Assembly: GCA_030648285.1 (NCBI GenBank)
Contig: JAUSIC010000010.1
Location: 1 to 50,631 of the forward strand
Direction: 5' to 3'
Length of the DNA stretch: 50,631 bases
Source: Nanobdellota archaeon
Lineage (GTDB): Archaea > Nanobdellota > Nanobdellia > Pacearchaeales > GW2011-AR1
Shown: positions 1 through 50,631 of the stretch, one piece after another
Layout of the letters: each line of letters opens with the position of its first letter
How positions within the stretch are numbered: position 1 is the first letter of the stretch
The notes under the pieces: model-generated
What the model was told of the DNA's origin: nothing
Database searches by the model: none
What the model saw: only the letters and a program-made list of their open reading frames with translations
Made by a program: the position numbers and the translations under genes

Positions 1-78
1 CTCTTTCTTTAATTTCTCTTCAGGTCCTTCTTTTTTAGGAGCATAAGAAGCCTCTTCAAATCCCTCTTCATCAGCCAT
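1..78 (-). CDS. 5' end of a hypothetical protein (gene runs off the window start)
   Basis: Reverse strand reads ATG GCT GAT GAA ... = MADEEGFEEASYAPKKEGPEEKLKKE, open to the window edge. No family recognised. Confidence 0.35.
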   Translation of the reverse strand, partial: MADEEGFEEASYAPKKEGPEEKLKKE

Positions 79-159
79 GATTTAGAAATATCCTATGACT
101 TTTTATAATTTTATGTAGAAAAAAGAAGATGTTTGAAATTGATAGATAAATAGGAAAGG

Positions 160-258
160 TTAATGTAATAATCGAAGCCTGTTGTAGATGTTTAAAGTGA
201 TAATAATCGTTTAAGTTGAAAAAGAGGTGATAAAAATATAAATCTTAATTATCTTTTA
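160..258 (+). repeat. Intergenic repeat family R, copy R1 (subfamily A)
   Basis: ttaatgtaataatcgaagcctgttgtagatgtttaaag... matches the 5' consensus TTAATnnARAATTGAAGYCTTTTGTAGATGTTTTAAA shared with 6 other intergenic copies. The distal taattatctttt block is shared with R7 and R8. Confidence 0.6.
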
Positions 259-263
259 TTTTG

Positions 264-692
264 ATGACTATAACAAGATGTGACTTAAATGATGCTTCAA
301 TATTAGAAGGATTATTTAGTGTTTTATACAAACCAGAATTAAAATGGTCAAGAGAGTTAATTGAACAAGAAATTAGAAGTGGGAGGAAAATATATTTTAT
401 TGCTTTAGAGGAGGATGTTTTAGGAGCATTTGGTATAGAACTTGAAGAAAGAGAAGCTAAATTTGGTCCTATCAGCATTAAGCCCCAATATCAAAAAAGA
501 GGTGTTGGTTCACAATTAATTCGATTTGCAGAAAGCCTCGCAAGAGGAAGAGGGTTAGTTAGGATTTGGTGTCATAGTCTTGAAAGATATCACACAGAGG
601 GATTTTATGAATATCATGGTTGGAAAATGGAGAAATTTATAAAAGATTTTTGGGATGGCCAAAACTGTTATTTGTTTTCTAAAGAATTATAA
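264..692 (+). CDS. GNAT family N-acetyltransferase
   Basis: Acetyl-CoA binding motif QYQKRGVGSQLIRFAESLARGRG (Q/RxxGxG/A) and size ~140 aa. The ATG at 264 follows the TTG at 261 used in the ORF track. Confidence 0.85.
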   Translation: MTITRCDLNDASILEGLFSVLYKPELKWSRELIEQEIRSGRKIYFIALEEDVLGAFGIELEEREAKFGPISIKPQYQKRGVGSQLIRFAESLARGRGLVRIWCHSLERYHTEGFYEYHGWKMEKFIKDFWDGQNCYLFSKEL

Positions 693-1247
693 TTATTTAT
701 AATTCTTCAACGCTTCTTTAACGTTCTTCAAAAGCAAGTCCATTGAAGTTTCTAATTGTTCCTTGTTCTTTGTTCCTGTGCAAACAAGCTTTCCATTGCT
801 GAATAACAAAAAAGTAGCATTTGGTTCTATTAATTTGTAAACCAAACCTGGAAATTGCTCTGGTTCATATTCTGTATTTTGCATTTCTAATGCAAGAAAA
901 TTCAAGTTAAGTTTCAAATCAATTGTTCCTGAAGCAACAATATTCTGAACTGTTATTTTTGGCTTTGTTGTAATGTTAACGCTTATTTTTCTTAATTGTT
1001 TTATAACAGCATCAATAACTTGCCTTACTTGGGTAGTTGATTTTGTTCCTGTGCATACAAGATTTCCTGAACTAAATACAAGAACAGCTGATTTTGGTTC
1101 CTTAATTCTTAAAACTAAACCAGGAAAAGTTTCGGGATTATATTCTGTATTAGGTTGTGTTCTTGCCAATTTTGTCAATGGAACAGGCTTTCCTAAAGAA
1201 GCAGTTGCAACGATATTTTGAATCTTATAATTGCTTTTTGAAGTCAT
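693..1247 (-). CDS. tbp: TATA-box binding protein
   Basis: Two internal TBP repeats: IQNIVATASLG...EYNPETFPGLVLRI...LVFSSGNLVCTGTKS and VQNIVASGTIDL...EYEPEQFPGLVYKL...LLFSNGKLVCTGTKN. Confidence 0.95.
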   Translation of the reverse strand: MTSKSNYKIQNIVATASLGKPVPLTKLARTQPNTEYNPETFPGLVLRIKEPKSAVLVFSSGNLVCTGTKSTTQVRQVIDAVIKQLRKISVNITTKPKITVQNIVASGTIDLKLNLNFLALEMQNTEYEPEQFPGLVYKLIEPNATFLLFSNGKLVCTGTKNKEQLETSMDLLLKNVKEALKNYK

Positions 1248-1353
1248 TTTCTTTATAAAGGATAATAAAAAGTGCTTTATAAAGGTTGTTTTTTAGGTTA
1301 ATGAAATTTTCCCTTAAAATTGGGATTTTTCATGAAGGTTTTTAAAGGAAAAA

Positions 1354-1749
1354 ATGGAAAATTATTATATAAATTCTTATAAATCCTTTATTCTAATTTT
1401 AAATATGGTTCAACTAGAAATAGAAGTTACTTCATTAAAAACAATTAAAAAAGTGATTAATCCCATAGGAAATTCAAGAACAGCTTGGTTGATTAAAGAA
1501 ACTCTCAGTCGTGATTATGAACAAGATGTGTGTCATGATGGGGGTTGGGAAGTAGAAGATAGTTGGACATATATTCTTCCTTCTAAAGAACTTTTAGATA
1601 ATAAACTTGCTAAAATATTAGAAGAGAGAAAAAAGGATGGTTGGTGTTTAGATTCTGAAAGTCCTCATTATAGCAAATTATATATGAGAATTGGTTCTGC
1701 TCCTTTATTGTTAGAATATAATTTTGGTGAAGAACAGATTGTAGAGTAA
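1354..1749 (+). CDS. hypothetical protein
   Basis: 131-aa ORF with no recognised motif. Alternative start at MVQLEIE (1405). Confidence 0.5.
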   Translation: MENYYINSYKSFILILNMVQLEIEVTSLKTIKKVINPIGNSRTAWLIKETLSRDYEQDVCHDGGWEVEDSWTYILPSKELLDNKLAKILEERKKDGWCLDSESPHYSKLYMRIGSAPLLLEYNFGEEQIVE

Positions 1750-1753
1750 GAGT

Positions 1754-2203
1754 TTACCTATATTTCCATTTCCCAATTTTCTTCGCATAAGACTTAACTT
1801 GTAATTGAGTTAAACCATATCTCATCTTACCAAACTCTTTTTCCCAGCTTCTAGTTGACTCAAATAATTCTTTTGCATAGCCTTTTTTAATAGCAAGTTT
1901 GTCTGCATCTATTTCAATAGCTTTTTTGAGTTTAGAAGAAAGCCAATAATTAATAAATAAAAAAACATTTTCAAAAAATCCAATTTTGTTTGATTGTTCT
2001 GCATGGCAGAGTTCATGAACTAGAAGCCCTATTTTTTCTTTTTCAGAAAATTTTTTTCTTTTTGTTACAAAAATGACATTAATGATTGGAAGATAAAAAC
2101 CATAATTCCTAAAAATTTTAGATTCAATTATTTTAGGTTTTTTCTTTTTTAATCTTGGAAAACTAGCATTAATTAATTTATTGGCAAATTCTTTATATCT
2201 CAT
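1754..2203 (-). CDS. HExxH zinc metallopeptidase-like protein (SprT/WLM or DUF45-like)
   Basis: Motif LLVHELCHAEQ. Its start overlaps the ligase stop by 4 nt (ATGA at 2200-2203). Confidence 0.6.
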   Translation of the reverse strand: MRYKEFANKLINASFPRLKKKKPKIIESKIFRNYGFYLPIINVIFVTKRKKFSEKEKIGLLVHELCHAEQSNKIGFFENVFLFINYWLSSKLKKAIEIDADKLAIKKGYAKELFESTRSWEKEFGKMRYGLTQLQVKSYAKKIGKWKYR

Positions 2204-3909
2204 CCATATCTCCAGTTTCTTTTCTGATCTGAAAAATCTTTTTCAATGTCTTTTAGAGATGCTATTTCTGATAGTGGTTTGTCTGGACGAAGAGAAACGA
2301 ACCTTGGAAAACGCAAAGCCCATCCTGAATTATAATTTGGAGAACGCTGGATTTCCTGATATGTAACAGAAATAACTACCTTAGGTTTTATCTTTACTGT
2401 TTTTCCTTTCTCTGAAGTAATTAATGGCTTGAGTTTCTCTGTAAGTTCTTTGAAACTCATTCCTTCCTCCTCTTTTTCTTTTATTCCTGTTCCCATTTTT
2501 CCTATTTCTAAAAATTCTCCTGGCTTGTTTCCTTTGCAAGATAAAATAAAACTTGACATCCAACCAGAACGTTTTCCTGTTCCATATTCTGCACCTGTAA
2601 TAACCAAATCTAAATCTCTTTCTTCTGGCTTTACTTTTATCATTTGTCCCACTCTTCTTCCTGGCTGATATATTGCATTAAGGCTTTTCATCATTATTCC
2701 TTCTTGCTGGTCGTTTAGTGCGTTCTTATAAAATTTTTCTGCTTTAGTTTCATCATCTGTTATAATCATTTTTGAAGAAATTATTTTGTAAGGCTGACTT
2801 TTTACTATTTCTCTGACTAATTTTGCTCTTTTTTCAAAAGGTTCATCAATCTGAGATTTTCCATTGAAATATAATACATCAAAAACATTTATCTCAATAG
2901 GAAGTTCTTCCTGCATTTTTTCTATATCATATTTTCTTCTTATTCTCTGGCTGATATGCTGGAATGATTGATACTCTTTTGTTTTTTTATCATAACCAAC
3001 TGCTTCTGAATCTAATATAAAAGAATTTCCTTTAACATATTTGTTAAGATATTCTACAACTTCTGGAAATTGCTTTGTTACATTTTCAAGTCTTCTTGTA
3101 AATAAAATAACTTCTTTTCCTTTCTTATGAATCAACAAACGAAATCCATCATATTTGTATTCAATACCACAAGGTTTTCCAACCATTTCAAAACCTTCTT
3201 TTATGTTCTTTGCCTTTTGTGCGAGCATTACTTTTATTGGCTTTCCAACTTCTAAATGAACTTCTTTTAACTTGTCTAATTTTTTTGTTTTTGTCATTTC
3301 AAAAACAAGAGATAAATCATTTGTCCTATCGATTGCTCTTTGAATCTTGTCTATTGCTTCTTTATCCTCTTCAAAAAATGCTCTTGCCATTGCGTCTCTA
3401 ATAGTGCTTTCCTGAACCCCAATTCTCAAATCACCAATACATGTTCTTATTAGATAAAGAGCTTCAACAGGAGAAGCAGAAGTCAAGAGTTCTGTAATCA
3501 GAGCTAATTTTTTATTTACTGTTCCTTTTCCTATTAATTCAGGAAGTTTTCTTAAATTTTCAAGAACTTTTTCTGTTGTTAGAACATGGCTTTGGAGTGT
3601 TGATTGCTTTTTTTCTTTTGTTAATTTTTCTGCAACTTTTCCCAAATCACCAATTGATTTCCATTCTTTCACAACTTTTTCTTTTTCTGTTCCTGTTGCT
3701 TTTGATATCGCTTGAATTGCTAATTGACTGCTTATTCCGATTTTCTTTTCACTATATTCTGGATAAATATCTCCTTGCAATAAGTAAAGAATTTCTTTAT
3801 CTTCGTTATCTACCTCTCTTAAGAATTTTGAAAGAATTTCTGTTTTTTCTAAACGTTTTGTTGTTGCAGAAAGAGATTCATATAATTCTGCAAGTCTTTT
3901 GTACCTCAT
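2200..3909 (-). CDS. lig: ATP-dependent DNA ligase
   Basis: Adenylation motif I EYKYDGFR (KxDG) and typical archaeal length of 569 aa. Confidence 0.95.
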   Translation of the reverse strand: MRYKRLAELYESLSATTKRLEKTEILSKFLREVDNEDKEILYLLQGDIYPEYSEKKIGISSQLAIQAISKATGTEKEKVVKEWKSIGDLGKVAEKLTKEKKQSTLQSHVLTTEKVLENLRKLPELIGKGTVNKKLALITELLTSASPVEALYLIRTCIGDLRIGVQESTIRDAMARAFFEEDKEAIDKIQRAIDRTNDLSLVFEMTKTKKLDKLKEVHLEVGKPIKVMLAQKAKNIKEGFEMVGKPCGIEYKYDGFRLLIHKKGKEVILFTRRLENVTKQFPEVVEYLNKYVKGNSFILDSEAVGYDKKTKEYQSFQHISQRIRRKYDIEKMQEELPIEINVFDVLYFNGKSQIDEPFEKRAKLVREIVKSQPYKIISSKMIITDDETKAEKFYKNALNDQQEGIMMKSLNAIYQPGRRVGQMIKVKPEERDLDLVITGAEYGTGKRSGWMSSFILSCKGNKPGEFLEIGKMGTGIKEKEEEGMSFKELTEKLKPLITSEKGKTVKIKPKVVISVTYQEIQRSPNYNSGWALRFPRFVSLRPDKPLSEIASLKDIEKDFSDQKRNWRYG

Positions 3910-4667
3910 CTTGTTTTGAAATCAAAATTTAATTCTTTGAGTTTAACTTCTACCTGTGTCTTTTTAGAGAATTCTATGCCCAAATCGATTGATCTTATAT
4001 AATAACTTTCAATATTCTTAATTATTTTTTTACATTGATTAATCACCTGTATTAAATCGAAAGATTTTTTAGAACTCTTTTTAGAGAAAAAAGCGAAGAC
4101 ATGCCCTCCATTATTCCAATTAGAATCTTTTTTAACATATTTTATTTTAAAATCATTTGTTTCTCCTATATCTTTCCAAGGAGGTTCAAAGTTGTAATCC
4201 AACCAAATCATCACTTCTATATCATTTTTAGTTAATTCCCCCTTTTTATTTTTCGTTAGCCAAATATCATATGTAAAATTTGCCAAACCTTTGACTTGAA
4301 ATTCCCATTTAGTCGAAATATTCATTCCAGTGTATTTTTTTACTTGTCCTAACTCAAATCCATTTGTTGGCCCCCAAATACTTTCTCCGAGTCTTATAGA
4401 AGGATAACCTGCGATAAAGTTCTGAATTTCTATATCAGCACACTTAATTGAAAAATCTAAATAATTTTTCTTTTCTTCAATTTTTCCAAGAATATTTTTT
4501 TCTATTCTATCTTCCCTATTTTTTATCCCCCATGTATTAATTAATGCTGAAAGTATAGGGATATAAGATTTATTATTAACTTTTAACTTTACAAATTTAG
4601 AATAACCATAGCCAACTTCAAATTTTGAACCCTCTACTTTTATTAAATTTAATCCTTGGTACTGCAT
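3906..4667 (-). CDS. GH12-like (concanavalin-fold endoglucanase-like) protein
   Basis: YDIWL, IEVMIWLDY (compare GH12 nucleophile motif E[LIV]MIW) and SIDLGIEFS (compare GH12 acid/base motif GTE) occur in the GH12 order. No signal peptide seen. Its stop overlaps the ligase start by 4 nt. Confidence 0.55.
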   Translation of the reverse strand: MQYQGLNLIKVEGSKFEVGYGYSKFVKLKVNNKSYIPILSALINTWGIKNREDRIEKNILGKIEEKKNYLDFSIKCADIEIQNFIAGYPSIRLGESIWGPTNGFELGQVKKYTGMNISTKWEFQVKGLANFTYDIWLTKNKKGELTKNDIEVMIWLDYNFEPPWKDIGETNDFKIKYVKKDSNWNNGGHVFAFFSKKSSKKSFDLIQVINQCKKIIKNIESYYIRSIDLGIEFSKKTQVEVKLKELNFDFKTR

Positions 4668-4705
4668 AAATAGATTAATAATGAGAAGTTTTTAATTGTT
4701 TTTAA

Positions 4706-5287
4706 CTAATAGGATTCTACAAATAATTCATAGAATGCTTGAGGATGCTTGCAAGCAGGACATTTCTCAGGAGCTTCTTTTCCTTCATGAACATAACCAC
4801 AATTTCTGCATTTCCATTTTACTGAATGAGATTTCTTAAAAACTTCTTTGTTTTTTAAATTCTGGAGAAGTTTTCTATATCTTTTTTCGTGCTGCTCTTC
4901 AACTTCTGCAATTTCCTTGAAACTTTCTGCAATTTCCTTGAATCCTTCCTCTCTTGCAACTTTTTCAAAATCAGGATAAATTCTTCCCCATTCTGCTTTT
5001 TCTCCGTTTGCAGCAGCAAGAAGACTTTCTTCTGTTGTTCCAATTTTTCCAGCAGGATATTCTGCTGTTATTCCAACAAGTTCTCCTTCACTTTGATTTA
5101 GATGTTTAAAGAAGATTTTTGCATGTTCTTTTTCATTGTCTGCTGTTTCCAAAAAGATTCCAGAAATTTGTTCAAAGCCTTCTTTTCTTGCTACAGATGA
5201 AAAATAAGTATAACGATTTCTTGCTTGGCTTTCTCCTGCAAATGCCTTCAAAAGATTTTTTTCTGTTTCACTTCCTCTTAATTTCAT
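4706..5287 (-). CDS. rbr: rubrerythrin
   Basis: ETEKNLLKAFAGESQARNRYTYF...NEKEHAKIF diiron four-helix motifs plus C-terminal rubredoxin-like CRNCGY...CPAC. Confidence 0.95.
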   Translation of the reverse strand: MKLRGSETEKNLLKAFAGESQARNRYTYFSSVARKEGFEQISGIFLETADNEKEHAKIFFKHLNQSEGELVGITAEYPAGKIGTTEESLLAAANGEKAEWGRIYPDFEKVAREEGFKEIAESFKEIAEVEEQHEKRYRKLLQNLKNKEVFKKSHSVKWKCRNCGYVHEGKEAPEKCPACKHPQAFYELFVESY

Positions 5288-5364
5288 ATTTATCTTAAAG
5301 AAAGATAGTTTAAATAATTTAGGGATAGATAAAAATATATAACCTTCTTTTATTGAACATAATT

Positions 5365-5925
5365 ATGTCTAAGACAAAAATACCTAATAAATTAAGAGCT
5401 GAGATTTTAAATCGTGATAGTAATAAATGTTTATGGTGTGGGCGAGATATATTAGAGGGTATTAAATTAGAAGTAGATCATATCCAAGCAGAAAGTTTTG
5501 GAGGTTTAACTACTCAAGAAAATCTTGGAACTTTATGCAACGAGTGTAATAATGGTAAGAACAATAATTATTATGGAAATTATTTGTTAATGACTTTAAT
5601 AAAAATTCCAAATTTTGAAAATAGAATTTGTTTCGAAATACTTAAGGAAGGAAATGCTTTTGATAATACAAAATTCAGATATTTTTTAACTTTCTTTAAA
5701 AAGAATAAAGATAATTATTATAGATTAGAATCTATTTATCAAGATTTTGAGGTTGAGGGGGAATTAGGTTACATTGATAAAAGTAATTCTGCGATGATAC
5801 AATTAGATTTAGCTAAAAAAGAAAACTTACTTAAATTTAAAAATAAAATTAGAGATTTCTTAATAGATAATAAAGGTTACTTAGAAGAATTAAATGGAAG
5901 AATAATTTTTCAAGAGAAAAAATAA
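5365..5925 (+). CDS. HNH endonuclease domain protein with uncharacterised C-terminal domain
   Basis: CLWCGR...EVDHIQAESFGGLTTQENLGTLCNECNNGKNN (HNH/ββα-Me). The ATG at 5365 lies ~25 nt after the TATA-like aaaaatatataa; the ORF track starts at a TTG at 5353. Confidence 0.75.
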   Translation: MSKTKIPNKLRAEILNRDSNKCLWCGRDILEGIKLEVDHIQAESFGGLTTQENLGTLCNECNNGKNNNYYGNYLLMTLIKIPNFENRICFEILKEGNAFDNTKFRYFLTFFKKNKDNYYRLESIYQDFEVEGELGYIDKSNSAMIQLDLAKKENLLKFKNKIRDFLIDNKGYLEELNGRIIFQEKK

Positions 5926-6441
5926 TTATCTTCTGAATGCAAATGATTTTTTTCCTGCACTTGTCAATCCTCTCAATGCTCTTTTCTTGTTTGCAGGATT
6001 AAGCATCCAGCTAAAATTCTTGTCATTCTTTATTTCTGGCTTGCTTGTATCTATACAAATTACTTCATAGAAATAATTCATCCCGTCTTTTCCTATTTGA
6101 TATGAATTTAAAATTTCAAGATTTTTGTATCTATGTGCAACTCTTTGCTCTGCAATTTCCTTGTAATTTAACTGAAGATTTTTTCTTGTATGAAGTCTCT
6201 TGCTTCTTCTTCCTTTGTTTGGACGAGTTCTTTTATGTCCTCCTCTCATTATTCTGACTCTTATTACTATGACTCCTTTCTTGTCTTTGTAACCAAGAGC
6301 TCTTGCTCTGTCTAATCTTAAAGGCTTGTCAACTTTTGTGAAAACTCCAGATTTTCTCCATCCAATCATTCTTTGTCTTAATGTTTTTACATCTGGTTTT
6401 TTCCATGCTTGCTTGATATAATGATACATTCCTTGTGCCAT
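5926..6441 (-). CDS. rpl15e: 50S ribosomal protein L15e
   Basis: N-terminus MAQGMYHYIKQAWKKP and basic RGGHKRTRPNKGRRSKR core typical of L15e. Confidence 0.9.
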   Translation of the reverse strand: MAQGMYHYIKQAWKKPDVKTLRQRMIGWRKSGVFTKVDKPLRLDRARALGYKDKKGVIVIRVRIMRGGHKRTRPNKGRRSKRLHTRKNLQLNYKEIAEQRVAHRYKNLEILNSYQIGKDGMNYFYEVICIDTSKPEIKNDKNFSWMLNPANKKRALRGLTSAGKKSFAFRR

Positions 6442-6530
6442 ACTTTATTTAGAAAAAAATGATTTAAAAAGGTTGGGGTTTTGGTTTAAGAAAACTTTTA
6501 AATAAGGATTGTTTTATCTCAAGATGATAT

Positions 6531-6605
6531 GAGGCTGTAGCTCAGCCTGGCTAGAGCACTGCTCTGATAAGGCAGGGGTCCAAGGTTCGAATCCTTGCAG
6601 CCTCA
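6531..6605 (+). tRNA. tRNA-Ile (anticodon GAT)
   Basis: Cloverleaf folded by hand: acceptor GAGGCTG/CAGCCTC, D arm GCTC-AGCCTGGCTA-GAGC, anticodon arm CTGCT-CTGATAA-GGCAG, T arm CAAGG-TTCGAAT-CCTTG, discriminator A. Confidence 0.93.
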
Positions 6606-6618
6606 TATAGTATTATAA

Positions 6619-7281
6619 TTATTTCCCAAATCTTCTCTCTCTTTTGTTAAATTCTTCAATTGCCTCAATTAAATCTTGCTTTTCAAATTCGGGCCAAAGT
6701 TTGTCAAGAAAAATCCATTCTGAATAAACAGACTGCCAAGGAAGAAAATTGCTTGTTCTTTTTTCACCGCCTGTTCTTATTATAAAATCAGGAGAATCAG
6801 GCATCCATAAATAATCCTGAAAATTTTCTTCATTAATTTCTTTATTTTCTGAAATAATTTTTTTTACTGCATCTATTATTTCCTGTCTTCCCCCATAAGC
6901 AACTGCAAAAGTTATAAAAAATTTATCATTATTTTTTGTTTTTTCCTCAATCTCTTTCATCAGGTTTTGCAAATCTTTTCCTAATAACTCTCTTTGTCCA
7001 ATAAACTTTATTTTTATCTTTCTTTCTTCTAATCTTTTATCCTCTTTTAATTTTCTCAATTCTTTATCAAATATCTTCATTAGGTATGCAACCTCTTTTT
7101 CAGAACGCTTTAAATTTTCTATTGAGAGAGCATATAATGTAAGTTGTTTAACATTTAACTCATCACACCAATCAAATAACTTTTCTACCCTTTCTGCACC
7201 TGATTCATGTCCTTTCCAAGGCTCTTTTAATATTTTTTTTGCAAATCTTCTGTTTCCATCAATGATAATTGCAATATGCAT
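6619..7281 (-). CDS. uppS: undecaprenyl (cis-prenyl) diphosphate synthase
   Basis: MHIAIIIDGNRRFAKK (H-x-A-x-I-x-DGNRR motif) and IRTGGEKRTSNFLPWQS. Confidence 0.95.
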   Translation of the reverse strand: MHIAIIIDGNRRFAKKILKEPWKGHESGAERVEKLFDWCDELNVKQLTLYALSIENLKRSEKEVAYLMKIFDKELRKLKEDKRLEERKIKIKFIGQRELLGKDLQNLMKEIEEKTKNNDKFFITFAVAYGGRQEIIDAVKKIISENKEINEENFQDYLWMPDSPDFIIRTGGEKRTSNFLPWQSVYSEWIFLDKLWPEFEKQDLIEAIEEFNKRERRFGK

Positions 7282-7315
7282 GATTTCCTTAATAACGACT
7301 GGTTTTAAAATCTTT

Positions 7316-7975
7316 TTATGCCTTTAATTCAAGAATTAATTTTTCATCTAAAAAATCATAATCAATAAGAGGGAGATTTATCGGAATTATTTTAAAATAA
7401 GCTTTGTCTTTTGCTATTGCTCTTATTTCTATGCTATTCTCTAATTTAACTATAGACACGTCTTCAATAGAAGAAACTCCTGTCAGTTCAATTTCATAAA
7501 CTATTTTTTTTGATAATCTTCTTAAACTTGTTTTTGGCTCTTCTTTTGAAAGGCTGAGAAACTTCTTTGTTTTAATATCTGAGAAAAGTCTTGGTTCTGC
7601 TTCTTTCACTTTTTTGCTTTTTTTTGCTTTTTCATCTCCAAAATAACTTACCGAGACTTTTGGAGGAGCATTTCCCGATGAAGAAATGTTAATACTTATC
7701 CCGTTTTTTACAAGTCCTGTTTTTCTTTTATCTTGATCTTGAATCGCACTTGTTTTATTTAATTCAGCCATTTCCTTATTTAAAGAATTCATAAGAGAAT
7801 TGAAAATTGTATTAAATCCGAATGGAAGCTTTATCTCATTGTTTTTATTGACTAAATCATTCTTTCCAAGCATCCCCCAATCTTCTTCTCTATTTTCAAT
7901 TATGTTGCCGCAGTAAGGACAAAATTCATATACCCCTTTTATTCTCTTTCCGCATTTTGAACAATTCTTTTTCAT
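7316..7975 (-). CDS. zinc-ribbon protein with Hsp20/alpha-crystallin-like C-terminal domain
   Basis: N-terminal CSKCGKRIKGVYEFCPYCG. The C-terminus YEIELTGVSSIEDVSIVKLENSIEIRA...LILELK looks like an Hsp20-type β-sandwich. Confidence 0.55.
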   Translation of the reverse strand: MKKNCSKCGKRIKGVYEFCPYCGNIIENREEDWGMLGKNDLVNKNNEIKLPFGFNTIFNSLMNSLNKEMAELNKTSAIQDQDKRKTGLVKNGISINISSSGNAPPKVSVSYFGDEKAKKSKKVKEAEPRLFSDIKTKKFLSLSKEEPKTSLRRLSKKIVYEIELTGVSSIEDVSIVKLENSIEIRAIAKDKAYFKIIPINLPLIDYDFLDEKLILELKA

Positions 7976-8005
7976 CTTTTGTACAGAGGAATTTAATTTA
8001 AAAAT

Positions 8006-9427
8006 TTAATGTTTTTTCTTCTTTATTTTAAAGATATTAACTATTTCAAAAATCCCCCCAAGAATAAACTCAAACTGCTTTAAAAGTACAAAGGGATGCT
8101 TGAATTCATGAACCTCTTTTACTTCTTTTATCATTGGAATAAATATTAATGAAGCAAGCAATCTTACTACTCCTGAAACAAGGAAAATAAAAAGCAAATG
8201 ATTCATGAATTTTATGGTTATAAACTGAGCCATAAAACCTCCGACAATTCCTCCTAAGAAAAGTCCAATGCCCACCATTAAATTGAGATATGCAACACAG
8301 ATTGCTCTTCTTGCAGGAGTTACTGAATCATAAATAAAATTTGAAACAGCGAGATTAAATCCTGCCCAACCAATTCCTCCTATTAATTGAGGAACAAGCA
8401 TCAAATAAATTGGTGATGGAGAAAAAATCCAAAAAATAGGAAGAAATGGGATTATATAACCACAAAGTGCCAAAATTTTTCTGTTCCCAAACTTATCTGA
8501 GAATTTCCCCCATATTCCCATTGTCAATAGAGCAAAAACAGTTGAAGAAATATTTACTAATGTATATGTTATATAACTAAAATTCAAATCTTTCAGCATA
8601 TAAACTGCGAAGAACGGGCCTGCAACCTGCACTCCGAAATACATCAATGCAATATAAATCGTGAATCTTCCAAAATTATTTTTAGGAGCCTTTTTTATAA
8701 AATCTAGAAAACTAAAATAATATCCATCGTCGAGGTTTAATTTTGGATCATAATGTTTTGTAAATAGATAAGCAGAAACCAATCTGAATATGAATGCAAC
8801 AAAGAATAAAAGTGCAAATCCTAAAAGAACAATTCCTTTTGTTTTGAATAAGTCCAATAAAAATGCAGCACCAAGAGTTGCTACAAGACCAACTATTCCT
8901 GCAACACGATTTCTTTTTCCAAAATATTTTCCACGAATCTTATTTGGAACAATATCTCCTAACATTGAAAACCAAGCAGGTGCTCCGATGGAACCAAATA
9001 TAGCATAGATTGAATAGAATGCTATTAATGCAATAGGAAGATATTCGAGAAACATTCCTTTTTGGAATAAAAATGCAAGAATCAGAATAGGAATCCACAT
9101 TATTGCACTAAGTGCAGTTCCAACAATCACAATCTTTTTTCTTGGAAATTTTTCCATTAATCTGCTTCCTTTTATTTGTGCCAACGGACCAATAAGTCCT
9201 GTTAAACTTCCCAATATACCAATATAGAAATTATTAAAAATAGTTTTTGTAGGAGTATTCCAGCTTAAAGCATAAGGTGTTATGTAAGTATCCCCAAAAC
9301 TAGCCATTACTGTTGAAGTTGCAGCTTCTTTTATGGAAACCTTCATTGTTTTTTCTTTTTCATAATCTTCATTGACTTTTTTTTCGTCTTTTTTTTCACT
9401 TAGAAATGGGTTTGTCTCTTTTTCCAT
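8006..9427 (-). CDS. MFS transporter
   Basis: 473 aa with ~12 predicted hydrophobic helices and an MFS-like loop GDIVPNKIRGKYFGKRN. Confidence 0.8.
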   Translation of the reverse strand: MEKETNPFLSEKKDEKKVNEDYEKEKTMKVSIKEAATSTVMASFGDTYITPYALSWNTPTKTIFNNFYIGILGSLTGLIGPLAQIKGSRLMEKFPRKKIVIVGTALSAIMWIPILILAFLFQKGMFLEYLPIALIAFYSIYAIFGSIGAPAWFSMLGDIVPNKIRGKYFGKRNRVAGIVGLVATLGAAFLLDLFKTKGIVLLGFALLFFVAFIFRLVSAYLFTKHYDPKLNLDDGYYFSFLDFIKKAPKNNFGRFTIYIALMYFGVQVAGPFFAVYMLKDLNFSYITYTLVNISSTVFALLTMGIWGKFSDKFGNRKILALCGYIIPFLPIFWIFSPSPIYLMLVPQLIGGIGWAGFNLAVSNFIYDSVTPARRAICVAYLNLMVGIGLFLGGIVGGFMAQFITIKFMNHLLFIFLVSGVVRLLASLIFIPMIKEVKEVHEFKHPFVLLKQFEFILGGIFEIVNIFKIKKKKH

Positions 9428-9532
9428 ATTGAATTTTATGCTTTTTTATTTTTAAAGGTTTAGAATGGGAAAAAATAGTCAATGCGCCTACCTGACGCAC
9501 TCACTCAAGCATATATGGATTAGCCTCGTGAA

Positions 9533-9639
9533 TGCGCCAGTCGAGAATTGAACTCGACCCTAAACCTTGTTCCGTTGGACGAACGCCCAAGCGTGGTCAT
9601 TCGTGGGAAGGTTTCATTCTGCCGATAAACTACTGGCGC
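9533..9639 (-). tRNA. tRNA-Gly (anticodon CCC) with a 36-nt intron at the canonical 37/38 position (intron 9568-9603)
   Basis: Reverse strand reads GCGCCAG-TA-GTTT-ATCGGCA-GAAT-G-AAACC-TTCCCA[CGAATG...GGAACA]A-GGTTT-AGGG-TCGAG-TTCAATT-CTCGA-CTGGCGC-A. TTCC pairs with GGAA (4 bp) between 3-nt bulges CAC and CAA, which is BHB geometry. It is one of the few GC-rich islands in an AT-rich genome. Confidence 0.8.
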
Positions 9640-9712
9640 ATTATTCCTTTAATATAATAAATCATTTAAAGATTTTCGTTAGTTTTTTATACATTCTCTT
9701 TCTATGTTTTAC

Positions 9713-11092
9713 ATGGCAAACAAGAAATTTTATGTTACAACAGCAATTGACTATGTCAATGCAGAACCGCATATAGGGCATGCTTATCAGAAAATCATAG
9801 CAGATGCTATTTCAAGATGGCATAAGCAGAAAGGAGAAAAGGTTTGGTTTTTGACAGGAACAGATGAACATGGAAAGAAAATTGCAATTTCTGCTGAAAA
9901 TGCCGGAAAAAAACCAAAAGAATTTGTTGATTCTATTTCCAAAAAGTTCAAGGAAGCATGGGATAAATTAGATATAGGGTACGACAAATTCATAAGAACA
10001 ACAGACAAAGAGCATGAAAAGTTCGTACAGGATTTTGTAAAAAAAGTTGAAAAAGATATTTACAAGGGAGAATATGAAGGATATTACTGCACGAGATGTG
10101 AGGCATATTACACTGAAAAAGATTTGGATAATGGATGTTGTCCTTATCATAAAACAAAAATAGAAAAAATAAAAGAAGAAACTTATTTTTTTAAGTTGAG
10201 CAAGTACCAGGATAAATTATTGAGATTATACAAAGAGCATCCTGAATTTGTGCTTCCAAAAGAAAGAAGAAATGAAATTGTTAACAGGGTGAAAGAAGGA
10301 CTTCAAGATTTAAGCATCACAAGGACTAATTTCTCATGGGGAATTGGTTTTCCATTGGATAAAAAGCATGTTGTTTATGTCTGGTTTGATGCTCTTTTGA
10401 ATTATTTATCTGGAGCAAATGGAAACTGGCCTGCTGATTTGCATTTGCTTGGAAAAGACAATGGTTGGTTTCATGCAGTAATCTGGCCCGCAATGCTACT
10501 CTCTGCAGGATACAAACTTCCGAAAACTGTTTTTATTCATGGATTCTTAACTTTCAATGGAGAAAAAATAAGCAAGAGTTTGGGAAATGTTATTTCTCCT
10601 AACTACTTAGTTGAAAAATATGGTGTTGATAGTGTAAGATATTTTGTTCTTAGAAATTTTGTTTTTGGAGAAGATGGGGATTTTTCAGAAAAAGTTCTTG
10701 TTGAGAGGTATAATAATGAACTTGCAAATAAATTAGGAAATTTAGTTTCAAGAGTTGCAACACTCATTGAAAAGAATGGAATTGAAAAAATACAAAACAA
10801 ATTAATTAAAAAGTTAAAATTAAAAGAAATTGAAGAAGATTTTGATAATTATGAATTTGATAAAGCATTAAATGAAATCTTTGCTTTCATTGATATCTGC
10901 AATGAATATGTTCAGAGTAAAAAGCCATGGGAAACAAAGGATAAAAAAGTTTTATATGAATTGAAAGAAAGCATTTTGAAAATTGCAGAATTGCTTTACC
11001 CATTCATTCCTTCAACAAGCGAGAAAATAACAAAACAGTTTAGTGTGAAGAATATTGAGAAGGGAGAGATATTATTCAGGAAAATTGAATAA
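9713..11092 (+). CDS. metG: methionyl-tRNA synthetase, catalytic core (no C-terminal tRNA-binding domain)
   Basis: TTAIDYVNAEPHIGHAYQ (HIGH) and KISKSLGN (KMSKS). The ATG at 9713 lies ~22 nt after TATA ttttttata (leaderless geometry); the ORF track starts at 9704. Confidence 0.93.
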   Translation: MANKKFYVTTAIDYVNAEPHIGHAYQKIIADAISRWHKQKGEKVWFLTGTDEHGKKIAISAENAGKKPKEFVDSISKKFKEAWDKLDIGYDKFIRTTDKEHEKFVQDFVKKVEKDIYKGEYEGYYCTRCEAYYTEKDLDNGCCPYHKTKIEKIKEETYFFKLSKYQDKLLRLYKEHPEFVLPKERRNEIVNRVKEGLQDLSITRTNFSWGIGFPLDKKHVVYVWFDALLNYLSGANGNWPADLHLLGKDNGWFHAVIWPAMLLSAGYKLPKTVFIHGFLTFNGEKISKSLGNVISPNYLVEKYGVDSVRYFVLRNFVFGEDGDFSEKVLVERYNNELANKLGNLVSRVATLIEKNGIEKIQNKLIKKLKLKEIEEDFDNYEFDKALNEIFAFIDICNEYVQSKKPWETKDKKVLYELKESILKIAELLYPFIPSTSEKITKQFSVKNIEKGEILFRKIE

Positions 11093-11134
11093 TAGAATAT
11101 AAATCTTTATTAAGTATTTTTAAAATAAAATTAA

Positions 11135-12214
11135 ATGCTTGGAATTGAAAAGTGGAGAAAAGAAATACCTCTTATGCGAGTGGCTATTCTTGGGGATTTT
11201 TATTTAGATAGAAATAATGTTAATATGCTTATTGGAAGAAATTCTTTAGAACATGAAATAGTTCCCATAAGATTTTCTACAAACGAAGAAACAGAGTATG
11301 CTCCTGGGGGAGCGGGAAATGTTGCTGTTAATTTTAAGAAACTTGGAGTTGAGGTTGTGCCTTTTGGTGTTATTGGAATAGATCATAGAAGTAAGCAATT
11401 AGTGGAACTACTCGAGCATCTTGGAATATCTACTGAAGGTTTGATTGTTGACACTGGAAGAATAACTCCTTCTTATGAAAAATTTCATTTAGAAACAGAT
11501 GCAAAAGTTCAAGATTATAGATTAGATACACCTATTAAAAGAGAACCTAGTCCCTCAAGCCAACAGAGATTGCTTGAAAAATTAGCAGATAACTATACTA
11601 TTGGAAGGATAAATGCTGTTTATATTGCAGACCAAACTCCAACAAGCAATTATCCATGCATTACGCTAGGGTTGAGAAAAGGAATTCGAGAATCATTAAT
11701 TTCTGAAAAAGAGAGGAGAAAAGGAGAAGATTTCCATGTTATGGTTGATTCAAGAGAAAGAATAAGAGACTGGGCAAATGGCAAATTTATTTTAAAACCA
11801 AATCAAAGAGAAATTTGGAGAGAATACAGGAATGAAGAAGAAATAATAACAAATTCAATTTTTAAGGCTGAATCAATGAGATATATTTTTGAACAAGAGG
11901 TTAAAAAACTTTATTCTGATACCCCTATGTTTGTTACACTTCATGATAAAGGAGCTGCTTTATTCCAGAAAGGTTTTCAATCAGAATATATACCCACATT
12001 ATCTGTTAAAGATGGAGACCCTACGGGGTGTGGAGATGCTTTTGGTACAGCTGCACTTACTGCGTTGAGTGTTGGAGAAAGTTTTAATCAAGCAGGAAGG
12101 TTTGGAAATTCTGCTGCTTATCATACAATACAACAAATGGGAATGTGTGGAATGCCTAATTTGGAAGAATTATTTAAAAACTACCAACACATATATGGTT
12201 CATGGGCAAAATAG
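11135..12214 (+). CDS. PfkB-family sugar kinase, HldE/RfaE domain-I-like
   Basis: VAILGDFYLDR...APGGAGNVAVNFKKLG resembles RfaE domain I. C-terminal PfkB motif DPTGCGDAFGTAAL. Confidence 0.8.
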   Translation: MLGIEKWRKEIPLMRVAILGDFYLDRNNVNMLIGRNSLEHEIVPIRFSTNEETEYAPGGAGNVAVNFKKLGVEVVPFGVIGIDHRSKQLVELLEHLGISTEGLIVDTGRITPSYEKFHLETDAKVQDYRLDTPIKREPSPSSQQRLLEKLADNYTIGRINAVYIADQTPTSNYPCITLGLRKGIRESLISEKERRKGEDFHVMVDSRERIRDWANGKFILKPNQREIWREYRNEEEIITNSIFKAESMRYIFEQEVKKLYSDTPMFVTLHDKGAALFQKGFQSEYIPTLSVKDGDPTGCGDAFGTAALTALSVGESFNQAGRFGNSAAYHTIQQMGMCGMPNLEELFKNYQHIYGSWAK

Positions 12215-12263
12215 GAAATTTTCCCCAAAATACAAAATTGGTTAGGAAGTATTTTGCATAATG
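12214..12263 (+). promoter_or_regulatory. L-motif 5' leader, copy A
   Basis: ggaaattttccccaaaatacaaaattggttaggaagtattttgcataATG. Arms aatacaaaat/attttgcata enclose a GGAAGT loop, and the ATG directly follows. Confidence 0.6.
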
Positions 12264-12602
12264 GACAATATAGTTAATTTTTCTGACTGGGAAAAAATTG
12301 ATTTGCGAGTTGGAAGAATAGTAAATGTTGAAGATATAGAAGGAGCAGACAAGCTTTACAAATTAACAGTTGATTTGGGAAATGAAATAGGAGAGAGAGT
12401 TGTTTGTGCAGGAATAAAAATGCATTATTCAAGAGAAGATTTGGTTGGAAAGAAAATTATTGTTTTTGTTAATCTTGCTCCAAGAAAATTAAAAGGAATT
12501 GAAAGCAAAGGCATGATTCTTGCTGCTGTTTCTAAAGACGAAAGTCAAGTTGTTTTATTAAGTCCTGAGAAAGATGTTGAAGTGGGTAGTAGGGTGAGAT
12601 AA
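12261..12602 (+). CDS. stand-alone tRNA-binding domain protein (Trbp111/CsaA/MetRS C-terminal-like)
   Basis: IDLRVGRIVNVEDIEGADKLYKLTVDLG...VCAGIKMHY...NLAPRKLKGIESKGMILAA is an OB-fold tRNA-binding domain signature. Confidence 0.9.
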   Translation: MDNIVNFSDWEKIDLRVGRIVNVEDIEGADKLYKLTVDLGNEIGERVVCAGIKMHYSREDLVGKKIIVFVNLAPRKLKGIESKGMILAAVSKDESQVVLLSPEKDVEVGSRVR

Positions 12603-12647
12603 ATAGACTACAATAATATTTATAAAGCATTAAATTATCGCTGCAAT

Positions 12648-13001
12648 ATGGAAAAACCTATTGAACCAAGACTTGAGAAGAACCCTGTCGAAGATCTTAG
12701 TTATGTAACTTTTAATCCGAATGGTTACCCTGATAAACATATTTATGCTGAATGTGTAGATAATCATTATGCTGTATTTGTTGCAAGGGGCGAGAGATGT
12801 TTGAGAAGTTTAACTCCAGGCTCTTCAACTAGTACCTTTTCAAGAAACTGTTCTGAATTAAGAGGAATAGTTCATTCAAGAGAAGAAGCAGAACGAATGA
12901 TTGAGCAAATCGGGAAATCTAGATTAGAACCTCTTATTGATGAAGAAAGAAAACGAATAGGATGGGAAGCTCAATTTGCCGGACATCCGCCTTACCTTTA
13001 A
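12648..13001 (+). CDS. hypothetical protein (GC-richer, Arg-rich orphan)
   Basis: 117-aa ORF. TATA tatttataaa lies ~25 nt upstream. No family recognised. Confidence 0.55.
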   Translation: MEKPIEPRLEKNPVEDLSYVTFNPNGYPDKHIYAECVDNHYAVFVARGERCLRSLTPGSSTSTFSRNCSELRGIVHSREEAERMIEQIGKSRLEPLIDEERKRIGWEAQFAGHPPYL

Positions 13002-13018
13002 ATAACTTTTTGAGATAA

Positions 13019-13798
13019 TTATTTCTTCTTTTTCTTGAACCTGCCGAAGATTTTTTCTAAAATCTTTTCCCTGTCTTTTTTTGAATCATAATCAACGTTT
13101 AATAGCTTAGCTGCAATTTCTTTGTAAGCACGAGAGGCTTTGCTTTTTGGATGAGTGTGAACAACAGCATCTTTTGAGTTAAGGGCTTTTTGAACACAAA
13201 TGTCTTCTGGAACCATTCCTAAAATTGGAACTTCTAGCATCTCTCTAACTGTTTCAGGGGTTAATTCAAAATTATTTTTTCTTACTCTTGTAACAACAAC
13301 CCCTAAGATATGCTTTCTCATTTGTTCTGCAATCTTTATTGTTTTTAAAGCATCTGTAATTGCAGGAAGTTCTGGATTTGTTACAATAATTAATTCTTCT
13401 GCCAAATCTATTGTTCCAATTGCTTCTGCACCAAGTCCTGCAGAACTATCTACAAGAACATACTCTGAAATTTCTTTAAAATCTTCTTTAAAATCTTTTA
13501 TTCTTTCAGGATGAATTTTTTTCAATTCTTTTATTGAAAGAGAAGAAGGCATTATTTTTATTCCTGATTCATGCTCATAAACAGCTTCAAAAGGACTTGC
13601 TTTTTTCAGCAAGACATGATTTAAACTAATTGGAACTTCTGGAGAATTCAGATGAATTCCTACATTAGGAGTTGATAAATTTCCATCAACTATAAGAACA
13701 TCTTTTCCAAAATAGTTCATAGCAGCGCCTAGGTTTATAGCTGTTGTAGTTTTTCCTACACCACCTTTTCCAGATGTAATAACGATTAATTTTTTCAT
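13019..13798 (-). CDS. minD: MinD/ParA-family P-loop ATPase
   Basis: Deviant Walker A ITSGKGGVGKTTTAINLG; 259 aa. Confidence 0.9.
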   Translation of the reverse strand: MKKLIVITSGKGGVGKTTTAINLGAAMNYFGKDVLIVDGNLSTPNVGIHLNSPEVPISLNHVLLKKASPFEAVYEHESGIKIMPSSLSIKELKKIHPERIKDFKEDFKEISEYVLVDSSAGLGAEAIGTIDLAEELIIVTNPELPAITDALKTIKIAEQMRKHILGVVVTRVRKNNFELTPETVREMLEVPILGMVPEDICVQKALNSKDAVVHTHPKSKASRAYKEIAAKLLNVDYDSKKDREKILEKIFGRFKKKKK

Positions 13799-13811
13799 GT
13801 CTAAACTCGTT

Positions 13812-14252
13812 CTATGATGAAAGAAATTGCTTTGTTTTGCTTATAAATTTTTCTAACTTTTCTGCATAAATTTTAAGCTGTTCAAGATTTATATCTATTT
13901 CTTCTCCCCTGTAGAAAACTTTTAAGGTAACATTTTTTCTGAATTCCCCTATCCTTTCTGTCCTCAAATCTTTTATTTTTCTGAACATCTCATACATTTC
14001 AATTACTTCTAAGAATTCTTTGTCTTTTTTGAATAATATCCTTATTTTATCCATTTGCTCCAAAGGGCTCGATGGAACTGATGAAACTTTTTTCTTTTTC
14101 TTGGCATATTTTAATATCTCGCTGATGCTAGTTTCAATCATTTTTGCCCATCTTAAAAGCAAATTCATGATTACATCACATGTCTTCGTGTACTTCAAGC
14201 TTACATAAAGAAGATGGTCTGCGCTGATTTTTTCTTGTATTATTTCTTCCAT
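13812..14252 (-). CDS. hypothetical helical protein, tandem paralog 1
   Basis: ADHLLYVSLKYTKT...ISEILKY resembles VDHMIYITFPLVKD...ISAILQY of the neighbouring ORF. ATG at 14252; the ORF track extends to a TTG at 14264. Confidence 0.55.
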   Translation of the reverse strand: MEEIIQEKISADHLLYVSLKYTKTCDVIMNLLLRWAKMIETSISEILKYAKKKKKVSSVPSSPLEQMDKIRILFKKDKEFLEVIEMYEMFRKIKDLRTERIGEFRKNVTLKVFYRGEEIDINLEQLKIYAEKLEKFISKTKQFLSS

Positions 14253-14318
14253 TCCTCTGTTCAAATTTGTCCTTTAGAACTATGTTTTAATAGCATCTTG
14301 GGGTTTTTATACTTATCT

Positions 14319-14783
14319 TCACTTTTGTATAAACATTGTTTTTGCTTTTCTAACCATATTTTTAGTTAAAAACAGGAAAAATTTAATTTTTTCCATTGTT
14401 ATTATTTGGGCTTTCATGCTTTCAGAAACAATTATCATTTTTTCATCCTTAAAGAAACCCATTGGGCTTTCCCTATATCTTTCAATAATATCAAATAAGT
14501 CTAATATAGCATTAATTTCTTCTTTAGTTATTTTATATCTTGGAGAACATCTTTTGACAAAAGTCTCGAAATTTTCCTTTGCACTCTTGTATAAAACTAT
14601 CCTTTCATTGATATACTCATATTGCAAGATAGCACTAATGCAGTTAACTATTGCAGATTTTATTTCTGTTAGTATTTTGAAGAGGAGCCTTTTGTCTTTT
14701 ACTAATGGAAATGTTATATAAATCATATGGTCTACATATTGGATTGTTCTTTCTGCTTCTCTTAAATGTTCCAAAAACTTCAT
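14319..14783 (-). CDS. hypothetical helical protein, tandem paralog 2
   Basis: 154-aa ORF with N-terminal similarity to 13812-14252. Confidence 0.55.
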   Translation of the reverse strand: MKFLEHLREAERTIQYVDHMIYITFPLVKDKRLLFKILTEIKSAIVNCISAILQYEYINERIVLYKSAKENFETFVKRCSPRYKITKEEINAILDLFDIIERYRESPMGFFKDEKMIIVSESMKAQIITMEKIKFFLFLTKNMVRKAKTMFIQK

Positions 14784-14827
14784 ATTTTGAAGAAGAAGGG
14801 TAAATTGATATAGATTTCGTTACAGAA

Positions 14828-15157
14828 TTATATATTACTTAATTTCATTATTGCCTCTGCTAAATCCCCTGTTTCTTCTAACGCATGTTTTGCCTCTTCT
14901 TCTGAAGCATTTGTCTTTTCTATTATTGTTTTAATGTCTTGTTCTGAAAAAGAATTTTGTTCTTCATGAATTTCTCCTGAAATTTGAAAAGTTTCTTGCC
15001 CATTCATTTTTACTCGTGTTACAGAAGGTTCATCAATGATTATTTTAGTGTTATCTGTTTTTTCAATTATAACACGAGAACAAGGTATTTCTTCCTGAGA
15101 AATTCCCATCTGTTTCATAACAGCCTGCATTTTTTTAGGGTCTAAATTTGGAAACAT
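14828..15157 (-). CDS. nac: nascent polypeptide-associated complex protein (archaeal NAC alpha)
   Basis: MFPNLDPKKMQAVMKQMGI N-terminus, NAC β-barrel region and C-terminal UBA-like EEEAKHALEETGDLAEAIMKL. Confidence 0.9.
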   Translation of the reverse strand: MFPNLDPKKMQAVMKQMGISQEEIPCSRVIIEKTDNTKIIIDEPSVTRVKMNGQETFQISGEIHEEQNSFSEQDIKTIIEKTNASEEEAKHALEETGDLAEAIMKLSNI

Positions 15158-15158
15158 T

Positions 15159-15314
15159 TTAAGATTTAATAACTAAACCAAGAGCAATTCTAAAAACCAG
15201 AATTAAAGCTATAAAGATTAACACATGAACTGGTTTTAAACTGAATCTGCTTTTGTAACTTTCTTTGAATCTAACCAAGCCTCCCATTCCAGAAGGCATG
15301 CTTTGTTCTGCCAT
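15159..15314 (-). CDS. secG: preprotein translocase subunit Sec61β (archaeal SecG)
   Basis: MAEQSMPSGMGGLVRFKESY...KPVHVLIFIALILVF has a single C-terminal TM. The start is set at the ATG that ends the L-motif; the ORF-track extension to 15425 reads through the leader (MEVFCIM). Confidence 0.8.
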   Translation of the reverse strand: MAEQSMPSGMGGLVRFKESYKSRFSLKPVHVLIFIALILVFRIALGLVIKS

Positions 15315-15368
15315 TATGCAAAATACCTCCATGCCAATTTTGTATTTGTGCTGAACGTTAGTTCTGCC
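15312..15368 (-). promoter_or_regulatory. L-motif 5' leader, copy B
   Basis: Reverse strand reads ggcagaactaacgttcagcacaaatacaaaattggcatggaggtattttgcataATG, 51/57 identical to copy D. TATA ctttttatac lies 25 nt upstream. Confidence 0.7.
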
Positions 15369-15423
15369 ATATGAAAATTTTATGTTTGGGGAGTATAAAA
15401 AGTTTGCTGATGAGAAGTTTTTC

Positions 15424-15540
15424 AATAATCTTTTTATAGTTGTTATTTTTTAATAAGTATGAGGGGCGAGATGAAAAAAGAAGAAAGACTTGACCACGAG
15501 TTCTATCTCTAATTATTTTAGAAGAATTGAAAAATAATTC
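15424..15540 (+). pseudogene. Ghost (internally deleted) copy of the surface-protein gene 23602-26715
   Basis: aataatctttttata...gtatgaggggcgaGatgaaaaaa matches 23566-23625. gaagaaagacttgaccacgagttctatctctaattattttagaagaattg matches 26660-26708 without gaps. The tail frame reads KKDLTTSSISNYFRRIEK* against KKDMTTHSISNYFRRIGKR*, but is out of frame with the retained ATG (15459). Confidence 0.7.
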
Positions 15541-15578
15541 ATTATCTTTATAAATTCCAGTCGTTTCTTTTTTTCATA

Positions 15579-17930
15579 ATGGAATTTGATTTCAAGAAGA
15601 TAGAAGAAAAATGGAGAAAATACTGGGAAAAAGAGAAAATTTATGCATTTGATATTAAAAGTAACAAGAAAATTTATTCAGTAGATACTCCTCCTCCGAC
15701 TGTTTCAGGAAGAATGCATATTGGGCATGCTTTTTCTTATTCACAGCAAGATTTTATTGTAAGATACAAAAGAATGAGGGGTTTCAATATTTATTATCCA
15801 TTTGGAACAGATAATAATGGAGTTGCAACAGAAAGATTAATTGAGAAAGAAAAAAATGTTCGTTCAAGAGATATGCCGAGACAAAAATTTATTGAATTGT
15901 GCTTTGATTTCTTGAGAAAAGAACTTCCTTTGTTTATTCAAGACTGGAAGAATATTGGAATAAGTTCTGACTGGGAACTAAGCTATTCTACAATTAGCGA
16001 TTATTCAAGAAAAATAAGCCAATGGAGTTTTTTGGATTTGTATAATAAAAAAAGACTTTACAGGAAAGATGCGCCTTCAATGTGGTGTCCTGAATGCCAA
16101 ACAGGAATTTCACAGGTAGAAGCACAGGATAAAGAAATAGAAAGTAGTTTCAATGATATTATTTTTCAAATTGGGAAAGAACCATTAGTTATTGCTACAA
16201 CACGTCCGGAGTTACTTCCTGCTTGTGTTTCTATTTTTTATCATCCTATGGATTCGAGATATAAAAAATTGAAAGGAAAAAAAGCAAAAGTTCCTTTGTT
16301 TGATTTTGAAGTTCCTATAATGGAAGATGAAAGAGTTGACAAAGAAAAAGGAACAGGAATTGTAATGTGCTGCACTTTTGGAGACCAGACAGATATGGAA
16401 TGGCAGAAAGCATATAATCTTCCGATAAAAGAAGCAATCACAAGAGAAGGAAAAATGTCTCTTATTTCTGGAAAATACAAAGGAATGAAAATAAAAGAAG
16501 CAAGAAAAGAAATCATTGAAGATTTAAGAAAAAATAATTTATTAAAAAAACAGGAAAAGATTACTCATACTGTTAATGTTCATGAAAGATGTGGAACTGA
16601 AATTGAGTTTGTAAAATCAAAGCAATGGTTTGTAAAATATCTTGACTTAAAAAAAGAAATGATTTCGTGGGGGAGAAAGTTAAACTGGTATCCTGAATAT
16701 ATGAGAGTAAGATATGAAAATTGGATTAAAGGTTTACAATGGGATTGGCTGATTTCAAGACAAAGATATTTTGGAGTTCCATTTCCTGTTTGGTACTGCA
16801 AGAAATGCGGAGAAATAATCGTTGCTGATGAAAAAGATTTGCCTGTTGATCCTTTGCAGGACAAGCCTGGAAAAAGATGTAAATGTGGAAGCAGTGATTT
16901 TATTCCTGAAAATGATGTTCTTGATACTTGGTTCACAAGTTCAATGTCTCCTGTAATTGCGACAAGACTTTTGGATAAAAAATTTCAAGACAAAGTTTTT
17001 CCAATGAGCTTGCGTCCTCAAGCACAAGATATCATAACTTTTTGGCTTTTCAATACTGTTGTAAAAAGTAATTTGCATTTCAAGAAAAATCCTTTCAAAG
17101 ATGTTGTTGTTTCTGGATTTGTAACATTGAAAGGAGAGAAAATGTCAAAGAGCAAAGGAAATGTAATTCAACCAAGAGAAGTTGTGGAAAAATTTGGAGC
17201 AGATGCTTTAAGATATTGGGCTGCCTCTTCTAAATTAGGAGAAGATACTGATTATGAAGAAAAAGATGTTGTAACAGGAAAAAAATTTGTTACAAAAATA
17301 CTTAATGCTTCTAATTTTATCTTTATGAATCTGAAAAATTTCAAGAAACCAAAGAAACTTTCAGAAGTAGATAGATTGTTTTTTAGAGAATTCAATAAAG
17401 TTATAAAAAATTCAACAAACTCTTTTGAAAAATATGAATATGCAAAATCAAAAAGTGAAGTTGATTATTTCTTTTGGAAAGTTTTTGCGGATAATTATTT
17501 GGAAATTGTAAAGAACAGAGTTTACAATGGAACAAAAGAAGAAAAAGATTCTGCATTTTACACTCTGTATAATATTTTACTTGGAATTCTGAAAATGATG
17601 GCTCCTTTTACTCCATTCATAACAGAAGAAATTTATCAAACTCATTTTAAGAAAAATGAGAAAACAAAAAGCATACATTTGTGTTCTTGGCCAGAAGAAT
17701 TTAAGGTTGAAAATAAAAAGCAGGATGATGAGAAATTTACAAGTTTATTAGATGTTATCTCAAAAGTCAGGAAAGAAAAGTCACAACAGCAGAAATCTAT
17801 GAAAGCAGAAATTATTTTGACAATTGACAAAAAAGCTCAAAAAATTTTGAAAGATGTTTTAAACGATTTGAAATCTGTTGTAAGTGCTAAGGAAATTAAG
17901 ACAGGGAAATTTAAGGTAGAGTTTGTATAA
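15579..17930 (+). CDS. valS: valyl-tRNA synthetase
   Basis: VDTPPPTVSGRMHIGHAFSY (HIGH), KMSKSKGN, the CP1 editing-domain region, and 783 aa with an archaeal ValRS-like N-terminus (KWRKYWEKEKIY). Confidence 0.9.
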   Translation: MEFDFKKIEEKWRKYWEKEKIYAFDIKSNKKIYSVDTPPPTVSGRMHIGHAFSYSQQDFIVRYKRMRGFNIYYPFGTDNNGVATERLIEKEKNVRSRDMPRQKFIELCFDFLRKELPLFIQDWKNIGISSDWELSYSTISDYSRKISQWSFLDLYNKKRLYRKDAPSMWCPECQTGISQVEAQDKEIESSFNDIIFQIGKEPLVIATTRPELLPACVSIFYHPMDSRYKKLKGKKAKVPLFDFEVPIMEDERVDKEKGTGIVMCCTFGDQTDMEWQKAYNLPIKEAITREGKMSLISGKYKGMKIKEARKEIIEDLRKNNLLKKQEKITHTVNVHERCGTEIEFVKSKQWFVKYLDLKKEMISWGRKLNWYPEYMRVRYENWIKGLQWDWLISRQRYFGVPFPVWYCKKCGEIIVADEKDLPVDPLQDKPGKRCKCGSSDFIPENDVLDTWFTSSMSPVIATRLLDKKFQDKVFPMSLRPQAQDIITFWLFNTVVKSNLHFKKNPFKDVVVSGFVTLKGEKMSKSKGNVIQPREVVEKFGADALRYWAASSKLGEDTDYEEKDVVTGKKFVTKILNASNFIFMNLKNFKKPKKLSEVDRLFFREFNKVIKNSTNSFEKYEYAKSKSEVDYFFWKVFADNYLEIVKNRVYNGTKEEKDSAFYTLYNILLGILKMMAPFTPFITEEIYQTHFKKNEKTKSIHLCSWPEEFKVENKKQDDEKFTSLLDVISKVRKEKSQQQKSMKAEIILTIDKKAQKILKDVLNDLKSVVSAKEIKTGKFKVEFV

Positions 17931-17935
17931 ATAAA

Positions 17936-18080
17936 TAGCCTCGCTTCTGCTCGCAACCCCACTCACATTGGATTACATTGCAGGTTCGTGAAGTTGTTCG
18001 CTCGAGATTGATCTAGTAATAATATAAAAACGACATTATTGACTTTAAATTGATTACAAAAGACTTCAATTATTCTATTA
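17936..18080 (-). repeat. Intergenic repeat family R, copy R6 (subfamily B)
   Basis: The reverse strand starts at the stop codon of 18078-18371: taatagaataattgaagtcttttgtaatcaatttaaag...gtcgtttttatattatta...ctcgagcgaacaacttcacgaacc...taatccaatgtgagtgggg. Confidence 0.6.
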
Positions 18081-18371
18081 ATCTTTTTGCTTCTTAGCAC
18101 CTATTTGCACAAGAGTGTTATAAAATTGCTGTAATGCTTCTTTTGCGATATCTTGGCAGGGTATGATTTTTACTTTTTCCCTTTTAGGTTCATACATTAA
18201 ATAATAGGCGATATTTGATGAGCCATGTAAAAGTTCATCTATTGTAGGTTCTGTTTCAACATCTCTTGGAAGAATTCTTTTTCTTTGGTGAAGATATCTA
18301 TCTGAGTTCAATTCATGCCCTAAAAATGCTTCTAGAAGTCTAATATTATCTAAACTCTCTCTGGCTATCAT
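18078..18371 (-). CDS. hypothetical protein (GC-richer orphan)
   Basis: 97-aa ORF with no family recognised. Confidence 0.5.
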   Translation of the reverse strand: MIARESLDNIRLLEAFLGHELNSDRYLHQRKRILPRDVETEPTIDELLHGSSNIAYYLMYEPKREKVKIIPCQDIAKEALQQFYNTLVQIGAKKQKD

Positions 18372-18445
18372 TAATCTTATAATTTTATAGAGTTTATATT
18401 TTTTATTATAATCAGGTTTATAAATTTGAATTCTTTTTTTAAAAT

Positions 18446-19537
18446 ATGTCTAAATACACTAAAATTGAACTTGAAGATTTGATGAAAGAGCTGGAAAGTC
18501 ATAAGGGGAAACATACAGAATTAATTACTGTTTACATTTCTTCTGGATATGACCCCAATTCTGTTCAAAAACAGCTTGAAGGAGAAAAATCTACCGCAAA
18601 GAACATTAAATCAACTACGACAAGAAATAATGTAACAGATGCTCTTGATAAAATAATAAGATATCTTAAACCCTTGAAAAAAGTTCCTGATAATGGACTG
18701 GCTTTATTTTGTGGAAACATAAGTCCTGTTGAAGGACAGCAAGATTTGCAACTATGGGATGTTGAACCCCCTCTTGCATTGAGAACAAGATTATACAGAT
18801 GTGACAAAGATTTTGTTCTTGAACCTCTTAGAGAGATGCTTGAAGTTGATGAGGTTTTTGGCTTGCTAGTTATGGATAGAAAAGAAGCAGCAATAGGCAT
18901 GCTTGAAGGAAAAAGAATTGTTTTATTGCAGAAAATGACTTCTGGTATTCCAGGCAAAGTCAAGGCAGGAGGACAAAGCGCTGCTCGTTTTAGTCGTGTT
19001 ACAGAGGGATTAACAAAAGAATTTTACAAGAGAATTGCAGAAGAAATGAAAACTATTTTTTTTGAAATGCCTAAACTAAAAGGAATCTTAGTTGGTGGAC
19101 CTGTTCCTACAAAAGATGAATTTATTGATGGAGAATATTTAACAAGAAAACTTCTTGACAAAGTTCTTGGAAGAGTTGATATTGGAGATAGTGATGAATC
19201 CGGATTAAAAGAACTTGTTGCAAGAGCAGGAGATATCTTGGCAAGCCAGGAAATAACTTATGAAAAAAATGTTCTTGCGAAATTTTTTGAAACTCTTGGA
19301 GAAAGAAGAGATTTAGCAACTCTTAAAGAAAAGGATACTATGAAGGCTTTGGAGATGGGTGCTGTTGGAACTTTGTTTTTATCAAGAGAAGCTGACAAAG
19401 CAATTTCCAATAAGTTAAAAGAAATGGCAGAAAACACAGGAGCTAAAGTGGAAATAATTTCAATAGAGACAGAAGAGGGACAGCAGTTCAATAATCTTGG
19501 CGGAATTGGTGCTATTTTGAGGTTTAGGACAGGGTAA
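18446..19537 (+). CDS. prf1: peptide chain release factor aRF1
   Basis: NIKS motif (TAKNIKSTTTRNN) and GGQ motif (KAGGQSAARF). Confidence 0.95.
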   Translation: MSKYTKIELEDLMKELESHKGKHTELITVYISSGYDPNSVQKQLEGEKSTAKNIKSTTTRNNVTDALDKIIRYLKPLKKVPDNGLALFCGNISPVEGQQDLQLWDVEPPLALRTRLYRCDKDFVLEPLREMLEVDEVFGLLVMDRKEAAIGMLEGKRIVLLQKMTSGIPGKVKAGGQSAARFSRVTEGLTKEFYKRIAEEMKTIFFEMPKLKGILVGGPVPTKDEFIDGEYLTRKLLDKVLGRVDIGDSDESGLKELVARAGDILASQEITYEKNVLAKFFETLGERRDLATLKEKDTMKALEMGAVGTLFLSREADKAISNKLKEMAENTGAKVEIISIETEEGQQFNNLGGIGAILRFRTG

Positions 19538-19567
19538 TTTTGGATTTAATTTGGAAATGAGGAATAA

Positions 19568-19690
19568 TTAATGTAAAAATTGAAATCTTTTGTAGTCGTT
19601 TTAAACTTAACATCGTCGTTTTTGATTATTATAATATTTATTTTGTGAGTGAAACGAGCAACTAATTATTAGAGTAATTTTATAAATCTC
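19568..19690 (+). repeat. Intergenic repeat family R, copy R2 (subfamily B)
   Basis: ttaatgtaaaaattgaaatcttttgtagtcgttttaaacttaacatcgtcgtttttgattattata...gtgagtgaaacgagcaactaat...aattttataaa; long match to R4. Confidence 0.65.
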
Positions 19691-19707
19691 ACTTCATTTT
19701 CTTTAAC

Positions 19708-20265
19708 ATGACAAGCAGTGAAACAATCAAAGAAATGGATGAAGCCCAAGAAAAAGAGAACTTGAAAAAACTTGAGGCGATTTTCTTTGTTTCTGCAAGA
19801 TTCTTGAATATGCAAGAGTTGATTTCACTTACTGACTTAAACCCCATTATTCTTCGTGAACTTGTTGATAAACTTAGGGAAAAATATGAAAAAGAAGATT
19901 CTGCAATTGAAATTGTTCATAAACAAGGAGAAGGTATGGAAATGTGGAAAATGGATGTGAAACCAGAGTTTACTCACATGATAAATCGATTAGCAACAGG
20001 AAGTTCTGAATTTTCAAAAGCAGAAAAAGAAACACTTGCCATTATTGCCTATAAGCAGCCTATAAAACAGTCTGTTCTTATAAAAATAAGGGGAAACAAG
20101 GCTTATGACCATATTAAAAAATTCATGGATTTGCAACTGATAAAAAAGAAAAGAATGGGACATACTTATGAATTATCTGTTGCTGATGATTTCTTTGATT
20201 ACTTTAATTTGAATGCGAGTAATGAACTACAAGAATCTTTAAAAGAAATAACTTCTGAAAATTAG
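19708..20265 (+). CDS. scpB: segregation and condensation protein B
   Basis: LEAIFFVS... and SKAEKETLAIIAYKQPIKQSVLIKIRG ... FFDYFNL, the tandem winged-helix ScpB signature. Confidence 0.85.
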   Translation: MTSSETIKEMDEAQEKENLKKLEAIFFVSARFLNMQELISLTDLNPIILRELVDKLREKYEKEDSAIEIVHKQGEGMEMWKMDVKPEFTHMINRLATGSSEFSKAEKETLAIIAYKQPIKQSVLIKIRGNKAYDHIKKFMDLQLIKKKRMGHTYELSVADDFFDYFNLNASNELQESLKEITSEN

Positions 20266-20266
20266 T

Positions 20267-21490
20267 ATGCAATTAATTTCAATAATTTATTTAGGATACA
20301 TGTTTGTAGCTCTTTATTTCCTTTCTTTGTACATAATTCTTTATTTTAACAATAAAAGAGATTTATTTTCTTATGTGCAAACTAATAAGAAGTATTCTAT
20401 TTCTGTATTAGTTCCTGCTTTTAATGAAGAAAAGACAATAGAAAAAACAATAAGGGCAATATTCAAGATAGATTATCCCTTAAAAGAATTAATTGTCATA
20501 AATGATGGTTCTACAGACAAGACAGGAAGAATTGTTGAAAAACTACTGGTTGTATTTCCAAAACTAAAAATCATAAATAAGGAAAATTCAGGAAAAGCAG
20601 ATTCATTAAATCAAGGAATTAAAATTACAAAAGGAGAACTTGTTGTTGTTGTTGATGCGGACAGTTATCCTGAAAAGGATTCTTTTGGAAAACTTGTTGG
20701 ATATTTTGACGATGAAAAAGTAGGAGCAGCGACATGCATATTTATTCCAAGAAATACGAATAAATTTTTTGAGAGATTGCAGGATATTGAATACAGGATT
20801 ATTGCTTTCACTAGAAAACTTCTTGGATATGTTGATGCAATTTATGTGACTCCTGGACCTTTGGCTATGTACAGAAAATCTGCATTAGAAAAAATAGGCG
20901 GGTTTGATAAAAAAAGTATGACAGAAGATATAGAGATTGCATGGAATCTTACAAAACACGGATATGAAAGAAAAATGTGCCTTTCAACCTATGCAACTAC
21001 AACTGTTCCAGATAAGCTTTCAGCTTGGTACAAACAGAGAAGAAGATGGAATATTGGGGGATTGCAATGCATTGGAAAATACAGAAAATATTTTTTTAAA
21101 CATGGGATGCTGGGTTTTTTTATACTGCCTTTTTTTACATTTCAGTTATTTTTAGGACTTTTGGGATTAGGAGTTGGTTTTTATATAACTTTCAGAAGAT
21201 TGCTAAGCAGTTTTCTTTTTACCACATATTCGATAAATGTTGGAACTCCTCTTCTCACAAACAGTAATCTATTCATAACTCCTAATTTTTTGAATTATCT
21301 TGGAGCAATATTATTTGTTGTTGGCTTTATCTTTATGGTTGTTGCATTAGGCATAATAAAATCAGAATCCTTAAAAAAAAGGAATATTATTGATTTGATT
21401 TTTTTCTCTTTGATTTACCTTTCTGTATACCCTTTTATTATGATTGGTGCTATATATAATTTTATAAAGAAGAAATATGAATGGAGATAA
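20267..21490 (+). CDS. family 2 glycosyltransferase, membrane-integrated (processive, QxxRW type)
   Basis: SVLVPAFNEEKTIEKTI...VINDGSTDKT, DAD at VVVDADS, and QRRRWNIGG, with N- and C-terminal TM helices. Confidence 0.9.
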   Translation: MQLISIIYLGYMFVALYFLSLYIILYFNNKRDLFSYVQTNKKYSISVLVPAFNEEKTIEKTIRAIFKIDYPLKELIVINDGSTDKTGRIVEKLLVVFPKLKIINKENSGKADSLNQGIKITKGELVVVVDADSYPEKDSFGKLVGYFDDEKVGAATCIFIPRNTNKFFERLQDIEYRIIAFTRKLLGYVDAIYVTPGPLAMYRKSALEKIGGFDKKSMTEDIEIAWNLTKHGYERKMCLSTYATTTVPDKLSAWYKQRRRWNIGGLQCIGKYRKYFFKHGMLGFFILPFFTFQLFLGLLGLGVGFYITFRRLLSSFLFTTYSINVGTPLLTNSNLFITPNFLNYLGAILFVVGFIFMVVALGIIKSESLKKRNIIDLIFFSLIYLSVYPFIMIGAIYNFIKKKYEWR

Positions 21491-21501
21491 GAATGAAAAA
21501 T

Positions 21502-21601
21502 AGAAAATTTTTCATAAATACAAAATTGGCAAAGAGGTATTTTGCATAATGAACAAACAAGAAATTTGCCACAAATACAAAATGGGAGATTTTGCATGAT
21601 G
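21502..21601 (+). promoter_or_regulatory. Tandem L-motif leaders (copies C1 and C2) with a 16-codon uORF
   Basis: C1 is agaaaatttttcataaatacaaaattggcaaagaggtattttgcataATG. C2 is gaaatttgccacaaatacaaaatgggagattttgcATGATG. The C1 ATG (21549) opens MNKQEICHKYKMGDFA*, whose TGA (21597-21599) overlaps the ATGATG of the main ORF. Confidence 0.65.
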
Positions 21602-22255
21602 ATAAAGAATCAAAAATTCATTTTTCTATATGCATTAATCGCAACATTGATTGTCTTTAATCTCGGGATTTTTTTTGGGTATATGCTTGAAGCTTCTAGA
21701 ATCAACAAGATTAATCAGATGTATCTTGAAACAGACATGAATATTCTTGACCAGAGAGTATTAAATGATGCACAAGCTATTATTGATTTTGACTGCCAGT
21801 ACCTTATTGCAGAAAACATAAAATTTGGTGATAAGATTTATGAGGATGCTCTACAAATAAAAAAATATGAAGATGCCAACAGGATTAATAATGACATAAT
21901 TTCTCAGCACAGGAAATATGATTTGCTAAGAACCTTATTTTGGGTTAATAGCATGAAAATAAAACAAAAGTGCAATTCTGACTTTCATACTGTTGTTTAT
22001 ATCTACAAATACAATAATCCTTCTGTCCAGCAGACTTCAGAGCAGAATTTTTTCTCAAATCTTTTGTCTGAATTAAAACAGAAATATGGAAACCAAATTT
22101 TATTAATTCCAATTGCAGGAGATAATAATCTTGTTTCATTAGACTTGCTCATAAAGAAATATGATATTACACAACTTCCTGTTATCTTGATTGATGAACA
22201 AACAAAAATGACAGAAGTCAAGAGCATGGAAGACATTGAGAAATATTTGAAATAG
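21596..22255 (+). CDS. membrane-anchored hypothetical protein
   Basis: MMIKNQKFIFLYALIATLIVFNLGIFFGYML has an N-terminal TM. The start is set at the ATG that ends L-motif C2; the ORF-track TTG start at 21542 reads through the leaders. Confidence 0.6.
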   Translation: MMIKNQKFIFLYALIATLIVFNLGIFFGYMLEASRINKINQMYLETDMNILDQRVLNDAQAIIDFDCQYLIAENIKFGDKIYEDALQIKKYEDANRINNDIISQHRKYDLLRTLFWVNSMKIKQKCNSDFHTVVYIYKYNNPSVQQTSEQNFFSNLLSELKQKYGNQILLIPIAGDNNLVSLDLLIKKYDITQLPVILIDEQTKMTEVKSMEDIEKYLK

Positions 22256-22304
22256 TATCTTTTATCATACAAATATTAAAAAAGGAAATTATAGTGAATT
22301 TATT

Positions 22305-23030
22305 ATGACATGGTGTGCAAAATGCGGTGTTTCAGGTGATAAGGAAAATCTATTTCCTGCAATTTCTGATAAAGGAATAGTCAAGGTATGCCAAAAATGT
22401 GCTAGCCATGAAGGATGGCCTATAATAAAACGTCCTGCTGATTTATATCCAAAAAAAGTTCCTGTTCAACCTCCGATCTCAAGAGATGCTCCTGTAAAAA
22501 TGGGCAGAGACAGCAAGACAATGTTTGATAGACTTACTAGACTTTCAGGGGTTGTAATGGCTGAGAAAAAACAAGAAAACCCCCAAACAGTAAGACAAAA
22601 CCAGGTTTTGAAAGAAATGGCAAATCGAAACTTTGAATCTAAAATTATTAAAGAAAAAGGAGATACTTCTGATTTAATTGACAATTTTAATTGGGCAATA
22701 ATGAGAGCAAGAAGAGCAAGACATCTCTCTCAACAGCAATTAGCAGAAGCAATTGGGGAGTCAGAAGCAGCCATAAGAAGAGCAGAACAGGGAGTCCTTT
22801 CTGGAGGAGGGGTTTCTTTTGTAAGAAAACTTGAAAATCATTTAAAAATACATTTATTCAGAGAAAGTATTCCAAACATTTCCACCCAAGAACTTAAATT
22901 TGATAATGCAAATTCACAAACTTTTACAATTTCTGATTTAAAAGAGATAAAAGAAGACGAACCTGTTGAAGTCAAGCAAGCAGACTTATCTGACGAAGAA
23001 GTTGATGATATTCTTTTTGGGAAGAGATAA
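22305..23030 (+). CDS. zinc-ribbon plus XRE-type HTH protein (archaeal MBF1-like)
   Basis: N-terminal CAKCG...CQKC; HTH MRARRARHLSQQQLAEAIGESEAAIRRAEQG. Confidence 0.6.
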   Translation: MTWCAKCGVSGDKENLFPAISDKGIVKVCQKCASHEGWPIIKRPADLYPKKVPVQPPISRDAPVKMGRDSKTMFDRLTRLSGVVMAEKKQENPQTVRQNQVLKEMANRNFESKIIKEKGDTSDLIDNFNWAIMRARRARHLSQQQLAEAIGESEAAIRRAEQGVLSGGGVSFVRKLENHLKIHLFRESIPNISTQELKFDNANSQTFTISDLKEIKEDEPVEVKQADLSDEEVDDILFGKR

Positions 23031-23063
23031 AATGTCTGCTAAAGCAGATTGATTAAGGAAATT

Positions 23064-23166
23064 TTAATGAGAGAACTGAATTTGTTGTAGATATTTAAGT
23101 TGAACAACGTCGTTTCTGGATTATCATATAGTCATATTGCGAACGAAGTGAACAACTATTTTTTTA
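23064..23166 (+). repeat. Intergenic repeat family R, copy R3 (subfamily B)
   Basis: ttaatgagagaactgaatttgttgtagatatttaagttgaacaacgtcgtttctggattatcatat...gcgaacgaagtgaacaac. Confidence 0.6.
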
Positions 23167-23234
23167 AGCGGGAAAAATCATTTAACTTTTTAAAAAGATA
23201 AGGTTTATAAATTGATTTTCTGATTTCTTTATAT

Positions 23235-23291
23235 GACAGAACTAAAGTTCAGCACAAATACAAAATTGGTTGAGAGGTATTTTGCATAATG
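23235..23291 (+). promoter_or_regulatory. L-motif 5' leader, copy D
   Basis: gacagaactaaagttcagcacaaatacaaaattggttgagaggtattttgcataATG. TATA ggtttataaatt lies 23 nt upstream. Confidence 0.7.
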
Positions 23292-23552
23292 GAAGTTGAA
23301 ATTCTTGAAAGTTCAAAGAATGAAATTAAAGCAAAAGTTGAGAATATAACTTTAGCAGAAATTCTTAGAGTTTATCTAAACAAAGATTCTAGCGTAAGTT
23401 TTGTAGCTTGGAAAAGAGAACATCCTACCGAAAAACCTATTCTTTTAGTAAAAACAAAGGGAAAAACAGCAAAAAAGGCGATTGATGATGCTGTTGATGA
23501 AATAACAAAAGACTTGGACAAGGTTGAAGAATCATTCAAAAAACTTAAGTGA
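23289..23552 (+). CDS. rpoL: DNA-directed RNA polymerase subunit L (Rpo11)
   Basis: 87 aa; ...ITLAEILRVYLNKDSSVSFVAWKREHPTEKPILLVKTKG has the Rpo11/RpoL pattern. Confidence 0.8.
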   Translation: MEVEILESSKNEIKAKVENITLAEILRVYLNKDSSVSFVAWKREHPTEKPILLVKTKGKTAKKAIDDAVDEITKDLDKVEESFKKLK

Positions 23553-23601
23553 TTAATTATAATAGAATAATCTTTTTATACTTAGTTTTTTTTAATACTG
23601 T

Positions 23602-26600
23602 ATGAGGGGCGAAATGAAAAAATTGAGGTTAGGAGTTATATTATTATTTGGATTATTTCTTTTTTTAATCGGTTTTGTATCTTTTATCAATCGTGTTAAT
23701 ATTACTTCTTTTGTAATAGATGTTCCTACAAATATTACTACAGAATCTCAGCAGCATTCCTGGCTTGGAAATAAAACAATTCAATCTGCAGAGCTAGATT
23801 CTACTCACAACTTAATTTATTTCGTGGGAGGTAATGGATTATTTGGGTTTTATAATATTACATCAAATACTACAACAGATTTAAGTGGAACAGATAACGA
23901 AAATTGGATTGGAAATCAAGAAATTAGAAGCTTGGCTGTTGATTCTACAAATGATTTAGTTTATCTTTTGGGGTATAAATATACTTGTGGTAGTGTACTA
24001 GGAAACAATTTATTCGGAGTGTACAATAGGACATCAAATATAACTGAGAATTTGAATACAACAGATAATGGAGACTGGTTAGGTCCAAATCCGCAAATTG
24101 GAGGTATTGTTGTTGATTCTTCCACTCATCTTGCTTACTTTAGAGGGATTAGTGGTTTTTTTGGGGTTTATAATAGAACTTCCAATACTTCAGAGAATTT
24201 GAATGTAACACTTAATGGATTTACTGGATCATTATGCGAGATTATTATTAATCAGAATAATAATCTTATTTATTTAGGGGGGGGTAATGGAGCATTTGGA
24301 GCATATAATAGAACTTCTAATGTTACAGAGAACCTGACTATGACTTCTTCTTTCCCAAATTTTGGTGCTCGTAATATATTATCTTTTTGCATTGATTCTA
24401 GTAATAATCTTATTTATTTAACAGGTTCGGGGGCAGGAGTTTCTACTTTATTTTCAGTTTATAATGTATCAAAAAATGTAACTGAAAACTTAAACATGAC
24501 GGGAGATGTAATCCCTTCTGCTCAAGGGTCAATGAATGATTGTGTTTTTGATTCGAATAATAAATTGGTTTATATAATAGGTGCTTGGTCTGCATTTGGA
24601 GTTTATAATAGAACTTCAAATACAACAGAAAATCTAAACAAGACAGATACAGGAAATTGGATCGGGGCAATTACAAATAATCTAGTTTTTGATTCTAATA
24701 GAAGTTTAATTTATTTATCGAGTAATACCAATTCATATGAATTCGGAGTTTATAATAGAACATCAAATGTAACAGAAAATTTGAATGATAGTGATACTGG
24801 AGACTGGCTTGGGACTAATGATGTTAATGAAGTAATATTTAATTCAAATAACAAACTTCTTTATTTTGTTGGAACAAACGGAGTATTTGGTGCTTATAAT
24901 AGGACATTAAATAAATCAGATGATTTAAACCTTCCAAATGATTGGTTTAGATTTAATGCTGTTAAAACAATAGTTTTTAATTCCTTAAATAACTTAATTT
25001 ATTTAGGAGGAGTTAATGGCAGATTTGGAACTTATAATTATAGTTTAAATGAAAAACAAGATTTGAGAAATACAGATCCTTCAGGTTGCTTTTATTCTAA
25101 AACAATTTCAGAAATGACTCATGATTCTACTAATAATCTTATTTATCTTGCCGGCAGCAGTTTTTTATGTTCTTTTAATATAAGTTCCAATATTACAGAA
25201 GATTTAAGACATGTAGATGGTACTGATTTGATAGTCGATGTAGGGATTTCTTCTTTAACTTTTGATACCCTAAATAGTCTTGTTTATTACAATCGTGGAA
25301 CCACTAGTTCTGGTTTTTTTTCTTATAATGTATCTGCGAATACGACAGAAAATTTAGCCCAGACAGATTCTGGGGGATGGCTCACAACTGTTACAAATGA
25401 CATGACTTTTGACAGCACAAACAACCTTATCTATCTTGTTGGAAATACAGGACAATTTGGAGTCTATAATGTTTCTAAGAATGAAACTGAGAACTTAAAT
25501 AAGACAGATAGTGATGATTGGATTAAAACTACAAATCTTCTTGGTGTTACTTATGATTCTAGTAATAGACTTATTTATTTAGATGGAGCAAATGGTGCTT
25601 TTGGTGTTTATAACAGAGATTCAAATCAGACAGAAAATTTAAATTTGACTGATACTGGAAATTGGGTTAACAATTTAGCATTGAATGAGATAACTTTTGA
25701 TAATAATAGCAATCTTGTTTATTTTGTTGGATATTTTGGAGCATTCGGAGTTTATAATAGAACATCTAATGTAACTGAAGATTTGAGAGGAACAGATTCT
25801 GGAGATTGGATTGGTAATACAACATTAAACATAGTATCTTATAGTTCAAGAAATAATCTTGTTTATATTGGTGGAGAAGTAGGTTTATTCGGAGTTTATA
25901 ATAGAACATCTAATTCAACAACAGAAGCAGCATCAGTAGTGGGAGAAGTTACTTCTCCCAGAGGAAGTTCTTCACCTCCATCTCAAACAACAATAATACC
26001 CTCAATAACTCTAGGAACACCAGCTATTATTGAAATAACAAGTTCATCCTCAAGTATAAGAACAATTAAAATAAATGCGAAGAATAATATGTCCAATGTT
26101 ACTCTAACACTTTCTAGAACAAATATTTCTGATGCTGATTTTCAAGTTATTGCAGGAGGAAGAAGAGGAGAATCTTATGAAGCTTATAACATAAATTTTA
26201 CAGGAAACAATTCAGATATTGCGAATGTAACAATAGGCTTTAGAGTAAACAAAACATGGTTGATTAAAACAGGATTTACAACTTCTAATATTGCTCTTTA
26301 TAGAGAACTTACAAATTCCACGAGATGGAAAACTCTTGCAACTACTTTTTTGTCTGAAGATTTAGTTTATTATTACTTTTCAGCTGTTTCTCCTGGATTT
26401 TCAAAATTCTTAATTTTTATAGGAGAAGACGAATGCATTCCTGCTGAAAAAAGATGCGTTGAAAACGAAGTTCAATTCTGTTTGGGAAACAAGAAATGGT
26501 TAGTAAGTGAAGTTTGCGATTACAAATGTGTTAATGGAGCTTGTGTTGAAAAAGGATTGCAAGTAAATCTTAATCCTTTAGTTGTTTATCCTATAATTGG

Positions 26601-26715
26601 AATTGTTGTTGTTGGAATTTTGATTTCTTTTTTAGTGCAGAGAATGCCTAAGAGGAAGAAGGATATGACTACACATTCTATCTCTAATTATTTTAGAAGA
26701 ATTGGAAAGAGATAA
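23602..26715 (+). CDS. giant repeat-rich, sequon-rich surface protein (YVTN-like β-propeller repeats, PGF-pre-PGF-like domain, Cys-rich module, C-terminal TM anchor)
   Basis: N-terminal signal/TM (LRLGVILLFGLFLFLIGFV). About 15 units of ~45 aa: DSxNNLIYLxGxNGxFGVYNRTSNxTENLNxTDxGxW. Then a ...SPGFSKFLIF block, CIPAEKRCVENEVQFCLGNKKWLVSEVCDYKCVNGAC, the TM PIIGIVVVGILISFLV and a basic tail. Confidence 0.9.
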   Translation: MRGEMKKLRLGVILLFGLFLFLIGFVSFINRVNITSFVIDVPTNITTESQQHSWLGNKTIQSAELDSTHNLIYFVGGNGLFGFYNITSNTTTDLSGTDNENWIGNQEIRSLAVDSTNDLVYLLGYKYTCGSVLGNNLFGVYNRTSNITENLNTTDNGDWLGPNPQIGGIVVDSSTHLAYFRGISGFFGVYNRTSNTSENLNVTLNGFTGSLCEIIINQNNNLIYLGGGNGAFGAYNRTSNVTENLTMTSSFPNFGARNILSFCIDSSNNLIYLTGSGAGVSTLFSVYNVSKNVTENLNMTGDVIPSAQGSMNDCVFDSNNKLVYIIGAWSAFGVYNRTSNTTENLNKTDTGNWIGAITNNLVFDSNRSLIYLSSNTNSYEFGVYNRTSNVTENLNDSDTGDWLGTNDVNEVIFNSNNKLLYFVGTNGVFGAYNRTLNKSDDLNLPNDWFRFNAVKTIVFNSLNNLIYLGGVNGRFGTYNYSLNEKQDLRNTDPSGCFYSKTISEMTHDSTNNLIYLAGSSFLCSFNISSNITEDLRHVDGTDLIVDVGISSLTFDTLNSLVYYNRGTTSSGFFSYNVSANTTENLAQTDSGGWLTTVTNDMTFDSTNNLIYLVGNTGQFGVYNVSKNETENLNKTDSDDWIKTTNLLGVTYDSSNRLIYLDGANGAFGVYNRDSNQTENLNLTDTGNWVNNLALNEITFDNNSNLVYFVGYFGAFGVYNRTSNVTEDLRGTDSGDWIGNTTLNIVSYSSRNNLVYIGGEVGLFGVYNRTSNSTTEAASVVGEVTSPRGSSSPPSQTTIIPSITLGTPAIIEITSSSSSIRTIKINAKNNMSNVTLTLSRTNISDADFQVIAGGRRGESYEAYNINFTGNNSDIANVTIGFRVNKTWLIKTGFTTSNIALYRELTNSTRWKTLATTFLSEDLVYYYFSAVSPGFSKFLIFIGEDECIPAEKRCVENEVQFCLGNKKWLVSEVCDYKCVNGACVEKGLQVNLNPLVVYPIIGIVVVGILISFLVQRMPKRKKDMTTHSISNYFRRIGKR

Positions 26716-26759
26716 TTCTTTACAATAATCCTTATTAATCAAATCCTGTTTTTTCTTTC

Positions 26760-27494
26760 ATGCAAAATACAGAAAAAGTATCAACAGGAAGTTATGACCT
26801 GAATAAATGGCTTTATGGGGGTTATGAAAAAGATGTCATAACTATGATTGTTGGGCCTGCGGGAAGTGGAAAAACAAACTTTACTATCTTAACTGCATGC
26901 AGTCAGGCAAAAAAAGGAGATAAAGTTATTTTTATAGATTCTGAAGGAGGTTTTAGTGTTGAAAGAGTAAAACAGATTGTTGGAGAGAATTATGAAGAAG
27001 TTTTGAAAAACATCTTATTGTTAGAACCAACTAATTTTAATGAACAAAGGAAAAATTTTTCTGATTTGCTTGATAGGTTAAAAAAAGAACAAATTGGAAT
27101 GATTGTAATTGACGGAATGGCAACACTTTACAGATTAGAATTAGGAGAAGCAATAACTTCTAATGATGAAAAAAAGATTCAAGAAGTCAATAGGAATATT
27201 GCAGAACAGATGAGAATTCTTTCTGAAATTTCAAGAAAAAAGAGAATTCCGATTATTATTACTAATCAAGTTTATTTCGGATTTTTGTCTGAAGAAGATT
27301 GGAAAAAAGGAGTGAAGAGACAAACAAATTTTGTAGGAGGCGATTTATTCAAATATTGGAGCAAGTGCATTATTGAATTGGAAAATGAAAACAGGAAAAG
27401 AAAAGCGATTTTAATAAAACATAGAAGTCTGCCTCAAAAAGAAATTGGATTTGAAATAAAAAATGAGGGAATTTTTAAGAAGGGATGGATATAA
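26760..27494 (+). CDS. radB: RadB-type RecA/RadA paralog
   Basis: Walker A GPAGSGKTNF, Walker B MIVIDGM, 244 aa, and no N-terminal HhH domain. Confidence 0.75.
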   Translation: MQNTEKVSTGSYDLNKWLYGGYEKDVITMIVGPAGSGKTNFTILTACSQAKKGDKVIFIDSEGGFSVERVKQIVGENYEEVLKNILLLEPTNFNEQRKNFSDLLDRLKKEQIGMIVIDGMATLYRLELGEAITSNDEKKIQEVNRNIAEQMRILSEISRKKRIPIIITNQVYFGFLSEEDWKKGVKRQTNFVGGDLFKYWSKCIIELENENRKRKAILIKHRSLPQKEIGFEIKNEGIFKKGWI

Positions 27495-27538
27495 ATTAGT
27501 ATAATAATATTTTAATAGTTTGAATTTTTTAGAGTTTC

Positions 27539-27943
27539 ATGAAGAGAACTACTCTTAATACTCAAGATACAAGATTGGCAACAATATTAGCAGGAGTTAA
27601 TGTTGCTCTTGGAAAAAGATATCTTTCACAACCTCTTAGTTTTCAAGAAAAAAGATGCTTAAGAAAATTATCTGGTTATATTGAGATTGCCGAGTTAGCA
27701 TTGGGTATAAATTATACTCGGTGGACAAACCCCCAAGAGTTAGAACAAGAAAGACGTTTAAAATGTCTTAAATATACTATCCCTGCAGATAATTCAAGAG
27801 AATTAATTGCTCATATGAAAGGTTTAGTTAGTAATATTAATGATGGCAATTTAACTAGAGAATATGTAGACAAATATCAAGCAATTTTAAGTTCTGCATC
27901 AACAAAATTAATGAAAGATTTGAGAGTTAGAGAAGCCCTTTGA
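27539..27943 (+). CDS. hypothetical protein (GC-richer orphan)
   Basis: 134-aa ORF with no family recognised. Confidence 0.5.
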   Translation: MKRTTLNTQDTRLATILAGVNVALGKRYLSQPLSFQEKRCLRKLSGYIEIAELALGINYTRWTNPQELEQERRLKCLKYTIPADNSRELIAHMKGLVSNINDGNLTREYVDKYQAILSSASTKLMKDLRVREAL

Positions 27944-28000
27944 TGATGACTGATTAGTGATTATACAATAATATAAACTTTTGATATTTTCCTTCTTAAT

Positions 28001-28060
28001 GACAGAAATAGGAAATTTCAGCACAAATACAAAATCGGCATGGAGGTATTTTGCATAATG
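28001..28060 (+). promoter_or_regulatory. L-motif 5' leader, copy E
   Basis: gacagaaataggaaatttcagcacaaatacaaaatcggcatggaggtattttgcataATG. TATA aataatataaac lies 23 nt upstream. Confidence 0.7.
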
Positions 28061-29263
28061 AACGATAGTATAAAGTTCGAAACAATCAAGAAAATATCTG
28101 AAGTGCGTTTTAAATATAGGGATTTTGGGAAGATTTCGCATTTAGATAGCAGTTCTCCTCCAAGTGTTTTTATTGGGAGCAAATTAAGATATCCTTTAGT
28201 TAATGTTGGAATAATAAGTCCATTAGAGAGAGATGATAATGCATGGATTTATGATGACGCGCAATATTGGGCTGAGAATGATTTTGGAATTAATGATGTT
28301 ATAAATTTAAGAAATAGTTTGTTAAATTCAAGATTTCAATCACAAGTTACAGATACAAGAACAAGCAAGAAATTTGTTGAAATAGCACAAGAGATTGCAA
28401 CTGCTTCAAAACCTGTTGATGTTGAAATTGAATTAAAAAACAGATTAAATCTTGATAGGAAAAAAGACAGGGTTTTAATGCATCAAGGAATGAGAGGAAA
28501 TTTGAAACAGGCGAAAATAACAAGCAACGTCAAAGTAGACAGAAGAGTTGACAAGGTTATTAATGATGAAATAAAAGCAACAGAGGGAATGCAATATCTT
28601 TTCAAGAATAATTTTTCAGAATACACGTTGGCTAAGATTCTAAGTGTTGGAGTTTTAGGATTAAAGAAAAATAAAAGACTTGTTCCAACAAGATGGAGCA
28701 TAACAGCAACAGATGATACTCTTGGAAAAAATCTTTTAAAACAAGTAAGAGATTACAGATGGATTGAGGATTATGAATTGTTTTTTGGAGAGTTTTTAGG
28801 AAATTGCTATTTGATTATGCTTTTTCCAAATGTTTGGAGTTATGAATTATTTGAATTATATTTACCAAGAAGTTCATGGAACCCAAGCCAAGAAGTAAAA
28901 GCATCAACTGATTATGAGAATTATTATGGAAGAAAAGATTATGCTTCAAATTGTGTTGGGGGTTATTATGCTTCAAGACTTCCAATCATACAGCATTTGA
29001 ATAATATAAAAAGACAAGCAGGTGTTTTAGTCATAAGAATTGAAACTCCTTCTTATTGGGCTGCTTTAGGAGTTTGGGTTGTCAGAGAAAGCGTAAAGAA
29101 AGCGTTGAAGAAAAACATGAAATTTGACAGTCAAGAAGAACTGATAAACAGTGTTAAAAAAATAGGACAGATTAAATTCAGTTTTGATGTTTCACAAATA
29201 TTAGATAAAAGTTTATTGCTTAAGCAGATTAAGACACAGAAGAATTTAGGGATGTGGATGTAA
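28058..29263 (+). CDS. conserved archaeal protein, possibly Nre-family (DUF650/DUF651-like), with C-terminal PIP-box-like motif
   Basis: The C-terminus TQKNLGMWM fits QxxLxx[FYW]x. The family call is from memory of Nre architecture only. The start is set at the ATG that ends the L-motif; the ORF-track start at 28040 adds MEVFCI. Confidence 0.6.
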   Translation: MNDSIKFETIKKISEVRFKYRDFGKISHLDSSSPPSVFIGSKLRYPLVNVGIISPLERDDNAWIYDDAQYWAENDFGINDVINLRNSLLNSRFQSQVTDTRTSKKFVEIAQEIATASKPVDVEIELKNRLNLDRKKDRVLMHQGMRGNLKQAKITSNVKVDRRVDKVINDEIKATEGMQYLFKNNFSEYTLAKILSVGVLGLKKNKRLVPTRWSITATDDTLGKNLLKQVRDYRWIEDYELFFGEFLGNCYLIMLFPNVWSYELFELYLPRSSWNPSQEVKASTDYENYYGRKDYASNCVGGYYASRLPIIQHLNNIKRQAGVLVIRIETPSYWAALGVWVVRESVKKALKKNMKFDSQEELINSVKKIGQIKFSFDVSQILDKSLLLKQIKTQKNLGMWM

Positions 29264-29572
29264 ATGAAAAATAAAAAACAAGTGTCTATATTTCTTTTGG
29301 ATGAAAATAAAAAACAAATTATTAAAATAGAAATTTTACAAATCGACGAGAACAAAATAGAACCAATTTTAAATAAGATGCCAAGAAACCCCTTTGATGA
29401 AGGATGGTTTAAATTATTTAAAAGTAATTTAGAAAAAGAATTTGAATTAATTGGGGGTGTTGGTATAAACATAGAAATATTATCCATTGTTGAAGAAAAA
29501 AATGGTACCTTTATTACTGGTTGGGAAATTAATATTTTAGGAGAATCCCCTTTGAATAAATATATTCCTTAA
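29264..29572 (+). CDS. hypothetical protein
   Basis: 102-aa ORF starting immediately after the upstream stop (taaATG). No family recognised. Confidence 0.5.
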   Translation: MKNKKQVSIFLLDENKKQIIKIEILQIDENKIEPILNKMPRNPFDEGWFKLFKSNLEKEFELIGGVGINIEILSIVEEKNGTFITGWEINILGESPLNKYIP

Positions 29573-29579
29573 TTAATAA

Positions 29580-30080
29580 TTATTTTTTAAATAGTTCCTT
29601 TTTCAGTTGTCTTAATATTTCCTCTATCTTAAAATATTCATTGAAAAATTCCATTCCAAATTTATCATTTAATATTATCTCTTTTTTCTTATTATCAAAA
29701 GGATAAATAATACCAATATCTTCAGTTCCTTCATCTCTAAATGGGTGTATATGAGCTATTGCATTTCTTATTTCTCTAATATAACGAATTCTTTTTATAA
29801 AATCTTTTTTATTCTTGATTAAATCATACTCTCCTTTTGAGGTGTAGTATATAACTTTTATCTCTTTTATCTCTTCAAGAATTTTCTCAAAAACATTTAT
29901 CTTTTGTTCAAATGTAAAAAATTCTTTTCTTACTATTAACTCAGAAAATTTTAATTTTTTATTATCTTCTTTAACAAAATAGTCTCGGATAAAATCTTCG
30001 AGTTGCATCTCAATTATTATTGCATAGTTTAGAATTCTACTACGCACATTATGTGCTGTTTCCACAACATCTTTTTCCAT
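29580..30080 (-). CDS. HEPN-domain protein (putative RNase/abortive-infection-like)
   Basis: Helical 166-aa protein with YIREIRNAIAHIHPF, i.e. the Rx4H (RNxxxH) HEPN catalytic motif. Confidence 0.6.
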   Translation of the reverse strand: MEKDVVETAHNVRSRILNYAIIIEMQLEDFIRDYFVKEDNKKLKFSELIVRKEFFTFEQKINVFEKILEEIKEIKVIYYTSKGEYDLIKNKKDFIKRIRYIREIRNAIAHIHPFRDEGTEDIGIIYPFDNKKKEIILNDKFGMEFFNEYFKIEEILRQLKKELFKK

Positions 30081-30111
30081 TTTTATTATTCTTGTAAAAA
30101 TGTATTCTTTT

Positions 30112-32448
30112 TTATTTTTCTTCTTCTTTCTCTTTCTTTTCTCTATATTCCTCTAATCTCTTCTTATTTGTTTCGCAGTCTTTATTGAAACAAAATTCCC
30201 AAGGACGTTTTCCTTTTGTAAGCCTGATTAACATGGGGAAACCACACTTTTCACAAACCTTGTCTGTTCTTTTTATCAAGCCGTTTGGCGGGAGAGAATA
30301 AGTTGTTTTACAATTAGGGTAAGCATCACAAGCAACAAATTGTCTTCTTGTTTTCTTGGAATACCTTATTGCTAAATTTCCTTTCTTGCACACAGGACAT
30401 TGGTTCAATTTATTTTCTTCTCTTTCTCTTTCATATGATTGAGTAGTTGCCTGAACTAATTCTCCCCCGATTTCTTTTTCATTCTTTTCAAATTGATTTG
30501 CTATTTCTGTTATTGTTTTTTTTGCTTCATCAACAATTCTTTCTTCTTTTTTTAGAAAATCTTTTTTTGCTTCAATTATTGAATCCATTTCTTTTTCAAA
30601 ATGCCTTGTTAATTGCTCATCAATAATAACAGGAGAATGTTTCTCTAAAGTAGAAATTAAAGAAATTCCTAATGGTGTTGCTTCAATGCTCTTGTCCTTT
30701 ACATATCCTCTATCAAAAAGAGTTTCAACTATTGATGCTCTTGTTGCCTTTGTTCCTAAATTTCTTTTTTCTAATTCAGAAACTATTGAAGCAGGAGAAA
30801 AACGCTTTGGAGGCTGGGTTTCTTTTTCTTCATTTCTCACTTTTGTTATTTTTACTTTTCCGTTAATGTCGGGGATATCAACTTCCTTTATTTTAATTGG
30901 ATAAATTTCCATCCATGCTTTCTTTTTTATTTCAGAACCCCTTGTTGAGAAATTCAAATTATCAACTTCAACATTGATTGTTTTATTATCAACAATAGCA
31001 TCTTCACAAAACAAGGAGAGAAATCTTTTTACAATCAAATTATAAATTTTTTCTTCTTCTGAAGAAAGTGCTTCTGGATTATTTCCGGTGGGATAAATTG
31101 AAGGATGTGCGGGGTCTGATTTTTTTCCTTCTATTGGTTTTAATCTTTTGATTAATCTTTCTGCCTTGTATTGTCTTGATAGTTTGTCTAAAATTTCTTT
31201 GTAACTGATTGAATCAGGAAGTTTCTGGCTTGATGTTCTTGGGTAAGAAATTAATCCATTCAAATAGAGAGACTGTGCAATCTGAAGAGTTCTTGCAGGG
31301 GTTATTCCATGCAATCTATATGCTTCCATTTGCAATTCTGTTAAGTTAAAAGGAGGATTTGGCTGGAGAATTTGCTGTTTTTTTGTTGTTCTTGCTTCTC
31401 CTGTTTTTCCTGCAAGATTTTCAAATTTCTTTAGTTCTGGCTTGTTGAAAATATCTTTTGTATATTTTAATTCTAAATCTGGATAATTTTCAAGACTGAT
31501 GAAAACCTGCCAGTATTTCTGAGATTTGAAAGATTGAATTTGCCTTTCTTTTTGAACAATAAGATTTAATGCAGGACCTTGCACTCTTCCTATTGACATT
31601 ATTCTAAACTTCCCTGTGCTTTTTATTGCATTCATTAATGCCCTTGAAAGATTTATACCATAAAACCAATCTAAGTAATGCCTTGTTTCTCCTGCTATTG
31701 CCTGCCCCCAGTTTAATGTTGGAGATTTTTTTTCATATGATTCGTTTAATTCATTAGGAGTAAGAGTTGAGAACTTCATTCTGTTTGCATCTTTTTGGTT
31801 GCAGATATATTTTACAACATTTAATCCAATAACTTCTCCTTCAATATCATAATCTGTTGCTATTGTAATGCTCCCTGCATTTTTTGCTAATTTTAATATA
31901 ATATCATAATACTTCTTTGTGAAGTCTTTTTTTCTAACTAAAAAATTAGGAAGCCATTGAATATCAAAGACAGGAATATTTGAACCTGATTTTGTCTGAC
32001 TTAGAGTGAACAGATGTCCTACTGCACAGGCAACAACTATTTCTTTTCCATTTTTATTTAGTTCAAAGTAAGAAACTCCTCCTAAATTTCTTTGAGTTGA
32101 TTTTCCTAATGCAGAAGCAATTTTTGCTGCTGCCTGAGGTTTCTCTGTTATAATCAGTTCATAACCATTTTTTCGAAGATTTATTTCTTGGGGAGAAAAA
32201 GAAATTTCACTTTTTTTTCTTGTGAACTTTTTATTTGGACTTTTTTTTGAATATGATTTTTTAGAACTGATTTTTCTTGGTTTGCCTTTTCTAGGTTTTA
32301 TTGTCTTCTTTCCATTTGAGATTATTTCTATGATTTCCTCTTTTTCTTTCACAGATTTTTCTATTGCATATTTCAGATTTTCTTCACTGACAGGAAAATA
32401 ATTCTCTGCACTTCTTTCTGCACTTGTTTTTTTCGGCTTGTGACGCAT
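30112..32448 (-). CDS. topA: type IA DNA topoisomerase (Topo I/III) with Lys-rich N-terminal extension and C-terminal zinc ribbons
   Basis: Toprim ELIITEKPQAAAKIASALG, DYDIEGE, catalytic-Tyr region LISYPRTSSQKLP, C-terminal CPVCKKG...CDAYPNC and CEKCG. Confidence 0.95.
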   Translation of the reverse strand: MRHKPKKTSAERSAENYFPVSEENLKYAIEKSVKEKEEIIEIISNGKKTIKPRKGKPRKISSKKSYSKKSPNKKFTRKKSEISFSPQEINLRKNGYELIITEKPQAAAKIASALGKSTQRNLGGVSYFELNKNGKEIVVACAVGHLFTLSQTKSGSNIPVFDIQWLPNFLVRKKDFTKKYYDIILKLAKNAGSITIATDYDIEGEVIGLNVVKYICNQKDANRMKFSTLTPNELNESYEKKSPTLNWGQAIAGETRHYLDWFYGINLSRALMNAIKSTGKFRIMSIGRVQGPALNLIVQKERQIQSFKSQKYWQVFISLENYPDLELKYTKDIFNKPELKKFENLAGKTGEARTTKKQQILQPNPPFNLTELQMEAYRLHGITPARTLQIAQSLYLNGLISYPRTSSQKLPDSISYKEILDKLSRQYKAERLIKRLKPIEGKKSDPAHPSIYPTGNNPEALSSEEEKIYNLIVKRFLSLFCEDAIVDNKTINVEVDNLNFSTRGSEIKKKAWMEIYPIKIKEVDIPDINGKVKITKVRNEEKETQPPKRFSPASIVSELEKRNLGTKATRASIVETLFDRGYVKDKSIEATPLGISLISTLEKHSPVIIDEQLTRHFEKEMDSIIEAKKDFLKKEERIVDEAKKTITEIANQFEKNEKEIGGELVQATTQSYEREREENKLNQCPVCKKGNLAIRYSKKTRRQFVACDAYPNCKTTYSLPPNGLIKRTDKVCEKCGFPMLIRLTKGKRPWEFCFNKDCETNKKRLEEYREKKEKEEEK

Positions 32449-32504
32449 TTTATAAAGGGAATGTTAGAAGTATATAAATTTTGTTTAAAAATTTGCTAAG
32501 AGGA

Positions 32505-32642
32505 GATGATTGCTTCGAAATCGACTTCGTCAGATTTCTTCACTTAGGAAAAGATAATTTGTAATACCTTAACTCTTGGTTAATTATAAACGATTAATCT
32601 TATTTAAAACATCTACAAAAGGCTTCAATTCTCATATTAAAA
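32505..32642 (-). repeat. Intergenic repeat family R, copy R7 (subfamily A) with distal GAC-GAA-GUC hairpin
   Basis: Reverse strand reads ttaatatgagaattgaagccttttgtagatgttttaaataagattaatcgttta...ccaagagttaaggtattacaaattatctttt...gaaatc-t-gac-gaa-gtc-gatttc (hairpin 32517-32538). Confidence 0.65.
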
Positions 32643-32680
32643 TTTATTATTAATCTTTGAGCAATTTATTGCGAAACTAT

Positions 32681-33292
32681 CTATATCTCAAAAATCTTTT
32701 CTTTTCTTGTGACGTTTATTACTCTGGTTTTTCCCATTTTTTCTTCAACTCCCCCTGCTTCATGAATATGAGCATGAATCAAAATGTCTGGCTGAAATTC
32801 TTTTATTGCTTTTTTTATTGAAAGACTTCCTGGAAATCCAGAAAACTCTGATTTGCTTCCTCTTGGATGCATGTGGGTAACCATTATTTGTTTTTCCTGT
32901 CCTTTAACTTTTTCATGTCCTCTTTTCAATAATTTAAATATTTCAGACTCTGATGTCATGTGAGGGCCTATTTCTGCTCCTCCTGCGCCAAAAATACCCA
33001 GATTATTCTTGGAAAAAGCATAACCATGAATATTTGTTGTGTTATCATACATTTCTGCAAGAAAATCTGTTGTTGCAACAGATTCATGATTTCCAGGAAT
33101 TATTAGTACTTGTTTTTTTGCTTTGATAAACGGGCCGATTATATTTTTTATTGATTGTTCTGCAAAAGTCAAATCTCCTGCAAGAATAACTAAGTCAACA
33201 TTTTCTTTTACTGCTTTTTCAGCGAGTCTTTTAACTAATCCAGTATCTCCATGAATGTCTCCCACTGCAAGGATTTTTGTTTTCTTTTCCAT
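32681..33292 (-). CDS. calcineurin-like metallophosphoesterase
   Basis: GDIHGD, GDLT, GNHE and HAHIHEAGG motifs. Confidence 0.9.
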   Translation of the reverse strand: MEKKTKILAVGDIHGDTGLVKRLAEKAVKENVDLVILAGDLTFAEQSIKNIIGPFIKAKKQVLIIPGNHESVATTDFLAEMYDNTTNIHGYAFSKNNLGIFGAGGAEIGPHMTSESEIFKLLKRGHEKVKGQEKQIMVTHMHPRGSKSEFSGFPGSLSIKKAIKEFQPDILIHAHIHEAGGVEEKMGKTRVINVTRKEKIFEI

Positions 33293-33367
33293 AATTTAAA
33301 AGAATTTTGTTAGTTAATAAATTTTATTGAAAGATAAATTTAAAAACTATATTAGCTATTATTTATT

Positions 33368-33598
33368 ATGGCAATGGGATGGGGTGAACTTGTTTTTGGA
33401 AGCATATTTGCGGCTTTAATATTTATTGCTATCGGAATTTTTTCACTTGTATTTTGGATTATGATGCTTGTTGACTCTATCCAGAGAAAATTTAAGAAAA
33501 GTGATGAAAGAATAATCTGGGTAATTGTGATTGTTCTTACAGGAGTAATAGGAGCACTTATCTATTACTTTGTTGTGAAAAAGAAAGCTAAAAAATAA
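33368..33598 (+). CDS. small membrane protein, PLD-nuclease N-terminal (PLDc_N)-like
   Basis: Two TM helices; MLVDSIQRKF...ERIIWVIVIVLTGVIGALIYYF pattern. Confidence 0.6.
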   Translation: MAMGWGELVFGSIFAALIFIAIGIFSLVFWIMMLVDSIQRKFKKSDERIIWVIVIVLTGVIGALIYYFVVKKKAKK

Positions 33599-33675
33599 TT
33601 CTCTATATCGTGAAATATACTTTACGAAACATTTAAAAGTATGATACTTTCTCAATATATACATTGGAAATTAAA

Positions 33676-33942
33676 ATGAAAGATAACTTTGATATCTTTT
33701 TCCGAAGAAAGCCTGCTTTAATGCTGGTATCTTTGAAAAAGAATACAAGGATGAGGTATGGAAGTATTTTAGCAAAAGAAGTTGATTGCACATATAGCCA
33801 TGCTGTGAAAATCCTTCAGACATTGGAAGCTTTGAAGTTAGTTGGTTTTGAAAAAAGGGGGCGAATTAAAGTAATAAAGCTTACCAAGAAGGGTGTTGAA
33901 GTCGCAGATGCTATTGAGAACATTAGAGCACTTATAAAATAA
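33676..33942 (+). CDS. winged-helix transcriptional regulator
   Basis: YGSILAKEVDCTYSHAVKILQTLEALKLVGFEKRGRIKVIKLTKKG. ATG at 33676; the ORF track starts at a TTG at 33664. Confidence 0.65.
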   Translation: MKDNFDIFFRRKPALMLVSLKKNTRMRYGSILAKEVDCTYSHAVKILQTLEALKLVGFEKRGRIKVIKLTKKGVEVADAIENIRALIK

Positions 33943-34001
33943 GTTTCTATGCCCCTGAATTGTTGAATGAACGAAACAAATAAAAGTTTATTTTTTTATA
34001 A

Positions 34002-34331
34002 TTATAAGTTTGGATTAGGTTCTCTAGATCTTTTTACAACTTCAGCTACATCTTTTGCTACTTGAAGCCCCATCATTCCTTCTAATTTAGCACGCTGATG
34101 GTTTAAATCCATTTCTTTTATCCTTAGCACTAATGTATCTCCTGCAGTTTGCGCTTCTTCTTCTGTTGTATAAGGGGTGTGGGGAAGAGTGCTTACAATT
34201 TCTGTGTGGATTTCTCTTTCTCTCATTAAATATACAACGAATCCATAGCTTGTCTTTTTTTCATCAGAATAAACTACAACAGAAGTCTCATTCCCTTGAA
34301 TTGCTAATAAACTCCATAATGAAATTCCCAT
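34002..34331 (-). CDS. hypothetical protein (GC-richer orphan)
   Basis: 109-aa ORF with no family recognised. Confidence 0.5.
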   Translation of the reverse strand: MGISLWSLLAIQGNETSVVVYSDEKKTSYGFVVYLMREREIHTEIVSTLPHTPYTTEEEAQTAGDTLVLRIKEMDLNHQRAKLEGMMGLQVAKDVAEVVKRSREPNPNL

Positions 34332-34402
34332 GTTTTTAGATATTTGAATAGTTTATAATAATTATTGTAAAAATTTATAAGATTTAGTTTCTTATTTGCA
34401 GT

Positions 34403-34597
34403 ATGGTACTTCAGTACAAACTAAAAAAAGAGAAGAGGTGGAAAAAATATCCTGGAAAAGACAAGTTAGAATTTCCTGTTTCTAAATATGATTTCAGATT
34501 GTTAAATAGTTCTAAAACAAAAGTTTTGGTTGATAAAGCGAGTTATAACAAAGTGATGAAAAGGTTCAGGGCAATTGAGTTCTTTAAGAGGAGATAG
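34403..34597 (+). CDS. small basic hypothetical protein
   Basis: 64-aa Lys/Arg-rich ORF, divergent from 34002-34331. Confidence 0.4.
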   Translation: MVLQYKLKKEKRWKKYPGKDKLEFPVSKYDFRLLNSSKTKVLVDKASYNKVMKRFRAIEFFKRR

Positions 34598-34635
34598 ATA
34601 ACCTTTTTAACATATATTTCTAATATTTTTATATC

Positions 34636-34710
34636 GGCTCTGTAGCTCAGCCTGGTTAGAGCACCGGACTCTTAATCCGGGTGTCGAGGGTTCAAATCCC
34701 TTCAGGGCCA
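34636..34710 (+). tRNA. tRNA-Lys (anticodon CTT)
   Basis: Acceptor GGCTCTG/CAGGGCC, D arm GCTC-AGCCTGGTTA-GAGC, anticodon arm CCGGA-CTCTTAA-TCCGG, T arm GAGGG-TTCAAAT-CCCTT, discriminator A. Confidence 0.93.
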
Positions 34711-34711
34711 T

Positions 34712-35020
34712 TTATCTATACTCACGCCAAGTGAACTCGCACTTGACACACTTGAAGAACTTTGTTTCTGCTTCATCTCCTGCACGAGTTTGAACCGCCC
34801 AGAAATATGCTTTGTCATGAGAACACTGCTTGCACTTTGCACCAACAACAGGCAAAACCTGAGTGTCTTTGCTTGTCATGATGACTATTTCATTTTTCTC
34901 AGTCATTTTTTCAGAAGATTTTAATTTTATTTTTTCTTTAGAACTATAACTGCATCTAGGGCAACCCATGTTTTTCTTTTTCTGTACTAAAACAGAACCG
35001 CACTTTGGACAAAATTCCAT
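34712..35020 (-). CDS. tfs: transcription factor S / RNA polymerase subunit M
   Basis: MEFCPKCGS...CPRC N-terminal zinc ribbon; C-terminal CKQCSHDKAYFWAVQTRAGDEAETKFFKCVKC. Confidence 0.95.
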   Translation of the reverse strand: MEFCPKCGSVLVQKKKNMGCPRCSYSSKEKIKLKSSEKMTEKNEIVIMTSKDTQVLPVVGAKCKQCSHDKAYFWAVQTRAGDEAETKFFKCVKCEFTWREYR

Positions 35021-35067
35021 ATTAATTAAAATTCACCTGATATCATTATTTAGAATGAGTTTTCTTT

Positions 35068-35091
35068 AAAAACCTTTCTTGAAAGGGTTTT
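35068..35091 (-). terminator. hairpin plus T-tract between the signal peptidase gene and tfs
   Basis: aaaaacctttcttgaaagggtttt: 5-bp CCTTT/AAAGG stem extended by A/T pairs, with T-runs on both strands. Confidence 0.35.
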
Positions 35092-35136
35092 AACTAAAAA
35101 TTTCCTGTTTTTGTCTAAAACTTTTGGATTAAAAAT

Positions 35137-35784
35137 TTATCTCTCAGGACACAAGCCACGCTCAGATTCTGGCTTCAAATGTTCAAAAAAAATCAATTTT
35201 ATCCATCCAATATAGGGAACAATTCTTATTGCTGTTTTTCCAATTAATTTATCTTCTGAAATAGAGATCTCTGAGGATAATTGTCCATTGTTATTATCCC
35301 CCATAGTTGAAAAAGTATATTCTTCATTATTTTTTGTTATCTTTATTATCCTATGAATTACAGGGTTTTGAGTTCCTGCATTAAAAATTATTATATCTCC
35401 TAATTTTAGTTTTTCTGGTTTTGCTCCTACTATAAATAAAATATCTCCTTTGTTCAATCCATTCTTGAACCTGAACATATCAAATTCTGATTTGCTTATA
35501 TTGAATTGCTGATATTTTGATTCATGTTTTTGCATCCAATTAGAATAATCTGAAAAAATATTTCCATCATGATACATGCTGCAGGATTCAACAATTGCCA
35601 AAGGAAGAGAACTTCCTGTTGCTAAGCTTAATACAGGAAAGAAAATAAATTTAATAAATATGAATAGAAATATTACCGAAAAAATCCAGCCCCTAAGACT
35701 ATCATCTTTCCAGAGAAGATTCCAAAATCTTTTAAAAAAATTTTTAATATAATTTCCTGTTTTCTTTATTTTTCCCTCTTTCAT
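35137..35784 (-). CDS. archaeal-type signal peptidase I (S26B)
   Basis: N-terminal TM, catalytic-Ser region VESCSMYH, GDILFIVG and PVIHRII. Confidence 0.75.
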   Translation of the reverse strand: MKEGKIKKTGNYIKNFFKRFWNLLWKDDSLRGWIFSVIFLFIFIKFIFFPVLSLATGSSLPLAIVESCSMYHDGNIFSDYSNWMQKHESKYQQFNISKSEFDMFRFKNGLNKGDILFIVGAKPEKLKLGDIIIFNAGTQNPVIHRIIKITKNNEEYTFSTMGDNNNGQLSSEISISEDKLIGKTAIRIVPYIGWIKLIFFEHLKPESERGLCPER

Positions 35785-35904
35785 TTGACAAATTCCTGTT
35801 GACTAATGAATGAAAATCTTTGATTTGATTTCATAAAGATGAAAGTTTAAAGAAGTTTTTAAAATATACGATTTGAAAAAATAAAAAATAAAAAAAATAA
35901 GTCA

Positions 35905-36282
35905 TTAACTGCAACGTGAACCTTCGGGTGTAACACCACATCCATTAGGACAAGTTACAATTTGACCTACACAAGTAGGAGTTGTTGTTACAAGATGCTG
36001 ATTACAATAGTATTCTACTAATATTTTTGTATTCAGACATTTATCTTCTCCTATGAAAGTTATTTTTCCTCTACCTCCTGCATATTGAAGGCATCTTCCT
36101 ACTAAATCAGCAACTTTTCCTCCATCAGAATCTGAACATCTTGGTCCATTTGGGGCTACAACATTCCCGGTTAAGTTTGCAGAAATTATGTAGACTGTTC
36201 CAGTCAGCAACAAGACAATTGCAATTACGTAGACAAAAACTTCTAAAGAAAATTTCTTTGCCATCTCTTTTTTAATTAACAA
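35905..36282 (-). CDS. small secreted or membrane-anchored Cys-rich protein
   Basis: N-terminal TM (VFVYVIAIVLLLTGTV), then CSDSDGG...C...C...C pattern with 9 Cys. Alternative ATG start at 36264. Confidence 0.55.
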   Translation of the reverse strand: MLIKKEMAKKFSLEVFVYVIAIVLLLTGTVYIISANLTGNVVAPNGPRCSDSDGGKVADLVGRCLQYAGGRGKITFIGEDKCLNTKILVEYYCNQHLVTTTPTCVGQIVTCPNGCGVTPEGSRCS

Positions 36283-36371
36283 CCTCCTTTCATAACAATA
36301 TTAAGTATAATATTTTATTCTTTAAAAAGTATTCTGAAACATAGAAATATTTAAATAGTATATCTTTTTAT

Positions 36372-36392
36372 GTGTATACATAAGGTGTATAC
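36372..36392 (+). promoter_or_regulatory. direct repeat of a palindrome-containing 8-mer (GTGTATAC x2), candidate operator
   Basis: gtgtatac at 36372-36379 and 36385-36392; each contains the GTATAC palindrome. Located between the TATA-like atatttaaatagtata and the structured leader. Confidence 0.4.
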
Positions 36393-36515
36393 CTCATCTC
36401 TCTCACTTGGCTGAAGACGAGTGATTGAGTGAAATCATTGAGATTTCATCTCTCTTTAACACCCAGTTATGGCTCTGAAATATGAGCCTTAACTCACCAG
36501 TAAAGAGATAAAACA
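36393..36515 (+). promoter_or_regulatory. long GC-enriched structured leader or small RNA upstream of the AbrB-like gene
   Basis: Outer stem tctcttta (36451-36458) / taaagaga (36501-36508). 6+6 nt internal loop. 11-position inner stem agttaTggctc / gagccTtaact (36465-36475 / 36484-36494; 10 bp plus one T-T mismatch). Loop tgaaatat. ACA at 36513-36515. Confidence 0.4.
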
Positions 36516-36521
36516 AAAAAT

Positions 36522-36887
36522 ATGACAACAGACATATTTGACAACAAAATTCTTTGCGGAAAATGCAACACAAAAATGGAAAAAGCAAACATTTCAAAAA
36601 ATGGATTTATCTTTAGGGCAATGATTTGTCCTAAATGCCACGAAAAAATAATTCATCCTAATGATGAACAGGAATATAATAAATTTATAAATCTTAGAAA
36701 CAAGGAATTTCACGTTAAGATGAGACTTGTCGGAAATAGCTATGCTGTTTCAATTCCCAAGGAGATAGTTTTATTCATGAGAGCACAAGAACAAATCATG
36801 AACGACATGGTTAAATTATGCTTTGAAGACATGGGAAAATTAAGTCTTGATTTTAATAAACTTGAGGAAAAAGATGACAACCAATAA
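36522..36887 (+). CDS. zinc-ribbon plus AbrB/SpoVT-type DNA-binding domain protein
   Basis: CGKC...CPKC; LVGNSYAVSIPKEIVLFM swapped-hairpin (AbrB/MazE/SpoVT) signature. Confidence 0.6.
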   Translation: MTTDIFDNKILCGKCNTKMEKANISKNGFIFRAMICPKCHEKIIHPNDEQEYNKFINLRNKEFHVKMRLVGNSYAVSIPKEIVLFMRAQEQIMNDMVKLCFEDMGKLSLDFNKLEEKDDNQ

Positions 36888-39204
36888 AGAAGTTCAATTA
36901 AAAGTTGTTGAAGCATTGCAAGATGATGCATACAAAGGAATTGCTAGAATAGATTCTGAAGTGATGAGACAATTGGAAATAAGAAGGGGAGATGTTATTT
37001 TAATCAAAGGAGCAAGACCTACTGTTGCTATTGCTGATAGAGCTTATCCTGCTGATATTGGACAAGGAATAATCAGGATTGATGGTATATTGAGAAGAAA
37101 TGCAAAAACAGGAATTGGTGATGCTGTTACAATTTCCAAGGCAGATGTCAAAGAAGCAAAGAAAATTATTATTGCTCCTGCACAAAAGGGAATAATGGTT
37201 CAAGCAGAACCAGAAGGGTTGAAACGTGGTTTGTTAGGAAGAACAATGATTAAAGGAGATGTTGTTGTTTTAGGAGGAGTTCAGAGAAGAAAAGATTTGA
37301 TGTCAGAAGAATTTGGAGATATGAATGATATTTTTGGAAATTTAGGAGAAATTTTTGGAGGAATGGGTTTTGGAAATTTTGGTGGAGGAGTAAGCCAGAT
37401 TAAATTTGTAGTTGTTTCTACAAATCCAAATCAGCCAGTAATAATCACAGAAAACACACAAGTCACATTGAATTCAAAAGCAGTTGAAGTTTCAGATGAA
37501 AAAATTCCTGAAATAAATTATGAAGATATCGGTGGATTAGGAGACGCGATTAAAAAAATTAGAGAAATGGTTGAAATTCCTTTAAAGCATCCTGAAATTT
37601 TCCAGAGATTAGGAATAGAACCTCCAAGAGGAGTTTTATTGCACGGTCCACCTGGAACAGGTAAAACACTCTTAGCAAAAGCTGTTGCAAATGAATCAGA
37701 AGCAAATTTTATTTTATTGAATGGACCAGAAATAATGTCCAAATATTACGGAGAAAGTGAAAAGAAAATAAGAGATATTTTTGAAGAAGCAGAGAAAACT
37801 TCTCCTTCAATTATTTTTATTGATGAAATAGATGCTATCGCTCCGAAAAGAGAAGAAACAGTTGGAGAAGTTGAAAGAAGAGTTGTCTCACAATTGCTTA
37901 CTATGATGGATGGTTTGAAATCAAGAGGAAAAGTTGTTGTTATTGGTGCTACAAACAGGCCAAACGCACTTGACCCTGCTCTTAGACGTCCTGGAAGATT
38001 TGACAGAGAACTTGAAATTAATGTTCCTGACAAAGAAGGAAGATTGCAAATTTTAAAAATACATACAAGAAATATGCCTATAACAAAAAATGTTGACTTG
38101 AAAAATATTGCATCAATAACTCATGGATTTGTTGGGGCTGATTTAGAATCATTGACAAAAGAAGCAGCTATGAATGTTTTAAGACAGCAACTTCCAAAAA
38201 TAAAATTAGATGAAGAATCTATTCCTAATGAAATTTTAGAAACTCTGATTGTTAAACAAGAAGATTTTATGGATGCTCTTAAAGTGGTTCGTCCTTCTGC
38301 TATGAGAGAAGTTCTTGTTGAAACACCAAATGTGAATTGGGAAGATGTTGGTGGTTTGGATAATATTAAACAAGAATTAAAAGAAGCTGTTGAATGGCCA
38401 ATGAAATATGCAGATAGTTTCAAGAGATTAGGAATACGTCCTTCTAGAGGAATTCTTTTATACGGACCTCCTGGAACAGGTAAAACACTCTTAGCAAAAG
38501 CTGTTGCAAAAGAATCAGAAGCAAATTTCATTAATGTTAAGGGACCTTCATTATTGAGCATGTGGGTTGGAAAATCAGAAGAAGGGATGAGAAAAGTTTT
38601 TGAAAGAGCAAGACAAGTTGCTCCTTGCATTGTTTTCTTTGATGAAATTGATTCACTAGCTGGAAAAAGAGGAATTGACATGGGAACAAAGGTTACAGAA
38701 AGAGTGCTAAATCAATTGCTCGCTGAAATGGATGGACTTGAAGATTTGAATGATGTAATAGTAATAGGAGCAACAAATCGTCCTGATATGTTAGACCCTG
38801 CTTTATTGAGACCTGGAAGATTTGACAGAATACTTTTAGTGAATGCACCCGAAGAACCAGGAAGATTAAATGTTATCAAGATTCATACTAAGAACATGCC
38901 TTTAGGGGATGGAAAAAAATTATTTAATGATAAAGAAAAAGGAGTTTTTTTCTCTGAAATTGCGAAAGAAACAGCTGGATATACAGGAGCAGATATTGAA
39001 GCATTAGTAAGAGAATCAGCAATGCTGTCTCTTAGAGAATCAATAGATGCAAAACAAGTTACTAAAAAACATTTTGATGATGCTTTGAAGAAAATAAAAC
39101 CAAGTGTCACAAAATTCACAATTGAAACTTACAAGAAAGTTGAAGAAAGTTTCTTGAAATCTGCAAAAGCAGCGCTTCCAATAGATAACACTTACTTAGG
39201 ATAA
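36874..39204 (+). CDS. cdc48: Cdc48/VCP-like AAA+ ATPase (two AAA domains)
   Basis: N-domain ...[24 protein letters not shown]; Walker [16 protein letters not shown] twice; DEID Walker B twice. ATG at 36874 is preceded by gagga; the ORF track extends to 36847. Confidence 0.95.
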
Positions 39205-39234
39205 ATTTATAAATTCAACAAAAATTCTCTTAAA

Positions 39235-39441
39235 ATGCCCGAAGAATTAAAAAAAGCACCTTTTCAGATAACAGAGGAAGAATTCCATAGATGGAACAGC
39301 GAGAGTAGAATAGGTTATCCTTATGGCAGAAGCAATGATTTTATTATAACTCTAATGGTAAATGATGGAAGAGTTCATTATCGTAAATCAGAATTAGATA
39401 AAGGAAGATTTATTTATTATCATCTTTCAGGAAAATTCTGA
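39235..39441 (+). CDS. hypothetical protein (orphan)
   Basis: 68-aa ORF. TATA aaatttataaatt lies ~25 nt upstream. Confidence 0.45.
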   Translation: MPEELKKAPFQITEEEFHRWNSESRIGYPYGRSNDFIITLMVNDGRVHYRKSELDKGRFIYYHLSGKF

Positions 39442-39442
39442 A

Positions 39443-40453
39443 TCAATTAGTTGTAATAATTTTTTCTTTTGAAATTAATATAGTATGTTCTGCCTGAGAG
39501 ACAAGCCCATGAGAGAGTTCAATTAATTGTGGATACTGATGAATATTTTCATTTTCTTCTAACTGCTTTAATGCAAACAATGCCTTTGTTCCAAATTCTT
39601 TTACTAACCATCTTGAACAGAACGGAAGAGTCTGATATTCTTTTTCAATAAATTCTCCAACTTCTCTTGCTGTTTCACTCCTGACATTTTTCCAATTAAT
39701 TAGAGCATAAATTCCAGAAGGTTTTCCCTCGTAAACTTTTCCAGAACCATTTGTTGCAAAAGGTTCAATTGCAAAACTTCCTTTTGAAAGTTTTATTGTA
39801 GATTTATTATCATGATTTGGGATTGTTAAACCTGCGTGCAAATCATACTGCTGCATTTCATGTCCTGAAAGATTAATTATTGGAGTAAATCCTAAACTTT
39901 CTATTGTTTCTTGAATTGTTTTTCCTATCTGTGAAAGAGGGAGATTTTCTTCTGCTATTTCAATTGCATTCATTAATGCCTTTTCACTTGCTTCTATTAA
40001 TTTTTTATTTTGCTCATTGTTTTCCAAATCAATTGAGAATGCAGTATCTGCAACATAACCATTTACATGAACTCCTAAGTCAACTTTCAATAATCCATGT
40101 GCTAATGTTTCATCATTGTAAGCAGGAGTATAATGCGCAGCGATATCGTTTATGCTGAGGTTAACTGGAAATGCTGGTTTTCCTCCTAATTCAATAATTT
40201 TCTCTTCTATTTTTTCTGCAATTTCAAGGAGTTTCATATCTTTTTTAATTATTGATTTTGCATAATCTACAGATTTTTTTGCTATTTTTCCTGCTTCAAG
40301 AATTTTTTCTTCTTTTGATGCTTTACTTGTTGAGTTATCTTTAGGAATTTCTTTTCTTTTTGTTTTAGAAATAGGAGTATTTTGTATATTTGCTTTTGCA
40401 GATAATGATTTTCCTTCTCTGCCTGTGCTTCCGCCGTATTGTTTTTCTGTCAT
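39443..40453 (-). CDS. map: type 2 methionine aminopeptidase with N-terminal extension
   Basis: LLEIAEKIEEKIIELGGKPAFPVNLSINDIAAHYTP..., the archaeal MetAP2 pattern. Confidence 0.93.
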   Translation of the reverse strand: MTEKQYGGSTGREGKSLSAKANIQNTPISKTKRKEIPKDNSTSKASKEEKILEAGKIAKKSVDYAKSIIKKDMKLLEIAEKIEEKIIELGGKPAFPVNLSINDIAAHYTPAYNDETLAHGLLKVDLGVHVNGYVADTAFSIDLENNEQNKKLIEASEKALMNAIEIAEENLPLSQIGKTIQETIESLGFTPIINLSGHEMQQYDLHAGLTIPNHDNKSTIKLSKGSFAIEPFATNGSGKVYEGKPSGIYALINWKNVRSETAREVGEFIEKEYQTLPFCSRWLVKEFGTKALFALKQLEENENIHQYPQLIELSHGLVSQAEHTILISKEKIITTN

Positions 40454-40487
40454 AAATTAGAGAAATTTAACTGATTTTTTAATGTTT

Positions 40488-40605
40488 GTATTGCACTCAC
40501 TTCGCTCGTGAATTGATGATATTGATAATCTAGAAACGATATTTTAAGTTGAACTTTGAGTATCTAGTTAACATAATATTAATTGAGCGATAGCGAACAA
40601 ATTAT
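40488..40605 (-). repeat. Intergenic repeat family R, copy R5 (subfamily B, 5' module diverged)
   Basis: Reverse strand reads ...caaagttcaacttaaaatatcgtttctagattatcaatatcatcaattcacgagcgaagtgagtgcaatac. Confidence 0.55.
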
Positions 40606-40611
40606 ATCTCC

Positions 40612-40872
40612 TTATTCTTTCTCTAAAAATTCAAAAATTTCTTTTTGTTTATGACTGTTTAATCCAACATGAATTTCTCCTGTAGAGGGTTTGATATTTA
40701 AAAATCCCTTATTTATCAACTCTTTTATTGCTTTTTTATGTTCTTTTGTTCCTCTTAAATGATCTGGAAGGCATTTTTGAAGATTTTTTATTTCTGTATG
40801 GCGTCCACCCCAGATATTCAAATTGACTAATTTTCTAAGAATTCTTTTCATTATAGCAATCTGCAAATCCAT
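40612..40872 (-). CDS. small hypothetical protein (possible winged-helix)
   Basis: 86-aa ORF, divergent from the wHTH gene at 40966. Confidence 0.5.
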   Translation of the reverse strand: MDLQIAIMKRILRKLVNLNIWGGRHTEIKNLQKCLPDHLRGTKEHKKAIKELINKGFLNIKPSTGEIHVGLNSHKQKEIFEFLEKE

Positions 40873-40908
40873 AATCTTATTACTATTATTATCTATTAAA
40901 ATTTATCT

Positions 40909-40955
40909 GGAACAGTAGTGTTCCATTTTAGAAACATTTAAATAAGGTGTTTCTA
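40909..40955. promoter_or_regulatory. two inverted repeats sharing a GAAACA/TGTTTC half-site in a divergent promoter
   Basis: ggaaca-gtag-tgttcc (40909-40924). tagaaaca-N11-tgtttcta (40929-40955) brackets the TATA-like tttaaata. A further ggaaaca lies at the start codon (40968-40974). Confidence 0.5.
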
Positions 40956-40965
40956 TTAGTTTCAT

Positions 40966-41262
40966 ATGGAAACATTATTCAGAAGAGCATTAGGAGATAC
41001 CCCTAAGATAAGAGTCTTGGAATTCCTGATAGAAGGAAGAGAATTAGATTATAGTATTTCAGATATAGCAGAGGGTTCTGAAATCGGAAGAACAACTCTA
41101 TTCAGAATTTTTGATGATTTATTAAAAACAGGAATAATTGTTCAGACAAGAGAAATTGGAAATGCAAAATTATTCAGATTAAATATGAAAAATACTTTTG
41201 TTCAAAAACTTGTTGGACTTTTTGATGAGATAATTTTTGCGAAGAAGAAGGTTGTTGCTTAA
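40966..41262 (+). CDS. winged-helix transcriptional regulator
   Basis: PKIRVLEFLIEGRELDYSISDIAEGSEIGRTTLFRIFDDLLKTGIIVQTREIGNAKLFRLN. Confidence 0.75.
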   Translation: METLFRRALGDTPKIRVLEFLIEGRELDYSISDIAEGSEIGRTTLFRIFDDLLKTGIIVQTREIGNAKLFRLNMKNTFVQKLVGLFDEIIFAKKKVVA

Positions 41263-41289
41263 ATCTTTAGTGCTTTTTAGGAAGGATTG

Positions 41290-41417
41290 ATTAATTTTTC
41301 CAGACTTCGTCATGGAAAAATTTTAGAAGATAATTAATGTGTAAATAACCTTTGATGCTTGGTTCAACCTAATAATTAGTTTAAAACATCGACAACAGAC
41401 TTCAATTCTACTATTAA
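41290..41417 (-). repeat. Intergenic repeat family R, copy R8 (subfamily A) with distal GAC-GAA-GUC hairpin
   Basis: Reverse strand reads ttaatagtagaattgaagtctgttgtcgatgttttaaac...ccaagcatcaaaggttatttacacattaattatctt...tttttcca-t-gac-gaa-gtc-tggaaaaa (hairpin 41295-41320). Confidence 0.65.
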
Positions 41418-41427
41418 GATTTCCTCT

Positions 41428-41446
41428 AAAAATTCTGCTTTAGCAG
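41428..41446 (-). terminator. hairpin plus T5 tract after ORF 41452-41871
   Basis: Reverse strand reads ctgc-taaa-gcag followed by aattttt, beginning 5 nt after the stop codon. Confidence 0.45.
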
Positions 41447-41451
41447 ACAAA

Positions 41452-41871
41452 TTAAATTTCTTTAAAAGATTTGTTTATACCAAATTCAAGACATATAGGA
41501 AGAAATTCACATCCTTTACAGATAGTTTTTAGTTCCTCATCTTTTATTTTTTCTATCGCTTTATCAATTAACTCCGAAATTTTATGAGTTGTATCTGGTT
41601 TTATCTTAATTAGTCTTAATGTTTTGTTGTCCATAACTCTTACCCAATGAGAAATCTTGTATTTAGAGGGTTTATCACAAATACCTTCTTTTATGTGAGG
41701 ACATTTTTCACAAAAATCATCACAACTATTTTTGATATTAACAATCTGATTTGGATTTTTTTGAATTTCATCAAATATCCTCCATGCATTTCCCTTGCAT
41801 TCATCATTGTACCAAGCAGTACCACTAAATCTGGAAATGCAAATTAAGTGATGTGCTCTTAGGTTTAACAT
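41452..41871 (-). CDS. Cys-rich DUF1284-like protein
   Basis: RAHHLICISRFSG... plus CDDFCEKCPH and CKGCEFLPIC cysteine clusters. Confidence 0.5.
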   Translation of the reverse strand: MLNLRAHHLICISRFSGTAWYNDECKGNAWRIFDEIQKNPNQIVNIKNSCDDFCEKCPHIKEGICDKPSKYKISHWVRVMDNKTLRLIKIKPDTTHKISELIDKAIEKIKDEELKTICKGCEFLPICLEFGINKSFKEI

Positions 41872-41878
41872 TCTCTTT

Positions 41879-42154
41879 TTATTTTTCTCTTTTTAATTTG
41901 TCCAGATACATTATTCCGGCTGAGAGAGAAATAACTGAAGGAATAAAAACTATGACAGAGTTCTTTAAATAATTAATCTCTGTGGGAGTTGGCTTATTTT
42001 CTTCAACAATAGGAGTTTCATTCCTTCTAAAATATTCTTTCCCGAACTCCACATAGCTTTTCATTGAATCTGTAATTCCCAAAGCTCCTGCTACAATAGA
42101 GAATATTCCTACGATTTTCCTTAATGTTTTTCTTTCTACCATAAAAATATCCAT
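41879..42154 (-). CDS. small membrane protein
   Basis: Two hydrophobic helices (IVGIFSIVAGALGI; VIVFIPSVISLSAGIMYL). Confidence 0.5.
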   Translation of the reverse strand: MDIFMVERKTLRKIVGIFSIVAGALGITDSMKSYVEFGKEYFRRNETPIVEENKPTPTEINYLKNSVIVFIPSVISLSAGIMYLDKLKREK

Positions 42155-42235
42155 ATTTTTCCCTTTTTAAAGATAGTAGATAATATATAATAAAAAATAT
42201 ATAATATTTCTTGTACAATTAAAAATTAAATAAAA

Positions 42236-42703
42236 TTATATCTCCTTATTCTTCAATCTTCTCATCTTTGGGATAAAATTGCTGATTTTATTTTCAGAGG
42301 CTTTTCCACAGCCTAAAACTTCATCCTTGTATTTCATTACTAAAAATCCTTTTTGTTCTGTTTGAATGTTTAAATCTCTGCCAGACATCCATTCTTTTGA
42401 TTGCTGTTGGTTTAATTCAAAAATGTTCTTGCTTATTTGTTCTTTTAGAATTTGTGTGGCTTCTATGCTTAATTTTGGAAAATCATTCATTATTCTTGCA
42501 AAATAAACTCCTATTCTTTCAATTGGAACTTCTGATTCAATTATTCTTATTTCATTCTCTTTTAATTTTCCAGAGAAAAAGAAAATCCTGTCGTTTCCGA
42601 ATTTAATTAACATGCCAGGAATTTCTTTTACTCCAAACTGCTTATTTAGTTTTCTTTCTATTTCTCTCTTTTCATTTTTTGAAAGAATTTTTATAAAAGT
42701 CAT
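42236..42703 (-). CDS. PUA-like RNA-binding domain protein (resembles the C-terminal domain of RsmF/NSUN methyltransferases)
   Basis: ...KGFLVMKYKDEVLGCGKASENKISNFIPKMRRL, the typical end of the RsmF/NSUN C-terminal domain. 4-nt overlap with the upstream gene. Confidence 0.5.
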   Translation of the reverse strand: MTFIKILSKNEKREIERKLNKQFGVKEIPGMLIKFGNDRIFFFSGKLKENEIRIIESEVPIERIGVYFARIMNDFPKLSIEATQILKEQISKNIFELNQQQSKEWMSGRDLNIQTEQKGFLVMKYKDEVLGCGKASENKISNFIPKMRRLKNKEI

Positions 42704-43125
42704 TTTATTTCTTTTAATCCTGTTAATTTAGATGAAGATTGTATTTTTTTGCCTAATTTATCTACAATTTTTATGTTAAGTTCTTTGCAAATTTTTGCTT
42801 CTGGAATTTCATAACTGAATCTATCCCCTCCTTTTGCAAATATTATTTCATTTCCTTTAAATCTTTTAGCTATTGCCTTTATTGATTCACAACAAGATTT
42901 GTCTTTATCTATATTTAAAAAAACTTCATCTACATATTTTATAGATTTTAATATTTCTACTCTTTCTTTTTGGTACATGAATGGTTTTGTTTTTTTCAAA
43001 ATACATTGTGCATCATTATTTACTATTACGATTAATTTATCTCCAAGTTTTTTGGATAATTTTAGATATTCAATATGCCCAATATGAATTGGGTCAAAAT
43101 ATCCTGATGCTATTATTATTTTCAT
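42700..43125 (-). CDS. cytidylyltransferase-family nucleotidyltransferase (HldE/RfaE domain-II or RibL-like)
   Basis: IIASGYFDPIHIGHIEYLKLSKKLGDKLIVIVNND (HxGH) and ...AKGGD. Confidence 0.75.
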   Translation of the reverse strand: MKIIIASGYFDPIHIGHIEYLKLSKKLGDKLIVIVNNDAQCILKKTKPFMYQKERVEILKSIKYVDEVFLNIDKDKSCCESIKAIAKRFKGNEIIFAKGGDRFSYEIPEAKICKELNIKIVDKLGKKIQSSSKLTGLKEIK

Positions 43126-43232
43126 TTTGTCCTTTGTATCATTTTTTATATTTTTTCATTTTAATTTTTTAAACTTTGCAACAAAGAATCCTTCAACTCG
43201 GCATCTTACATTGATAATTAATTTTATTTTTT

Positions 43233-44195
43233 TCATTTTATTTTCTTAAATTTAGCAATGTAAAATCCCTCGGTATTTGCTACATGAGGATAAACTCTGC
43301 AAGAGAACTTTACATCTTCTAAGTATTCTTTATCTTGCCACTTTTGTATTCCAAGTTTACTTTGGATTGGAAGAAGGATTTTTTGTATTTTAATATTTGG
43401 AAAATTCTTCAATACATAATCAACAATTTCTTCGTTTTCTTCTGGTGAATGAGTACATGTTGAATAAACTAATTCTCCTCCTTTTTTTAAAATAGAAATC
43501 GCAGATGAGACAAGGTTTTTTTGCATGTTTGAAAGAATCTTTACTGTGTTTATGTTCCACATAACAGGAGTTTTTTGAGAAGAACGGATTGTTCCTTCTC
43601 CTGAACACGGAGCATCTAAAAGAATTTTATCAAACTGGACATTTTGCCTCTCAAGTCTTTTGCAAAATGCACTTCCTTCTTTTTTTGTTATTATTACATT
43701 TGAAACCCCGCATCTTTCCAAGTTTGTTGCTAGAATTCTTATTCTTCCTAAACTAATTTCATTCGCTATTATTGTTCCTGTGTTTTCCATAAAAGAGGAC
43801 ATTTGAGTTGTCTTGCTTCCTGGAGAAGCACATAAATCCAAAACTAATTGATTTTTTTCTGGTTTTAAAACTAAAACAGGAAGCATGCTTGCTAATTCTT
43901 GTATGTAATAATATCCTAAAAGATGTTCTAAGGAATTTCCTAATTCTCCTGGTTTTAATTGAGATTCAACCACCATAACTTCTTCATGTTCTTTCCATGG
44001 TTGGCTTATCTTCCAGCCATTATTCTCAAGTCTTTTTTTTAGATTTTCAGGAGAAATTTTCAATGTATTGCAACGAAATGAACGAACAGGAGGAACTTCT
44101 AAAATTTCCAAATAAGATTCAAATTCTTTTCCCAAAAGCTCTTTCATTCTTTCGACAAAAAGAGGTTTTAACTCGATTTTTGACTGTGTTTTCAT
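43233..44195 (-). CDS. NOL1/NOP2/Sun-family RNA cytosine-C5 methyltransferase (catalytic domain)
   Basis: VLDLCASPGSKTT (SAM motif I), ILLDAPCSGEGTIR (motif IV, PC) and YSTCTHSPEENE (motif VI, TC). Confidence 0.9.
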   Translation of the reverse strand: MKTQSKIELKPLFVERMKELLGKEFESYLEILEVPPVRSFRCNTLKISPENLKKRLENNGWKISQPWKEHEEVMVVESQLKPGELGNSLEHLLGYYYIQELASMLPVLVLKPEKNQLVLDLCASPGSKTTQMSSFMENTGTIIANEISLGRIRILATNLERCGVSNVIITKKEGSAFCKRLERQNVQFDKILLDAPCSGEGTIRSSQKTPVMWNINTVKILSNMQKNLVSSAISILKKGGELVYSTCTHSPEENEEIVDYVLKNFPNIKIQKILLPIQSKLGIQKWQDKEYLEDVKFSCRVYPHVANTEGFYIAKFKKIK

Positions 44196-44250
44196 GATAT
44201 AAACACAAAATAGAGTTTTATATTTTTATCTATAATAGATATGTTTTTAT

Positions 44251-44823
44251 ATGTTAAATCTAAGAATTTTTATGACAGAATCATTATATCAGCAACCAAA
44301 TGCTTACTTTGTTCCTGAGTCTGGAAAAGTATGTTTTAATCTGAGAAGATTTAAAAGAATAGTACCAGAAAGACAAGGAGATTGTTTAATAGAAAGAATT
44401 ATGCTAAATGATAGAGTATTAAGCATATTTTCAAGAAAAGGGAGATTAGATATTTATGAAAGAAGGTATTATACAAATAATCCTCAAGGAAGACTAACTC
44501 ATTTTGTAACAAGACGTCTTGGATATGACGTAACTCCTGAAGAGGCTTTGGTTAATGCAAGAGAAAGCATTTTATATGGATTAGCAAAATTAGAAGTAGA
44601 AAATCGTGAAAGAGAGTTTGATGCAGGATTATCTGATTATTTAAGAGGTTATGCGCCTGTAAAAACTAATAGATTGCAATCCTTAATTCGTAAGCTTGCA
44701 AATAAAAAAATAGAAAAAAAGACAGAGGGAAATGAAAAAAGAGAAGAACCTGAAGATAACAAGACTGAAGAGGAAAAATTGATGGAAGAAATGAACAATG
44801 TAGAAGTGAACGTATCAAATTAA
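44251..44823 (+). CDS. hypothetical protein (Arg-rich orphan with acidic/Lys-rich tail)
   Basis: 190-aa ORF with an alternative start at 44272. Its 3' end overlaps the polB stop by 4 nt (convergent). Confidence 0.5.
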   Translation: MLNLRIFMTESLYQQPNAYFVPESGKVCFNLRRFKRIVPERQGDCLIERIMLNDRVLSIFSRKGRLDIYERRYYTNNPQGRLTHFVTRRLGYDVTPEEALVNARESILYGLAKLEVENREREFDAGLSDYLRGYAPVKTNRLQSLIRKLANKKIEKKTEGNEKREEPEDNKTEEEKLMEEMNNVEVNVSN

Positions 44824-47279
44824 AAATCACTCAATTTCTTTTGCTTCTTTTTGTCCATTAAATCATTTATATCTATGCCGAAGACTTGAAAGATATTTTC
44901 AACAGCAGGAAGAATTTGATGCTTGAGGTAATAATCAATGTCATAATCTCCTTCTTCATCAGGAAGTTTTACTCTTTCTCTAACAAGTTTTGATTTCTTT
45001 TTTCCTGTTTCTTCTGGCTCTGAAATATAATACGAAACCAAACTTCCCATGTCAATTGGAATTTCTCTTTCTTTCATTCTTTTTGCAGCAATAACATGAG
45101 GAGAAATAGCTTTGTACTCTGAAATTGGTTTTTTTAATTGTGTTCTTATAATTAATTTTTCTCTGCTTATTTTTCTTTGATTAATCTGCTTTATTATTTC
45201 TTTAACGTATTCCAATGATTCTTTTTCATTTCCATCTTCAAGAATTTTTCTTATTATTTTATTTTGAACTTCTCTTGCCAAAGTACACCAGTCTCTCCTT
45301 ACTGTTTCAAAACCGCGGATTTTTACTTTTCCTTCATGATTGACTAAAGCATATTTTTTCTTTGCACCAAATTCGCCTGTTCTTTTTGTGACCCAAATTC
45401 CCCTTTTGAAAAAATCTTCTAATTCTAATTCCATTACTCCGGGAAGACTTTCATTTATTTCTTTTAGGAATTTTTTAGTTTCTTCTTGAGATTTATTATT
45501 CATAAGAAATGCTATGCTATCTGTGTCGCTATAGATTGTTTTGTATCCTTTCTTGTCTATTCTCTCAATTGTATTTTTTATGAAATCACGACTGATTGCT
45601 GTTGCTGAAGCAGATGCTTCTGGGCAATAATATCTTGCTCCAAAAAATCCTTGATAACCATAAGAAGCATTTGCGAGAAGTTTGAATGCATTGCTTCTTG
45701 CTTTTTTTACAGCATCTGGTTTGTGTTTTAATTCTTGCTTGTATTGTTTTCTTTTTTCAATTATTTCTTTTAGCATTTCTGGAAAGAATTCTGGCTTTTT
45801 TGAAAAATATAATTTTTTCTCTTTCAAATCAACTTCAAGGCTGTCTTTTCCTTTTTTTTCTAAGAGAGTTGAACGACTGAGATTAAAAGTTACAATTATG
45901 CTTGGCCAAAAACTTGTAAAATCAAAAATGCAAATATCCTCATATAATCCTGGTGTTGGTTCAAAAACAAATGCTCCTACATATTTTTCTCTTTGTCTTC
46001 TTGCGCCAATTTCTTCATGGGGTTTTTTCTCTGGAATTTCATCAAATCTGTTTAAATTGTGAATTATGTAATCTTCAACATTATTTGACATCCCATTTCT
46101 TGAAACACTGAAAACAGGTTCTTGCATAATTCTTGTGAATTCTAAGATATCTTGCCAGAATTTTTGAAATAAATTATAAGTTAATACAGAATCATGAAGA
46201 TTATATTCAAAATAATTAGTCCATTCTTCTTTTTTTATTTCTGAAGAATGCTTGAACTTAAATTCTTTTTTTTCATCGCCAAGAAACTCTTTTGAAACTT
46301 CATTCAATGACAATGTTTCTGACTGCATGTATTGAGAATATGCACTTTGGATGAATCTCATCAAGTCAATATGAACAATTCCTGAAATTTTTCCTGTTAG
46401 AATTGCACCACGAAAAAATCTTGGCTGTGAATCATCTAATCCTAAAGAAAGCCTTACTTTATTTTTTTCTGCTCTTGCTTTGAGATAAGGCAAATCAAAT
46501 CCATCTGAAAAATACCCAACAAGAAAATCAGGAGAAATTTTTCTTACGTACTCTACAAACTTTTCCAATAATTCTTTTTCATCTTTTACACATTCAACAA
46601 AATCTAATTCTTTATTGTCACATTTTTTCCATGTGATTACTTTTTTGAAATTTTCTGAAACAAGAGAAATCATTAATATTTCCCCTTCTCCAATTTTGAG
46701 TTCATCACATTCAATATCATAAGCAAGAACTTTTGGAGTGAATTCACTAGCCTCTAATTTTTTATGGGTTTGTAGTTTTATGCAGAAATTAATATCTGTT
46801 TCGCTTATTCCATTAAAATCATTCTTTCCTAAAACATCTCCTGAAATTTCATACCATTGCAAAGGAACAAGATTTTTTTCAATTATGTAATGAGTTATGA
46901 ATCCTAAATCATAGCCTCTTCTTTTTTCTATTTCTGGCATTACTAATTTGTCTGCTATATCATGCAAATCTTTGTAGTTTGTAGCAAAAATTTTTAATGC
47001 TCTTACATCTTCTCCTAAAAATTTCTTATCATGAACTTCAACTTTCTCTACTCTTGTTTCTCTTCCTTTTGAGATTATCTTGATTTTTTCTATTTTTTCA
47101 ATAAGTCTTTTTATCTCGTTTTCACTAGTTTTATCTTTCAAAATTGCCCATAGGTAAACAGGGCAGGAATCAATTATACATATTCTCTTAGATTTTCTAT
47201 CTCTTCCTATTATTTTTATGTAATTTCTTCCATCAAAGTCAAAGTAGTCATAGTCTATAGGAATGAACTCTGTTTTCAT
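44820..47279 (-). CDS. polB: family B DNA polymerase
   Basis: Exo motif YDIECDE, SFWPSIIV (SLYPSII-type motif A), KLLANASYGY (motif B), YSDTDS (motif C) and C-terminal QKKLSDF PIP-like tail. Confidence 0.95.
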   Translation of the reverse strand: MKTEFIPIDYDYFDFDGRNYIKIIGRDRKSKRICIIDSCPVYLWAILKDKTSENEIKRLIEKIEKIKIISKGRETRVEKVEVHDKKFLGEDVRALKIFATNYKDLHDIADKLVMPEIEKRRGYDLGFITHYIIEKNLVPLQWYEISGDVLGKNDFNGISETDINFCIKLQTHKKLEASEFTPKVLAYDIECDELKIGEGEILMISLVSENFKKVITWKKCDNKELDFVECVKDEKELLEKFVEYVRKISPDFLVGYFSDGFDLPYLKARAEKNKVRLSLGLDDSQPRFFRGAILTGKISGIVHIDLMRFIQSAYSQYMQSETLSLNEVSKEFLGDEKKEFKFKHSSEIKKEEWTNYFEYNLHDSVLTYNLFQKFWQDILEFTRIMQEPVFSVSRNGMSNNVEDYIIHNLNRFDEIPEKKPHEEIGARRQREKYVGAFVFEPTPGLYEDICIFDFTSFWPSIIVTFNLSRSTLLEKKGKDSLEVDLKEKKLYFSKKPEFFPEMLKEIIEKRKQYKQELKHKPDAVKKARSNAFKLLANASYGYQGFFGARYYCPEASASATAISRDFIKNTIERIDKKGYKTIYSDTDSIAFLMNNKSQEETKKFLKEINESLPGVMELELEDFFKRGIWVTKRTGEFGAKKKYALVNHEGKVKIRGFETVRRDWCTLAREVQNKIIRKILEDGNEKESLEYVKEIIKQINQRKISREKLIIRTQLKKPISEYKAISPHVIAAKRMKEREIPIDMGSLVSYYISEPEETGKKKSKLVRERVKLPDEEGDYDIDYYLKHQILPAVENIFQVFGIDINDLMDKKKQKKLSDF

Positions 47280-47351
47280 AAAAATAAGAGATATTCTCGT
47301 TATTTAAAACTTAAGAATAAGATTTAAATATAGGATTTTAGTGGTTTTTGT

Positions 47352-47672
47352 ATGATACATCTGCAATTAAATCAGCAATGTAAAGAATATGCAGAAAGCA
47401 TTTGGACAGATTTGGAGCTCTCTCCTGAAAAACCTTTCAATGGAGATTTAGGGCATTATTTAGCAGATGCAACTTTTGAACATCGAAGAAGAGTAGCAAC
47501 TCAAGAGGCCTATGAACAACAGATTGAACAAGAAGAAATACCCTCTCTTGTTACAGAAACATTCAGACAACCTGTAATAGCAGAAATTGAACAAAAGTGG
47601 AGAGAAGTATGGAGTTCATTGCAACAAAGACACTCTCAAGGAAAACAACCTTATCTTGCCATACATCTCTAA
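47352..47672 (+). CDS. hypothetical protein (Gln/Glu-rich orphan)
   Basis: 106-aa ORF with no family recognised. Confidence 0.5.
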   Translation: MIHLQLNQQCKEYAESIWTDLELSPEKPFNGDLGHYLADATFEHRRRVATQEAYEQQIEQEEIPSLVTETFRQPVIAEIEQKWREVWSSLQQRHSQGKQPYLAIHL

Positions 47673-47717
47673 ATAAATAACCTTTTATATTTCTTTTACC
47701 TTGATTTTTTGATTAAT

Positions 47718-48758
47718 ATGGGCCTAAATATACGAGAAATCATTCCAAGAAAAGAGATAAACTTTGAAGAATTAAAAGGAAAAATACTCTGTGTAGATGC
47801 TTTCAATACTCTTTATCAGTTTTTATCTTCAATAAGACAGCCAGATGGAACTTCCCTAATGGACAGCAAGGAAAGAATAACGAGCCATTTGTCTGGAATT
47901 TTTTATAGAAATATTGCATTGCTTTCAGAAGGAATGAAATTAGTTTATGTTTTTGATGGAAAAGCTCCTGATTTGAAAATGAAAACATGGGAGAAAAGAG
48001 GAGAGAATAGAGAAGTAGCAAAAGGAAAATATGAAGAAGCAAAACAAAGTGAAGATTTGGAGGGAATGAAAAGGTATTCAAGCCAGTTTGTCAGATTAAA
48101 CAACGAAATGATTCAAGAGAGCAAAGAACTTTTAGAAGCAATGGGGATAATGACTGTGCAAGCTCCATCTGAAGGAGAAGCAGAAGCGTCTTATCTTTCA
48201 AAAATAAAAAATGAAGTTTATGCTTGTGTTAGCCAGGATTATGACAGCTTGCTTTTTGGTGCTCCGAAATTGATTAGAAATCTAACACTTGCAAGAAGAA
48301 GAAAAACTTTTTCCGGTTTTGTAGAAGTGAAACCAGAAATTATTGAGCTTGAACATGTTTTTAATTCTCTTGATATAAACTTAGAACAATTAATCTGCTT
48401 GGGAATTTTAGTTGGAACAGATTATAATCCAAAAGGAATTCCTGGAATAGGGCAGAAAAGAGCACTGCAGATTGTCAAGAAATTCAAACAGCCTGTTTTG
48501 ATTTTCCAAAGTGTTGAAGAACAATTGATGAATTTGCCTGAAGAAGAAAGATTTGATTGGCAGGAAATTTTTAAATTATTCAGGAAGCCAGATACAATAA
48601 ATGCAGAAATAGAATTTCCAAAAGTAAATGAAAAAAAGATAAAAGAAATTCTTGTTAGCAAGCATGATTTTTCAGAAGAAAGAGTTGATAAGCAATTGGA
48701 AAAATTAAGAGATGTTGCAGAACAAGCGAAGCAGAAGGGATTGAAAGATTATTTTTGA
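47718..48758 (+). CDS. fen: flap endonuclease 1
   Basis: MGLNIREIIP...GKILCVDAFNTLYQFLSSIRQPDGTSLMD...TSHLSGIFYR and C-terminal PIP box QKGLKDYF. ATG at 47718; the ORF track starts at a TTG at 47709. Confidence 0.95.
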   Translation: MGLNIREIIPRKEINFEELKGKILCVDAFNTLYQFLSSIRQPDGTSLMDSKERITSHLSGIFYRNIALLSEGMKLVYVFDGKAPDLKMKTWEKRGENREVAKGKYEEAKQSEDLEGMKRYSSQFVRLNNEMIQESKELLEAMGIMTVQAPSEGEAEASYLSKIKNEVYACVSQDYDSLLFGAPKLIRNLTLARRRKTFSGFVEVKPEIIELEHVFNSLDINLEQLICLGILVGTDYNPKGIPGIGQKRALQIVKKFKQPVLIFQSVEEQLMNLPEEERFDWQEIFKLFRKPDTINAEIEFPKVNEKKIKEILVSKHDFSEERVDKQLEKLRDVAEQAKQKGLKDYF

Positions 48759-48789
48759 GAGGGAATTGAGGAAATGATAAATGAGCAAA

Positions 48790-48832
48790 TAGTAAATTTG
48801 CCACAAATATAAAATAGGAAATTTTACATATA
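48790..48832 (+). promoter_or_regulatory. decayed L-motif copy F (no start codon)
   Basis: atagtaaatttgccacaaatataaaataggaaattttacatatag aligns to copy C2 (gaaatttgccacaaatacaaaatgggagattttgcatgatg). The ATG is lost. Confidence 0.5.
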
Positions 48833-48965
48833 GAATAATTGAAGCCTTTTGTAAATGTTGAGCAGTTGAACAAAATCGTTTTAAACTTAACCAGAGTATC
48901 TAGGTTATCATTATTATCCATTTTGCGAGTTTACGAGCAACTAATAAACAATAATTTTATAAAAA
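48830..48965 (+). repeat. Intergenic repeat family R, copy R4 (carries blocks of both subfamilies)
   Basis: atagaataattgaagccttttgtaaatgttg...aaaatcgttttaaacttaaccagag...tatctaggttatcattattatcc...gcgagtttacgagcaactaat...aattttataaaa. Confidence 0.65.
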
Positions 48966-48984
48966 CCATTATCCTCCTTTTTAG

Positions 48985-49437
48985 ATGAAAAAGAGTTTAT
49001 GGATATTTTCTCTGTTTGCTGTAATTTTAACAAAACTTGCAAGCGCACAAACCTTTGGTTTTTCTGACAGATTAACTATTAGTGATTTGCTGAATATGAT
49101 TGATGCGCGAACAATGGTTCTTGTTGTTGTTTTCATTGTTTCATTTGCACTCCTGTTTTTTTCATTGTCTAGAGTTTTTCGTGGAGAAAAAGCAATTGCA
49201 GGAATTGTTTCTTTGGCAATGGCATTGTTAATTGCATATGCAATAAACAAAATGGATTTGGATTTGGAAAACTTGCTTTACGATATGGGATTAACTCTTG
49301 AAGCGCTTCATATAATCTTTCCAATCTTCATAATTGTGCTTGTACTAATTTTTGTTGTTTTCATAATATTAAGAGCAGGAAAAAGAGCAAGAGGAGAATT
49401 GCGAGGAAATGGCGGAAATAGATACGGGCCAGGATAG
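48985..49437 (+). CDS. membrane protein with signal peptide
   Basis: MKKSLWIFSLFAVILTKLASAQ signal-like N-terminus and 3 further TM helices. Confidence 0.6.
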   Translation: MKKSLWIFSLFAVILTKLASAQTFGFSDRLTISDLLNMIDARTMVLVVVFIVSFALLFFSLSRVFRGEKAIAGIVSLAMALLIAYAINKMDLDLENLLYDMGLTLEALHIIFPIFIIVLVLIFVVFIILRAGKRARGELRGNGGNRYGPG

Positions 49438-49477
49438 TTATCAAAATATTTATAAATCATAAATTACTTTAATACTA

Positions 49478-50326
49478 ATGAAAAAGAGAGGAGCGAGTAG
49501 AACGAAACATTCTAAAAAAAAATATGTTAATACCAGAACATTAGCTGTTGTTGGTGTTGCTTTCTTTTTGGTTTTTGCTTTCTTATTGATGTTTGTTGTG
49601 AATAATTCTCAACTTTCTAATTCAACTCAGGTTACAGGAGCAGTGATGACTGGGGCAGTAGAAGGAGATGGAGGACTTATTTCCCAGATGTTTTCTGGAT
49701 GGAAAGAAGAAAATTTAGATGCTCAACTTGCAAAGATATTATTATGGGCTACATTGCTCATGTTTATCGCAAGTGTTCTTAACTTTGCTGGTTTTCCTCC
49801 TCAGAAATTTCTCCAATTTTTAATGGCATTAATTGTTAGTTTTTTGGCAGTAGCGTATATTACTCCTGATGAAGTTATTACTATGCTTGCTTCTTATAGT
49901 GCTTTGGGACTTGCTTTAGGAACAATAATTCCATTTATGATTATATTGTTCACTTCTGCAATGTTATTATCTAATGAAGGAAAAAATGCATTAAAAAGTA
50001 TGACTATAGGAAAAGTATTACTTCAAATAGTTTTATGGGTTATGTGGGGTTCATTCTTAGTTTATAGGCTTATTAATTTATGGGTAATAGAAGGATTTGA
50101 TGCTATACTTCAAGGAGGAGGAATTGTTCTTGGTGTAACTGCAGTGATATCTATAACTATACTAATATTTAATCCCCAATTTAGAAAATGGATATGGAGA
50201 ATAGGTAATCAGCTTAGAGAGGTTAAAGAAGAAGCAATCTCTGCAGGTGCGGCATCAAGAGAAAAATCAAGAGTAAGAGAACATAAAGCAAGAGAAGAAA
50301 GTTATGAAGGTGGTTCAGGAATATAG
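49478..50326 (+). CDS. polytopic membrane protein
   Basis: Basic N-terminus followed by ~6 hydrophobic helices. No family recognised. Confidence 0.6.
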   Translation: MKKRGASRTKHSKKKYVNTRTLAVVGVAFFLVFAFLLMFVVNNSQLSNSTQVTGAVMTGAVEGDGGLISQMFSGWKEENLDAQLAKILLWATLLMFIASVLNFAGFPPQKFLQFLMALIVSFLAVAYITPDEVITMLASYSALGLALGTIIPFMIILFTSAMLLSNEGKNALKSMTIGKVLLQIVLWVMWGSFLVYRLINLWVIEGFDAILQGGGIVLGVTAVISITILIFNPQFRKWIWRIGNQLREVKEEAISAGAASREKSRVREHKAREESYEGGSGI

Positions 50327-50372
50327 AGCACCACATAAGGTTTAATAATTCTATTTGCATTTTTTATTTTAT

Positions 50373-50631
50373 ATGACAAGCAAAAATGTTCTAAGAGCAT
50401 ACGAAGTTTTAGGGAATATTGCAATTGTGAAGTTTTCTAGAGAGGTTAAGGAAAAGGATAAAAAACAATTTGCAGACAAGATTTTGAACGAGAATAAATC
50501 TGTTAAAACAATTTTGGAAAAGGTTGGAAAAGTAAAAGGAAGATTGAGGAAGATACAGACTAAATATTTAGCAGGAGAAAACACAAAAGAAGCATTGTAC
50601 AGAGAGAATAATTGTGTTTTTAGATTTAATG
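50373..50631 (+). CDS. 5' part of a Trm5/Met-10+-like tRNA methyltransferase (runs off the window end)
   Basis: MTSKNVLRAYEVLGNIAIVKFSREV...KTILEKVGKVKGRLRKIQTKYLAGENTKEALYRENNCVFRF resembles the Trm5 N-terminal/D2 pattern (GDIAIV..., AGE..T...E.G..F). Confidence 0.55.
   Translation, partial: MTSKNVLRAYEVLGNIAIVKFSREVKEKDKKQFADKILNENKSVKTILEKVGKVKGRLRKIQTKYLAGENTKEALYRENNCVFRFN

What the first reader, a model, noticed from the sequence alone, without database searches (positions are those of the whole stretch)
19568..19690. Dispersed ~100-150-nt intergenic repeat family (R) placed just after stop codons; 8 copies in 50 kb
Copies: 160-258 (+), 17936-18080 (-), 19568-19690 (+), 23064-23166 (+), 32505-32642 (-), 40488-40605 (-), 41290-41417 (-), 48830-48965 (+). 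The shared 5' module is TTAATnnARAATTGAAGYCTTTTGTAGATGTTTTAAA. Subfamily B (R2-R6) continues with (A)TCGTTTYTnGATTATYAnAT ... CGAGC/GAAC ... (G)TGAGTG/CGAGCAAC. Subfamily A (R1, R7, R8) continues with AATCGTTTA..CCAAG..AAGGT..ATTATCTT. Seven of eight copies lie 0-72 nt downstream of a stop codon and point the same way as that gene; R6 starts at the stop codon itself. R2 and R4 also end in a shared AATTTTATAAA TATA box ~25-35 nt before the next ATG. The elements therefore look like composite 3'-end plus next-promoter modules, or a MITE-like or small-RNA family that targets gene ends. There are no terminal inverted repeats, no regular spacing and no coding capacity.
Basis: seen in the sequence. 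Interest (0 to 1): 0.65.

Follow-up and report, generated by a model that had tools for sequence, protein, structure and literature searches.

The report
Mosaic mobile-type repeat in DPANN archaeon
The repeats are real: a non-coding, roughly 110-175-nt patchwork element that is present or absent between the tightly packed genes of one lineage of tiny uncultivated (Pacearchaeota-type) archaea, and that looks like a new selfish or mobile repeat rather than a built-in gene-end/promoter signal.

Summary
The family is real. Seven of the eight listed copies share a 5' module, AATTGAAGYCTKTTGTAGATGTTTAA (profile E 1e-13 to 4e-7; none expected by chance). R6 lacks it and is an inverted pair of the family's 3' hairpin module. 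The host is a Pacearchaeota/Woesearchaeota-type archaeon. The same module occurs on 40 sediment and groundwater metagenome contigs. It was not found in any GTDB species representative, nor in about 480 kb of syntenic DNA from 30 relatives. Their spacers at the same gene junctions are only 36-58 nt (stop codon, TATA box, ATG). A relative about 85% identical has an empty R3 site. There the 132-nt R3 is bounded by an 8-bp direct repeat. Three close relatives carry three different R states at one junction. Outside the window the orientation relative to genes is mixed (8 sense, 13 antisense). The "TATA box" is the neighbouring gene's own promoter. No frame is conserved as an ORF, no Rfam family matches, and the 5' module has no conserved fold. 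The 3' hairpin covaries strongly and is capped by C-GNA-G / GCGAAGC triloops. Best reading: a lineage-specific, non-autonomous mosaic repeat (MITE/REP-BIME-like) tolerated only between stop codon and next promoter. The mobilising enzyme and any transcription are unknown.

The parts
151..258 (+). R1. Leader TAGGAAAGGTTAATGTAAT (151-169), 5' module (170-197), SD-like module AAAAAGAGGTGATAAAAAT (219-237). No terminal hairpin. Lies in a divergent spacer.
   Evidence: nhmmer E 9e-14; coordinates; context and the orthologous copy in L030
17931..18085 (-). R2. Leader and 5' module (18043-18085). The stop codon of orf97 lies inside it. Long B-type hairpin with a nested CGAGC..TTCACGA..TAATCCA..GTGAGTG..GCGAG module (17931-18006). 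Lies between convergent genes.
   Evidence: nhmmer E 3e-8; b3 profile E 1.5e-3; orf97+R2 is absent from the ValRS-eRF1 spacer of relatives
19542..19673 (+). R3, the focal copy (132 nt). 5' module 19578-19606. B-type hairpin TTTTGTGAGTGAAACGAGCAAC 19641-19662.
   Evidence: nhmmer E 7e-8; b3 profile E 3e-10; boundaries from the empty site in run X2
19534..19541 (.). Left copy of the 8-bp direct repeat GTAATTTT flanking R3. It includes the eRF1 stop codon TAA.
   Evidence: sequence; the empty site ...AGGACAGG|GTAATTTTATAAATC in X2 has a single copy
19674..19681 (.). Right copy of GTAATTTT. It runs into the native ScpB TATA box (TTTTATAAATC), which is not part of R.
   Evidence: the same TATA is at empty sites in L074/L075
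23031..23169 (+). R4. Left inverted hairpin GTCTGCTAAAGCAGA (23034-23048), 5' module (23073-23105), B-type hairpin + CAACTATTTTTTT (23136-23165). The right boundary is uncertain (could extend to about 23203).
   Evidence: nhmmer E 4e-7; b3 profile E 1.4e-8; 40-nt empty spacer in L042/L049/L048
32505..32680 (-). R5. Left hairpin directly after the stop codon (32655-32680), 5' module (32602-32630), A-type covarying hairpin GAAATC-TGACGAAGTC-GATTTC (32508-32548).
   Evidence: nhmmer E 2e-13; hairpin covariation; coordinates
40488..40601 (-). R6. Near-palindromic pair of B-type 3' modules (left arm 40558-40601, right arm 40488-40540). No 5' module.
   Evidence: b3 profile hits on both strands; its left arm is orthologous to the left hairpin of the R copy in L023
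41284..41448 (-). R7. Left hairpin GTCTGCTAAAGCAGA+T5 (41428-41448), 5' module (41379-41407), A-type hairpin TTTTTCCA-TGACGAAGTC-TGGAAAAA (41284-41324). Lies inside a 1.6-kb strain-specific block.
   Evidence: nhmmer E 4e-13
48830..48950 (+). R8. 5' module (48837-48871), GAGTATCTAG module, B-type hairpin TTTTGCGAGTTTACGAGCAAC (48921-48945). A degenerate copy of the D5 leader repeat (48781-48829) lies directly before it.
   Evidence: nhmmer E 5e-12; b3 profile E 4e-8

Best explanation
R is a lineage-specific, non-coding, non-autonomous interspersed repeat of a Pacearchaeota-type (DPANN) archaeon. It is built as a mosaic of short modules:
- an optional inverted hairpin at the left end;
- a leader, T(A/G)(A/G)GGAAAnnTTAATR;
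- a 5' module conserved in sequence but not in structure, AATTGAAGYCTKTTGTAGATGTTTAAGTTGAAC;
- semi-conserved body modules;
- a 3' hairpin, either long with a covarying stem (A-type) or short of the GCGAAGC kind (B-type), often followed by CAACTATTTTT.

What is shown. Copies are gained, lost and exchanged at the DNA level on the time-scale that separates genomes 85-90% identical.

What is inferred. Copies survive almost only in the few bases between a stop codon and the next gene's TATA box, because spacers in this genome are otherwise 30-50 nt of essential promoter. That makes them look as if they target gene ends. Spread is by a trans-acting enzyme encoded elsewhere in the genome. This enzyme would recognise the invariant 5' module and the hairpin, which has the C-GNA-G / GCGNAGC form known to be exceptionally stable in single-stranded DNA. 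That points to either a hairpin-binding HUH/Y1-type enzyme (REP/RAYT- or IS200/IS605-like) or, if the 8-bp repeat at R3 is a true target-site duplication, a DDE transposase. Homologous recombination between copies then shuffles modules and neighbouring genes. Side effects on transcription (hairpin plus T-run, SD-like pieces) are possible but secondary.
For: The family is real and non-random.

Distribution. There are 40 metagenome contigs with an exact 23-nt module. There is none in 185,579 GTDB species representatives, none in viral contigs, and no similarity to plasmids or phages.

Empty syntenic sites. Thirty relatives keep the gene order ValRS-eRF1-ScpB-GT2-p237-HTH-RpoL but hold 0 copies in about 480 kb. 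Their spacers at these junctions are 36-58 nt.

R3 empty site. A contig of run X2, about 85% identical, joins the end of eRF1 directly to 19674. This leaves one copy of GTAATTTT, which flanks R3 on both sides in the window.

Variation among close relatives. L073 has an R3 orthologue while L074 and L075 are empty. At the p155-M24 junction three relatives 85-90% identical carry three different R states: sense A-type, antisense B-type, and a palindromic B-type plus a 1.6-kb block.

Other features. Orientation relative to genes is mixed, 8 sense and 13 antisense. There are tandem and nested copies (L028; R2, L005, L040). No frame is conserved as an ORF. No Rfam family matches. RNAalifold predicts no structure for the 5' module.

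The A-type hairpin. 95.7% of cells are paired, all 11 pairs show compensatory changes, and 0 of 500 shuffles reach this. The apical triloops are mostly C-GAA-G and the B-type core is GCGAAGC or GCGTAGC. This is the 'mini-hairpin DNA' motif GCGNAGC (PMC13037366, found).
Against: No transposase, integrase or HUH gene lies in the 50-kb window. None was seen among the families listed for 148 ORFs on R-bearing contigs, but those lists are truncated.

Most copies have no terminal inverted repeat. Only 3 of 48 are detected by profile, about 13 by eye.

A family-wide test found no excess of flanking direct repeats over mismatched flank pairs. The 8-bp repeat at R3 could therefore equally mark a microhomology deletion in the relative.

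The best-conserved part is internal and asymmetric, which is unusual for a MITE. It could instead reflect a host function.

In the window itself, all copies in co-directional spacers are in the sense orientation.

Gene content differs between these relatives at many places without R: 3 of 4 differences between the window and L030. Turnover next to R is therefore not specific to R.
Confidence: 0.55

Rival explanations
1. R is a cis-acting RNA module of gene 3' ends (3'-UTR terminator, stabiliser or processing signal). It was spread by duplication and is kept because the hairpin (+ T-run) ends or protects transcripts. The hairpin would work on either strand, so both orientations would serve a gene end.
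For: In the window, 7 of 8 copies begin 0-72 nt after a stop codon. All copies in co-directional spacers are sense.

In many copies a hairpin abuts a stop codon directly, in either orientation: the left hairpin in R4/R5/R7 and the 3' hairpin in antisense L039.

The hairpin stem covaries, with 5 G-T against 2 A-C mismatches in the sense strand.

CAACTATTTTT follows about a third of B-type hairpins. A hairpin of the same kind plus GACTATTTTTT follows an intron-bearing tRNA gene at 9470-9532.
Against: The same genes in relatives do without it, in 36-58-nt spacers.

Several features are not explained by a terminator role: the 33-nt 5' module, which is the most conserved part and has no predicted structure; R1 in a divergent spacer; and the tandem copies in L028.

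Most copies lack a run of >=5 T. Whole-copy folding energies are no better than shuffles.

No RNA data are available.
Confidence: 0.2
2. R copies are independent small-RNA genes: a multi-copy sRNA family with a conserved 5' 'seed', a variable body and a terminator hairpin, each with its own promoter.
For: The architecture is a conserved 5' block, then a variable middle, then a covarying terminal hairpin (+/- T-run).

Either orientation relative to neighbours is allowed.

A/T-rich TATA-like boxes are often seen 20-30 nt upstream of ATTGAAG (read). The purine-rich GGAAAGG followed by TTAAT(A/G) could act as BRE/TATA.
Against: No Rfam match.

The upstream A/T-rich boxes are not at a fixed distance, and in several cases they are the neighbour's promoter.

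If TTAAT.. were the TATA box, the invariant AATTGAAGTC would lie between TATA and the start site, where conservation is not expected.

R6 lacks the 5' block. The family is absent from related genomes that would need the same regulation.

There is no expression evidence.
Confidence: 0.12
3. R is a site-specific recombination site at the end of mobile single-gene cassettes (functionally like an integron attC site folded from single-stranded DNA). This would explain why it abuts stop codons and sits next to strain-variable genes.
For: orf97 ends inside R2, and the pair orf97+R2 is an insertion relative to relatives.

Different genes follow the orthologous R1 copy in the window and in L030. Homology between them breaks just after the 5' module.

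Gene order upstream of ScpB is variable around R3.

The hairpins are of a type stable in ssDNA. R6 is an imperfect inverted repeat around a variable centre. GTTGAAC fits the GTTRRRY core.
Against: Most R copies follow essential housekeeping genes whose order is conserved (eRF1, FEN1, the topoisomerase neighbour).

The elements occur in both orientations.

GTTGAAC is about 45 nt inside the element, not at its 3' boundary.

No tyrosine recombinase was seen.

Gene-content differences are just as frequent at junctions without R.

The 1.6-kb block is bounded by its own 21-nt direct repeat, not by R.
Confidence: 0.05
4. The similarities are only what AT-rich archaeal spacers give by chance or by shared promoter and terminator signals.
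For: The genome is about 30% G+C. Short A/T-rich matches between flanks are common.
Against: There were 0 chance matches in shuffles against 4 observed. Profile E-values go down to 1e-17. Exact 23-nt matches occur on 40 independent contigs. The hairpin covaries.
Confidence: 0.01

Closest known systems
Prokaryotic MITEs (e.g. Sulfolobus SM1-SM4/SMN1 elements, Neisseria Correia elements; recalled from general knowledge, reviewed in PMC10969869)
   Same: Small (about 110-175 nt), non-coding and multi-copy. Confined to intergenic DNA. Present or absent between close relatives. Found in either orientation. Carries sequences that could affect neighbouring transcription. One copy (R3) is flanked by an 8-bp direct repeat.
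   Different: Most copies have no terminal inverted repeats. The most conserved part is an internal, asymmetric 33-nt block. No parent IS or transposase with matching ends was found. No family-wide target-site duplication could be shown.
REP sequences / BIMEs of enterobacteria and pseudomonads, mobilised by RAYT (Y1 HUH) transposases
   Same: Extragenic imperfect palindromes that occur singly or as inverted pairs. They are combined with other short motifs into mosaics, lie mostly after gene 3' ends, and have compensatory stem changes. The hairpins could fold in single-stranded DNA.
   Different: The host is archaeal. There is no GTAG-type tetranucleotide at the hairpin foot. An additional long, non-palindromic conserved module is present. 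No RAYT gene was detected. The elements are three to five times longer than a REP.
IS200/IS605-derived palindrome-associated elements (PATEs)
   Same: No classical terminal inverted repeats, (sub)terminal hairpins, asymmetric left and right ends, and known occurrence in archaea.
   Different: Where both hairpins exist they are inverted relative to each other, not in the same orientation. Most copies have only one. No conserved tetra- or pentanucleotide target was seen at the left junction. No TnpA or TnpB lies nearby.
Integron attC sites
   Same: Sit directly after the stop codon of a gene. Imperfect inverted repeats flank a variable centre. The hairpins are of a type stable in ssDNA. Strain-variable genes lie next to some copies.
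   Different: No arrays and no integrase. Both orientations occur. Most copies follow conserved housekeeping genes. The GTTRRRY-like heptamer is not at the element boundary.

Membership tests
MITE | Short non-coding element in many dispersed copies | tested here: met
   8 copies in 50 kb and 57 profile hits in window plus loci; no conserved ORF
MITE | Terminal inverted repeats | tested here: not met
   An inverted copy of the 3' hairpin module at the left end is detected in 3 of 48 copies by profile, and in about 13 by eye. R3, R8, R1 and R2 have none.
MITE | Target-site duplication of fixed length | tested here: inconclusive
   R3 is flanked by 8-bp GTAATTTT, and the empty site in X2 has one copy. 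The family-wide flank comparison shows no excess over mismatched pairs.
MITE | Insertion polymorphism between related genomes | tested here: met
MITE | Autonomous parent element with the same ends and a transposase | tested here: inconclusive
   None in the window or in the visible family lists for 148 ORFs on R-bearing contigs. Complete genomes were not available.
REP/BIME | Extragenic imperfect palindrome with compensatory stem variation, single or in inverted pairs | tested here: met
   A-type hairpin: 11 of 11 pairs with compensatory changes. R6 and the left+right hairpins form inverted pairs.
REP/BIME | Conserved GTAG/CTAC-type tetranucleotide at the foot of the palindrome | tested here: not met
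   The feet of the hairpins are TTGC/GCAA, CTGC/GCAG, GAAATC/GATTTC and so on. GTAG occurs only inside the 5' module.
REP/BIME | Cognate RAYT (Y1 HUH transposase) gene in the genome | not testable with these tools
   Only 50 kb of the genome and short contigs of relatives are available. No Y1_Tnp hit appears.
IS200/IS605-type PATE | Subterminal hairpins at both ends in the same orientation; insertion 3' of a fixed short target; no duplication | tested here: not met
   Left hairpins, where present, are the reverse complement of the right ones. The left junctions share no fixed tetra- or pentanucleotide.
Integron attC | R''-L''...L'-R' inverted sites with GTTRRRY at the 3' boundary, cassette arrays, IntI integrase | tested here: not met
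   GTTGAAC lies about 45 nt inside the element. There are no arrays. No integrase appears.
Known structured RNA families (Rfam 15) | Covariance-model match at or near the gathering score | tested here: not met
   No match on any R copy at gathering threshold or at E <= 5
Intrinsic-terminator-like module (hairpin + oligo-T) | Stable hairpin directly followed by >=5 T on the transcribed strand, in the sense orientation after genes | tested here: inconclusive
   The hairpin is present in nearly all copies. A run of >=5 T follows only about 7 of 20 B-type copies and no A-type copy. Orientation is mixed. No transcript data.

The most novel reading that the evidence does not exclude
The invariant 5' module plus the C-GNA-G/GCGAAGC hairpin could be the recognition site of a so far undescribed archaeal machinery acting on single-stranded DNA (a REP/RAYT-like or attC/integrase-like system in DPANN archaea). 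Such a system would insert, invert and exchange R modules directly behind stop codons. By doing so it would move or swap adjacent single genes such as orf97, the GNAT gene or the Cys-rich protein gene, giving a gene-cassette shuffling system in genome-reduced symbiotic archaea.
Probability: 0.08. Interest if true: 0.85.

Novelty: new variant of a known kind. Interest (0 to 1): 0.45.

Why it matters
DPANN archaea are regarded as streamlined genomes with very short spacers and few mobile elements. This lineage has about 2% of a 50-kb stretch occupied by one mosaic repeat family, plus a second, uORF-bearing leader repeat. Both turn over between genomes 85-90% identical, and the neighbouring gene content also varies. 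Three things follow:
- The family is a ready marker for strain-level genome dynamics in uncultivated Pacearchaeota.
- It is a likely cause of assembly breaks in their MAGs. The Logan contigs of the source sample end near repeat copies, and depth rises there.
- It is a candidate for a new kind of archaeal hairpin-dependent mobile or regulatory element.

For annotation it also matters that the apparent 'terminator + promoter' design is an illusion. It arises because the insertions sit next to native promoters.

Tried and rejected
- Known RNA families. Rfam at gathering threshold and at E <= 5 found nothing on R.
- Whole-copy folding. Energies are not different from shuffles. RNAalifold on 12 B-type copies predicts no pairs, so a globally structured RNA was rejected.
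- Protein or peptide coding. In all six frames only 0-5 of 48 copies lack a stop codon. The frequent ATG-TAA after the SD-like GGAAAGG is not conserved, because many copies have ATA.
- CRISPR repeat, Cas12a handle or omega-RNA resemblance (ATTGAAG, TGTTGTAGAT). This was rejected by inspection. There is no complementary stem, no array and no adjacent nuclease.
- C/D-box reading of ATTGATGATAA. This string is the foot of the inverted left hairpin module or a cluster of stop codons, and no D box lies at the right distance.
- Viral, plasmid or phage origin. No matches.
- GTDB scan with the module. No matches.
- RNA-seq evidence. No RNA run holds the locus.
- Family-wide target-site duplication test. 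Not informative in this AT-rich DNA.
- Search for transposase or integrase in the window and on R-bearing contigs. None seen.
- Read laying over R5-R8. No further empty sites found.

Full report
**Host and setting.** The window is about 30% G+C. It encodes archaeal housekeeping proteins: eRF1, CDC48, PolB, FEN1, TBP, DNA ligase, ScpB, TFS, NAC, an RpoL-like subunit and others. The eRF1 protein finds Pacearchaeota/Woesearchaeota/Nanoarchaeota MAGs at 53-76% identity, so the host is a DPANN archaeon of the Pacearchaeota type. The sequence occurs in a groundwater metagenome. Genes are tightly packed, with typical spacers of 30-50 nt.

R6 has no 5' module. A second profile, built from the B-type 3' module, hits R3, R4, R8 and R2, and hits R6 twice on opposite strands. 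R6 is therefore an inverted pair of 3' modules.

R5 and R7 share a long hairpin domain (A-type). R2, R3, R4, R6 and R8 share a short hairpin of the GCGAAGC / GYGAR...YGARC kind followed by CAACTAT(T)n (B-type). R1 ends in a Shine-Dalgarno-like module, AAAGAGGTGATAA.

R1 is not behind a gene. The gene on its left is on the minus strand and starts near position 78, as its orthologue in L030 shows.

**The wider family.** An exact 23-nt version of the module occurs on 40 metagenome contigs from freshwater sediment and Hainich groundwater. It occurs on no contig of 185,579 GTDB species representatives and on no viral contig. No similarity to plasmids or phages was found.

Reading about 48 non-redundant copies side by side shows a mosaic:
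- an optional left hairpin that is the reverse complement of the 3' hairpin module (for example ATAGTTGCTTCGCAAAATTGATGATAA against TTATCATCAATTTTGCGAAGCAACTAT);
- a leader, T(A/G)(A/G)GGAAAnnTTAATR;
- the invariant block AATTGAAGYCTKTTGTAGATGTTTAA(GTTGAAC);
- body modules (TCGTTTTAGATTA, GAGTATCTAG, an SD-like module in either orientation);
- the A- or B-type hairpin.

Some hairpins carry a nested extra hairpin, CGAGCAAC-TTCACGAG-..TAATCCA..-TGAGTGAG-GTTGCGAG (R2, L005, L040, L012, L014, L038). L028 has two copies in tandem.

**Coding and RNA structure.** No frame is open across the copies. No Rfam family matches. Folding energies of whole copies equal those of shuffles. RNAalifold predicts nothing for the 5' part, so that block is conserved as sequence, not as structure.

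The A-type hairpin is a genuine conserved structure. 95.7% of cells are paired. All 11 pairs show compensatory changes. No shuffle of 500 reaches this, and slid controls collapse to about 30-45% paired. G-T against A-C mismatches (5 against 2) lean only weakly towards folding of the sense strand.

The apex is usually C-GAA-G (also GGA, AAA, AGA). The B-type core is GCGAAGC or GCGTAGC. This is the GCGNAGC 'mini-hairpin DNA' motif, known for extraordinary stability as single-stranded DNA (PMC13037366, found). That the hairpin acts as ssDNA is an inference.

**Presence and absence.** The gene order ValRS-eRF1-ScpB-GT2-p237-HTH-RpoL is conserved in 30 GTDB relatives. None of their roughly 480 kb holds an R copy. 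In the closest ones (L042, L045, L049) the eRF1-ScpB spacer is 36-58 nt and the HTH-RpoL spacer 40 nt. These consist only of stop codon, TATA box (TTTTTAAAC / TTTATAAAT), about 25 nt, and ATG. In the window, R3 and R4 sit between the stop codon and that same TATA box. The 'TATA box at the end of the element' is therefore the neighbour's native promoter.

A 592-nt contig of run X2, about 85% identical, starts with the last 18 nt of eRF1 (ACTGAGATTTAGGACAGG) and continues directly at 19674 (GTAATTTTATAAATC...). This empty site defines R3 as 19542-19673 (132 nt). R3 is flanked by GTAATTTT at 19534-19541 and 19674-19681.

Among ScpB genes 86-92% identical, L073 has an R3 orthologue behind a different upstream gene. 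L074 and L075 have the same promoter without R. L072 uses another promoter.

Contigs 85-90% identical to the window show three different states between the PUA-domain gene (42236-42703) and the M24 peptidase gene:
- L023: a sense A-type copy;
- L002/L039: an antisense B-type copy;
- the window: a 1.6-kb extra block containing R7, followed by R6.

The 1.6-kb block is bounded by a perfect 21-nt direct repeat. The left hairpin of R6 is orthologous to that of L023, but the rest is replaced.

At R1 the relative L030 also has a copy, but a different gene follows it. Gene content also differs between these genomes at junctions without R, so turnover is not specific to R.

**Orientation and position.** After removing duplicates, copies outside the window lie in co-directional spacers 8 times sense and 13 times antisense. 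Five lie in convergent spacers and 2 in divergent ones. The window's all-sense pattern is therefore not a property of the family.

The apparent targeting of stop codons follows from the anatomy of the spacers. The stretch between stop codon and TATA box is the only dispensable DNA.

**Mechanism.** What is shown: DNA-level gain, loss and exchange in one lineage, mosaic structure, both orientations, no coding, a sequence-constrained 33-nt block, and a structure-constrained hairpin. What is inferred: mobilisation in trans by an enzyme that recognises block and hairpin, followed by recombination between copies.

The type of enzyme is open. The 8-bp repeat at R3 fits a DDE transposase. However, a family-wide test shows no excess of flanking repeats, and a microhomology deletion would leave the same picture. 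The ssDNA-stable hairpins and the lack of terminal inverted repeats in most copies fit HUH/Y1 systems better. But the hairpins, when paired, are inverted, and no such gene was seen.

An RNA role cannot be excluded without transcript data, and none are available. It could be a terminator or stabiliser, favoured by hairpin + CAACTATTTTT in about a third of B-type copies and by a similar hairpin + T6 behind an intron-bearing tRNA at 9470-9532. It could also be an sRNA gene family.

**Comparison with known elements.** R works most like a prokaryotic MITE or a REP/BIME mosaic. It fails defining tests of each:
- no general terminal inverted repeats and no demonstrated general target duplication (MITE);
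- no GTAG foot and no RAYT (REP);
- hairpins not co-oriented (IS200/IS605 PATE);
- core heptamer not at the boundary, no arrays, no integrase (attC).

I therefore file it as a new variant of the interspersed non-autonomous repeat kind, not as a member of any named family. No paper on such repeats in Pacearchaeota was found.

**Verdict.** This is a real and previously undescribed repeat family. Interest is moderate. It would be considerably higher if the hairpin-dependent mobilisation or a cassette-shuffling role were demonstrated.

Noticed in passing
window 12230-12259 (+), 21518-21547 (+), 23258-23287 (+), 28027-28056 (+), 15316-15345 (-); degenerate copy 48781-48829: A second repeat family forms the 5' leader of genes. 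It is a conserved 18-22-codon upstream ORF, M(T/A)E(I/L)xxFSTNTK(L/S)xxRYFA*, containing GGAGGT. Its TAA overlaps the main start codon (CATAATG). A relative (run X2) has a plain 30-nt promoter instead at the RpoL-like gene. Contig depth rises about 6-fold at these copies, so the family is numerous and its copies are very similar.
   Followed up: partly
window 40599-40619 and 42233-42253: A perfect 21-nt direct repeat, AAGAATAAGGAGATATAATTT, bounds a 1.6-kb block absent from close relatives L023 and L039. The block holds a 91-aa ORF, a DUF1284 gene, R7, a 98-aa protein (no family match) and an 86-aa ORF. It looks like an integrated element with att-like ends at the 3' end of the PUA-domain gene.
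   Followed up: partly
window ~9533-9641 (-) and 9470-9532 (-): A probable intron-containing tRNA (acceptor GCGCCAG/CTGGCGC, anticodon region CCA), missed by ARAGORN and Rfam. It is followed by a tandem-G.A hairpin with a TAATCCA loop, a second hairpin and GACTATTTTTT. The first hairpin is of the same type as the nested module inside R2, L005 and L040.
   Followed up: partly
L064, L065, L066, L067, L070, L071 (eRF1 genes of GTDB relatives): In six relatives the eRF1 gene is interrupted at residue ~177-180 by 0.37-1.9 kb. This could be an intein, an intron or an insertion. The window's eRF1 is intact.
   Followed up: no
window 17931-18445: orf97 (18078-18371, -; no family match) together with R2 is an insertion relative to the roughly 50-nt ValRS-eRF1 spacer of relatives. 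The orf97 stop codon lies inside R2.
   Followed up: partly
window 264-692 vs L030 4381-5064: The GNAT acetyltransferase gene next to R1 is replaced in a relative about 88% identical by an oppositely oriented gene for a Cys-rich secreted protein. Three further gene-content differences within 7.6 kb lie at junctions without R.
   Followed up: partly
window 36265-36521: A 257-nt divergent spacer with a G+C-richer stretch (CTCATCTCTCTCACTTGGCTGAAGACGAGTGATTGAGTGAAATC...) that may be a non-coding RNA. No Rfam match.
   Followed up: no
window 23602-26715: A 1037-aa protein with no Pfam match, built of about 144-nt (48-aa) repeats rich in N-x-T/S motifs. It is probably a glycosylated surface protein. 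Its C-terminal motif recurs on relatives' contigs upstream of ScpB (L072, L075).
   Followed up: no

Follow-up and report, generated by a model that had tools for sequence, protein, structure and literature searches.

A repeated, structured and probably mobile leader mini-cistron at the start codons of unrelated genes in Pacearchaeota and Nanoarchaeota

Which described systems come closest to a short, structured sequence that ends, copy after copy, at the start codons of unrelated genes? One is translational coupling. In Haloferax volcanii and Escherichia coli, a −1 or −4 overlap between ORFs leads to strict coupling, for which a short 3′ part of the upstream ORF suffices (Huber et al. 2019, PMC6728339; Huber et al. 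2023, PMC10666635). The cassette described here shares with such gene pairs its co-directional ORFs, a −1 overlap (TAATG or TGATG), and a downstream Shine–Dalgarno (SD) motif inside the upstream ORF; unlike them, it is a repeated non-gene of 16 to 19 codons that bears conserved hairpins, recurs many times within a genome, and is missing from orthologous sites in relatives, and its coupling is a prediction. Engineered bicistronic designs (BCDs), the original of which reportedly goes back to Mutalik and colleagues in 2013, likewise pair a short fore-cistron that embeds the SD of the second cistron with a stop overlapping the next start. In the leaderless design made for Corynebacterium glutamicum, the transcript begins at the fore-cistron ATG, and function requires the SD as well as translation of the fore-cistron (PMC10367133). 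BCDs are engineered, whereas the cassette is natural and archaeal, carries two covarying hairpins, and appears to spread within and between genomes. A further parallel comes from mycobacteria, where leaderless short ORFs open polycistronic mRNAs, some of them polycysteine attenuators that act through codon content (PMC4633059; bioRxiv 10.1101/834739). These mini-ORFs, like the cassette, are unannotated and precede the genes that they influence, as the cassette may do, but they are locus-specific and without shared sequence, while the cassette is repeated, structured, and insertion-polymorphic.

The other comparison is with small mobile repeats. Rickettsia palindromic elements (RPEs) are ~150 bp long and insert in frame inside genes, giving fusion proteins (review PMC10969869). 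The cassette resembles RPEs and prokaryotic MITEs in being small, multicopy, palindromic, and non-autonomous, in occupying reduced, gene-dense genomes, and in probably persisting because its insertion is compatible with translation. Unlike an RPE, it is 50 to 62 nt long and forms a separate cistron exactly at start codons, where it supplies translation signals; it shares with MITEs a multicopy distribution with presence/absence polymorphism, here at six orthologous sites, but terminal inverted repeats, target-site duplications beyond an ambiguous ATG, and a related insertion sequence (IS) were not found for it in the stretch of DNA analyzed or in the relatives' loci. REP/BIME elements, mobilized by RAYT, and IS200/IS605-derived elements are short imperfect palindromes in tandem clusters. 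REPs have a conserved GTAG head and are found mostly 3′ of genes; for IS200/IS605 elements, insertion takes place beside a defined tetra- or pentanucleotide, and precise excision leaves no target duplication, which would fit the exact empty sites of the cassette described below. The cassette, in contrast, has neither a GTAG head nor a defined target of that kind, and no Y1/HUH transposase was found in the stretch analyzed or in the relatives' loci. Our literature search found no prior description of it.

The window—a 50,631-nt stretch of contig JAUSIC010000010.1 from a Nanobdellota archaeon of the Pacearchaeales (assembly GCA_030648285.1)—holds seven cassette copies, six intact and one relic, where none would be expected by chance. 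The core pattern AAATNNAAAATN{0,9}GRRGN{0,4}ATTTTNNATRATG matched the window six times and 100 dinucleotide-preserving shuffles not once, and a covariance model run with filters off returned exactly seven copies at 48 to 70 bits, the next best match scoring 20 bits. The six copies that a first-pass annotation had located are all present, and they are real elements, but their true 5′ edge lies 2 nt further upstream, at an ATG: every intact copy has its own ATG two bases before the GRCAGAA with which that annotation had opened the motif. From there the cassette comprises the ATG, a 5- to 6-bp hairpin, a short linker, and a 9-bp A/U-rich hairpin with GGAG(G) in its loop, ending in GCA-TAA.

The copy before rpoL (23233–23291, + strand, as are all features of this copy) illustrates this anatomy. 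A TATA box (TTTATAAA, 23204–23211) starts 29 nt before the upstream ATG, which would itself lie at the transcript start, and the mini-ORF (MTELKFSTNTKLVERYFA, then stop) runs from 23233 to 23289. Hairpin 1 (CAGAAC, loop TAAA, GTTCAG; 23237–23252) has 6 bp, one of them an A.A mismatch; it had been proposed as a CAGAAC/GTTCAG stem for the rpoL and sec61b copies and is present there, with that internal mismatch. Hairpin 2 (23258–23287) consists of the arms ATACAAAAT (23258–23266) and ATTTTGCAT (23279–23287), with a conserved A.C mismatch, around a 12-nt loop (23267–23278) that carries the SD-like GAGAGG at 23272–23277. The stop TAA (23287–23289) overlaps the next start by −1 in a TAATG junction (23287–23291), and rpoL itself, encoding RNA polymerase subunit L, follows at 23289–23552 (Pfam RNA_pol_L_2, E 4.7e-13).

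The remaining window copies follow suit. The one before a tRNA-binding-domain gene (12202–12263, +; mini-ORF MGKIGNFPQNTKLVRKYFA, then stop; 52.6 bits) has a TATA-like ATTTAAAAA at 12172–12180; it overlaps the 3′ end of the upstream PfkB gene. On the minus strand, the sec61-beta copy (15312–15370; mini-ORF MAELTFSTNTKLAWRYFA, then stop; 54.9 bits; TATA-like TTTTATAC at 15393–15400) is identical to the rpoL copy at 51 of 57 positions, just as had been claimed. A tandem pair precedes a membrane-protein gene: the TAATG of the upstream member (21493–21551, +; mini-ORF MKNRKFFINTKLAKRYFA, then stop; the model match begins at 21492, the cassette proper at the ATG at 21493) feeds the ATG of the next mini-ORF, and the downstream member, of the short-loop type (21549–21601, +; mini-ORF MNKQEICHKYKMGDFA, then stop; 69.9 bits), meets the gene in a TGATG junction. 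The Nre-family gene has its copy at 27999–28060 (+; mini-ORF MTEIGNFSTNTKSAWRYFA, then stop; 60 bits; TATA-like AATATAAA at 27970–27977). The decayed copy (48781–48833, +; 57 bits) is a U-A variant of hairpin 2 with a TAG in its hairpin-1 loop; it ends in TATAG rather than TAATG, with no ORF behind it on the same strand.

How widespread is the cassette beyond this window? About 90 copies come from other Pacearchaeota and Nanoarchaeota contigs. Family statistics below refer mostly to 84 distinct copies, and frame counts to the 69 distinct copies with a stop/start overlap. In viral contigs, a degenerate pattern hit 11 loci, each a chance match in AT-rich sequence that no ORF follows; noise of this sort also made up about half of 120 metagenome loci, and it was filtered out on loop content and on the presence of a downstream ORF. 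No Rfam family matched: at the gathering threshold, Rfam 15 found only two tRNAs in the whole window, and the rpoL copy with its flanks, searched at E up to 10, drew only chance matches of 11 to 19 bits, against gathering scores of 45 to 80. On sequence alone, integron attC sites were set aside, since the cassette does not match the R″/R′ boxes and the genes concerned are housekeeping genes in synteny, as were bulge-helix-bulge splice sites and K-turns.

Both hairpins, as first proposed for the window, are backed by compensatory changes across the family. Because MAFFT misaligns hairpin 1 owing to indels, pairs were counted on an alignment fitted to the covariance model (A3). On it, 88% of cells are paired, against 77% in shuffles, and nine of 14 pairs have changed on both sides; none of 500 shuffles attains the observed value, and slide controls collapse. 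The first pair of hairpin 1 is CG in 29 copies, GC in 19, AU in 10, and UA in 6, and its third pair AU in 38 and GC in 35; a G-C pair of hairpin 2 appears as CG (60), UA (15), or AU (6), and hairpin 2 at relatives' locus L144 shows a T-A to C-G change. The A.C mismatch of hairpin 2 is kept in 81 of the 84 copies. Some of this signal may stem from a small number of ancestral events passed down within subfamilies. Without model fitting, RNAalifold recovers only a 6-bp core of hairpin 2 (−1.5 kcal/mol), and single-sequence folds of the copies are weak, with nonsignificant z-scores of −0.3 to −2.5; the structural evidence is thus covariation, not folding energy. The pair counts contain no G.U excess that would mark the sense strand as RNA, and G.U versus A.C asymmetry, with intermediates too rare, is uninformative on RNA versus DNA folding. 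A long-range 5′-GCAGAA/UUUUGC-3′ pairing in some minimum-free-energy folds was rejected, being without conservation across subfamilies.

The SD sits in the hairpin-2 loop, where it had been reported, and both its content and its spacing agree across the family. Of the 84 copies, 57 have GGAG or GAGG in the loop and another 20 a weaker purine core, with the SD-like motif 9 to 12 nt before the main ATG. This spacing is on the long side. The main ATG follows the 3′ arm by 1 to 2 nt, and the junction is TAATG in 77 of the 84 copies and TGATG in one. Upstream, the mini-ORFs have initiation signals of their own: a TATA box at −27 to −31 in 25 copies, an SD in 20, and a preceding cassette in 10. A TATA start at −28/−29 is the rule for genes in the window, most of which, in keeping with an earlier reading, are leaderless by this geometry, and the distance from TATA box to mini-ORF ATG is the same. 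Such spacing is consistent with transcripts that start at the 5′ edge of the element, as had been suggested. Strong SDs occur in the window almost only within cassettes.

Is the element an untranslated leader or operator, as the first-pass annotation had considered, or is it an ORF? It is an ORF: each intact copy is open from its ATG to TAATG or TGATG, ends with a TAA or TGA overlapping the start of the served gene after 16 to 19 codons, and lies in a frame other than that gene's, its own stop ending the cassette. Fore-cistron length varies from 10 to 35 codons across the family. The first 13 copies examined were all open as far as the stop that overlaps the main ATG; among the 69 overlap copies, 56 are in frame and 54 lack an internal stop, and another five, scored as frame-shifted, prove to be long forms that are in frame once read from their true ATG. 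The upstream ORF is present in 54 to 61 of the 69. Compensating indels keep the frame: heads of 24 nt occur with cores of 29 or 35 nt, and heads of 23 or 26 nt with cores of 30 or 36 nt. A hand count put 11 of 15 head/core length combinations in frame (binomial tail P = 0.0018). This test replaced one on distinct total lengths alone, which was not significant (8 of 17, P = 0.17), partly because internal ATGs of long variants are picked up. Six nested-insertion variants add 33, 42, 42, 45, 45, and 48 nt, all multiples of three.

A conserved frame might point to a functional peptide: a leader peptide that arrests the ribosome or acts as a sensor, or else a small protein with a role in trans. Its conserved C terminus—(G)DFA or RYFA before the stop—would then govern termination or stalling where the two ORFs meet, and its final three or four residues are indeed near-constant (D/N/Y-F-A/T) and always followed by a stop. 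However, the same core nucleotides are read in two frames, as KYKIGDFA or NTKSGDFA (KYK versus NTK) before the stop, and conservation is thus at the nucleotide level, not the peptide level. Loop codons vary freely, stops included (CAG, CAA, CAT, TAT, TAG, and TAA), and the C terminus is encoded by the 3′ arm of hairpin 2, which covaries with the 5′ arm (GCA to ACA with TAC to TAT); this explains the constant residues at the level of nucleotides. Neither runs of regulatory codons nor terminator/antiterminator alternatives are present, and in lacking a terminator and holding its SD in a loop the cassette also departs from leader-peptide attenuators. We consider a peptide function very unlikely.

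Another reading is a programmed −1 frameshift on the U-UUU run of hairpin 2, fusing the mini-ORF to the gene as an N-terminal extension. The main frame lies −1 from that of the mini-ORF, and by stepping back one base tRNA-Phe could pair anew on T-TTT. A canonical X XXY YYZ heptamer is missing, however, and the slip site, being inside the hairpin, has no stimulatory structure downstream of it. Some variants are in other frames, and the main ORFs start at their own ATG, aligned with the N termini of their orthologues. We give this reading almost no weight. One copy (L138:8922) is read through as the C terminus of an upstream ABC ATPase, not as part of the downstream gene. Several copies suggest that any dependence of the downstream gene on mini-ORF translation may be partial: four have an early stop in the hairpin-1 loop (L079, L046, L114, and L043) and three a shifted frame (L118, L135, and L084), all with an apparently intact downstream gene, so full-length translation of the mini-ORF is not indispensable.

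Do the served genes form a group? In the window they are as unrelated as had been reported: RNA_pol_L_2, Nre_N/C, tRNA_bind, Sec61_beta (a weak match, E 0.0045, below the Pfam cut-off), and, behind the tandem pair, a membrane protein without a Pfam match. The further claim that the leader marks a distinct gene subset did not hold, since 52 downstream proteins match 59 Pfam families—among the 25 families listed, none with more than one protein—and the orthologues in close relatives mostly lack the element. These results bear on a cis-regulatory untranslated leader of a regulon, bound by a protein, small RNA, or ligand. High nucleotide conservation, covarying structure, and a fixed position relative to the start codon are what such a leader should show. 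Against it stand the kept reading frame, served genes with no family or pathway in common, element-free orthologues in relatives with 75 to 91% ValS identity, widely varying occupancy and copy number, and the missing Rfam match; moreover, neither the SD nor the start codon is held in a stem, as a thermometer or riboswitch would have it, and with the SD exposed in a loop there is no obvious off state. We judge a regulon leader a shade less probable even than a functional peptide.

If the served genes share no function, how did the cassette come to lie in front of them? In syntenic relatives (loci L139–L146), the same promoters lead straight into the gene ATG, so these are exact empty sites: where present, the cassette sits precisely at the gene's former start codon, 29 nt downstream of the start of the TATA box. 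Across nine syntenic genomes, each of six sites (rpoL, Nre, tRNA-binding, membrane-protein, sec61b, and prf1) is occupied in some and exactly empty in others. The TATA box of the rpoL copy recurs with the same spacing directly before the rpoL ATGGAA in L140, L141, L142, and L144. In L140 and L144 the Nre site lacks the element but keeps its promoter. The tRNA-binding site is empty in L139, L140, L142, L143, L144, and L145, and the membrane-protein site in L139, L141, and L142. At sec61b, L140 and L145 have other cassette variants, and the empty sites are those of L139, L141, L143, and L144. At sec61b, precise loss of the element is apparent in some lineages. Of three options offered by the first-pass annotation, a mobile promoter-leader cassette came closest, although the promoter is not part of it, because the empty sites keep the same promoter.

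Copy number and arrangement also point to mobility. The window has seven copies in 50 kb, against five in ~150 kb of relatives; tandem arrays and nested insertions are common; and two 86-nt variants, which by eye differ at ~5 positions, lie at non-orthologous sites, prf1 in L142 and sec61b in L145. Gain and loss at start codons over short evolutionary distances, together with the tandem arrays and the subfamilies, indicate that the cassette behaves as a non-autonomous mobile or duplicative element. It has no terminal inverted repeats: its ends read ATG(A/G)NNAAA and TTTTGCATA, and its inverted repeats are internal, as the two hairpins. The 5′ end and the complement of the 3′ end bear only a loose resemblance. 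Filled sites read ATG-element-TA-ATG and empty ones ATG, with no target duplication beyond this ATG, for which duplication is indistinguishable from carriage by the element, and no transposase occurs in the window or among the called genes of loci L139–L146.

Could the cassette be purely selfish non-autonomous DNA of the MITE, REP, or IS200/IS605-derivative type, its RNA structure without a role in expression? Its hairpins would then be single-strand DNA signals for a transposase encoded elsewhere, and its ATG, open frame, SD, and TAATG would be features of tolerance, suited to start-codon insertion in a gene-dense genome. This explanation shares mobility with the one we prefer and differs from it only on whether the RNA features work. 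It accommodates the patchy, filled-or-exactly-empty occupancy, the strongly different densities of close relatives, the tandem and nested copies, the 86-nt variant at different genes in different genomes, the apparent precise loss at sec61b, and the want of a G.U excess on the sense strand. It would also account for the conserved mismatches in both stems; REP and IS200/IS605 ends are imperfect palindromes with mismatches. Yet the signs of a transposition system (transposase, inverted repeats, a REP 5′ GTAG, a defined target other than ATG) were not found in the window or the relatives' loci, and all intact copies with a downstream ORF have the orientation of that gene and lie directly 5′ of it, overlapping its start codon. 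In addition, the downstream tandem copy is 86% identical to its orthologue in L144, compared with 48% for third codon positions in the neighboring gene; a fixed copy is thus conserved far above neutral sites, with one compensatory pair change in place. Finally, the hairpin-2 loop is held to an SD at a fixed spacing, which a DNA-only signal would not need. On balance we regard selfish DNA without a role in expression as unlikely, but as a serious contender.

We favor, with reasonable though far from complete confidence, a leader mini-cistron that is gained and lost, is probably mobile, and uses leaderless initiation, a displayed SD, and termination–reinitiation to drive the gene behind it. Transcription would start at or beside the cassette ATG, in which case the mini-ORF would be initiated in the leaderless mode used by most genes here. 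A ribosome would translate the 16 to 19 codons, melting both hairpins and making a peptide that is probably irrelevant, and terminate at UAAUG, where the small subunit, held by the SD 9 to 12 nt upstream, would reinitiate on the gene. The loop-displayed SD probably permits some direct initiation too; in operons and tandem arrays, the mini-ORF itself may be started from an SD or a preceding TAATG. The cassette would thereby be built so that its insertion preserves expression of the recipient gene. More tentatively, and at somewhat less than even odds in our view, it may represent a class of archaeal mobile elements not recognized before, in the form of a translated start-codon cassette of ~55 nt that has no transposase, inserts and excises precisely at the 5′-terminal ATG of leaderless genes and, bringing its own ATG, hairpins, SD, and overlapping stop, rewires housekeeping genes from leaderless to SD-led or reinitiated translation without inactivating them. 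It would also be the main source of SD-led translation in these genomes.

What would this mean for these archaea? The cassette is unannotated: of seven long-form peptides checked, only one occurs in a collection of 15 billion proteins, nameless there. Gene starts, 5′ ends, and small-ORF content are therefore being misread in Pacearchaeota and Nanoarchaeota genomes. The affected genes include many housekeeping ones, such as those encoding ribosomal proteins, SecY, aIF2-gamma, eRF1, and RNA polymerase subunits. The engineered leaderless bicistronic design would have its natural equivalent in the cassette, whose dozens of natural variants, with filled and empty alleles of the same gene, offer a comparison of leaderless, SD-led, and reinitiation modes in archaea. 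As a compact, portable initiation module, it is also a possible genetic part. If it is mobile, it shows that by imitating a leader cistron a selfish repeat can survive in a reduced genome whose intergenic space has all but vanished, and it prompts the questions of what drives its movement and what directs it precisely to start codons.

How many copies of the cassette, the two-hairpin element of 50–62 nt that sits directly before start codons, does the window hold? Run on the window with filters off, a covariance model returned exactly seven copies at 48–70 bits, with the next match at 20 bits; every copy listed in the first-pass annotation was found. A pattern for the conserved core matched six times in the window and never in 100 dinucleotide-preserving shuffles. 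With gene identities taken from Pfam, plus-strand copies precede a tRNA_bind-domain gene (12202–12263), rpoL (23233–23291), and an Nre-family gene (27999–28060), and a tandem pair occupies a membrane-protein locus (upstream member 21493–21551; downstream member 21549–21601, preceding the membrane protein). One minus-strand copy (15312–15370) precedes sec61-beta, whose Sec61_beta match is weak (E = 0.0045, under the curated cut-off), and the model places a relic copy at 48781–48833 on the plus strand. As previously claimed, the rpoL and sec61b copies are equal at 51 of 57 positions; the remaining pairs share 66–87% identity. Rfam gave no family matching the cassette at gathering thresholds, nor with the E limit raised to 10. 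The window has a G+C content of 30%, and its ValRS is 67–91% identical to proteins of Candidatus Pacearchaeota and Nanoarchaeota MAGs.

Is the element found elsewhere, and before which genes? An exact-core scan of species-representative genomes located seven loci, whose MAGs are labelled Nanoarchaeota, Pacearchaeota, Woesearchaeota, and Nanoarchaeia, with a different gene behind each and an ATG-to-TAATG frame in all. Scanning metagenomes with one G-C pair and one mismatch position left degenerate gave at least 120 loci, about half of them genuine and the rest AT-rich noise; a pattern scan of viral contigs returned noise only. Over the collected loci, the covariance model found 92 copies (84 distinct), including diverged ones missed by the patterns. 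Tandem doublets or triplets occur at 10 or more loci. The 52 non-redundant downstream proteins fall into 59 Pfam families, among them ribosomal L13, S13, S8e, S11, and L18, SecY, aIF2-gamma, eRF1, GAPDH, RNase PH, SerRS, and Nre. The cassette had been thought to mark a distinct gene subset, but the 25 families listed are represented by one protein each and none is common to the downstream proteins, which argues against a regulon. L138, a 12.6-kb locus with a ribosomal-protein cluster, carries at least five copies.

What does the cassette encode? In every intact copy an ATG lies two bases 5′ of the GRCAGAA at which the motif had been taken to begin, and the frame opened there—the mini-ORF—runs to a TAA or TGA that shares its final A with the gene's ATG. 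The rpoL copy reads ATGACAGAACTAAAGTTCAGCACAAATACAAAATTGGTTGAGAGGTATTTTGCA-TAA-TG and its mini-ORF specifies MTELKFSTNTKLVERYFA before the stop; the other window mini-ORFs, each likewise closed by a stop, specify MAELTFSTNTKLAWRYFA, MTEIGNFSTNTKSAWRYFA, MGKIGNFPQNTKLVRKYFA, MKNRKFFINTKLAKRYFA, and MNKQEICHKYKMGDFA. At the tandem pair, the TAATG ending the first mini-ORF supplies the ATG of the second, whose TGATG leads into the membrane-protein gene. Among the 84 distinct copies, 77 have TAATG at the junction, and GGAG or GAGG stands 9–12 nt before the gene ATG in 57, with a weaker purine core in 20 others. Public gene calls essentially miss the mini-ORFs.

In the rpoL, Nre, and tRNA-binding copies, the TATA box begins 29 nt upstream of the mini-ORF ATG; in the sec61b copy the distance is 30 nt. 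This spacing agrees with the first-pass placement of the transcript start at the edge of the element. The unit starting there, however, would be a leaderless mini-cistron and not a UTR as first read. A strict pattern locates a TATA box at −28/−29 for 27 of the 55 ordinary starts of window genes, and several more have looser TATA-like boxes; judged by this geometry, the genome appears predominantly leaderless, most genes having a TATA box 28–29 nt before the ATG and no SD. Strong GGAG/GAGG SD motifs upstream of window genes are nearly confined to those bearing a cassette. Every mini-ORF comes with a signal for its own initiation, whether a TATA box at −27 to −31 (n = 25), an SD (n = 20), or a preceding cassette (n = 10). 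At L138:8922–8973, an upstream ABC-transporter ATPase ORF reads through the cassette and ends at its TAATG. The final ~17 residues of a real protein are thus cassette-encoded, and the cassette would couple two operon genes.

Is it the frame or the peptide that is kept? An overlapping stop is present in 69 distinct copies. Of these, 56 keep the frame and 54 lack an internal stop, and five that look like exceptions are long variants whose frame is correct once counted from the true ATG. Copies with a 29- or 35-nt core read the shared core sequence AAATACAAAAT as K-Y-K, and copies with a 30- or 36-nt core read it as N-T-K. A head (the stretch from ATG to core) of 24 nt accompanies the former, and heads of 23 or 26 nt accompany the latter; because head lengths track core lengths, two separate indel sites compensate. 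By hand count, 11 of 15 head/core length combinations are in frame (binomial tail, P = 0.0018), and the out-of-frame ones are singletons. Six types of nested insertion, read from the peptides, add 33, 42, 42, 45, 45, and 48 nt. Codons in the loops differ freely among copies, stops included (CAG, CAA, CAT, TAT, TAG, and TAA), and a handful of copies have an early stop or shifted frame before genes that are still intact. This pattern indicates that translating the element as far as the junction is favored, and the amino acid sequence is not; full-length translation of the mini-ORF appears not to be strictly essential.

Both hairpins are marked by covariation. In an alignment of the 84 distinct copies, 88% of cells are standard pairs vs. 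77% after shuffling, although the alignment was fitted to the model and shared ancestry among copies makes cell counts overstate independent events. Both-sided changes occur in 9 of 14 pairs. At most stem positions, which the pattern scans kept constant, the variation derives only from the ~20 additional copies that the model recovered. None of 500 shuffles reached the observed covariation, and shifting partners by one to three columns lowered pairing to 31–50%. Hairpin 1 is very variable in sequence and keeps its complementarity (GCAAA/TTTGC, CTGAA/TTCAG, AAAAA/TTTTT, and GTTGAA/TTCAAC), its first pair being CG in 29, GC in 19, AU in 10, and UA in 6. The sole G-C pair of hairpin 2 becomes U-A in 15 distinct copies and A-U in six, on several hairpin-1 backgrounds; the loop-closing U-A becomes C-G in five, the second pair T-A becomes C-G in L144, and one subfamily has lost the C-G pair from both arms and gained one on the loop side of the stem (ATAAAAATT/AATTTTCAT). 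Of the 84 copies, 81 conserve an A·C mismatch in hairpin 2; A·A mismatches occur in many stems of hairpin 1. Stem stability is low: for the unfitted alignment, RNAalifold recovered just the 6-bp core of hairpin 2 (−1.5 kcal/mol), and single-sequence folding z-scores are unremarkable. G·U intermediates are rare across the 84 copies and do not distinguish RNA from single-stranded DNA folding. Cassettes also accrete extra small hairpins, mostly as frame-preserving modules (L142:12750–12835, L145:9804–9889, and L138:4030–4172). A 42-nt module within hairpin 1 varies in presence between copies at one orthologous site (L051:5468–5562 vs. L043:2769–2818), and a 33-nt module lies within the hairpin-2 loop (CAGCT-AAAA-AGCTG and GCAAC-AGAA-GTTGC).

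How stable are cassettes at orthologous start codons? Through ValRS homologues we reached eight syntenic loci from relatives, with ValRS identities to the window of 91% (L139 and L143), 86% (L140), and 73–75% (L141, L142, L144, L145, and L146). The rpoL site is empty in L140, L141, L142, and L144, where TTTATAAA is followed by 24–25 nt and ATGGAA; in the window the same promoter and spacer lead into a 56-nt cassette and then ATGGAA, and L145 has a different cassette subtype at the same point. The Nre site, filled in the window, is empty in L140 and L144 behind a recognizably orthologous promoter. The tRNA-binding-gene site is filled in the window only and the prf1 site in L142 only. Two cassettes precede the membrane-protein gene in the window vs. 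one in L144, orthologous to the downstream member, and none in L139, L141, and L142 (..GGAGATAAT-ATG..). The window, L140, and L145 carry three different variants at sec61b, a site empty in the closest relatives, L139 and L143, and in L141 and L144. The 86-nt variants at two non-orthologous sites, prf1 (L142) and sec61b (L145), show ~5 differences by eye. Overall, the window has seven copies per 50 kb vs. five per ~150 kb in the relatives. The orthologous membrane-gene copies of the window and L144 are 86% identical and include a compensatory pair change, vs. 48% identity at third codon positions of the adjacent gene. Fixed copies are therefore constrained or homogenized by conversion, which speaks against a simple neutral turnover. 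The sec61b mini-ORF opens with 10 nt (ATGGCAGAAC; window 15361–15370, minus strand) that also open sec61b itself (15305–15314), and the cassette 5′ end (ATGACAGAAAT) is similar to the ancestral start of Nre as seen in L140 and L144 (ATGTCAGACAT); these may reflect insertion-site microhomology or coincidence.

The syntenic loci vary in other respects. Between metG and the tRNA-binding gene, the window has a PfkB-family kinase gene (11135–12214) whose last codons and stop (TAG, in the hairpin-1 loop) fall within the cassette; the gene is also in L140 and probably L143, and is absent from L139, L142, and L144. This slot, otherwise empty or occupied by PfkB, holds in L145 a reverse-transcriptase gene (RVT_1, 358 aa; 6502–7578) just downstream of two unannotated ORFs (4541–5401 and 5398–6096), an insert that may be a diversity-generating or other retroelement. 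The prf1 (eRF1) genes of L140 (12848–14347, 499 aa) and L145 (12401–14785, 794 aa) bear inteins, with Intein_splicing in both and LAGLIDADG in L145; that of the window (18446–19537, 363 aa) is intein-free. Directly after rpoL, the window has a 1,037-aa ORF with no Pfam match (23602–26715), L141 and L144 have NosD/beta-helix proteins (766 and 1,006 aa), and L140 and L142 have no insert, a RadA-like gene coming next; the interval is probably a variable slot for a surface protein. Just downstream of Nre, L140 alone carries a ParE-like toxin gene paired with a DUF7557 gene (21312–21798).

How might the cassette work? Its anatomy, promoter geometry, covariation, frame conservation, and filled and empty sites are observed, and from them we infer that transcription would start at the cassette ATG. 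Leaderless initiation would be followed by translation of 16–19 codons, melting both weak hairpins, and termination at UAAUG would lead to reinitiation on the gene, helped by the SD shown in the hairpin-2 loop. Direct initiation at this SD may also occur, which would explain the tolerance of early stops. The layout is that of an engineered bicistronic design, and the cassette would function like a leaderless version of one and like a termination–reinitiation pair. A −1 overlap is one of two configurations with strict termination–reinitiation coupling in Haloferax volcanii and Escherichia coli, where coupling fades within ~20 nt of spacing (PMC6728339, PMC10666635); a leaderless bicistronic design for Corynebacterium needs the SD as well as translation of its fore-cistron (PMC10367133).

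Its spread, its tandem arrays, and the exactness of the empty sites suggest that the cassette is a non-autonomous element, mobile or duplicative; the window and the relatives' loci yielded no transposase, no TIR, and no clear TSD. In a gene-dense, leaderless genome, insertions before essential genes would survive only if they kept the ATG at the 5′ terminus, left the frame open, and retained an SD and a stop that overlaps the start; this filter of selection may be why insertion looks so precise. Viewed as a genomic object, the cassette is similar to Rickettsia palindromic elements, which are selfish repeats of reduced genomes whose insertion is compatible with translation (PMC10969869), and to REP and IS200/IS605-type hairpin repeats, and it lacks the defining features of each that were tested here. 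Full-text searches on uORFs, SDs, and leaderless genes in DPANN, on DPANN MITEs and repeats, and on the literal core sequences found no description of it. On its sequence features, the cassette appears to combine a leader mini-cistron with a small palindromic repeat, and there is a substantial chance that it represents a distinct class of mobile element that targets start codons.
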